64,000 bases of DNA from Bugula neritina. Taxonomy: Eukaryota > Animalia > Bryozoa. Below are positions 1-64,000 of the stretch, piece by piece. The position numbers and the translations under genes were made by a program. Numbering within the stretch: the stretch's first letter is position 1; every line of letters begins with the position of its first letter. The stretch is from assembly GCA_964035545.1 (NCBI GenBank), contig OZ037770.1, positions 8,748,973 to 8,812,972 of the forward strand. The letters run 5' to 3'. The notes beneath the pieces were generated by a model. The model was not told the origin of the DNA. It ran no database searches and worked only from the letters and a program-made list of their open reading frames with translations.

Positions 1-104
1 ATAATATATCTATAGATATTGCCAGTGGTCATTAAATTATGGTATGTTAAGCCATGGTTTATAAAAATCTTTATTAATTGTTATATTATATATAAACATA
101 TTTC

Positions 105-149
105 TATTACCCAAACAAGACAATGCGGAGATAGGTAAGGTGAGAAAAA
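105..149 (+). mobile_element. ~42-bp micro-interspersed element, copy 1 (degenerate)
   Basis: ctattacccaaacaagacaatgcggagataggtaaggtgagaaaa matches the copies at 23621-23662 and 40061-40101; flanked by taaacata on both sides. Confidence 0.5.
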
Positions 150-391
150 TCTTTAAACATAATATTATATACAAATTTTGCTAATTTTTAACTATATTAT
201 ATCTTAGCATGTATCAACTACATGATACTATGCTGAATCAATTTTTGGTGATGCATTAGGCAAACTAGACACACTATTTTAGCAAAATTATCAGCACATA
301 TTATGTAGGTTAAAAGTTAGTTGAAATTGCTGTGTATGTAACATTACAATATAATAAGTAATTGATGATGTAAGTCGTAATTTTATTTTAC

Positions 392-1321
392 CTGCTCTAT
401 GATCAGTTTCTGTCATGTATTTTTGAATGAGAGAACCCATACTCCGTATACCACAGTGCTCGGCAATCTCAACTGGCTTCAAATGGTTAACATTTTTCAA
501 TTCTAGTATTGCCTTTTGATCTCTTAAAGACAAGATCTTTAGCAAACACTCCATTTTGTCCACTTCATCGGTATAAGCCACACTGTGCACTGGCGAATTT
601 GTAAAAGTTCTAACTTGTTTTCTGGTGATATCCTGCGGTTTATCATATTCATGAGCTCTGTAAAAAGACCACTGGAGCTGACATTTAGTGCAAGGTGCAC
701 TACAGTCTGTCCAAGATTGTTTTGAGTTGCCAACAGAGGACAAAGTATTTCCGATGGATGCTCATCCATAAATGTTTTTAAAACTTTAGTGCTGCCTCTT
801 TGTATGGCAACATGGAGCAAAGTATTACCTGCATGGCATTTGGCATTGTAGAGGTTAGTAAACTGCTTTTCCATGATAAAGTTGATGAAGAGCTTTAAAA
901 CTTCTGATCTGTTGTAGTGAGCTGCGAAATGCAAAGGTGTATACCCAGAATAATTTTGGCTTCCTAAAAGTTCACGCATGTCTTCTGGTGGTAATAAGTC
1001 AATTATCTTCTGCAGTGTGTCAACCTTTGTATAAACAGTTGCCCAGTGTACCGGCGTGTTTCTCTCTCTATTCTGAGCCTTTAGCAGCTGATGTCTCATG
1101 TCACGATCCAAACAGAGTAAAATAGTAGACATTGTGTCTTCTTTTGACTTTTCTGCGGCTCTGTGTGCAGCTGAAGCACCTTCCTCATCTTGGGCAGTCA
1201 GTAGCTCCAGCTTCTGCTGCTGAGAAAGAGGGTCTAGTAATCTGTTTATAGCGTGTAGATCTTCCTCCATAACAGCCTTATACAAAACACTCTTGTCATT
1301 GGTAGACATGACAGCGGACAC
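392..1321 (-). pseudogene. Ankyrin-repeat protein exon with a frameshift near 590-600 (pseudogene or sequence error); gene probably continues beyond this exon
   Basis: ORF 539..1321 has about six repeats of the type LLxxQ(N/D)xxG(N/Y)TP(V/L)HxA. The pattern resumes in another frame (PVHSVAYTDEVDKMECLL...NHLKPVEIA, ORF 291..743). Acceptor-like TTAG|G near 1322 and donor AG|GTAAAA near 391. Confidence 0.75.
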
Positions 1322-1716
1322 CTAACTACTAGTTTCAATCTTCTTATGTCAGTGTGATAGCATTGTGTGAAATTGGGCAAATTCCTTGCTACATCTTATA
1401 TTGATTGTATTATTGATTTATTAATTCAAGCGAGTAATCAATCTGAAAACTGTTTTCTTTTTATCCTTGAATAAATTTCTCAATATCACTCTCAAAGTAT
1501 TTTGCTAATTATGTGAGACTATAATTTCTTTAGCCTTATTTTTTAAACAAATAATTGCTTTGTTTGCTGGAAAAAAGAGTCTTAACCAGTATTAGATTAA
1601 CTCACTATACAAATATGAACAGCAATTCTATGCAACATTATATATGCATTAGGTTTGAATTGAAACTGCATAATAGAAACTATATAAACAATATAGTTTT
1701 ACAAATAAGGCCATAT

Positions 1717-2119
1717 TGTAGTGAATTTTGCCAGTTCACTATTATTATGTGTGGGTCTACTTAAACAAAGCCATTGCACCAGGTTGCTAAGATAACTTTA
1801 TTATTTACACAAATACAAGAAGGTTATTTACTGCTAGCATGAATAGAAAACGATTACATAATTAGTGAGCTTTAATACACAACTACTCTAAATGAAGTCC
1901 CAAGCTGCTCTGCCGGCTAAATACTCAGCACACTGCAACTACGAGTAGCTAGCTCCACCTGCTATCAATTAGTGTGACTGTCCTGATTGGTGGTTACTAG
2001 TGGTGCCACTGCTGTCCGTAGCTACAATCCGACAGGGTCGAACTCACAATATAATAAACAATATAGAGTGAACCTTTTCGATTAATACAATAATAATTGC
2101 ACTACTAAAATCCATCACA
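1717..2119 (-). repeat. 3' LTR (403 bp)
   Basis: Direct repeat of 9205-9613 with 5 substitutions and one 6-bp indel by manual alignment. Minus strand reads TGTGATGG...CACTACA and contains AATAAA. Confidence 0.97.
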
Positions 2120-2130
2120 CTCTCCTCACC
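2120..2130 (-). promoter_or_regulatory. Polypurine tract
   Basis: GGTGAGGAGAG immediately precedes the TG of the 3' LTR on the minus strand. Confidence 0.85.
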
Positions 2131-2370
2131 TATCGAAAAGTACTCTCTATACTTAATATTTACATGACAGTAACACACGAATAATGATTAAAATAACATA
2201 GGTTTTTACAAAACTAGAGGTACACACCTGAACAAGAGAAAAATATATACAGGGTAAATAATATAAGTATAATAACACGAGTCTTCACGCCGTAGTCCAT
2301 AACACCTATTTACATTACTTGACTAGCCCGAATGGGGGGGGGGGTACGTGTGTAGGTGGCCGCACTTCTA

Positions 2371-3579
2371 TCACTTCTTCGCCAGCCGTTTCTCTAGTCG
2401 GGTCTGCAACTTAGCCAGCTCGGTGGCCGCTCGCTTCTGTTCCTTACTGAGGCGGGCCATACGCCGTTGCACTTTCCTAATGTCAGTTAGTAGGGACTGG
2501 TCAGGGTCGCTGTCATCTCGGGGTGTGTTGCTAGCACCCCTCTTCTTCTTGTGGGTGTGTCGGGGCACATAGGAGATCGTCGTCGTCGGGGGTTGTGAGT
2601 CCTTAGTTACAGCGCGTCCAGTACGGGTTACTATGACGCGTAGAGGTCGAGTGGTTACGTCTGGAGGGTAGGTTGTCGTTGTCTCAGAGGGTTGAGGGTC
2701 TGCATCAGAGTCACTCTCTACTGTAGGTCGGGTAGCGGGAAGTGGTCTAGGAGAGTCTGTCGTCGGTCTGGGTCGGTCACGTGAGGTAGTATCAGATCCC
2801 TGAACTCAGTGTAGGAGTCCGCGTCAACTTCATATAAGTGTCCAATGTAGCAATCTCGAGTCCGTTGATGTCGTAGTATAGTGTCCCTGCAGAAGTGGTG
2901 GACTCCGCAGGGACAGAAAGTCACAGTAAAAGGTTGGGGGACATGTATTTTAAGTCTCTTGGTAGTGGATAGTGTTCGTCTACACTCAGTACATTGTCTA
3001 TTATCGTCTGACCCTACTAGTGCTTGAATCAGCGTACGAGTCCGTCGAGTCGTCCAGTTAGTCCGTTCGAGTAAGGCTTGTGGCAGTGCTAAAGTATTGT
3101 CATTGGCTACAGTCAAGTCGGTTATGTCCATCTGCATCGCAGTGTGTCGGTCGGTGTTTGTCGGGGAGTCCGTAAGCGTCGATAAGTGTATGTCGGACAG
3201 CATGTCTACCCCTGCTTCTGACATGCTGTCCCAGTTAGTCGTAGGTGTGTCAAGTAATGCCTGTATCTCGTCAGATACAGGCTCAGTCTCACCTGCAATA
3301 GAGTATTCAAATTCATGTGTTATTTGAATTATACTCTATGCGTGGGACTCCCGTTCCAAACGATATTGATAATCGAGTCTCACAGTCTGTCACTCACTGA
3401 TCGTATAATCAGCTGAGTCGACCGTCCCACTCTAACTATCAAATATTGTCTGATGTCAGGAGTTTCAACTTTATAATTATGATAAAGTGAGACTGCTGTC
3501 GCTACCAGAGTAAATTCTAATTAATTATTATAGAATTTCTAGTAGACTTACCCCCCAAAACAGTTGCTGCATTAGACAT
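2371..3579 (-). CDS. Retrotransposon accessory ORF3: spliced zinc-finger / basic / coiled-coil protein (~316 aa; exon 1 3579-3552, intron 3551-3293, exon 2 3292-2371; one 1-nt frameshift at ~2738)
   Basis: ATG TCT AAT GCA GCA ACT GTT TTG GGG G|GTAAGT ... TATTGCAG|GT GAG ACT joins in phase with ORF 2718..3224. That ORF contains CTEC-x12-H and CPCG...RHQRTRDC. Adding one C at 2737-2739 links it to ORF 2371..2568 (HKKKR; heptad-rich LLTDIRKVQRRMARLSKEQKRAATELAKLQTRLEKRL). Confidence 0.7.
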
Positions 3580-3820
3580 AATGATGCTGTTGTTTTCTTA
3601 GGGCTCGTAGATAGCCAAATTGTTTACTGCAAAAGACGTGCTGCCTGTTTGCTAGCTGTAATTGAAAAGAGCGCTCACAGCTAGAGTGCTTATGTAACAC
3701 CCTATACGCTGTTGAGTTGGCTACGCTCTGCTGACCCCCGGCTGACCTATTCAATCCGCCACTGGGTCGCCTGTTATCAATTACCTCGCTCCCCCAGACT
3801 TCTTTGTGAATGTCGCCATG

Positions 3821-6800
3821 CTACAGAATACTGTGCATGTCGACCAAGTCACACAAGAAGTCTTTCAAATAAGATGGTGGCGCCCTGGTACGTTGGCTAC
3901 GGTCCAACGGTACCGGGGAGTTTGCTGCGACTGGTGACTCTTCCACCACGGGTGGTGTCGCCAGTACGGGGGGGTCCACCAGTACGGGTGGCCCTCCCCC
4001 AGCTGCCTCTCCCTCATTATTTTGAGGAATTTCCATCTCATCCGGAACGATGGGCCTGTCGACCGGCTCCACAGGTGGTGGGGCCGGCTCTGACAGGTCT
4101 TCAGGTGTGTCGGCCTCCTCTTCCTGGGGTGGAGGAGGCTGGGGCTGGTCGGCCGACGCATCAGCCGCCCCGTCCTGGTTTGGCAGTATCTCCTCAATCT
4201 CTCGATACGCCATGGGTCGCCCCCTCATAGAAGGGCGCCTAGCTGGCTCTAAGAGAGGAGGTGCTTGACCTGCCGCATCAGGATTTGCCCAGTGAGGTTT
4301 TAGCCGTGCCACGTTCTGAATCGACACTTGTCCAGACCATTCCACTTTGTAGGTATGGTTTGGCATTACCTCAATTACGCAGTAGGGACCTACGAACTTC
4401 GGCTGCAACTTGGCTGCCTGTCCGCGCCTGCGGCGATGACTGGTCATCCAGACCCAGTCCCCCACCTTGTATAAAGGTGGGTCGTCAGAGTCACCACTTC
4501 TGACCTGCCACTGCTGCTCACATAGCACCTCGTGAGCCGTCCCCATGCGTTTTACGAGCTTGTCCACGTAGTCGTGGACATTGCTCTCGGGAGTCGGAAC
4601 ATGATAGGTTACGTGCTCAGGAACCCTGGTTTCTCTCCCCAGCATGAGAAAATTAGGGGTCTCCAGTGTACTGGAGTGAGGGGTACTACGGTACGCTCGC
4701 ATGATCTGCGGCAACACCAAGTCCCACTCTTTCTGGCTCCTACCGATAAGCAGGCTTCTCAGAGAGTCCCCTAGCATTCGGTTGTTCCGCTCCACAACCC
4801 CGTTCCCTTGCGGGTGATACGGGGTCGTCCGACTCTGGTTTACCCCCCACACTTTACAGAGATCGCTCATGAGTTGCGACTGAAACTGGGCGCCTTGGTC
4901 AGAGTGTATCTGCTCCGGCAAGCCGAAATAGCAGAACACCTGCTGATCCAAGGCTCTGGCCACCGAGGGGGCCGACGCATCTGGAATAGCCAGTGCATCG
5001 GCCCACCGCGTGAAATGGTCAGTTAATACCAGTATCCAGTTATTACCTCTCGCTGTTGTGGGCATGGGCCCTACCAGATCGACAGCAACCACCTGCCACG
5101 GACGACCGGCATGGAGGCGACGCCTCCCTGCGGTCTCAGTGGGGCGGCCATGCTTGCTAGCTTGGCACACCTCGCACTTCCGCGCCCGGAGTCGGACATC
5201 CCGGGTCATACCGGGCCAAAACCACTGGAGTTGAAGACACCTAGTCACCCGGCTAGCTCCTGCGTGAGCTTGCTTATGGGTGTCCCAGATCAACTCCCGC
5301 CTCAGAGCTGACGGGCAGACTACCCTCTCTCGTTCACTGCGATTGGTGCCGGCTGCCAACGTGATCGTTAGCAGCCCATCGCTGTTGAACCTGAGGGAGT
5401 CCCAGCGGTCACAGAAGTACTTAAACTCAGTACTCTTCACTCGCTGTTCGGCCTCACTCGGCCGCCGTCCCTCCTTCTTGGCCCGGACTAGGTCAGCTAC
5501 CACTCCTGGTAGCGTAGCCTGGAGCCGACATAGCTCCCTGACGTTCCGAAGCAACGTTGGGTTTGCGTGAAGGTTGTTAACAGCTTTGTTAGGAGATTCG
5601 GACAGGAGTTGCCCTTCTTCCCAGCTGTACACACCCGCTTTCCCCAACTGCGCTTCGACGTCCGAGCGAGGGGGTCCACCGTCCCTGCGCTCGATATTCT
5701 GGCACTGCTTACACCATCTGCCTGGCGGCGGCTGAGTCCATCTGCATTACCGTGTTTCTTACCGGGTCGATGCTCGATCCGATAAGAAAACTCTGCCAGG
5801 ATCTCTAGCCAGCGCGCTACTTGGCTTGATGGTTCTGCTCGTCGACACAGCCATATCAGGGACGCATGATCCGTCCGAAGCCGGAATGTGCGCCCATATA
5901 GATATGGTCTAAAGTGTTTGACCGCCTTGACTACTGCCAAGAGTTCCCTCCTGGTTGTACAGTAGTTCTTCTCAGGCGCCGACAGGGCCTTGCTATAGTA
6001 AGCCACCACCACCTCGCGACCATCTTGGACCTGCGATAGCACAGCCCCCACATTATGGTTACTGGCATCAGTATCCAAAATATACTCCTTCGCAGGGTCA
6101 GGATACGCCAAGATGGGTGCTTCCACCAGGCGATCCTTCAGGTGGTCAAATGCCTTCTGCTCAGCCTGCGTCCACTGCCATCACACCCCCTTTGCGGTCA
6201 GCCGATTTAACGGCTGTGAAATTCCGGCGAAGTCTGGTATGTACTGACGATAGTACCCTACCAGCCCCAGGAATGCCCGCAATTCAGAGAAGTCGACAGA
6301 GACGGCCCAGTCCCTCACAGCCCGTACCTTCTCGGGGTCGGTGGCGACCCAGTCTCGACCAACTACATGGCCCAGGTACTTAACCTCGCGTTGCAGTAAT
6401 GCACACTTCGAGGGCTTTAGCTTCAAGCTCGCAGCTCGGAGTCTGTCGAACACCTCCCTGAGTTGACTGACATGTGTGTCGAAGTCGGGGGAGATGACGA
6501 TGACATCATCGAGATAGATGAGCAAGGTATTCCAGTGCAGTCCACTCAGGACCTGCTCCATGAGTCGCTGGAAGGTGGCTGGTGCGGACGTAAGTCCGAA
6601 TGGCAACACCTTCCATTTCCAGAGCCCATCCCGCGTTATAAACGCGGCCTTGTCCTGTGCTTCAGGACTCAGGGGCACCTGCCAATACCCGCTTAGCAAG
6701 TCCAACAGGCTGAAGAACTTGCTACCAGCTAAGGCATCGAGCGACTCATCGATCCTCGGGAGAGGGTAAGCGTCCTGGATGGTCACGCTGTTCAGCCTGC

Positions 6801-8325
6801 GATAGTCAACGCAAAACCTCCAGCTACCACCCTTTTTCCGAACCAGGACGACTGGAGAACTCCAGGCCCCATGGCCTGGCTCAATCAGGTCCCGGTTCAG
6901 AAGGTCTTGCACCTGACGGCTCACTTCTCTCTCCTTCTCAGGACCTAACCGGCGGGTCGGCTGCCGAATCGGCGCCGTCCCCGCCGCCAGGGGTATCTCA
7001 TGACAGACAGTCTTAGTCAGACCCATGTCATGGTCGCCGCAACTAAACACGTCCTTGTACTCAGAGAGTAGCCGCGCCATCACCAGGCGTTCTCGCTTGC
7101 TCTCACAGCCATCACAGGCATCCTCGTACAACTCTGCTACGTGTTCAGGCACCGGCCCCCTGCCGTCTCTAGTGGGTACTCCCCGGGCGTCGTCCGCTGT
7201 TTCCAGCGCGGGCCCTACATCCTCCTCTTGCACGGAGTGGAACTTCCCTACTAGAGACCCAGCCGGTAATTCTACCGGCTCCGTGAAAGGGTTTACGCAC
7301 TGAACCAGGAACTCCCCCCGCTCATCCAGCCTATTCAGACTGTTAGCGAGCTGGACGCCCCCCAGTGCACCTTCCACCACTCTGAGCTCGGAGATTTCCC
7401 TACAGTTCACTCTGCAGCGAACTGTAGCCCGGGAGCGCCCAGGTACAGTACAGCGCTGTACCACCTGCACTCCCCCCACCAAGGGTCGGCCAAATCGGTC
7501 GACACAGGCCAGCTCACGCCCCGCCATCACTACTGCCGACTTGCTAAAGTCTATGTAGCACCTGTGTCGTTTCAGAAATGGCATGCCCAAGATGGCATCC
7601 TCCTTGAGTTGACTGACAATGAAGGTCTCACTGATCGTCTGATCACGGACTCTACCAGTCAACTGGATTACCCGTTAGAAAGGAATACACGACCCGTCCG
7701 CCAACGTGCCGTGCTCCCCTTCATATGGTTCTAGGCTAGCCCTGTCCCTGGCACTGAGAGTGTCGAATAGACGTCGACTCAGTAGATTTGTGGTGCACCC
7801 AGTATCCAACAGGAATGTGACAGCTTTGCCAGCAAGTTTGCCGGGGAGGAAATAGCTGCTTCCATATGGCTGAGCGCTCACTGAGCGATTTGTCTCTTGA
7901 GGCGACACCTCATGTGCATGGAGTTGGGGATGCACCTGTGCTTTTCGGTTGCGAGGGGGTCGTCGATGTTGCATGGGCGGGCAGGGTACGTCTCGGTCTC
8001 GCTCACACACGGGCGGCCGAGTGAATTCTCGGACTGATGCTCGTGTGGGCAACCGAGGAAAATCCCTGTTGTGCTCCCACTCGTCGTTCACTCCCTCATC
8101 AAGCAAACCTTCAAAGCGGTTTTTGAGTGCCCAAGCCGGAGGTATTGGTGGGCCTTGCGGCCTACTCACTCTCCTTGGGGCTTGCCACTCTGGCGAAGGC
8201 GGCCTCCTCACCCGGTGGGGTGTGGGCCGTAGCCTCTGCCTTGGGGGGTTAAACTGGGGCCCACGGTAGGCGGAAGTTACCGTGGGCCGTCGCTGTTTAA
8301 CCGCCTCCCACTGCCGCGGAGGCAA
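3821..8325 (-). pseudogene. pol: Gypsy pol polyprotein (protease, RT, RNase H, integrase), disrupted
   Basis: Protease FLLDTG; RT WRFCVDYRRLN, PFGL, YLDD; RNase H LDTDAS, RTDH, NADGLSR; integrase HHCC, VDL/SDQG/VVER (DDE) and GPY. In-frame stops at 7675-7677 and 6181-6183, frameshift at ~5713. No chromodomain; Pro-rich tail. Confidence 0.95.
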
Positions 8326-9149
8326 CTTCGTATGAAGTGCCCACCACTACCACAGCCCTAGCATACGGGGCCGCGCCTGTCGTCGACAGCTACCGACGAC
8401 CTCCTGGGTCTCTCGGCTGTCGCCTGCTGGCGCAGTTGCCTGATCTCGGCTAGCAGTTCTCGAATCAAGCTCTTGGTCAAGCTAGTAGATTCGTCTGCTG
8501 CTGCCGCTGCGACCTGTACAGCTGTCTTCGCCGGCGACGTCGACACGTCGTCTGCCCCGACCTGCTGTACTGTCGCACCAGGTCGACCTGCAATGTCGGC
8601 TTGGAAATAGGCATTCCAAAGCCTTAGAGCTCTCTCCATAGTCTCAACTTCAGCCACCAGCAGATGCTGTTTCAGACCGAGGTTGTTAATAGACTGGAGG
8701 AATGCATCCAGTGCTAGGCTCTGTCGACTGTCGGCAGGCAAGTCGCTGTAAGCAACTTGTGCCAGTCGTTCGACTGCGGTAGCATGCTCTCGCAGATTGG
8801 TCTTAGGATTTCTCCTAAGACTCTGCAGTTGCACGCGAGCATCTCGAGCGGTTAATCCAAACCGAGCTCGTAGTGCTTCAAATATGTCACCGACATTCTG
8901 GCTTATCCCATAGGGTTTAGCCGGCCCTGTCAGACATAACCGCAGCTAGATCAGAGTAACCCTATTCGGCCATCCGCAGATGTCCGCCACATCACTAAAC
9001 TCAGTGATGAATTGCTCCACATCCTCTTCCCCTAAGAAGATGGGAGCCCGCAAGTGGTACCTGTCCATAGGCAGCGCTGGGCCGCCTATGTGATCCTCCT
9101 CTACTGCTGCTGGCTCCTGTCTGGGCGCGTCGACGACTTCGTCGGCCAT
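8277..9149 (-). pseudogene. gag: Gypsy gag with CCHC zinc knuckle, two premature stops
   Basis: ORFs 8946..9149 and 8358..8834 are in one frame, separated by TAG. Reading through the 8358 TAG gives C*GCGSGGHFIRSC (Cx2Cx4Hx4C, likely TGG>TAG) ending at GPR*. Confidence 0.9.
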
Positions 9150-9183
9150 CTTACTCCCTGGCTAGGGGCATTTGTATTAAGTG

Positions 9184-9203
9184 GAATCCCACTGCTGCCA
9201 CCA
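9184..9203 (-). promoter_or_regulatory. Primer-binding site complementary to the 3' end of tRNA-Leu
   Basis: Minus strand TGGTGGCAGCAGTGGGATTC lies one nt after the 5' LTR. The plus strand GAATCCCACTGCTGCCA-CCA resembles the eukaryotic tRNA-Leu(AAG/TAG) 3' end. Confidence 0.85.
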
Positions 9204-9204
9204 G

Positions 9205-9613
9205 TGTAGTGAATTTTGCCAGTTCACTATTATTATGTGTGGGTCTACTTAAACAAAGCCACTGCACCAGGTTGTTTACGCTAAGATAACTTTATTATTT
9301 ACACAAATACAAGAAGGTTATTTACTGCTAGCATGAATAGAAAACGATTACATAATTAGTGAGCTTTAATACACAACTACTCTAAATGAAGTCCCAAGCT
9401 GCTCTGCCGGCTAGCTACTCAGCGCACTGCAACTACGAGTAGCTAGCTCCACCTGCTATCAATTAGTGTGACTGTCCTGATTGGTGGTTACTAGTGGTGC
9501 CACTGCTGTCCATAGCTACAATCCGACAGGGTCGAACTCACAATATAATAAACAATATAGAGTGAACCTTTTCGATTAATACAATAATAATTGCACTACT
9601 AAAATCCATCACA
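9205..9613 (-). repeat. 5' LTR (409 bp)
   Basis: Direct repeat of 1717-2119, adjacent to the PBS. Confidence 0.97.
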
Positions 9614-12600
9614 CTATTATAGTGCAACAGACATGTTCATAACACAAACTAATTCAAACAATTGAACTGTGATTCTTATATCAAGTTCTGTACTTGCAAT
9701 TTTTGAAAATTACAGAAGTATTTGCTGTAAAGCATATGGGAATTTGGTTTGTATTAAATTTGCTTTTACATCCAGATGTATTAGTGTACACTGAATATAT
9801 ATGCAAGCAATTCTGGCAATTGATCATTGCATAATAATTCTAGGTTGCAAGAGTCTATAAAAACACGTACATGACATGAGTCCAATTCACTCTCTACTCC
9901 ATATAACTTACTAACAAATCATAGTTATATTAGGATAATTTTTGCTACTTTAGTACAATTAGTGTCTGCATTAGAGAATCTCAGGTACATTCGAAAAAGC
10001 ACTACATTATCCCAAAGGCTCCGCCCACCTATTACTTGTTAGTCACAATTTACTTTGAGAGGTAATTTCATAGATACAGAACATTTCTAAAAAAATTTTT
10101 TAAATATATTAAATCTAAATTACTCAAGTAATTGCATATTTAAAATTTCATAATGCATCCTTGAAAGTTGGCCAATCCCCATATATTTACCCCCTTTAAA
10201 GCGAGAACCTCCAGATACAAAGTTACTAGCAGATTTGCAATCTTTAGAATGTTGAATTTGCAGTGATATGTAGCATATAGCAACGAAGGTTAGTATTGAT
10301 GTGCTCCCCCCCCCCCCTTGTATGTTGGCAACCAGACTATATACCAAATACATTCCCACGGATTACTAGCATAGTTATAATAACTGTGACCTATAGCTTA
10401 GCAGTTGTTTGTTGTTATATGCACTATAATAATATTTGTCATTTTTATGTAGCTTCGTTAGAGGATTATAGTATATACTACAAAATGGTAGTTATATTAC
10501 AAATTGTCTATAAATATATTACAAATAATAGAGATAGATTACACAGACTATAAAAAGAACTAAAAATATCGTAAAAAAATTTGTAAATATTTTACAATGA
10601 TTGTAACTACATTACAAAGACCATAGCTTATATACCTACTATACAAAGGATATATAAATGTATGCTACATGCAATGACTATCAATATGGCATTGTTTCTG
10701 TTCATGTGTATACTAATGTGCTTTTTTATGAGGTTTTGTTAAAAATACATTAGTACTAATCTAAAGTAAACTTTATTTAACTTAGACTATATTCACAAGT
10801 AGTTTAAAAAGCAGTAAGCAAATGTGGATTATGTAATATACCGTTGTTTAACAAACATGTAATATGGCAAATAACAGAAATAGTGCTAAACAAAGAGACA
10901 TTAGCTATCTGACAGAGCAGCTAAAAAAATTGTTAAAAATGTAGAGATGATTCACAAAAAATGAATTATCGTAGCTATATAGTGTTTATAATAAAAAAGA
11001 GAATTCAGATTATGAAATTCAAAATAATATACCAATATGATGCCACATGAAAGAAAATTACTTGAAGAGATTCTAAAGCAGTTTTTTTAGCCTACAAAGT
11101 AAGAGCAAGAAAAACAATTTTAGTTTTGTAATGCTAAAATATTGAAAAAAGGTGCCAGTTTAAGGTTTTTATAGACTGTTACTAGTTTACAACATATACA
11201 ACTGTTTTATTCGACTAGATCTACAATGCGGCAACTACTCACAGAAAACTGAGTGTACAGAAGGAACTTTCAAATATTTGGCTACAGAATTAATCGGGAT
11301 ACACAGCTTTCGCCCTTAAAATGTTACTCAGCGCTGTAAAAAAAACTCATAAAATATATGATGTTGATATTTTCTTATCAGCCATTTTTACAAATGTCTG
11401 AGCTTCCTGTATGGCATTGTAGTATGTTAGAACCTTAAGCACTGGTTGGTTAAAAAACGTTGTGGCAGACTCCCATTAGACAAACAGACTTTTGTGTTAA
11501 TTCATTGGATATAATTGATCAATGAAATGTCATAGATCATACTTAATAGCGAACTTTGAAAACTTCAGCTCGGACACATTAAAACGGCTGGTATTTTATA
11601 TTACGACTTATGATATGGCAAGTGTGAATGAGGGGTTATTTAAAAACGTATGCCATAAATGTGATGCTTATAAAAATTAGGAAAAAATAAAAGTGCTTTG
11701 GCAAACTGCCAACTATATTATCCTTCTCATTTGTTTAGGGATAATTCTTTCTTCTTTTCAATTATTCAAGCTACCTTTTATTATTTATTTTATGTGTGTT
11801 CCACTGCACCTATAATAGGTGCGCTGCTTCAGCATAGTAAGAGTTGTCTTCTCTAGAGTCAAGCTGCAAAGGAAAGATAACTACATTTGTATGTAAGGGA
11901 ACAACAAGCCTATTTTAAAGGTCCTCTAAATAAAACTCATGTTTTAACTAAAGGATATAAGCAGCTTATTTTAAACTCTTCTTTATGACATAACAGAGCT
12001 TCATGCTGTTAGATCAGCTGCTATAATAGCAAAACTTTAATAACGAATGACTGCTGCTTTCAAATATAATAATTCATGAATAAAGTAGTTGTAGGCTATA
12101 TCGTTATCTACTATAATTTCACACTAAAGATTAAAATACTTCTATTTTCTCATATATCATATTTTGTATAATAATTGGGCTTTTTAAAAGTTTTCTACAG
12201 CAAAAAGGTAGATGTTACCATACAAGTTCTGTTGACCTCACCTATTGCATATTAAAAATAGGTCATTAAGCACAGAACCAAATTATTATTTATTTTTTCA
12301 ATTATTTTCTATTTTTGTAGACATCTTATAATCTCAACGTTGTTCTCATGAGTGAAATTAATGCAATCAACCTAGTATAAACCTCTCATACATTACTGAC
12401 TTTTCATGCAGTCGCACGGATTTGTTCAATTTATACTCAGCCTATAAAAACCATGCATACTGAAGTAACTCATCCTTGCTTTTTCATTAATAGTCTTCAT
12501 AGTATAAAAATTGCATTACACAGCAATTCGACCCTTCATTTTGTGAATTAATGTAAATAAGATAACAGGAAATATCAGCATTCAAGAGGGCTAATCAAAA

Positions 12601-15150
12601 GAAAGGAATGTAATTTATACACCTTACTGATTCATTGAGCTTGAATAGAAGGCACTAGATATGCACAATACAGCAAGGGCGTGACTGCAGTGACTGCTAT
12701 TAATCTTTACAATTCCAGTTGAAAGGATCTATGGAGCAGCTAATATAAACTGCGTCATGTGCTACAATCAGATACCCTCACCGTGACCTGAAACAGAGAA
12801 AGGTGTTTATAAGACAGTTGTCAAGCCATCAAATACATAACCAATTGATTGGTGCGCTGTTTGATTTTCCAAATATATTGGTTTTGAATGAGTGTTCAAC
12901 AACACATTCTTGCTAGTAACTATTGGTGCATAAGAGACTTTAATACATATGCTAATACATGTACACATGTATGCAGAGATAATAAAATGAACTTTTAACC
13001 CAATTGACTGCTGAATTAGTGTTTAGTGTTGGGGCCGGAAGAATTAAATTTGTCTTTAACTTGACAGAAGTTTTAATTTTTAGATTAATTATCATATGCA
13101 ATGAAACATTTCAAAACAATGTATTCAACTTTTACAATCTAGTATAATTTTGCATAATAAAAAAGGTATTGACACGGCTTAAAATATTTGTAGAAAAAGC
13201 TTTGCTTATTTATCATGACCACTAATTAGTTGTTTTATGAAGAGGACCTCCCACTATAATAATTAATTGAAACTTTACTTCTCATTCTAGAAGAAATAGA
13301 GCACTTTAAAATGTCATGTATGTATTCATGTGTGCGTGTTTTTGAGTGAACAAATTTAATATATTATTAGAGCATCTGACCACTTATATAGCTTTCTATT
13401 TACATATCAGTTAGTGTTCTTCGATTTTATGCCTATTTTTTCGATTGGTATTAACTTCAACTACGTGAAAAGAGCTCCACCTACTGTAGATATGTTTATA
13501 ATTTTATAAGACCTGGTATTATTTAAAGTTTCACTCTCAGTGGTGTGAGTTGTTGCAATTATTACTATATTATTTATGAAAACTTAAAAACTTTGTTTGT
13601 GAAATTGTGGTTATAATGGGTAATGAATTTGTGGGTATTAGAAACATGCTTTTATTTTTCAAAAGATATATAGCGCATTCTATCAACACTGATGAGCGTT
13701 GTCAGCCTGCACTAGTTTGCAACTGCTTCTCTGGAAGTTTTCTCTTCAAGCAGCTTAAAAAGTGTCATAGTTCAACTTTTAGCATTTACACACTTGAGAG
13801 GTTTTAACACCTAAAATAGTATTATGGGACATTAGGAGTCAATGCCTCTATTTGAGTCTTCCACATGGTTGACTCAAGTTTGTTTACATAGTATGAAAAT
13901 CAAATAAATTAAATTAAAACAGTGTTTCTTACTATATAGCACTATAATTTGCAAATATATTGATAGATTGCAATAACAACTATTGTTATCGATTTAAACG
14001 TTTGGTATTATAATATCATATGACCAGCAATTGACCCTTACTTAATATGAATTGTAGCTATAGTGGCAATGAATGCATGCTCACTAAACAATCTTTGATA
14101 CAATTAGTAATGCGAGGCATTTGCTATCATTATTTACGATATGTATACATCATCTATATATGTTCATATTGATAAAAAATATTATTCAACAAGCATAAAT
14201 TTTAACTGCAATCACATTGAACTAGAAATAAGTTTATTTGACTAAACACTTATAATTTATAGTAACTATACATAAATATTCTAGTAGAAATAAGTGAATG
14301 AATATTTAATAAAATAATGTATATAAAGTATATCAAACATAAAAATATCTAGCCAAGGAATATTTTGCTAAGCTCTACAAAATTCGATTAAGGGTTTAGG
14401 GCAACTTTGCATCAAGTTTTAGGAGTTTTGCAATTTACTAATGTGGAGGATTTATTATATTATAGAGTATAAAACAATTTTCCATGCATGCTTATATAAC
14501 CACTTATAACTAGCATAAAATTTATTAATGATTATTTAAAATTATTATAGCTAATCATTAACATTGGTTGGTTGCTTTAATGATTAATTTTCACTATGTT
14601 AAAATGCTAGTCATAAATATGGTTTTAATAAATAAGTTATATCATTTTTTCTAGTACATGTAGCATAGTTAAGAAATTTAAATTTGTGATGTAGCTATAA
14701 CTAGATTTGTGTAAGCTTATTGTTAAATAATTCATACCTTTAATACGTCAACATATTTTAACTATAGAAACTTAGGAGCCTATATGCATTAGTCATCAAC
14801 TTTCATTGGCTGAAAATAAGTTTCTATTTTTAGCTGACCAGTAGAAATCAGCTATGCTGCTATAGTTCAATGAGTCCAAGTGCACAATTATGCTGTGTAA
14901 TAATGAAGCTGCCCACGCAGTACAACGATAGGTTAATGGCAGTTGTTTATGAATGAAAAGAGCACCTTCAGTGCGTTGTCAACAGTAGTGTCCAACCGTA
15001 GTGACACCTGTAGCAATATAGTATTATTCAGTTACTTAGCACAACTTGTAGAAGTCACTTGCTAATCTATACAGGGAAAGTCTCTTACAAGTAAACTCAA
15101 AAGGTTTAATAAGTTTAACCGAAAAAAAGAAAGATCCCAGGTACTATAAG

Positions 15151-15951
15151 ATGTACCTGTTTCATACTACTGTACTATTGCTAGCTATAGCAAATAGGAT
15201 ATCTGCTCTACAAACCTACATGGTTATAACTCGAGTAAAGACTCAGAAGATAGACCCAGCTTCCTGTTTACCGGAATATTCCAACAGCTCCTCAGACAAG
15301 TTTACTAACTTTAACAGAGACATTTGTGACTCTCTCTCACACTCAATTTCCAGTTCACCGTCTGTAGTATCAATATCAGGCTGTCTAGTAGAAAGTGTTT
15401 TGTGCCAGGACAATCTGCCTTTAGTCTCTACTAGGATAGATATAACAGGAAGTGAGCTAACAGCTAATGAATTGCATCATTCCTTCGATCTACACACACT
15501 AATCAAAGAAACAGCAATCACTATAGACTATCTTCAAGTGAAAGACTTTAATGAGTGTAAAAGTGGTACCCACAACTGTGACATTTCGGCAGCATGCAGA
15601 AATACAGCTGGCAGCTATACTTGCACCTGTAAGCAAGGTTATACAGACAAGTCTAGTGAACACTACCTGGATGCAGGTAGAGTTTGTAATATTAACTGCG
15701 GAGCTACTTCCTGTGCCAATAATGGAGTCTGTTTATTAGCGGAGGACCAGCATGTTTGCAAATGTTTAGATAATTATGAAGGACCGACGTGTGAAGTAAT
15801 GAAAGGGGGTGAAGAGTGGATTTGGATCCTTAGCATTACTCTAGCTGTGGCTACCTTCGTCTTCTTATCTTTAGGAGTGCTGGCTGTTGTGTTTATTCGA
15901 AACAGAAGAGCTAGGAGGAAGAAACTGGACCAGATGCTTTTGTATAATTAG
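15151..15951 (+). CDS. Intronless type-I membrane protein: signal peptide, SEA-like region, calcium-binding EGF, EGF, TM helix, basic tail (266 aa)
   Basis: N-terminal hydrophobic MYLFHTTVLLLAIA; DFNECKSGTHNCDISAACRNTAGSYTCTC (cbEGF consensus); CANNGVC...CKC...YEGPTC (EGF); TM WIWILSITLAVATFVFLSLGVLAVVFI then RNRRARRKK. The SEA call is tentative. Confidence 0.85.
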   Translation: MYLFHTTVLLLAIANRISALQTYMVITRVKTQKIDPASCLPEYSNSSSDKFTNFNRDICDSLSHSISSSPSVVSISGCLVESVLCQDNLPLVSTRIDITGSELTANELHHSFDLHTLIKETAITIDYLQVKDFNECKSGTHNCDISAACRNTAGSYTCTCKQGYTDKSSEHYLDAGRVCNINCGATSCANNGVCLLAEDQHVCKCLDNYEGPTCEVMKGGEEWIWILSITLAVATFVFLSLGVLAVVFIRNRRARRKKLDQMLLYN

Positions 15952-17276
15952 ACTCAATGATATTACTTGCCTTTTGGAATTTATTTATTTATTTCAATAC
16001 TCAACTGGGTGATCTGCCAGGTTTAAGATAGCAGACATAATTGTAATTTAAGTGCAATAGTGTCATGCTATTAGCTGAAGTTTTAGTATTGCATGCAGCA
16101 ATTACGTTTTATTTATTCTTATTTATAATAGCACCTCTAGTATTGCAAAGAATAGTATTTAATTATTTGTTATAATTTGGTGCTTGACTTTTTAGCTTTT
16201 ATTAGAATCAGACCATACATGATAAGTTATACTTTTAATCTAACTGAAGACAAAATATTTTTATAAAATATAACATTAACCAAATTCACTTCAATATATT
16301 GTTTTTTGTTTATTCATTCACAAGTAAAATCATCATACCTTATAAATTAGGTGACCTTACTATCTATGCTTCATATAAACTGTAAATTATTAAAACAGTT
16401 GTAAAGTTATATTTTCATACTAATTTATTTGCATGATTTGTCAGGTCTAAATTAAAAAACCGCATTTCAGTTTTGATTGGAAGTGAGTACTATAGCATAA
16501 ATACAGAATTTTATTGAGAAATGAAAAAGGTACTGTCAACAGACATTATAATAATGTATAATTTAATTGCTTGCAAGAATAAAATGGCTTGCATTTATTA
16601 AACTTCAGGTTTTGATACTATAGATATTTGTGACAGACTTTAAAGTGAAAGCTGCATGGTTCATAAATCGTGTGCCAGTATTTGCTTCTATAGCAGACAG
16701 TAAAAGCTGACGCCATTAATAGCTCCACTGGTTGTAGAACTAACGAGGTAGCACAATTCATTAGTCAATACTTCAACTACAAGACCAAAGTTGCTCCTTC
16801 CATGCAGTATTACCTTTAGTTGTCTCCCAACTAGATTCATTTCTATAACAGAATTCATGGAAAGCAAAAATCTACTATTTAAGATCTATGTTATGCAAAA
16901 TAACATAATAAATATATAAAGCTATATTCCATATAGTTTTAAACATCATTAAAGCATGGAATATGAGTGGGTTTTTTAGGCTTTGAAATAGCAGCTGCTA
17001 TGCAATATGTGTCTTTCATAATATAATAAACAGTTTAATGAGCTATAAAATGCTATGAGGGCAGTTTTCCGTTCATCAAACTTTCACGTATGAAGACCTT
17101 ACTTATTGTCATATCACTTACTGTACAATGATGGAGAAGAATGCCATCTCCTTCTAATTCAAAGCAACGCATGAAGATTTTAAACTCTTAAAGTATCGAT
17201 CAAGTTTTCATAAGAGAGGCAACTCATTAAAATATTTAATATATTTAATAAAAAACATAAAAAAGCAATAAAAACT

Positions 17277-17486
17277 ACTCACTCAAGTTTATAGTCACCA
17301 TCCCTGTGAGAACCCCTGATGGAAGGGGTTTTTGTTAAATTGAGCTAAAGACTTATTCATAAGGGGCATGCAGAAGCAATTATGACTAGATGCTCTTCCT
17401 AACATCACCATAATGACCTTTGTCAGGGTTCGAATCCATGACCTCGTGTTTACTAAGCAAGCACTCTAACCTGTAGACCATGGCTG
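17277..17486 (-). mobile_element. tRNA-derived SINE
   Basis: Minus strand CAGCCATGGTCTACAGGTTAGAG (box A) and GGATTCGAACCC (box B); body and GAGT tail shared with the other copies. Confidence 0.85.
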
Positions 17487-18022
17487 AAATAATTACTACT
17501 GACTAAAGGTTATTCGCTGTGCTGAGAATAAAATTTGCTATAGAATAAATTCTTAATGCTGAAAAGCTTTGACGTTTTGACACAAGCATTTCTAGGCTCA
17601 TGTATACTTCATAGCTTATAAAAATCTGAGTGATCAATATAATTATTGTAGTTTATGACACACTCAAGTGTCTGTTAAATGACTTGTATAACTGATAATG
17701 TGCTATAAAATCACTATATAGTAGATAAGCTCCAAAAAGTGCAGCTATATATACTTCACCTACTTTTTGTCAGAGCTTCACACTTAACTGGCAACAGAAT
17801 ATTTCAGAAAAAAAATCTCAGTTGTATACAAGAATGTTTTACATTGAGTATGACAACTGTGAAGAAATTTTTTATCAATAATAATAAGTCATAAATCAAT
17901 CTGTAGTAGTCTTGTGGGTAGAATGCAATACAGGTTGAGCGCATAACTCCGTAATAGTGCAATAAAAAGATGGGCTTTCCAAGCAATAATAGAATCTTCA
18001 TTAGTATCCAAATAGCTACGCG

Positions 18023-18986
18023 TGTAAGTCTTGATCCAGCGAGTTCCAGCGGTAAACTGATTCTACTCTGCTAGCTCGCATCCTAATATACTGGGAAAAA
18101 GTCCCTTCGAGAAACTTCTTCCAACTGTGTCCAAAAGTCGGTATCTCTGAAAATGTCGGAGTTTTTGACACGTCCGATTGCATTTGATTGAGTCCGATCA
18201 GATCTTCTGAACAGATGCTACTGGAGTCAATTCGAAAGTCAGACACTTCCAATTTTCGGATTGTCGGGCACAATCAGCTTACATAGTGAAAACCATTACC
18301 AAAACGAAACTATTCACTATGCTAAAAGCTTAACGATAATTACAATATTTAAGGCATTCAGAAAGTTACGCCGGGAGCTTAGCTATAATTGTTGCATCGG
18401 GATTTCTAAGTTTGTGTAGTTGTCTTCTCTTGTTGTTGCGTGTTTGTGTGAAAGGTGCACAACTCTGAGATCAACCTATATAATATTATATATAGCGTGG
18501 GTATAGCTTGTGCGAGTGTTGTAGCTATAAAAGTAATAAAACATAGAGTATATGGGAGAATTGAGGGACTGAAGAGTGACTGAGGATTGTGAACAACTAG
18601 CTGTACAAACACAATAGAATGTGTTAGGGTATATTAGTGAGTGCTAGCCCAGGATCAAAAACTGAAGAGCACCACCAGACAACTAGACCCTAACCCGGAG
18701 TACCAACCCTATCCCCTACAGACGGACAGGAGCTGGGGTTATCTTGTACGTCAAGCTACCCATATCGATATTCGATCGCGAGCTAACCCAAAGCCCACAG
18801 CACATAATAATATATATTATATATTATTATTCGATGAGTTTGCAATAACTATAAATCATGAAAACCTACTATAACATAATTACAGCATTCAGAAAAAAAC
18901 CCCATAAGTAATTACAATAACGAAGCACTTTATAGTTACTAGAACTTTCTAGAACATAGTGGTGACAGCTCTCAAGATCCATTACA
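18023..18986. mobile_element. Possible solo LTR or LTR-element remnant
   Basis: GC-richer block bounded by TGTAA...TTACA. Its right end (minus strand TGTAATGGATC) resembles the Gypsy LTR start TGTGATGGATT, and it contains an HSE-like motif. No TSD found; left boundary uncertain. Confidence 0.3.
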
Positions 18987-19384
18987 CTATAATTGCAATC
19001 ATTGTGAAACTTTAAAAATGATATAGCATTTGATATGTTTGGTTGTTGGTTGATATATCTTAAAAAGAGAACAAACTCTTATTACACACAACTGCACAAT
19101 AATATTGTTATAATCATATTATTGAAACATGTAATTATTGTCCAATAAATTTCCATTTCAAGGCCATACCTGCATGCCGATAGCACCAAATATTCATGAG
19201 AAGACAACTTCAATGAGAACTTATGATGATAGTTTATTACTATGACTTTTTTAATACTTTTATGAGACAGGATACAAATTTTTCCATTTTACAGGAAGTT
19301 TCTCAGAAAATACAGATCTATATTTTTGAAATACTATAAATTAAATATTGTATGATACCATATCAATATACATATGCATGTATT

Positions 19385-19991
19385 CAGGGATGTAGTGGCA
19401 AAAATATTCTAGGCCATACTCTCAGGCCGGGGGTCTGGGGCAGCGCCCCGGCCGCCGAAGCCCTCAGAGTGCTTCTGATGCAAATTTATGCAATTTAAAG
19501 CCATTGTGAATTATAATTCTTCGCTGAAAAAAATCTGTGTTGAAATGCGCACTTCGCTATTATTTTCATGCATACCATACCAGCTACATGACGCCTGGGT
19601 ATTGCTGCAAACTATATAAATATTCAGTCTTGTCCCATACTTGTTGAATGTAATGTAATGTAATGTAGTCTTACTCCACTGGAGTTAGGTTTGTTCTAAC
19701 ACTAAGTCCAACCTGTACAGAAAAATTGCTGAATATCTCAAAAAGATGGAAGGATAGAGGCAGCTAGGTAACAAGTGCTCTCCAAATGCAACCTGATTAC
19801 TTTAAACAACTAATACACTGCCAGGCACAGAAAAAGAATAATAGATCAGAACAGAGGAAGATTGCTAATCAGAAAATGTGTGTTGGTTATTTATAAAGAG
19901 CAATTTGAATTGATAACTCATTGGCAAGCAGAAATTGGTTGAAAACCTATTTGGAGTTTATTAGAGTACTAGTCTAATCCATAAGGTGATA
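19385..19991 (+). repeat. ~0.6-kb dispersed repeat, copy 1 (probable non-autonomous DNA transposon end)
   Basis: Highly similar to 62659-63284. Starts CAGGGATGTAG and carries the GC-rich GGGGTCTGGGGCAGCGCCCC subterminal motif. Confidence 0.8.
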
Positions 19992-21175
19992 CCGCCACAC
20001 CTCCTTACACACAATAAAGCACACCCAAGAAGAGTATGTTAACTTGGTTTTAAAATAAAACCCCTGAGCTTCCGCTAGATGCATCAAGGAAATATACCCC
20101 AAAAGAACAAATTCGACAGGTTTAATATGTGTCAACCTAGAAGATGATTAAATGTAAAGCCAGACGTTAGTACAATCAAACATAAAAGGTTACTTATGGT
20201 GGTGTACAGTTTGCAAAACCTTATTGCATTAATAATTAACATGCAATAACGCTAGGTTTTTGACCAAAATGTGGATATGGTACCTGTAGACCTCAGTGAT
20301 AAATTTTCATTAGCCTCTCCTACACACCTGGTACTGTTTCTTGAAGACATTTTGATTTTATTTCTGGATTTCATGTTGGTTTTTTCCAAATTCCATTGCT
20401 TATTGACAAAATGCAAGTCTACACAAGACAGATAAGGGCAACCTTCTAGCTGTCACTGCCTTGCTGAGGCCACATTATTGGTATATTATAAAAATTCAGT
20501 CCTGCAAAATAAAACCTCACTTAATTGTGCCAGAATTAAAATTTAAAAACCATGTTTTAGATCTTCCTGTTCCTCAGAGCATCTGCTTTGTTGAGTTTTC
20601 AATATTTTTTTGCAAAGTTAGACAAAAATCTACCCATTTTTGGCCAATTTTACCTGAAAAGTTTATTTTTCAATCCCTGCCAAATATCTCAGCAGGAAAG
20701 CATGGTATTCGAATAGAACAAACACTGTCGGAAACCTGAGAAATTTATGCATGGCAAATTTTTTATCTTTTCAATAGCTTTCATAGATATTTTACAAGTT
20801 AGTGATTTATACACTGAAAATGAAATATTGTTTCCTTAGTAATCACCAATGCACAGCACTTCGCGCTTCAATGAACACGTAGAGATGAGAAGATGGAATG
20901 TTGATAACTGCATAATATTATTCATAGTGTAATCTCAGGCTAAACAATCACAAGTAGGCAACACGCATGCCACCCACATAGCAATAACATAACAGGAACT
21001 TATATTAGATTGTTCGCGAAATTGATATTCTCAGTGAGGATGCCCAAACTATCCTGCACTAATCATCTTTCAAAAATATGCCCATACGGGCATATGGCCT
21101 AGAACAGTCTATTTTCTTCTAGGCCATATGGCGTATGGGACCGTATGGGTACCACTACGTCGCCGCATGTATTAA

Positions 21176-21522
21176 GCCTAGGACCACACTGTGCGTATTT
21201 TCGCATGCGAAAATGGAAACCACAAGAAGCAAAGGTGTCCACTGTAGCGTCAGTGATGCGTGATAAAACAAAGCTTTCATTTTTAAATCGCACTCGCTTT
21301 CAATAAAAACGCAATTCACTGGAATGTAGCACTAAAATAAGGAAATTGGGCTCGCTAAATAACTACCAGCCAATTAGGTGACGACGACAGAGACGATTCG
21401 CACTTGCGTTGAAAATGCTGAGCGGCAAGTGCGAATGTTTTCTCAACGCGCACAGTGGACACCTTTGCTACTTGTGATTTCAATTTTCGCATGCGAAAAA
21501 AACGCACCGTGTGGCCCTAGGC
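21176..21522. mobile_element. PIF/Harbinger-type MITE (347 bp)
   Basis: ~75-bp imperfect TIRs (gcctaggaccacac...ttttcgcatgcgaaaa...aagcaaaggtgtccactgt and its reverse complement) with TAA on both sides. Confidence 0.85.
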
Positions 21523-22459
21523 TAACTGCAGTGCATGATTTATTAAGATATACATACACTATATAGTATATTTTATGATATATATATAAGTAAGGAATTA
21601 TCTCTACATCGATCTTTATATAATTTATTTAACTTTACGTTATGTTTGACAAATTATTTCCTTGATCACTCGATAAGTTTTATTGTATGTTTGAATATAG
21701 CATATAATAGTGCTTGGGTATTCTATAACATGTATATAAGCAAGTTGCATATAACAATTATTGACTAAATATTATAGATTACAATGAAATGTATAATATT
21801 TTTATATAAGCAAATTTTATGCACATTTCTGAACTAATAATGTAATTATGTCATGTGCCTATACAGCTGCTATAACATCAGTAAACAATTTATCTATATA
21901 ATAGTTTACTATAAGTAAAGTATAGAAGTATAAAAAAGTATACATAAGGCATAAGTTCCACTCTGTGTTTAGCCAAGCTAGTTTTTAATTAGAAACCTGC
22001 TTTATAACCTACAATAAATTTAATTGTCACTGTGAATATATTACACGTTTGTGACTAGAATGACAGCTCAATATTGAATTATTTTATTTCAGGAAAGTAC
22101 AAGTTAAATCAGCTACAGTAGTTGTTCAAAAAAGGAGTTATCTATACTAATAGTATGCTGCTAGTTGCAAATCGGAATTTTCGTGTATTTCGAAATATGC
22201 TTTGTATATGTAGGCTATCGGAACTAAAAATACTACCCAATCGCGATTTGTGTATGAAAACTAATGTGTCTCGTGATTGGACTGTTAACAGCAAGCTAAA
22301 TCAAGAACACAGGAAGTGAAATATTTTATTTTTCTATCTCAGTTTTGCTAATACTCACTCTTATTAAAGCGAATTTACAACTATTAATAGTTCACTCACT
22401 ATCAGATTCAGTAACAAAACATACTGTATGCATTGAAACACACGAATAAGCTTATATTT

Positions 22460-24450
22460 TAGAGTGGTTTTTGTTATTAATGTTATTTATTGCGTCGCCG
22501 AGAGTGTCAATATAGTCATAGTCATAGTGATCGTCAAATTCAATCACAATGACAATGTCATACTTATACTACTTATAGTTATACTTATAGTTATAGCCAT
22601 AGTGATAGTCATACTGAATAAGTCACTAATACTGACAGTGACTTACAGTTACAGTTAGTGTTACTGTTAGTGAATTACTCATACTGATACTCGTAGTCAT
22701 GCTGATAATGAGTGAACGTGACTGTCACTGAAGTATCAGTATAGTTACTAAATTGAAATACTATATCTATTAGTATTAATAAATTATTTTAGACTATCGT
22801 TATGATCATAATGATGATGTTGTAAGTGTGTAACTTGCTATCACTATTAGTGATTCAGTCTCAATATCCGATTCAGTGTGAGTACTAGCAGTTGTAGCTA
22901 CTATCAGTAGCTACAACTGCTACAACTGTGAGTATGAATATGACATTGACTTTGACTAAATATCACTATCAGTATGCGTATGAGTATCCGTATCAGTATG
23001 ATAAATTGATAGTCTCAGTATGGATACCACTAAACTATTGTCTATGGCTATGAGTGTCACTTAATATGAGTAACTCATTATAAGTAAGACTAAGATATTC
23101 AGATTAAATATTACTATCACATTCACTGTATCAGTATGAGTATAAGTAGTAGCATTACTATAACTATAAGTTTAACTTAAACTATATATACAAGTGTAAC
23201 TATCAGTATGAGTATCAGTATGAATATAACTTGAATTTCAACTTGTTGTCTATAATTAAATCTTACAGCAACGCAAAGTAATTTATTTAGTAAAAAATCT
23301 AATTCTGATGCATTATGATTATACTCGTACTGAATTAGTAATAGTAACTGTAATAGTTATAGTTAATGTTATGATAATAGTAAAACTAATACTTATAACG
23401 AATCTAAATGTAATGCTTTTACTAATATTAATAGTTATGGTGATAGTAATACTTATGCTAATTGGTAATTTATAATTAAGTAGTAGTAATACTACTATTA
23501 AATTTAATGCTAATAGTAACATTTATACTTTTATGTTATTTCATATTTAATTTTATTTGTAGTAGTAATACCATGACTGATTCTTATACCAATACTCGTT
23601 ATTTTATTTTATATTACTAACCTCCTCACCTATCTCCTCTTTGTCCTGTTTAGGTAGTAGGATTTTATTTTAATGATAGTTATTCTCTACTCTGTTGTTA
23701 TACTAAAACAAATACCTATACTATGACATTGTTATTATACTTAGTATAACTATAAGTATAAATACTCATATTATTATAGTTATAATTATACTCATGAGCT
23801 ATAGTTATAAGTTTAAGGATGAGTATGTTTACAGTGTCAGTTAGTGGCTAATAACTATAATAGTATTGCTATTAGCTATTTATTATTGATGTAAACCTAC
23901 ACTTTAAGGGATAAAGATAAACTTTGAAAAACTTGTTTTGATTTTGATATTTTCATCTCTATTATAACCCCTAATAGTAAGGGTTTTTAAAGCAAGCTAC
24001 AGACTTGTTTCTGCTGTGGCACACAAGTAACTATACTGTGATTGATTGCTCTTCCTTTACTGGGATTTGGATCATGACCTTGGACTTACTGAGCCATCTC
24101 TAGATTATTTTAATAGTATTAATAGTATTAGTAATATTAACAGTGTTAATTATTTGTCTTTGGACTTGGAGTTGATGTCATATACAGCTGAATATAAGTA
24201 GAGTAGTAGTAGTATAAATATGACTAAGTTTAACTAAGACTAAGTTGTGTTAAGTATAGCATCCAGTATAAGACTGAGTATAATTTTATTATCAGGTTAA
24301 TGTTTGCTACTATTTTAAGATTTGTCTGTTGTTAGGTTCTATAGTAATACTAATGCTAGAAGTCGCAATTGGCAATTCTTGTCAGTGTGATTGCCACTAT
24401 TACTTATAGTATTATAATTGTAATACCTGATAATGTATTTATAATGTATC
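22460..24450. repeat. Cryptic hexamer/triplet-periodic low-complexity tract
   Basis: Degenerate units such as atagtc/atagtg/atactt/atagtt/gtatga/gtatca; yields spurious I/V/T-rich ORFs. Confidence 0.6.
23621..23662 (-). mobile_element. ~42-bp micro-interspersed element, copy 2
   Basis: Minus strand tcctactacctaaacaggacaaagaggagataggtgaggagg; flanked by attttatttta direct repeats. Confidence 0.6.
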
Positions 24451-26377
24451 ACAGTACACTCTACAGCTTATATAACAAGTACTGCGATGTTGGCACTAAG
24501 TCAAATTAAATAGACAACGAGAAACAAATTGTAATACCATTTTAATTTCACTTTTCTCAATTTAAATTTTAACTTCAAATTTGCAAAAATAATCTTGGTG
24601 ATAATCCTAACGTCAATGTGAATGTTATCAGATGGAAATTAAAAAGAAATTCATATCAAAAACTAAATTTTAATTTCGATTTCACTATGAAATAGCAAAC
24701 ATGACTATTCCTAATAATTGTGAATACAGCTTTAAAACATTGCTTCACTTGTAGTTATATTGATATTCATTAGATTTCCGCATTGCTCAAACTTACCCCT
24801 ATGATGATGATATATTGATGATAATACTTATGCTGGTAATGAGTAATTGAGGTTTCAATTGAAATCATATCCAACTAAATTGATATAAAATAATTTTTGG
24901 TAACAGTTTGTGAAATAACTGATCAGTGTGCCGATATTGATAAATTATTAAATAACTACAATTGCTATTACTTTCAACTGTTGCTCGTCATTAGTCAGCC
25001 ATGATTGCTTTAAATGTTTACCATGATGGGTATTTATTATTCAATGAAATGCTTTTTCATCTGATTTGACAGTTTGAGAGTTGGAGGTTTTAACTATTTC
25101 TACCTGCACAGTAAAATCCAACCATTTACAATATGTTGCACTTATTAGCTTTGAGGAAGTTGAATTCTAAGTTCATCATTCATAACTGTATTTTAGCAAC
25201 ATAATTTTCCCTGTGAGATCAACACATTGTAATTTAATATAACTGTAGTAGTGTGCTCTATGGTCTTCTACACAAATCAGGCAACTCCCAGGTGTGGAAT
25301 ATTTTATTTACTGCTATTTTATGATGTGTATTATGGTCGGGTTATGGAGCTTGTTTTACCAGTTATATAATAGCTTACAATGTTGGCATTAGGCTTTCAA
25401 TTTAGCTTCCTATGCCTTGAGTTGTAGGAATTTTCTCCATGTTTTACAGGGTTGGAAGTTGGAAGGTATTTTAGATTGTGTAGAATACAGCTTACTACTT
25501 TATTTTATTGCTAGAAATTGTATAAATAACTATAAATGTTCAAGTGGAGAAGTTTTGTTTGATTAGTTACTGTTTTCCATATCATTGTAAGGATAAATGT
25601 AACCTGACTAGAATTAAAACAAACACTTGGTAAATTAAATTATTGTTTTGAATTATGTATGTGTAGTTTAGGACTGGTTTTGCACCAAGTGTTCAACATA
25701 GACCAATTACTCGAATTGTGCATCACATTTAATTGTTTGTTGAAAGTGGCGTAACCTTAGCCCTAAAATGTTATAGTTAAAATAATGACATTTGTGACTA
25801 TTTCTCATTTTATTTCTTTTACATTTTATTTTTCAACTCATAAATAGTAATGCCATTTGAATTAGGAGTGTGCCAGCTTGCAAAATTGTGTTTAGGGTAA
25901 ACGTGTTTTAGCAACGAAATTTTTTTTCGATTTTGGAACGCATAGAATGTAAACTCCATAACAATGAGCTGCAATATATCATATGACCTGACAATGTTGG
26001 TGTATTGTTTATAGTTTATGCAATCAAATTGTTACTATTAGCTCAATATTTGTTAATTAGCATTATTAGATTTGCTACACTGTCTTATTGTTCACATAAT
26101 CTAAAAGATTCATAGTTTCACTTGTCTTATGTGTTTTGATGCTGTTGAAATCTAACTTTGAATTTAGGATGGATAAATTTGTTCTAGAAAATCAGTTTAA
26201 TGTTGGCTAGTTTCTTGTAAGCTGCTATTTATTTGGCAATACAAGATTTATTTATATGTTTACATTCATGAATAATCTCTACAGCATATCTGTCTACTTT
26301 TACTTCTGCACTGAAGCAGCCCAATATAATCTAGTTTATTAAGTTAGCAGAGGGTCTTATACTCTTGTAGGAGCTGA

Positions 26378-29435
<3,058 letters not shown>

Positions 29436-32261
29436 GCTCAGCTTCTCCAATCATTGCTTACTAAGAGCTGGGGCTATGCACCGACAAGCTTCAATGTTCA
29501 AACAACATGCGACTATTCTTCTAATTTATACACATATTTCTAGCTTTTATAGACCCTCTGTTTCCAGCTTGTTATGTACTGCAGTAGTCTAATATGACAG
29601 ATTCAGAATAAGTTTCTCAGCCTGGAAATGGTGCTTGCAGTCAACTGTCAATGTTCTCACTTTAACTACTCCTAGAAAATATCATACTACTTGCTCTCTA
29701 TATATTACACTAGTTGATGTCATGAACTTTGAACTTAATTAATTAGCTGCCAGTTATCATACTACAAGTGACCTTTCTTCTCCACTCCTCAAATTGGTGG
29801 GTTGAAAAGATATTATGTTGGTTTAAGCATGGCTTGTTAATTTATACTTGTAAGGGTTCTGATTGCAAAGATCAAATGTATGTGAAGTTGTTAACAATTT
29901 TATACAAATTAAGATTTCTGGGAAACGTTCTGCCTGGTTAATCAATTTATCACATTGTATTATTCTCTTGTAACAAAATATAATATAACTACTCTTTATC
30001 ATCTTATTGTCTTGTTTATTCTTTAAATTTACTGCGGTTCTATTATTTCCATGGATGCTCCTACGGATGAATTTGTGGTTACAGTTAGCGTGAACTTACG
30101 GTTGTGGTGTCATTCGGTGCAACTGTTTTCTAACATTAATGTTGTTCAGTATTGCAAGTGAAAAGTTTTAAATTATCTAGAAGTTCATTTCCATAAAAAA
30201 ACTGCAAGTTCAAGTGTAAAAATGATTTATTAATCATTTTAAAATAGCTGGAGCATGCTATATCTTGCTGCAAAGGGATAGTCCTAAAATAATATGCTTG
30301 TAGAATCATGGAAATCTTGCTATTTACAATTATCTAATACAGTGTAGGAGTTGTGCTCCCTGGAATCATTCATAATGCATGAGGCAAACAACTGGCAATT
30401 ACTCAATAGTCACACATTGGCAGCATGTACGTATAATGCTTTGAGGTTACTCGTAATAGAGAAAGTCATATTTGCAAAGGCTAGCAACTGTGCAATAAAC
30501 TAGCACTTGCCTACTCTTTTGTACACAGTACACTGAGAGTACAACTCCTACTTCAAATCAGTTTTATCGAAATGCTCTACAGCATAATATCAATAAAGGT
30601 GACTGTTGCACAAAATAACAAACAACAACATATTTTATACACAATATATATTATTAAGGCAGACAAATCCCCCTCCCCGCAATGTGATAAACATTATTGC
30701 AGATTATTATTATTTTCAACCTAATGTGTGCACTCAGTATGGGACGAACACATTGTTATAATCAAATCTATTAACTATGGTGATGATAAATGACAATGCA
30801 CATTATTATAATCTTTCAACAAGTTGGTACAGCTTTTGACTATAAACTCATGGTATTACAGTATGTGCGTGCATTGCTGTAGTACGTGAGCTATAGTGTG
30901 TGTAGCCTATAGTGCTGTAGTGTGCTATATATACATGCAGTGCATGCATATAACATAGTGTACCTCAGTACATGCATGTGTATGAAGTGTAGTAGTTCAC
31001 ATCATGCTGTGGTGTACTCTAGTGTGTATATGTAGTGCTGAGTGAGTGACTACGTAGATACCATGTACTATAGTGTTTCAATCAGTACATGTTACTGGGG
31101 GAAACTTTCTCTTACATTGAAACTAATATGCTAAAAAGTGATCTGATAGTGATTAATTGCACTGCATTTTATATATTATACACTATACAACATAATACAT
31201 TATAAGTTGAAACAACATATGTGTGACTCAAAAGCATTTAGATATGTGATAAACCCTTTATAACTATAGCAACAAGTAAAGTGGGCAGTTTTGACAACAA
31301 ACTTTGGTATGCATGAAACTTCCACCTTCAATAATAATTTATAACAAGGTAATAATAATATCACAATGTATTACTATAATAATAGGACTAGTTTATATAT
31401 TTTTTGTTTATAATTCACATGGCTACCCTGTGAGTCTTTCTCATTTTCAGTATTTACAAAAGTGTCGAAAATACAAACATTATTTGAGTCGTTTTCAAAA
31501 CAAACCTTTATTGATTTTTAGGTCAAACAATGTTGTCAAGTACAACTGCTAAGACACATCTATGAATAAGGTGATTCTATTATAAACTTTTAAGAGGCTA
31601 TTTAAACAGAACTTAGAAAAATACTTGACATAAATAATCATTGTTTGATATGTCAATATAGCATACAAGGAGATTGGAGAATATATTACTCTGTCATAAG
31701 TGGTGTGTTTGAATACAATATTATCTTACAGCTAGTTTTAAATTCAAGTTATCAGTTTATTTATAATACATGCAGTACAGTACAGTCAGCTCTGAGAATA
31801 GATGGCAATACAAAGTAAGTTAGAACAGTTCGATTATTTTTCTTATAGTTAAGCTACTTATAACTATAGTTTACTTTTTGGGAGAATCGCCTATATTTTT
31901 TTATATTATGCTAATTTAGCTTTGTACTTTTCCATATAGACTAATCATAGTTACAATATGTAATATAGGGTAAGCAACAATATGCTGATAAAATAAATGT
32001 GTCCAGGATTGTTGATGGACTTTTTATGACACTCAATTTTCTTATCGGTATTTAGTGTCTACAGGAATTAACTTTGGGATTAATTGGAGCCTAAATAAAG
32101 ATCATAATTATATGCTACATTTTTTCCAATGTTCACTTTGATTGTGAGAAATTGTAATATTTAGGTTAATGCTGGAGCATGTTTTTCTCACAGAGCTAGT
32201 GACTTATATAAACTTAGTACAAGAGGTTTAAATAGTATAGCATACCTGTAGTATATATATA

Positions 32262-32518
<257 letters not shown>

Positions 32519-32870
32519 AGTATATGGAGATATAGTACAGCATATGTGTAGTGTAGGTATATGCTATAGCATATACACTAATGATGTATGTTTCAACCAT
32601 GCAGAATGTTTCGATGTAGATTGTGATATATTTGACTGGGAGGAACATGTTATTTACTTGTTGGGTACTTTGTTTTAGTAGTTTCGATACCGATTTTCAC
32701 TTTTCAATAACTTTACAATTCAGAAGCTTTACCAAACTGCCTCTTGACAGTGGAGCATATTATTCTAGGCTGTGCTGTGTAGCTATGCAGTTGATGAAAT
32801 GTGCAACAGTTTCTGTGTATTTTGAAGGCAAGTTGCAGATTAGCAATACCTGAAGATTAATTACAAAATA

Positions 32871-35782
32871 ATGATGGATAATGACTTCTCCATAACAGGA
32901 AATGATTTGCTCATGATTAGAGCCAGTTCTCTTTCAAGTAAGTATTAATATATTACTACTCGTGTGTCATGTGCCTTATAGTGTGATGTGCTTCTATTGA
33001 TATAATTAGATATGCATATTATGTTATTATGAATCATACTGTATATTGTGATGTAGAATATAAACTATATGTATATTATACCACGTGTGTATGACACCCT
33101 TATAAGAGACATGTGTAAACTTACGATCAGGTTGCAAAACTTTGTTAGGCTTTACGTGCCACCAGCAATTAACTATGCAGAAAAATATTTACATAGAAAG
33201 TGTTGAAGAATCATTTACATGAATATGATATCTTGTATTGAAAAGGTATGGCAATGTATAGGTTATTGTTTCCTCATGCAGTGTGCAGTAATGGAGAGAT
33301 TGAGAAAAGCCTGTGTTCTGAATTCGAAACGTAGCAAAAGAAATTATGTTTTTGCAAAAATTTCAACCCGAGCCCATGCAAAACCAAAATTTAATAAAAA
33401 CAGTAATACTTATAACTTAGGCTATCTCAATTTCTCCACTATTGCTCCTAAATGGTTTTCACAGTGTATACTTTGAATATTGGCATATTATGGTATAATT
33501 ATATTGTACACACTAGCAATCGAATGTAGAAAGATAATACTCTGCCACATTTTGCAGTACAGCATGTGTGCAAAGTAACTGAAATAATATACATCACAGC
33601 TAGATTAAACTGCATACAAATACATATCAATTTTCAAATTTCCTTATGCAGGTCAAATGTACAAACTTGGCAATTATTGAAACCCATATCACATAATAAT
33701 CATGGTTGTTAGGATCAAATGTGTAAATGTTTGTCATCGATATGTCAATTTGATAACCTCATGCTTGGTTGCAGGGAATGGACAGACGAACTTATCTAAG
33801 TCAAGTCATAGAAGTCGAATTAAACATAACTGTGAAGTTTTGGGTCCGTCAACATGCCAACATTGTCGGGAATCCAATTCAAAAATAATATTACCAAATA
33901 AAAGGTAGACAACTCTTGTGTTTTAATTAATATTATATTTTGTTTTTGCAATTCTTTAATTACACAAACTTTTCTATTTGTCATGCATAAAAAGTATAAT
34001 ATATTATTGTGCTAAGAATAGCAGTATCACAAGTTTGTGATATTCAAATTTATTATAGTACACATGGATAATCTGTTAATTCAATACTTAATGCATTTTT
34101 CTATTCATCGTAAGGTAGCACACCCTAAATATATAGACTCATTAATTTTGGTTCTGAAAGCCTGTAAATATTAGCTTAGATGTAAGTTGTCTACACCGTA
34201 CAACTGCATTGTAATGATTTTCATCTATTAAAGTAATTAGAATATAAAGCAAAACCAGTAGTTTTATTATTGAAATAGATCCGCCAGCATGTTAAATAGT
34301 GCATATATAGTTGCAGTATACTAGTTTTAGTTCTGTAGATAGTTACTGCATGATAAGTAGTCTGGCTGTACAATAAAGCAATCACATTCCAAACTTAAAC
34401 CCCAATCTTAATTTAAAAATCTTAGGCTATAAGCAAATAACTTGTAAGTTTTACAAGTAGCTGTACTATAGTAGAATTTAATAGCCATTGCATTATATGA
34501 TCTTCTTATTCTACGATTATAAATACCATAAAGCTATATATCCTGTTAATCATTCACCTATGATCAGAAAGATATTAAAAGTATGGTTTTTGCCGGATTA
34601 GTGTTTGAGGATAATTAGTATAAGGCTCTAACACAAAGCGATTTCTTTGTAGGCTAAACAGCAGCCCCTCACTGGTTAATTCAGAACTATTTATGGTCCT
34701 TAGGCTAAAGCGGTATTATCCAAATGACTCGCAGGTTTGTAAGAAAGTTGATATTCTAATTATTTCTCAATATGATTATATAGTAGAGCCCAGGGCTCCA
34801 TAATGCTAGCTTATATAATGTATATAATCAGACTTTCTAGCTAAAAAATAGAATAATGAACTATATTTCTATATAACAGCATGTGCAAAATAGTATGTTC
34901 ATTATTTTTAAGTTATTACAACTGCATCCTGCAAACTCTATCCTTGTGGCAGAATATAGTTTATTATAAATGACTTCTAACTGGAATTCTAATTTTCTGC
35001 ATTATTTCTGTAATAATCATCGGGTGTAACTGTGATTGGTCAATGGCCTTATAACTTATTACAACTTATGATTACAAAATTGCATTGTAAGCTTTTAGTC
35101 TTCTCTCTGGTTTATGCAGGTTGAGCTTCACAGAAAATTAATTGATGGTAAAATATTACCTGCCACTTTGTCAAAAGAACTGGAACGAAGAAAACATGTT
35201 ATAGCTAACTCGGTAAAACTAGAGAGAATACCGAATAAAGAGACAGCACCCACTACTAAAAGTCAATATGGGTATTTCAAAAATATTCGAGACTTGGGAG
35301 AGAAAATATCAAGTGGAGTTATTGCCTGTCGTCCAGGTAGAAAACAGGAAACTAATTCTTTAGTAGAAAAAATGTTCCCGACATTTGTCAGCCCTAAAGT
35401 CTTTCTTCAGTCAACAGCGAAACCCACTAAGTTAAGCTCAAACAATCTTCAACCCCCCCTTCTTCCTCTCATATCTCAAAATTCGCCAGATAAATTCTTT
35501 GCAGGACAAAGAAGTAGTTTTAAGGTGCCACCTTCTCTACCAGTAAACTCTGACTACCTCCAGGCAGTGACCAGTATGACTAATAGCTCTCCGGTTGCGG
35601 AGCATTTATTACCTTCTAACTGTGCAAGACATGAAAGAAAAGCTAGTGGCAGCTTTAGAGATCAAGGAACAAGATCTGTTGATAAATTTGAAGATAAAGA
35701 AATGACAGAAACTGAAAGTAGAAACGGCTTGCTGATTCAAAGGCCTCCTTCCATACCAAACAGTCTAAGAAATAACTGTTAA
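32871..35782 (+). CDS. Uncharacterised protein, ~313 aa (exons 32871-32937, 33775-33904, 34653-34734, 35120-35782)
   Basis: Four GT-AG exons join in phases 1/2/0 into one ORF; HNCEVLGPSTCQHC motif near the N-terminus; S/P-rich C-terminal half. Confidence 0.7.
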
Positions 35783-35934
35783 CCCTCAACACTTTTAGTC
35801 TAAAAGCATTGTCTACAGTAATTACAAAAGTTTAACTCTAAACGTTGGTGAAGCTTAATTAGCCATGCAATGGTAACTAACTTTTATAGTAAATGTGCAA
35901 ATATTTGTAGTTTGGTGGTAAAACATATTTTTTC

Positions 35935-35936
<2 letters not shown>

Positions 35937-36014
<78 letters not shown>
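35937..36014. repeat. (TA)n microsatellite
   Basis: Direct inspection. Confidence 0.95.
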
Positions 36015-36017
<3 letters not shown>

Positions 36018-36500
36018 CCATATGTTATATTTGTTAAACTATATTGATAATAAAATATGCAAATATGGTATGTTAGTTGCCAGTTTTATTTATAACAATA
36101 GTATTTTAAATAATTATCTTCACAATAACAATGGGAATTTGTCCAGCTTGATGCCTGTGGAATTCTAACTTGTTCCAGTCAGTGCAAAAAACTAAACTTT
36201 AAAATATAGTTGTAGATATTATAAGTAAATATCACAGGTTGACACATTTACAGCTAAGCTTCAATATGAAAATTAAACTGCATTAATTCTTTTCTCTGAA
36301 AATAATGCATATACATGATTATAAACATAAATTAATTCAAAAATTTAGGAATATTAAAATAGCATGGTAACCTCTGAAATGAATATAAAGAGCTCCATTA
36401 ATAAAACTTATATTCTACGCACAACATTTCGGTCTTAACTAAACATTGCATATGTAATATAGAGGTGTCATTACATAAGATATTAGATGTTGAGAAAGTC

Positions 36501-43439
<6,939 letters not shown>

Positions 43440-46037
43440 TGCCAGACTGAGAAATAGAGACGTTAGTCAGCAGCCAACACTGGCTTAAATACAGTTGGTC
43501 AGCATACAGTCAGCCGTGCATGCAGTTGGTTCAGTCATGAGCCAACACACAACTAAATGAAGTGTCACTGGTAATTTGAATTCTTAGAGCTGAATGTAAA
43601 CATGCATATGCTCATCATTTATTATCCTTGAAAATGCAAAAGTTAATCAACCATAACGTCATTAGTCAGATTAGATTATTATTGGTGCTGCAACCCATAT
43701 AAGTAATTACATATAATGTTATGAATATCATCTATTGCATTAATATTTAATTTCAGTCGAAATTCTGCTGTTTCTGTTCACTTTTACAATGTGGCTATAT
43801 ACAAACGTATCATTTCATATTGCGATAGTATCAATTTCTGTAATACAGAATATTCTTGCATAATAATTGTCAGATTACTAAACCTCATGAACAGAACTTG
43901 ATCAAGTGGACTGTGTCATATACTTTATGCTATTTATCACTATGTTATATGTAATATAATAGAATAATACTAGAGCTTTATATGATTGGGAAACATGTAT
44001 CAATTTGTTTGATGTGGCACTAGATTGTTGACAAACTATAATCCAAGAGAAATCATAATGATCACATGTACATTTTACAATAATACTGCAAAGCATCATT
44101 ATAGTTCCTGTGTATTATAACAGTGCTTTGCTTATTTCTGCTTACTCTCACACTTTACTATTAGTGTTTGTTTCAGCACGAATGCTGTATGGGACGGATG
44201 CCTATGTATTGTGATTCACTTAATGAAGGTGAATGGATGGAGGACACAGAAGCAGGCCACAACTCAACCTTCTGCCTAATACCAACAGTTTATTTTTCTT
44301 AAAAAACTCAAACTGTAACCTATAACAGTAAAAACATCTTGTTGAATTAACATTAATCAACACAGCTACTTCTGACAGAGCTTTTAATTAATGAAATTAA
44401 AAACAAAAGATAGTATAATATTTACAATTATTTGGACAATAAAGTTTAAGTTGCCTGCATCTTTAACAAGAGGAAAATTGAGCTACACTGACTCATTAAA
44501 CAAAAGATACCAGTAAAAAGCTATTGCAAAAGCTTTCACAGAAAGCTTTCTTCAAACAATACTTTTCTTAAAGCTAGGGTAAAAAGCTCCTGCAACAGTG
44601 TTAGTTGTAATTGCCTTTTTCACATTGAATATTCTTATGTAGATCATAGTAGAAGCACACCTAGAACTAGTTTTAAGTTTGTGCTTTAGAAGTTTATAAA
44701 GTTCATGAAACACTATAAAAGTTTCAAGTTCCTCAGATGGCATAAGATGATTAGATACATTTCTACTGAAGGCGAATTAGTCATACTCATGAGATGACTA
44801 GGTATCACCCAAGATGAATAACTTAGTTTCTATTTTAGTTTGGGCGTCATTTTAAAAAGTTTGGGTGGCCTTCAAAAAAAAGTAGTGCAATGTAATTTGC
44901 TAATGCAACAGCCAATACAATTTTTATACTAAGTTTCACAAGAACCTTGCATAAGTCGGTTGTGTTACATAAGTAAGCTAAAGTCAAGCATCGATTGGTG
45001 GAAATATAACGGCAGCTTGCAACCTAATTTTGCGTGTAACGAGTTTACTAATGCCTGATGACACGTTGAGAATAATGACTGTTTTACTACTAGTTTTTAG
45101 CATTTGAATATGTAGACTACTTTAACTACAGTAGGTTTGCAACATTAACTTTCTGAAGAGTTTAGTGGTTTTAGTTGCATTCTCAAATAATTTGTAGTGT
45201 ATAGGCTAATAGTATTTAATGACAAAATGACATATAGCCAATTTCAGTTTCATACCCGGGCAATAAATTTATTTTGCTTTGGCTCCAAGATCTAGGCCTG
45301 ATAAAACAGATCATATAAAATAAAATTGTGAGTTCAAGTGTGCTTGGCATGTGTACATAAGAATTCTAAGAGATGCCACCTGCAGATTGCTGTGAACTGA
45401 CAAGATTTCTATTAACTAATTTGTTCACTGGTTTTCCAGATTAGCAATTGGTCACAACTCCTGTATATTGCATTATTCAAAGTATGCAGGCAATACTTCT
45501 CTTTCCCTATATACATAAATAAGATAATATGCATATATAGTGCTACATTTTTATCTGTCATATTTATTGTTCAAATAGGAGAATAGACAAAACATATTTG
45601 TTTAAAAAACAGATGAGTAAAACCTGCAGCACCAAGAGACACAGAGCTCATAAATTGAGCTTTTTTGTTTACTTCTTGTGATCAACTTCTCGAATTAAGT
45701 GCGCCGTATAAATTTTTCCTCCATTTCTTTTAGCAAAAAATATTGTTATAATTCTAGCAGCATATACACGTATGCAAAGTATTTCGTTGCAAAATTGTTA
45801 TACAAGATGTTGGTGTATGATTAAATTGATAAGATAAAGGTAGTGCTAATTCACATAAATAAGTAGCATTCACATGGGGCAGTATTGTATTGACATATTG
45901 CCATATGTCAACAGACAGGTGTTTTAAGGTGTCTCAAAATGTCTAATGGTGCTGCAGGGTCTGCTATATGGTCACAACAGAAATAATTTTATAAAGCCCT
46001 ACAGGCTACAGGTAGTCACCAATAGTAGTGTGTGGTG

Positions 46038-46044
46038 TATAAAA
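46038..46044 (+). promoter_or_regulatory. TATA box of the RGM-like gene
   Basis: GTATAAAAG about 170 nt upstream of a strong donor CAG|GTGAGT at 46211/46212. Confidence 0.5.
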
Positions 46045-46377
46045 GCACCCTGCAAAGGTCAACAGATATAGCATCTTCTAACAGTTGACATTAGTCTACT
46101 CACACAACGGCTTCAAGTAGATTCAATCAAGCTTACTGCTGAATCTTTTATTTACTAATAGGGTTCATAACTTGGAATCTATAAAGTCTAAGAATGTGTA
46201 ATGCCAGGCAGGTGAGTGCTATGCTTCAATTGCGTGCGTGGTATGTGGTAATAATAAGAATGAGATACGTAATATATTATCAGTAATATTCTTAGTATCA
46301 ATTACACTCTGACTAAGTTGAGATGTGAGAATATTATATCCGGTTTCCAGTTATCGAGTACACGAGTGAATGGTTTA

Positions 46378-46500
46378 GGGAGCAGGCCTTGTATAGTGGT
46401 TAGAGCACTAGCCTATAAAAAGCCAGGCCACAGGTTTCATTTATGATAAAGCCATTAATGATGTCAGGAAAATTTCTCAACTACTATTGCTCCTGCATGC
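46378..46500 (+). mobile_element. Degenerate tRNA-derived SINE
   Basis: tagtggttagagcac head and gccattaatgatgtcaggaa core shared with the family. Confidence 0.6.
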
Positions 46501-47082
46501 ATGTGCTCCTTGGCGTGTTATCATGGAGATGATGAAACCTTCAAGAAATATAAACCAATAGTCATATAACTAGATGAAGTATATAAATAAAAGCACACAA
46601 AAATCCACAACTTTTCTTTAAAATTATGTTGTGTGATGCTTCTGTTTACATAATCTTCAATTAGACAATTATCTGTTTGCAGCCAATACTTTACAGTTGA
46701 TGAAGAGCTTGTTTCTCATCATATACTCGTGATGACTTTAGAATCTTATCATATCAAATTATAACATAGACTTAAAGAAATTAGCAAGAATTTCTGCTTT
46801 TTATTATTGAAACAGAAAATATTATAATCATGACTAGTAATTACTGCTTTCTTTTTAATAAATTTATCTGTTATATGGGTGATGATTTCTACTTTTAGCT
46901 ATTCTATTTGTTAGTGCTTTTGTTAAAAAAATTGAAGTTCTAGCATAATTCCATGTTGATACATATTTTATCCAAAATTGAATTTTTTCAATTTCTATAA
47001 ATGTTAGTTTAACACATAACCCAACTTAAAAACCTGTTGTATTTTAAAGCTAGTGAGGAAAAACAGATTTCTCTTAGTGAAA

Positions 47083-50000
47083 ATGCAGCAATGGATGAAA
47101 AACACATTCATGGTTCTTGGTAAGCTAATAAATACAATACTTTTAAAACTATTTAAAATCTCTATTGAAGAAAGTTATAAATATACCTAGTAGATATTCA
47201 CCTATATACCTAAATTTGAATAACTTTTTAAATAATGTGATTTATGCCTTTCTAGCAGTATGCTCTTCAGTGATGAGCACAACTGATACATCTCAGACAA
47301 TGCACACCCCTGGCAGCGGCTGTTTGGACGGCTGCCTGAAGGAATGGTACAACACAAGTAGCTTAGAAGAAAGTGGTGACGCAGAACTGCCTTTGCTAAT
47401 TGGCAAGGTCATTGCTGAACACAATAATGTGTCTGTGGAAGATCTGAATCTCATGTTCAGAGTCTACACTCAGATGTCTGTTGACCTGATACCAAATGTC
47501 CTGCACTCTATCTTCAGTCTGGAGCCTTATCTGACTTACCTATTAGCTGACGTATATCTAGCCAATGCTGCCAAACTGGCTAAACTAATGGTGGAGTTGC
47601 CTGCAGAAAAGCTGACTGGGTTTTTCACGGAATATTTTAAGCATTCTTGCAAAAAGTAAGTAAAAAGACAAACTTCATGACAAACAATAGTTTAATGCAT
47701 TTAATATATTATTATAAAAAGGCCTAACTTTAGTAATTACATTTTTTATTTGTGTGCTCCGTTATATAGATTTGTTCATGTACACATGTTTATTGTGCTT
47801 CTTTTAATTATACACATTTACTAGGCTGTCTCACCCTTTTGATAGGATAACTATAACATCATTTTATTAAGTAAACTGTTGAAGCAAATCATGTGAATAC
47901 AAAAATGCATAAAACATATAAATTATCATCAAAATTTTCTTCAACTTCAAATACTAGTGGAGTTACAAAATTATTCTACCGTCTCATTATATTATGATTT
48001 TGTTTCATTCTTATAACTGATTTTATAGTTTCGCTCAGTTAGAAAACATTGAGCTTTCTAAAGTAGAAAAAAAAGCAAGAGAAAAATTTAAAAACTTTTT
48101 CATCTTATATTATAATATTTCGCAGTGACTATACTACATGGAATAGAACAAAAACTTCCTAATTGAGATATTTACACCTAAGAACTACATATTCTTTGTG
48201 TTTAGCCCTGTTCAATGTAAAGTTTTGTGCTAGAAGCTAATAAGTGTGGGCTATAGATTTTAATCATATTTTTTATTTTAGTCACAGAGTTGAACAATTA
48301 TTTAACTGCTTAGGAAGTTGTGTTCTCAAGATCTGGGGAATTCAAAATGAAACTGCTACTACTACTATGCTCCACTTCAGCAGGATAAGAGCTACCTATT
48401 GCCAGAAGTATTTAGTAAATGACGACATAATGGGAAGTAAGTTGACACTCATTCCTATTTGTTAAAAGTGTCCATTACCTTCTGTAAAACTCTCTATTGC
48501 TATTCAAATCTAAGCCAGTGCTCTATAGCCACTATAGCTGCCACTATAGCTGCCACAAATGCTTTCTAATATATAAAAAGAATTAAAATACTAAATATAA
48601 GTACGTCTTAATAAATTTTAAACCTGTGATTATACGATTATTTATATGCCTGAGAAATAATGCTGAAAAACTTTATGTTTTGTGTAAAAGTATTAACATA
48701 ATAATAATATTTGCTGTAAAAATTATTAATTAGGCCTATATTTGAATTTAAAGCAGGGTTTTTATGTGAAATAAATGGTGCAACAATTATTAAAACCATT
48801 AAACTTTAAGAATCACAAATGCAATGAATGCAATTATAAAACTAATGCTGTAAAATTTTCAGTTAGCTATGGTTGTATCATTTCATAAACTCTTATTGAT
48901 TTTGTAGCAGATAACTTTGTCAGTTTTAGCGGAGGACCAAGGAACAGTGTGGAGGGATGTCATCCCCCTTGTAGATATTGGAAGAGGAATCAACAGCCTT
49001 TTGCCTTTTCATCTTATTAGGGAATACTCTCTCTTACCAGAGAACAACTCCTCATTCTTTAATCAGCTCCATACACTGTCCTGCACTTGTGGCATTTCCT
49101 CTCAACTACTTAACGGAATAATTACAATGCCTGAAACTTACCTGATGAAAAAGTCTTCATTAAGGTAAGTAAACGTACTCAATTCAAATAGAACTTACAT
49201 TGCAACGGTAATTGTTTTATTATTACTGCATGTATCATTTGCTTTTACACCTAAATCAGCATAGCCATTCAATATTGTTGAAATATAAAGTAGAAAATGC
49301 TAACAGGAGAAAACAACTCTAGAACCAAAAATATATTTATTGCACTAATGAAAAAATGTGGGATTTTTACTTGTTTAATAAATTTAGGAAACTATTTATA
49401 TTATCTTTTAAGTTAATGAGTTTTTTTTGCATAATTAGAAATACAATATTTCTTGAAAATAAAAATAAATATTTTCAGAAAAACCAAATGCTTAGAGCTT
49501 TTAACTTGCACAATTAGAATAATATATAAGTTGCTTTTTCAAAGATTTTTTGTTTTCTTTTCACTTTGATTTTCATTTTCATTGTATATGTTGCTGCTTT
49601 TAAAGAAATATCTTCAATAAGAAATGCTGCCTACAAAGCATGATTTGTTAACCTTAAATTTAAAATTATCTAATAAATTAAATAACTAGAAAAGCTAATT
49701 TGATTTATGACTGTTTAAAGATTAATTTAATTACTCTTACACTAATCATATCTCATTATAATTTTAACAATTAACAAATAAGTTTGTTTTATAATCTTAT
49801 CTGAATATTACAAATTGTTGGCAACTTTCCAAATTCAGGAAACCCTAAAGCCAACACATCATGTCTTTAGCTTCAGTGAAGCGCAACTAGCAATGTGAAT
49901 TTGGCAATAGCGAGGCTACTTATAATTTATGAATATTACATATTTCATTGCAATGTATTCAATCATGTTATATACGTAATAGTATATAAACTATTTAACT

Positions 50001-53000
50001 AATTAATTATGTACCTCTTATAATTATTAATGTTTTAGATTTGTTGATTCATACTTCAAGTGTGCTTTAAGAAACTTGGATAAATTATATTCGGAAAGAA
50101 TAGACATTGAAAAGATTGCTGCACATTTTAATGTTATTGCCAGAAGGTATGGGGTAGAGGTTACCAACATTGACAAGGTAAGACAACTTTTTATAAACAT
50201 TTATTGTGTATTATTCAAATTATAATGCAAGATGTGTAAAGCAACGTTATCTGCATGATCTGAAATCAACATATTAGTTCTATGCCATTGAGTGTAAGCA
50301 TTCAGAGTGGTAGAATCTTTAGCATAGTGTATTCCTTCAACTATAGCAGTGTATGAAGAGGTATTGTAAATCAATATTGACTACCACACAGGTGTATTAA
50401 TATCATAAATATAATTTAATTTTTTGTGTTATAATAATTCATTCATATATAATATTTGAACGTAATTAGTTACTCAGAGTGTTTTTTATTATTGACATAT
50501 ATATTAAAATTCTGGTGATATTGCAATATTATTACGCCTATAACATTTGTATGCAATTGGTTTGAATTTATTAAGTTTTCTAGTAATTTTGTAGCCTAAT
50601 GTATCAACAAGAAAGAGAAATACAGTGGGTTTGTTTGGAAGAAACAGTGCAATTACATATGATGCTTTTTCAATCACATCATGTCTAACTTGGGGTTGGA
50701 TGACGTATTTAACTAACGAACATTTTACTCTCCAAGGTTATATGGAAGACAATTTCAACAGCTCTTCAAGTAACCAGTTTACTTTGGTGAGTTAATAAAC
50801 AGTGTTATATGATGTCCAAGTATATAATCCATAAGACTAGATTCAGTTGATGAACCGTGTATAATCTCTATATTTTATTGAATTTTATTTAATCATGAAA
50901 ACAGTTTATATCGCCATTTCATTACTTCTACTATATACTAGCTGTAGGTTTTATATTTTAGTTCATTGATTGTAAAATCGGTTTCGATTCAGTGTGTAAT
51001 GTAATAGTAAACAGGTAAATGTAGCTGATGGTTTAATTACCTTACTTTTGTAGCTGACCAAGTTAAAAATAGAATTTCATGGAGAAGATGAAGGCAACAT
51101 TTACACCACAGAAAGTCTGACTAAACCAGATGTTCAATTGATTGCATTAAGCAATTATTTGGTGAAGAGTGTTGGTAAGGAACCATCAAAATAATTCTTA
51201 TATAGTACTTTGCAATAAAATGAAAATATATGAGAAAAGCATAAACATATTGTTTTGAATTGTAATGACTTGCCTTTTTTTCCAATAACTTCAATGTAAA
51301 ACTTTTTTTAACCATTAAAGTAAAATAATTACTAGGGTGTTTTAGTGATCCAGAGACTATTTGGCGGGCATAGTTAATAATTTGAATTTTGGCAGGGCCA
51401 TTAAAAGTGTCAGGAAGAATATTTACTCATAGAAGCTTTAGTGCTTTGTGAGCAAAAACTCAACAAAAACCATATTGCCAGCCAACGTAGTGAGAGCTAC
51501 AATCTTCAACTTGCTCAAATAAAGCCTTTACTGGTGAAGATCATGGCACTTATAGACAAAATGAGCCTGTTTCTAGGAACATAATATGCATTTTGTAGAC
51601 ACATTAGAGCTGACAGAAACCAGCGCTGGAGATGTTGAAATTGTGCAGTGGTCTTCATCAACTGTGTTTCATATCTCTATTCACAGGTGAGAGAAAAGAT
51701 AACAGGTTTAAACATAAAACAGATGAAGATGCAATAAGCAACTCTCTTAATTACAATGCTACAATACGTAGAGCTCATTTATGCCTACAGATAAAGCCTA
51801 AAGTTACGTTTACTCAGCCTAGAATTTTTTTGGATAACGTATATTTACTTGTAACATAACTTGATACTATTACAGAAATGAATACGTGGTAGCTGTTAGA
51901 ATGGGTGACACTTTGTACCAACAATCTCTTGGAATCTTAGCTACCGGATGTCCACCGCAGGACTTACAAGGTGCTGCTAATAGAAATAGAAATAAATAAT
52001 TATTTATGTTTTAATTTTACTTCACATAGCATTGGTCAAAACATTGTTTCACTATAAGTCTCAATATAATGGATAATGATTATAAGCAACTTTCATTGTT
52101 TTTAAAAAATTGCAGTAATAGTATAAGGATGATGTGAAACGTTTTTATTAAAATGCTATCTCATGCACTTGCAAAAGTTTATAGTTGCTATCCCTGTGAG
52201 AAACCCCTGATGAAAGGATTTTTGTTAGAACGGGCTAAGGACTTATTCATATGCGGCACAGAGCAATTATGACTGGATGCTTTTCCTATCATCTCCATTG
52301 GCCATGGGGAATTCAAATCTATAACTTTGTGTTTACTAAGCTGACACTTTAACCCCTCCACCACGGCTGCTCCATATATATTTCACAAAAATGCTATAGC
52401 CTAATAATTACTACTTAATTGTATTTAAGCCTTAAATTTTCTACCAGCACTTTGATAAAAAAATTAATATTTTACATTAAACTGTTGACTCAAAAATTTT
52501 TAGAAATTGAAAAGAACTGCAGAAAATTGTGCATTGAAGTGAAACCTTTGCTGAAAGAAAGCTGTGATACTAGATGCTCTTTAACACACTCAATCAAGGT
52601 AAACTCACGATCACGCAAGTTTATAGTTGCTATCCCTGTGAGAAAACCTGATTAATTTACAGGTTTTTGGTAAACCGAGCTAAGAACTTGTTTAGATGCG
52701 GCAAAGAGGCAATTATGACTGTATGCTCTTTCTAACATCACCAATAGCCTTAATCGGTTCGAACCCATGACTTGGTGTTAACTAAGCAAACGCTTTAACC
52801 CCTAGACCACAGCTGCTTTCTACACTCAATTGAGGCAGGTGGGATCAAAATAATCAAATATTATTCATAAACAAATTAATTAATGTTGCTCTTTAATAAG
52901 AATTCCTTTTGTTTAGGTAAAAAGCTAGTACAAAGTGGTAAAACAAGACAAACATTATCTCAAGCAGGTTGACAATTACATGTTGCCATTCTTGGAGTTA

Positions 53001-53973
53001 ATTTTTTAAAAAAATTTCAAGCATGTGAATTGTGAATAGTACTTTTATTATATAAAAAAGCATTTTCAAGCTAGCAATTTTATTTATGAAGTATTTTTTA
53101 GCTTTAGCAAAATATTAAATATTAGCTCAATGCATATATATAAGTGAAACATACCGAAGTGTGTAAAATTAAAGTTGTTTGTGTATATGCAAAGCTGTGC
53201 ATTTTTAATTGCTAAATTCATATAATATATCAAAACAAAAGACTATTTTAAAGCCATGTGGCAGTCTGCCAGATTGAAATTATATGTGCACTTCTTTAAT
53301 CTTTTGAAAAGAAAGTTTTTAAACTTGCAAAGTGTCATCAAATGATTCATTCGAAACGAGAAAACTATTTTAATAGTCTTGTCTTCCATTTTCATATTTT
53401 CCAGTTACAAACATGAGTGTTACCAAAGTCGAGGTTTAGAGTTACTCAACCCATTGTTTAAGCTTTTTGCAAAGCTTTTAACTCAGTAGTTTGTGACTGT
53501 AGTATCTGGCTAGTTATTATTCCTCCTGCTTAATGCAGCCAAGGAAAGACAACTCACATTGCTAGTGCACATAATCTCAGTTCTAAATATTGACATATAT
53601 TTTTGTTGTATATGCAAAACCTGATAACTGTTGAATCCAAAAGCTTGTTTTACCTTGAAAATATGAATACCGCTCACAGATTATGATAGTTATTTCATTA
53701 TTAGAGTTTTTCAATTGCTTAAGTTTTCAGATATATAATAGAAATATTTAGGGCATCTGTAGTAAAGTCCTTTAAATTATGGTTTGTAATCAGGAAGTTC
53801 AGGAGCCACGGGCTATAATAGAAGCAATTATGAGTCAGCTGAAAGATCATGATGACGCGATGACTGGTCCTAACCAGTACAGGATACGGCCGCCTTCAAC
53901 AGAGAACAGTGCTGAGCTCGCAACTCCCACTTTAGTCATTTTTATTGTTCTGAAATGTCTCATGTTTCCTTAA
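47083..53973 (+). CDS. GPI-anchored RGM (repulsive guidance molecule)-like vWD-domain protein, ~578 aa
   Basis: Exons 47083-47119, 47256-47655, 48282-48436, 48930-49164, 50039-50177, 50595-50786, 51054-51174, 51599-51686, 51876-51970, 52504-52598, 53794-53973 are phase-consistent (1737 nt). Signal peptide; RGM-type vWD/C-terminal motifs (VGLFG...SCLTWGWMTYLTNEHFTLQ...LTKLKIEF; YVVAVRM...ILATGCP; C...C...SC); hydrophobic C-terminus TLVIFIVLKCLMFP*. Confidence 0.75.
51335..51510 (+). mobile_element. Highly degenerate SINE remnant
   Basis: gccattaaaagtgtcaggaagaatatttactcata matches the SINE core. Confidence 0.35.
52160..52372 (-). mobile_element. tRNA-derived SINE
   Basis: Matches the family from the agtttatagttgctatccctgtgaga tail to the ccacggctgctc head. 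Confidence 0.85.
52603..52818 (-). mobile_element. tRNA-derived SINE inserted at a splice donor
   Basis: Full family match including GGTTCGAACC; TSD-like acactcaatcaaggta / acactcaattgaggca. Confidence 0.85.
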
Positions 53974-54862
53974 TATACTGTTTTAGTTTTACTTAGCATT
54001 AACTGTTGATTAAATTTTTGATTGTCTATGATGTATAGTTTTAGCTTCCATCAAATACATGTATTTTAGAAAATATAATATTTCTTTATGTGCTTTTATC
54101 TTGTAGTATTTCTGAACTATTACAGTTATTTTTATTGCAACCATTTTACATTAACATGTGCTCTTGAATAATGTATAGTATTCTAGTTTTAAAATTATTG
54201 CATGTGCTAGTCCTTAATTATTTTAAAACAAGCAAACTATTGCTTGCTTTGCATTGTTATGTACACTTCATCTTATGATGCAATCATATAATACTAATAT
54301 AATCAAAACATATATATCTGGTCTCAAATTTGCAATTAAGCTGAGTTAAAAAAGAAGTTACCAGAAGTTACTAGTTTTTGAAACAAATTTGATTATTTAA
54401 TAGCATTGAGTTTTTATGAAAGTTGCTGTTACAGCCGATAGTATTAGATTCATATCTCCGAATAATTATGTATGCATGATATGTATGGATAATTACAACC
54501 ATGTAGTATGACATCATTGTAATTTTCTTTTGAACAAAAAGAAAACCAGTTTCATTTAAAATAATGATTTATTATATCATATATAATACGACATATTTAA
54601 AAAATGTTTTGCAGATTTGCAGGAAAATGAGATATGCCAACAATGCTAATAATAGTTTTCAGCAAAGAATTAATTATAATTATAATAGGAATTTATAACA
54701 AAAGAGTTGATTGATGGCTTCACAATCATTTTGGCCAAAGTCACAGAATCAATAACACAATTTATCAGCTTTTGCAGTAATTACTAGTTTGCCTAATAAC
54801 GTAGTTCAGCTTTAGAAGCACTAATTTGCTTTACTGAATAATTCATCAAACCAACCAACAAA

Positions 54863-55954
54863 ATGCCAGAGTGTGAAACAAACTTTGACATGGATGAAGA
54901 CTTAGAGTTCAGTAATCCGGAGTCTAGTGAGGTGCGTCATCAGTTAACCTCCAGCCATATTGATATTGTAATGTGGTACAATAAGTTATAAACCTGAAGC
55001 TAATAATGTTTTGCTTGTTTATATTTAAAAGTTTTAAATTGTTTGCCCTGTAACACGTTCTACTAAAATTATAGAACACAATAAACTCTGAGTATATTCC
55101 GGATTTCTCAGATGATAAAGTTGGCCAGCAGCTTGTTGAACTGGCGCCTAAATTGACAGATGGTAAGTGTTCACTGGTATGTAGATGCATACGAAGCATA
55201 GAAAAAATAATATTTGTAATTTTAAAATAAATTGTACAATCCTGAATAACTCCCTAGACACACGTTGCCACACCGTGGGCCGTAACTTAAACTATCAGTC
55301 ATTTTTAATGTTCTTCAAGTTCCCTATGGTACGATCTATGACACTTCATTGGACATTTTTATCCAATGAACGTCTTCTTGTCCAATAAGAGCCGGCTGCA
55401 ACTTTTTTTAATCAAACAGTGCTTGATCTTAACGTACCGCAAAGTCGTACTGAAAGCTCAGACATTTGTAAAGATGGCTACTATTTTGCGTTACGGCCTA
55501 CGGTACGGCAAAGTGTGTCTAGGGGGTAAGCAATGATCGATATTGATTTCTAAACTTTTAATTATGATTCCCCTAACATGCTATTTGTCTTTAATTGTTA
55601 GCTAACATCTTAAAAAAAGGGTGACTCGAGATAATTTCTGAGGAGACAACTTCAAATGATGAAAAAATTAGTTTGCATCTATTTCAGGGTTGTGCTTTGA
55701 AAAACATATTGTTACTGATCAGTATAGTTTCATGTTGTTATTATGCTTTGGTAGCTGAGTTGGACATCTTTTTAAAAGAAATTGAAATCAGAGGTTTACA
55801 AAAACTAATTCGAGGTTCACTAGGAGATGCCGAGATACTAACTTATGAAACAACGCTAAAGCCTTGGAGGAACACTACCAAACCCCTCTTGTGTTTTGGA
55901 GTTGCTTCACTTTGCCTTGCTGGCTACTGCTTCTATAAACGCTACAATTCATAG
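54863..55954 (+). CDS. Small acidic tail-anchored protein, ~118 aa (exons 54863-54931, 55075-55162, 55755-55954)
   Basis: aacaaaATG start; phase-consistent GT-AG joins; C-terminal TM PLLCFGVASLCLAGYCFY then KRYNS*. The stop is directly followed by GTAAGC. Confidence 0.65.
55250..55526. mobile_element. PIF/Harbinger-type MITE (277 bp), intronic
   Basis: TIRs ctccctagacacacgttgccacaccgtgggccgtaac / gttacggcctacggtacggcaaagtgtgtctaggggg with TAA on both sides. Confidence 0.85.
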
Positions 55955-58900
55955 GTAAGCATTTGTGAGTTAAACTAAAATTGTTCTGACCAAAACTGCT
56001 CAAGCTATACTTTTGTCTTCTACATAATATTTTCCTGTCAGCATTGGTGTCCTAGGAACTGAATTTGAAAAACAAAATTGAAAACAAATCAGCTAAGCAA
56101 GTACTGCAAAACCGTTCTAAAGATTAAAGCCTGAATTTCATAATAAATTCTAAATTTAAATATGTGATTTCAACTTTGGACCTGAATCTTTTTTATTCAA
56201 AACACATCCACTTTTTACACCCTTCATTCTATACTGTGTCTTTTTTCTAATTTATCCATGTAACTCCTGCATAAATAATCACTTTAATGCTTAAATATGT
56301 TCAATATTTATAATCAAAGGCAGTTTACTGAGACTAGTGACACTTGCTAATTAATTTTGCAGATATAGTATATGTAAATATCAATTGATTATTCTAGAAT
56401 CTAGGTTATATAAAACTATTTAACAGAGTCTAAAATTTAGCTTAAATTTTAACGAGCATTTGAACAAATTTAAATTTTAGAGTGTTTATCTATAGTTTAC
56501 TATGTTATGTAGCCTACTGCAATTTAGTTTAGAAAACAGTAGCAATTATTTTAAAAGAAACACTACCTATATATTGTTTAAATGTCATGGGGTTGTAAGC
56601 AAAACAACTATTTGCTGTGAAAATATCGATTAATCTTATTAAACCAGTTTATCAACATTGATCAATATGTCACAGACTTACAGCATAATATACTTGTCTT
56701 GCTTAGAAATAGCAACGGGATTTTGCTCCTATGTTATTAGATTCATATTTCTTAGTATATTGTATGATTCCAATAACTTAGTTTAATGTTGTGTCTCTAT
56801 AACAAAGAAATGTTTTTTATATTTGCAGGTCGCCCTGCAAGATAATTGCAGATTGCAATGCTTTGTGAAACCCTTTAGAGTTGTCTGAACTCGCCAATAA
56901 ACAGGCTGATCAGAAGTTAGTCTATTCTAATGGTTGGCTAGACTCGTAGGGTCCTCTCCATGACTTCTTAAAACAAGTTTCTAACACAATTTTTTTCAGC
57001 ACCCTTCTGAAGGATGTTTTTTTGTTAGATTCCTCCGTTAATATGCTATGTCTATTTAGACATCAAACCATGACAGTGTATTAGAAAAGTTGTCCCAAAA
57101 TGCTTTGGTTTCCTGTTTGTCATTTTGCAACTCAAATTTTAGCTAAGTTCACAACCCTCTAGACACAATGTTATCACATGACTCAACACAAATGTATTTG
57201 TATATACACACTAACGAGCTAGTATATAGTTTCTTGATTAAATGTGATTCATACAAGAATGTTTCTGTTTAATTATGAGTCACCTACAGTATAAGTACCT
57301 CGGCTCATGTGACCAAAAACCAAACGAGGTTAGGCCATTTAGGTTGACATATTTTTTTTCACAACCGCTACTAACAACTTTTTATGTTATACATATATTC
57401 AAGAGTTATCCTTCTTTTTATATAAGGCTACTGGTTTGTAATTTTGATCTACCGATCAGTTCGACGCAGCAGAAATTTATTATCTACTCGCTCAAATTGA
57501 GCTCTACTATAAAATGTGCACTGATGATATATAATATACTGTATGTACTGTATACTATCAAGATAGCATCAAGTATTTGGTAATGTGTATTTAGGTGTTT
57601 AGTTCCGCTTACTCGGTTGTATTCTTATCCTGAAGGTATATGTGTGTCTTTGTTTTATTTCATTTCTGCTTTTTTACCGCGATGTTGTAAATTTGAAGTG
57701 TTTATTAATCTGTTTGCCTTTCAATAAATTTTGAATCAAATATAATATTATATTGATTAAAAAATATACTTGAGATTATTTAAAGCAATTTATTGAATTA
57801 GATTTCTAGAATTTTAATAAGAATTTGTAACTTTAATGCTACTAAAATACTTTAGGTCAATCAATGAAATTTGAGAATGATGGGATATTCATTTGAAAAC
57901 AGGGTTATTAGGGAATTTCATCAAACAGACCATTAACATAGCATGTATATGAATCATGAAAATTTAAAGCTGAAGAATTCTAAATTATTTTGTATTTTCC
58001 TTGTTGACATATCAAGGTTACACCATAAAATAGTTTAAAAGTTAAACATTATTTTTTCCAATCCCATTACTTTAAATTTTATGTCTTGTGATAACGAGTG
58101 AGTTACTATGAATAACAAATTGTGCAACTGTTGGGTTCAAGTAAATTGGGAATTCATGAGAAGTAATTACTTTTAGGGCTTTTTAAATGGGAATATTTCA
58201 ACGATCACTTCTTGGATAATTTATTACTTATTAAACTTGACTCTCTTGCCAATTCAATCTATGAAGTTGGTGGAGTAAATTTTAATAGAAGGAAATAAAT
58301 TTGGCTTCTCATCAGCTTCCACTGTATAGCAGCTGGCTGCACTCTCATGCAAGGTCTTTGTGAATACTAACAATTTTAAAGTCGAAAAGTTTATAATAAA
58401 AGAAAGGTTTATTAACTACAACTATAGTAAATATATATAAAGATTAGAATATTAGTAAAATAACTCAATTCAGTTTCTTGGGTAGATTGATTTCCAGTTT
58501 ACCTATAATCATTGATTAAATATAATATGGTAAAACCTAACAGGTGCTGATTACTTTCAATTGAGATAGCATATGACCGTAATTTTGTTGTACAAAAGTA
58601 AAATGCATTAAAACAGTGGAAGCAGATTTACAGTTTAATAAAACCTGTGTTGGGATCACCATGCAGTAATTATACAGTGATAGCATGCACAGCAAAGAAA
58701 ATCTGTAGTTATGCGTAACCAATGTGTTCCTTTATAGCTATAACTTTGATTATTATAGCTTATATAAATTTGCTTTATGAAACACATTACAAAATTTTTA
58801 CTATAGCATATAATTAAAAATATACATAACTGTGAAACCCTCATATAACTAAAACTAGTAAAGTGTAAGATGCCACTGTTCAGTGCACACATTGTTTTAT

Positions 58901-59828
58901 AATTGTTTAATAATTTATAATTGTAACAATTTACATTGTTTTATAATTATATCAGTACAACCATTATATTTTTCTAATTATATTGTTGTAGCATAAAAGA
59001 TGCAAAGAGATGGATGGCTTATATATGAACTATGCACTAAATTTTGTTTATCTACATAACATATTTACTATATAATTAAAAACTCATAAACTGTCATATT
59101 TTCATTAGTTGACTCAATGCTGAACGTTAAGGCTAAAATTGATGAAATGTATTTATAACTCAGCATCACTTGTTGGCAGGTAATTATTAGAATAAGTTTA
59201 AAATTTTGTATCAACCTTCCTCATAAAGAAAGCCACTATGAGGTTTTGCAATAATTGTTAAATAGTATTTTAGGAATACACTCTAAAACAGTATAATAAT
59301 ATGATAATTTATTTGTCAGCAGATGTTTATGAATAGAGAGGCTGTAGGCCAATTACATGCATGGAGACAGCATAATATATTTATTATGGAGAAATTTGGT
59401 TTAGCATATATTCTGAGAATTTAAGCAAAAAAAGTATGATAAAACATTTTACCAAAAAATTGATATAGTAACTTGTATACTTTACTCGAGCTCATAATGC
59501 AAGTTAATATTGCCTATATTGCAAAAGACAAGCTCTGCAGTTTATGTTCACGGTACCTCAGTTTATAGTATTTCAGGTACGCAATTTGGTAACAGTATAC
59601 AGTATACCTTTTTCCTGCATGCACACACAATGGGCTGTTATTAGATATATTATTGTAAATGCGCAGGCTTGCAGCCTATTTATTTTTTAAATTTTTTTAT
59701 TTTGTAACATGAACAGTTCATGGAATAAAGTAGTAATCAAAAAATCAGAGTTTTAAATAAAAAAGAAAAAAAATATACATCTCCACACCTGATGTAGATA
59801 TTACCTTGTGATAAGCTCCTTAAAATTA

Positions 59829-60046
59829 GAGAGCAGCCGTGGTCTAGGGGTTAAAGCATTTGCTTTGTGAACACGAAATCGTGGGTTTAAGCCCTAACAA
59901 AGGCTATTGGTGATGTTAAGATCAGCATTTGGTCATAATTGCTCTTATGCCCCATCTAAACAAGTCCTTAGCCCGTTATAACAAAAAACCTTTCCATTAG
60001 GGGTTTCTCACAGAGATAGCAACTATAAACTTGCGTGAGTTGAGTT
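59829..60046 (+). mobile_element. tRNA-derived SINE, full length, 18-bp TSD
   Basis: GAGAGCAGCCGTGGTCTAGGGGTTAAAGC head and GAGTT tail; TSD ataagctccttaaaatta / ataagctcctcaaaatta. Confidence 0.9.
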
Positions 60047-61104
60047 ATATAAGCTCCTCAAAATTATAATAGTGAAATATTATAATGTTTATATACTGTC
60101 ATATAACTGTTATGTTAAACTAATAAAGCTTTTATGTTATAGTGCAAAAATGTATAATTATTATCACCAGAGTCCTTCAAAATAAATATACTTGTTACTA
60201 TAATATATGCACACAAATCAGACAATGACATTTTCCTTCAAATCATGTTACAGGGATTTTGAGTAGAAATTCTTTTCACGCGGAAAATTTAGATTATAAC
60301 AAAAGATTTTTTTTTTTAGCCGGACATAAGCTTCTGAAAATGTAACTATTCTTGAAACTGGAACTTAGTTTTTACTATCAAAGAAAGATATTAACTATTT
60401 CAATGACAAGGAAAATCAATCTACCCCATACAGCAATGGGAAATTTTCAATTGCTTCCTTATTACCGTTCCAATCAGATTAATTGAGGAACTATAGCTGA
60501 GATTTTGGCATTGCCTAATAACTAATAATTAATGTGAAACTGAAAGATTGATGCAAGCATAAGCCTTTGATATGCATAATGAATATAAACTAAGACGGGT
60601 ATTCAATAACAACACTTCAACTAAATGCTTTCCACATATGACTTGTGACAATTCAGCCACACCTAAGAGATAGTACCTACATTATGCATCAAGATAGCAT
60701 TGTAAGGCATCTTAAGATTCTATTATAACAATACAGACGATAAGTTATGAGACAATGCATACGCTAATAACTATCTGTGTATGCTCTGATAACCATCACA
60801 AAACTTGAGAAAAAACAATTGGGTTACTTTTAAATCGATGTAATATCACTGAGTAAAATATTCAAGATATTTGAATAAGAAAAGGCTAAACAATATTGAG
60901 GTGTACATACTTGAAAACTTTCTGAGTGGCTTAATGTTAAGCGAATTGAAGGAAACCTTTTTTATTATACATATATTCAATACTTCAGCGCATATAATAA
61001 CTAATATAGTTGGTAAATTTTACCAGCTTGTCAACTTTTTGCTTTATCAGACAGCTTATAAGTTACCTTTGCTTGAGTAAAACCAATAAAATAACTATTA
61101 TATA

Positions 61105-61300
61105 AAACCTTATAGTCTATAGCCTCTACCTCTGGGAGAACCCTGGTGAAAAGGGCTTTTGTAATCTAACAAAGGAATGCTTTTGGTGCAGCAGAAAAAA
61201 AATTATAACTGAATGCTCTTCCTAGCATCACCAATAGCCTTTACTGAAGGCTGAGCCACTGAATTTTGGTTTACTTAAAGGCAAGCACACTAGCCATTAA
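61105..61300 (-). mobile_element. Degenerate tRNA-derived SINE
   Basis: gctcttcctagcatcaccaatagcctt core and tail similarity. Confidence 0.65.
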
Positions 61301-61452
61301 TAAAAACTATTTTACTCCACTATAAGTAAAATAAATTATAACGGACTGCTGAAGGTTTTCATTACTATTTAATAATCACTCAGTTGTGGAAACAGCATTA
61401 GCATCAGATATCAGCTGCTGATATATAGCTGCAATAGTTTAAAACTATAAAT

Positions 61453-61636
61453 AAGTTTATAGCCACTATTTTTGTGAGAAATCTTAATGGAAAGATTTAC
61501 AGTTTAAAACGGGCTAAGAACTTATTCATATGTAGCATGCATTATGACTAGATGCTCTTCCTGACATCACCAATGGCCTTTGTCAGGTTCGAACCCATGA
61601 CGTTGTGTATGTTTACTAAGCCAAACCACCGGCTGC
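61453..61636 (-). mobile_element. tRNA-derived SINE
   Basis: agtttatagcc tail, gatgctcttcctgacatcaccaatggcc core, ggttcgaaccc box B. Confidence 0.8.
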
Positions 61637-62658
61637 GCCCTAATAGTTGAAAGCTATGGGCAGCATTAAAATGATTATATGCAGTATATAAAGCTTTATA
61701 AGTTTAAAAATGCAAGCAGAATAAATAAATAGCTTAAGAAGTTAACAATATCCTTAGAGCCAGCAACCCATTGCTGAAGTAAAGTGAACCTGATGAGCTA
61801 CGTGTTTTATCTTTAGATCAAAGGTGCTCTGAATTTTACACAAATACCCCAGTTCTGAAATATTTGAAGTAAAAATATAATAAAAGCTAATCAAGTGAAA
61901 AATTGAAGTAAACATTACTGTTAGTTTTTGGCCCACACCATAGCAACGATGAAGATTTAGTCTTAGACTCTCAGTATGCTTCGGCGCACTTAGTAGATAT
62001 ATTGGCAGTGATTGCAGATAGTTAATAGCTTTCACAAGATCCACTGTTTGGTTATTTGTTGCACCATCATTATAAAACATCAAACACCTCTTTATCACGG
62101 CAAGTAACAAAATTGAAAGAGTTCGGTAATTTATTGTGTCTTTGCATAATTTAATTACTTTGATGTTTTTATTACTGTATAGTTAGTTAGTGTAAAGTTA
62201 TTTGTAGCAGCTATTAGAGCAAAAATGTTAATTAAATTGTACTGGTTTCAGAGACTGCATCTTGTGTAATTTAGGAAAAATTCTAGGATCAGCACTGAGC
62301 TTAGGGTGACTGAGTGCAGAGTTTGCATCGACATACCTGTTCAAGCTATAAATTCCAACCAGTGCACTCAGCGATCACCGATGCAGTGCTGCTTCTAGCA
62401 ATACTCATAGCCTGAAGTGAGACTTTAGTTAGCTCTCCCTCTATAAATCAGCCATCTTTTTAAAGGCTAATCTAAATAATATCATGTAAAATGAAAAACT
62501 CACAACTGCTAAGAAAATTGTTGTTCTGCGGCTTTAAACCACAAAGTTGAGTTTTATTTTCTCCATAAAAATATTAGTTTAATATAGATTGGCATAAATT
62601 TTAAAAAATAAATATTGCATCTAGGACCTACATACTTGAGTTGTTTTATTGTGCTACC

Positions 62659-63284
62659 CAGGGATGTAGTGGTAAAAATATTCTTGGCCATACTCTCAGG
62701 CCGGGGGTCCAGGGGGCAGCCTAGGCCCCCGGCGGGGTCCGGGGCAGCGCCCCGGCGCCGAAGCCCTCAGAGCACTTCTGATGCAAATTTATGCAATTTA
62801 AAGCCATTGCGAATTATAATTCTTCTGATAAAAATCTGTGTTGAAATGTGCACCTCGCTATTATTTTCATACCGTACCAGCTACATGACGACTGGGCATT
62901 GCTGCAAACTATATAAATATTCAGTCTTGTCCTATACCTGTTGACTGTAATGTAATGTAATGTAGTCTTACTCAACTGCAGTTAGGTTTATTCTGACACT
63001 TAGTCCAACCTGTACAGAAAAATTGCTGAATATCTCAAAAAGATGGAAGGATAGAGGCAGGTAACAAGTGCTCTCCAAATGCAACCTGATTACTTTAAAT
63101 AACTAATACAGTGCCGTGCACAGAAAAAGAATAATAGATCAGAACAGAGGAAGATTGCTAATCAGAAAATGTGTGTTGGTTAATTATAAAGAGCAATTTG
63201 AGTTGATAACTCATTGGCAAGCAGAAATTGGTTGAAAACCTATTTGGAGTTTATTAGAGTACTAGTCTAATTCATAAGGTGATA
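62659..63284 (+). repeat. ~0.6-kb dispersed repeat, copy 2
   Basis: Highly similar to 19385-19991; similarity stops abruptly at a TA followed by another element. Confidence 0.8.
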
Positions 63285-63530
63285 GGGGTAATGGGGGGGG
63301 GGGCACAACGGGCCGAATTTTGCATTTGTTGCTCCCATTCGTCTGTTTTTCAAATTACTAGTTCAATAATCTCTAGTCTTAATGCTGCATCTGTTGTCTA
63401 TTACAGGTACCAGTTTGTTGTTTCTATCTCTCTCACAACTTTCAGAATAATGAAATTTTCATGACGAAAAAATTGGCCCATTGTGCCCCGGTACCGGGTA
63501 CAATGGGCCGCTGGGTGGGACACAACAAAT
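63285..63530. mobile_element. End of a probable TA-targeting DNA transposon (Tc1/mariner-pogo-like)
   Basis: TA|GGGGTAATGGGGG...GGCACAACGGGCC, with repeated subterminal motifs ggcccattgtgccc and ggtacaatgggcc; other end not identified. Confidence 0.45.
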
Positions 63531-64000
63531 ATATTGAAACTTTGCGTATTTTGTTACATCTGATCTTTATTTATTTAATATTATAAATAAATAAAGATAC
63601 TCTTTCAGGTCTACAGCAAAATTCATGTTTTAGCTGTACAGTTTGTACCACCACAGATAAAAAGGGGGGACAAAATCAAGCGCACATCACTCATTTCTAC
63701 GGTACCAGTTTCATTACTGTTTAGAACTAAAAATGTTTTTTCTATTTTCACTTCACAGGAACTTTCATCAGAAAAAACTTTAGTAACATGTACTATAAAA
63801 TTCCGAGTGGACTTTTTTCTATGAACTGTAGCTAAGGTGCATGCATGGCTGAGGTTTGTGACTGGAGTACGGAAGAGAGAGGGGGGAGCAAATGAGCAAA
63901 TCACAATTTATTTTAGTCAAATACATGTATATTCCCTCAATGGTGTAATATATAATGATTATCATGACTATCTACTAGTAGTAACAGCAGAGTGTTTTGT

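Follow-up and report, generated by a model that had tools for sequence, protein, structure and literature searches.

We find that a Ty3/Gypsy retrotransposon of the bryozoan Bugula neritina carries a third gene behind pol, here called ORF3, that is assembled from two coding exons and encodes a protein with two zinc sites, and we are highly confident that this gene is real and spliced. The element lies on the minus strand of the window (the whole 64,000-nucleotide stretch of DNA analysed), as do all of its features given below. ORF3 begins with a coding exon of only 28 nt, nine codons and one base (3552..3579), followed by a GT-AG intron of 259 nt with 36% G+C and a predicted multi-branched fold (3293..3551) and by a second coding exon (2371..3292) with its stop at 2373-2371 and, judged against homologues, one frame break near 2735-2740. 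As proposed in the initial annotation of this locus, the donor GT begins at 3551, the acceptor's AG has its last base at 3293, and the two exons are in matching phase; read without splicing, exon 1 yields a peptide of 20 residues. The two exons together span 950 nt, in agreement with the protein of about 316 amino acids predicted after repair of one frame break. The two zinc motifs, basic patch and terminal helix described for this protein are all present. Its N-terminus is polar by inspection, and the reported lack of a membrane segment was upheld by a best 19-residue hydropathy window of at most 1.0 in 7 out of 7 homologues tested. The last histidine of finger 1, suspected of being altered in the window copy, indeed departs from the family, in which the fourth ligand is histidine in 114 of 119 aligned rows. 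Among the matches listed in the Pfam, Foldseek and VIA-align comparisons, none pointed to a likeness of ORF3 to fusion proteins.

The exon junction itself is found in protein records. Four records from three clusters join exon 1 directly to exon 2 at the predicted junction (P0004, P0083, P0081 and P0185, the last two forming one cluster of a more distant subfamily), and all four begin with the exon 1 peptide or a similar one. Since four independent database records carry it, the junction is, at the level of protein sequence, more than a chance pattern. This comparison covers only proteins whose N-terminus reaches the junction, the remaining records starting downstream. Eight records (seven clusters) read the tail of the intron in frame, and in all eight this tail ends in [I/V]-A-G, which is the acceptor read as protein; in P0069, the upstream part is unrelated. 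Conservation begins 23 residues upstream of the first methionine of exon 2, and that methionine is missing in P0024, P0044 and P0081. Two of the junction records come from contigs that measure 3170 and 3196 nt, exceeding the expected spliced ORF3 message, and all four are damaged, so that they are plausibly reverse-transcribed spliced copies and may represent intron-less DNA copies of the element. Whether they stem from RNA or from intron-less DNA, the junction was spliced. The premise that an intron survives in such an element only through unspliced genomic RNA thus needs correction, given that the intron may be lost and the junction records may be intron-less copies. Among 763 aligned contigs of four sequencing runs, an exact skip of 3293-3551 was seen in none of 8 joints. 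One contig of run X1 aligns with exon 2 up to 3293 and then with pol from 3828, with other sequence in between; another run contig aligns with both intron ends and not with the middle, and several cease to align at 3303-3307, a few bases inside the intron, while their records continue. The middle of the intron (3358-3383) was without cover in runs X3 and X4 at 80% likeness, a coverage gap that by itself is no evidence. No RNA run was listed as containing the element, a result from which nothing follows about its expression.

A search whose query was the initial 191 residues of exon 2 returned 36 close homologues with 55-87% identity among 821 candidates. At least 12 of these 36 span both the finger and the terminal helix, and 28 of the 31 that reach the region of the frame break stay in frame there. 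Identity to record P0001 is highest on the zinc core (0.81-0.88) and lowest in the linker (0.20), the homologues have open frames of about 280 amino acids, and their indels are in frame. In the sequencing runs X1, X3 and X4, many diverged contigs cover pol, the spacer, the intron ends and exon 2; in metagenome contigs, viral contigs and prokaryote genomes, no DNA locus of any relative was found. Together with the junction in four records, these homologues show ORF3 to be, as first proposed, a third gene of this element family that is conserved, spliced and not env. The outcomes named at the outset as telling against this proposal, namely relatives that lack the segment or do not conserve its frame or splice site, and a local insertion unique to this locus, did not occur: the gene is a family trait.

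The same data bear on whether ORF3 serves the element at all. It could instead be a host zinc-finger gene that the element has picked up and carries along without benefit to itself, or the splice pattern could be a chance feature of non-coding DNA. Bryozoan gene models do contain the domain, and one of these models is the sister of the window family (SH-aLRT 92); the window copy is broken. Moreover, a codon-position test on the listed ORF3 variants failed its control: 9 of 13 variants fell at third positions and 8 of 13 were synonymous (0.31 expected, p 0.02), with 4 of 12 at third positions in the integrase and 7 of 15 in the spacer. Because the integrase control failed, we set this test aside and let the case for selection rest on the protein level. 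There, open frames of this length at this identity, the conservation peak on the zinc core against the weakly conserved linker and the in-frame indels all speak against a passenger or a chance pattern, as do the occurrence of the junction in two subfamilies and the tie of the domain to integrase tails in distant families. We consider this explanation very improbable.

The 7.9-kb element that carries the gene contains LTRs, a primer site, gag, pol, ORF3 and a polypurine tract, and it is a Ty3/Gypsy retrotransposon: the two LTRs, the primer site, the polypurine tract and the order of the pol domains are all present. The 5' LTR (9205..9613, TG...CA) aligns to the 3' LTR (1717..2119) with 397 matches, 5 mismatches and one 6-nt gap. 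The primer binding site (9186..9203), which we take to be of the tRNA-Leu type, begins with TGG one base past the LTR, and the polypurine tract occupies 2120..2134. A CCHC knuckle marks gag (8277..9149), which contains two premature stops and gave no significant Pfam match. ORFs and Pfam place protease, reverse transcriptase, RNase H, integrase and an SH3-like tail in pol (3821..8346), interrupted by stops and a frame change; the protease match was slightly below the cut-off, and those of reverse transcriptase, of RNase H and of integrase were above it. Premature stops in gag-pol lie at 8946, 8358, 7675 and 6181, and the frame of pol changes near 5710-5750. Compared with each other for a target-site duplication, the 4-nt flanks of the element agree at 3 of 4 positions. 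The host genome around it is AT-rich. The window holds no second copy of the element, and no Rfam family was found in 1600-9800. The entire element is decayed, so that the window copy preserves a family trait in fossil form.

Other features were seen in the same window. An ORF with ankyrin repeats (539-1321, minus strand) starts downstream of the 3' LTR, at a distance of about 400 nt and in the same orientation, and the element may have inserted into its promoter or 5' intron, where it could drive or disturb this ORF. A 299-codon open frame (15052-15951, minus strand), apparently intronless, looks like that of a secreted or membrane protein, its translation combining EGF-like cysteine repeats with a membrane segment and a basic tail. 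Tandem arrays occupy 26710-27700 (about 40 units of 23 nt) and 29050-29340 (units of 9 to 15 nt), and long simple repeats lie near 32200-32700 and 41500-42250.

ORF3 follows the pol stop and is unreadable from the genomic RNA; we therefore infer that it needs a subgenomic RNA. Two routes to such an RNA are conceivable: transcription could start internally in the spacer between the pol stop and ORF3 (3580..3820), a candidate internal promoter or 5' UTR exon, or the message could be spliced from the 5' leader, from a donor-like GT site that overlaps the gag start (9149..9154, a candidate first donor) at 9154 to an acceptor-like site at 3656 or 3627. Two acceptor-like sites upstream of ORF3 had been noted before; both are present, and their exact positions are refined here, with the AGs ending at 3656 and 3627. 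One contig of run X3 retains the site at 3627 while the bases that follow it differ. The spacer is covered at 3629-3763 by contigs of runs X1, X3 and X4. A bZIP-type motif common to the LTR and the spacer was rejected: it matches the window 59 times, where chance alone would give 64 matches.

This layout depends on where pol ends. An open stretch of 82 codons (3572-3820, minus strand) continues in frame after the integrase stop and overlaps the ORF3 start codon, so the stop at 3821 could be premature and the stretch coding. Single-base indels occur within the stretch in other copies (at 3590, 3754, 3790 and 3802 in contigs of X1, X3 and X4), and they disfavour this reading. None of five integrase relatives reaches into the stretch beyond 3821, and none of the variants listed changes 3821-3823. 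We provisionally take the integrase stop at 3821 to be real.

The ORF3 protein centres on a core of about 120 residues with two zinc sites (2736..3092), delimited by alignment and a structure model, in which the alignment places finger 1 at 2993-2931 and the second zinc site at 2915-2850. The ligand pattern is C-x2-C-x12-H-x3-H followed by C-x-C-x12-H; these seven ligands are kept in 110-118 of 114-119 filled rows, and the eighth is cysteine in 64 of 102 rows. With a 119-row alignment, the 128-residue core of P0014 was modelled as one domain (pLDDT 95, pTM 0.87), and the model of full-length ORF3 was poor (pLDDT 52). No Pfam family covers the core, and only 1 of 58 proteins scanned reached the zf-C2H2 cut-off. 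Foldseek gave no match at E 0.001 in the PDB or among viral models, and a profile search matched single C2H2 fingers of solved proteins. In VIA-align, residues ~30-81 of the core overlay tandem C2H2 pairs of DNA-binding proteins (50-57 residues aligned, 2.3-2.8 A) with a best Z of 3.7; no Z reached 5, so neither a new nor a known fold is thereby shown. The protein-atlas clusters of these proteins are unnamed or generic C2H2 with few shared features.

Around the core, relatives reveal a hydrophobic motif in the acidic N-terminal region (3183..3209), which by its pattern could be read as an export signal or as an activation motif. A basic patch (2539..2553) is a candidate nuclear localisation signal and has been retained across the family even though conservation is lowest in the block around it. 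The C-terminus forms a long helix, a predicted coiled coil (2374..2499; pLDDT 91-98 on residues 241-283 of P0001). The flanks of distant clusters are similar: an acidic excess lies upstream of the core in 47 of 64, a simple custom score finds a coiled coil in 38 of 53 (3.2 expected from shuffles), and a basic patch is present in 32 of 53. Across distant clusters, this architecture would fit that of a transcription factor.

The zinc domain reaches far beyond the window family. An exhaustive search yielded 141 clusters at 50% identity, three of which are unrelated repeats; 106 of the 138 new records (clusters) cover most of the core, often flanked by an acidic N-terminus and a coiled coil. The named relatives are bryozoan (Watersipora subatra and Bugula neritina). 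The zinc core is present in three bryozoan gene models, two of which have it twice in tandem, often with a terminal coiled coil: P0042/P0188 (XP_067940964.1, XP_067940963.1), P0189 (KAF6040923.1) and P0194 (KAF6037488.1). These models are candidates for domesticated copies of the element gene or for its source. The tree that places one of them as sister to the window family was built with a quick method from 116 rows and 136 columns, with the close family thinned and cluster duplicates dropped, and was midpoint-rooted; it gives no direction of transfer between host and element.

In 4 of 97 distant records (P0121, P0130, P0132 and P0156), the core lies in frame, in a single open frame, 70-420 residues past an integrase-tail motif, against 0.01 expected from shuffles; the motif, which also ends the integrase of the window element, was chosen after those four records had been inspected. 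The four fall in three places of the tree, and their single-polyprotein layout resembles that of Cer1. One distant record includes a piece resembling the protease-RT spacer, and together these records extend the link between the domain and Gypsy elements past the window family. Such fusions would fit a role as an integration guide, in which the domain, fused to the integrase tail or acting as its partner, would read chromatin or DNA and tether the integrase, as chromodomains do in chromoviruses. In the window family, however, the gene is separate and has its own start exon, and a tether needs neither an acidic N-terminus nor a rationing intron. No relative was found among proteins of 1300-3710 amino acids, which is weak evidence in the same direction. 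We regard an integration guide as improbable.

The intron of ORF3 is predicted to fold strongly. The segment 3580-3280 has a folding energy of -96.8 kcal/mol (z -6.07), and none of 100 shuffles was equally stable. With z -6.8, the intron tile is the lowest of 31 tiles along the element, and set beside the next five it scores -6.3 against their -4.2 to -5.2; the 28 host tiles have a mean z of -0.6, none below -3.9. The opposite strand of the intron reaches z -5.3, and nearly all gag-pol tiles (3811-9249, minus strand) also beat their shuffles, with z mostly -2 to -5. Predicted RNA order on a genome scale thus spans gag-pol and ends at the third gene; the LTRs and most of ORF3 exon 2 are not over-structured. 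In the fold model, a hairpin past the donor leads into a long rod; a second hairpin spans the pyrimidine stretch, and the acceptor lies in an 11-bp helix, in which an intronic 11-mer (3485..3495) is the predicted partner of the 3' splice site (3294-3284). Across three contexts at 37 C, the pairs of the acceptor helix have probabilities of 0.47-1.0; in the two longer of these contexts, cooling to 20 C lets a helix from exon 2 replace the intronic one, with the splice site still covered. An 11-mer complementary to the splice site arose in 1 of 5000 shuffled introns, a post hoc test. Among the 40 of 72 differences that were listed, there were 11 intron substitutions, of which 7 lie in loops, 2 keep a pair and 2 break one, so that 9 of 11 are compatible with the structure against 6.1 expected (p 0.04), and no compensatory double change was seen in the intron. 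One contig of run X4 retains the 11-mer with one change and, by eye, pairing still possible. Overall, the modelling suggests that the structure of the intron is probably functional.

We propose, tentatively and with somewhat less than an even chance for the mechanism as a whole, that ORF3 encodes a nuclear activator that binds DNA or chromatin and is expressed through a self-masking intron. With its two zinc fingers, acidic region and coiled coil, the protein would enter the nucleus, bind DNA or chromatin and, once bound, activate or de-silence the element. The intron would fold over its own acceptor and leave most genome-length RNA unspliced. With the acceptor masked by a helix, splicing would be slow, the protein would be rationed and the intron would be kept in most packaged RNA, so that it is replicated along with the genome; now and then a spliced RNA would be reverse-transcribed, giving rise to an intron-less copy. 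A DNA or chromatin binder would fit because of the geometry of the tandem fingers, the acidic N-terminus, the basic patch, the coiled coil, the versions in host genes and the integrase fusions. Against it stands the weak structural likeness to tandem C2H2 fingers noted above, and C2H2 fingers also bind RNA and proteins. Residues at the likely recognition positions are common to very distant families, a pattern more in keeping with a host target common to all of them than with binding of each family to its own LTR; we found no target site of the ORF3 protein.

The same gene could instead work by feedback in the manner of Rev or of CERV, the protein of the nematode element Cer1. A protein made from fully spliced RNA would then bind the folded intron and license the export or retention of intron-bearing genome RNA. 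The short first coding exon, followed by an intron of about 260 nt that folds strongly and covers its acceptor, has the form expected of such a switch. Two-exon coding is also found in retroviral activators and therefore does not discriminate between the two readings. A pattern resembling an export signal occurs in 19 of 24 close relatives, which are kin and not independent, beside the basic patch; in distant relatives, however, it is not enriched (9 of 20 against 7.4 expected and 13 of 49 against 17.6 expected). An animal Gypsy precedent is available in CERV, a nuclear protein described as made by splicing, as containing a Cys finger, a basic signal and a leucine zipper, and as needed for the export of genomic RNA (PMC10309623). 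By contrast, the four distant integrase-tail records leave no room for such an intron, though Cer1 shares their layout, and the tandem-domain bryozoan gene models are hard to fit with an export adaptor; both kinds of record are easier to fit with a reader of DNA or chromatin. We favour the DNA- or chromatin-binding activator over an RNA exporter of this kind, which we consider rather unlikely. In its fullest form, the export reading would mean that a large Gypsy radiation of marine invertebrates evolved a complete feedback switch independently of Rev and CERV, with a protein of two zinc sites that is made only after removal of an acceptor-folding intron and then binds this intron and keeps and exports the genome-length RNA, its domain being present in a hundred clusters and taken into bryozoan host genes; this we hold to be more doubtful still.

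An LTR retrotransposon is commonly held to need no more than gag and pol, and a third ORF is in most cases classed as env. The element family described here keeps a spliced, putative regulator of nuclear type with an unnamed, confidently modelled zinc domain, and the same domain occurs in about 100 other clusters, some behind an integrase and some in host gene models. ORF3 thereby adds to the case that retrotransposons have, on more than one occasion, evolved regulatory genes in the style of retroviruses, and an intron that hides its own acceptor would be a testable explanation for the persistence of introns in elements copied through RNA. The two leading mechanisms, the activator and the RNA exporter, predict opposites, with binding to DNA in one case and to RNA in the other.

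In the literature searched, we found no paper on the ORF3 zinc domain or on third ORFs of bryozoan Gypsy elements; a catalogue mention is possible, as Repbase and GyDB were outside the scope of the search. The kind of gene is already known from CERV, and no precedent for the zinc domain, the gene's own micro-exon or the self-masking intron was found in the literature searched. Capture of ORFs behind pol has been noted in review (PMC6431247). Bdelloid rotifer LTR elements carry non-env third ORFs that encode GDSL esterases, DEDDy exonucleases, and membrane or coiled-coil proteins, and these share with the window gene a sense-strand position in the env slot of an animal Gypsy-like element (PMC5408684); the words 'zinc' and 'intron' are absent from the main text of that paper. 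The premise that third ORFs in Metaviridae are typically env-like consequently needs correction, given the published non-env third ORFs of rotifers (PMC5408684) and CERV (PMC10309623). In the Tor elements of Oikopleura, the third ORF is reported to be expressed either by splicing out of a donor close to where gag begins or with the help of an internal promoter located behind pol, two routes that are also open to ORF3; the Tor product is a membrane glycoprotein, whereas ORF3 is without a membrane segment (PMC4402516). The additional ORFs of Grande (gene23), Retand and Boty in plants and fungi are antisense (PMC7264820), unlike ORF3, which lies on the strand of pol. As for the protein, the CX2CX12HX3H spacing of finger 1, seen in the family and without the fourth ligand in the window copy, is that of Kaiso, ZBTB20, SALL4 and CTCF, and the two sites overlay finger pairs. 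Unlike classical tandem C2H2 proteins, ORF3 has a second site of the form CxC-x12-H-x(n)-C/H and lacks a TGEKP linker, and additional strands and helices enclose the two sites. The core gave no match with predicted viral structures.

Complex retroviruses encode small nuclear regulators from spliced RNA near the 3' end, including Rec/Rem, Tat, Tax and the foamy virus Tas. ORF3 differs from these in that its element is an invertebrate retrotransposon without env and its protein has another fold. With Rev, as outlined in the paper on CERV, it shares a predicted small nuclear protein, spliced RNA near the 3' end and a short first coding exon, and the predicted fold of its intron would correspond to the structured intron RNA of that system (PMC10309623). 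The closest counterpart is CERV itself, encoded by the Ty3/Gypsy element Cer1 of Caenorhabditis elegans as a spliced nuclear Cys-finger protein from a post-pol ORF and needed for genomic RNA export (PMC10309623). It has 517 amino acids encoded in five exons, three of them shared with gag, and contains a C4-type loop along with ring-forming and G-protein-like domains; the paper describes it as being without homologues outside nematodes (PMC10309623). Like CERV, ORF3 of the window is a post-pol, non-env ORF made by splicing. Unlike CERV, its junction records start at the exon behind pol, with no N-terminal coding exons shared with gag. Compared by description only, ORF3 is further set apart from CERV, with its C4-type M domain and its G domain, by its own 28-nt first exon, a protein of about 316 amino acids, a core of about 120 residues that combines a C2H2 finger with a CxC-H-C/H site, and the predicted fold of its intron.
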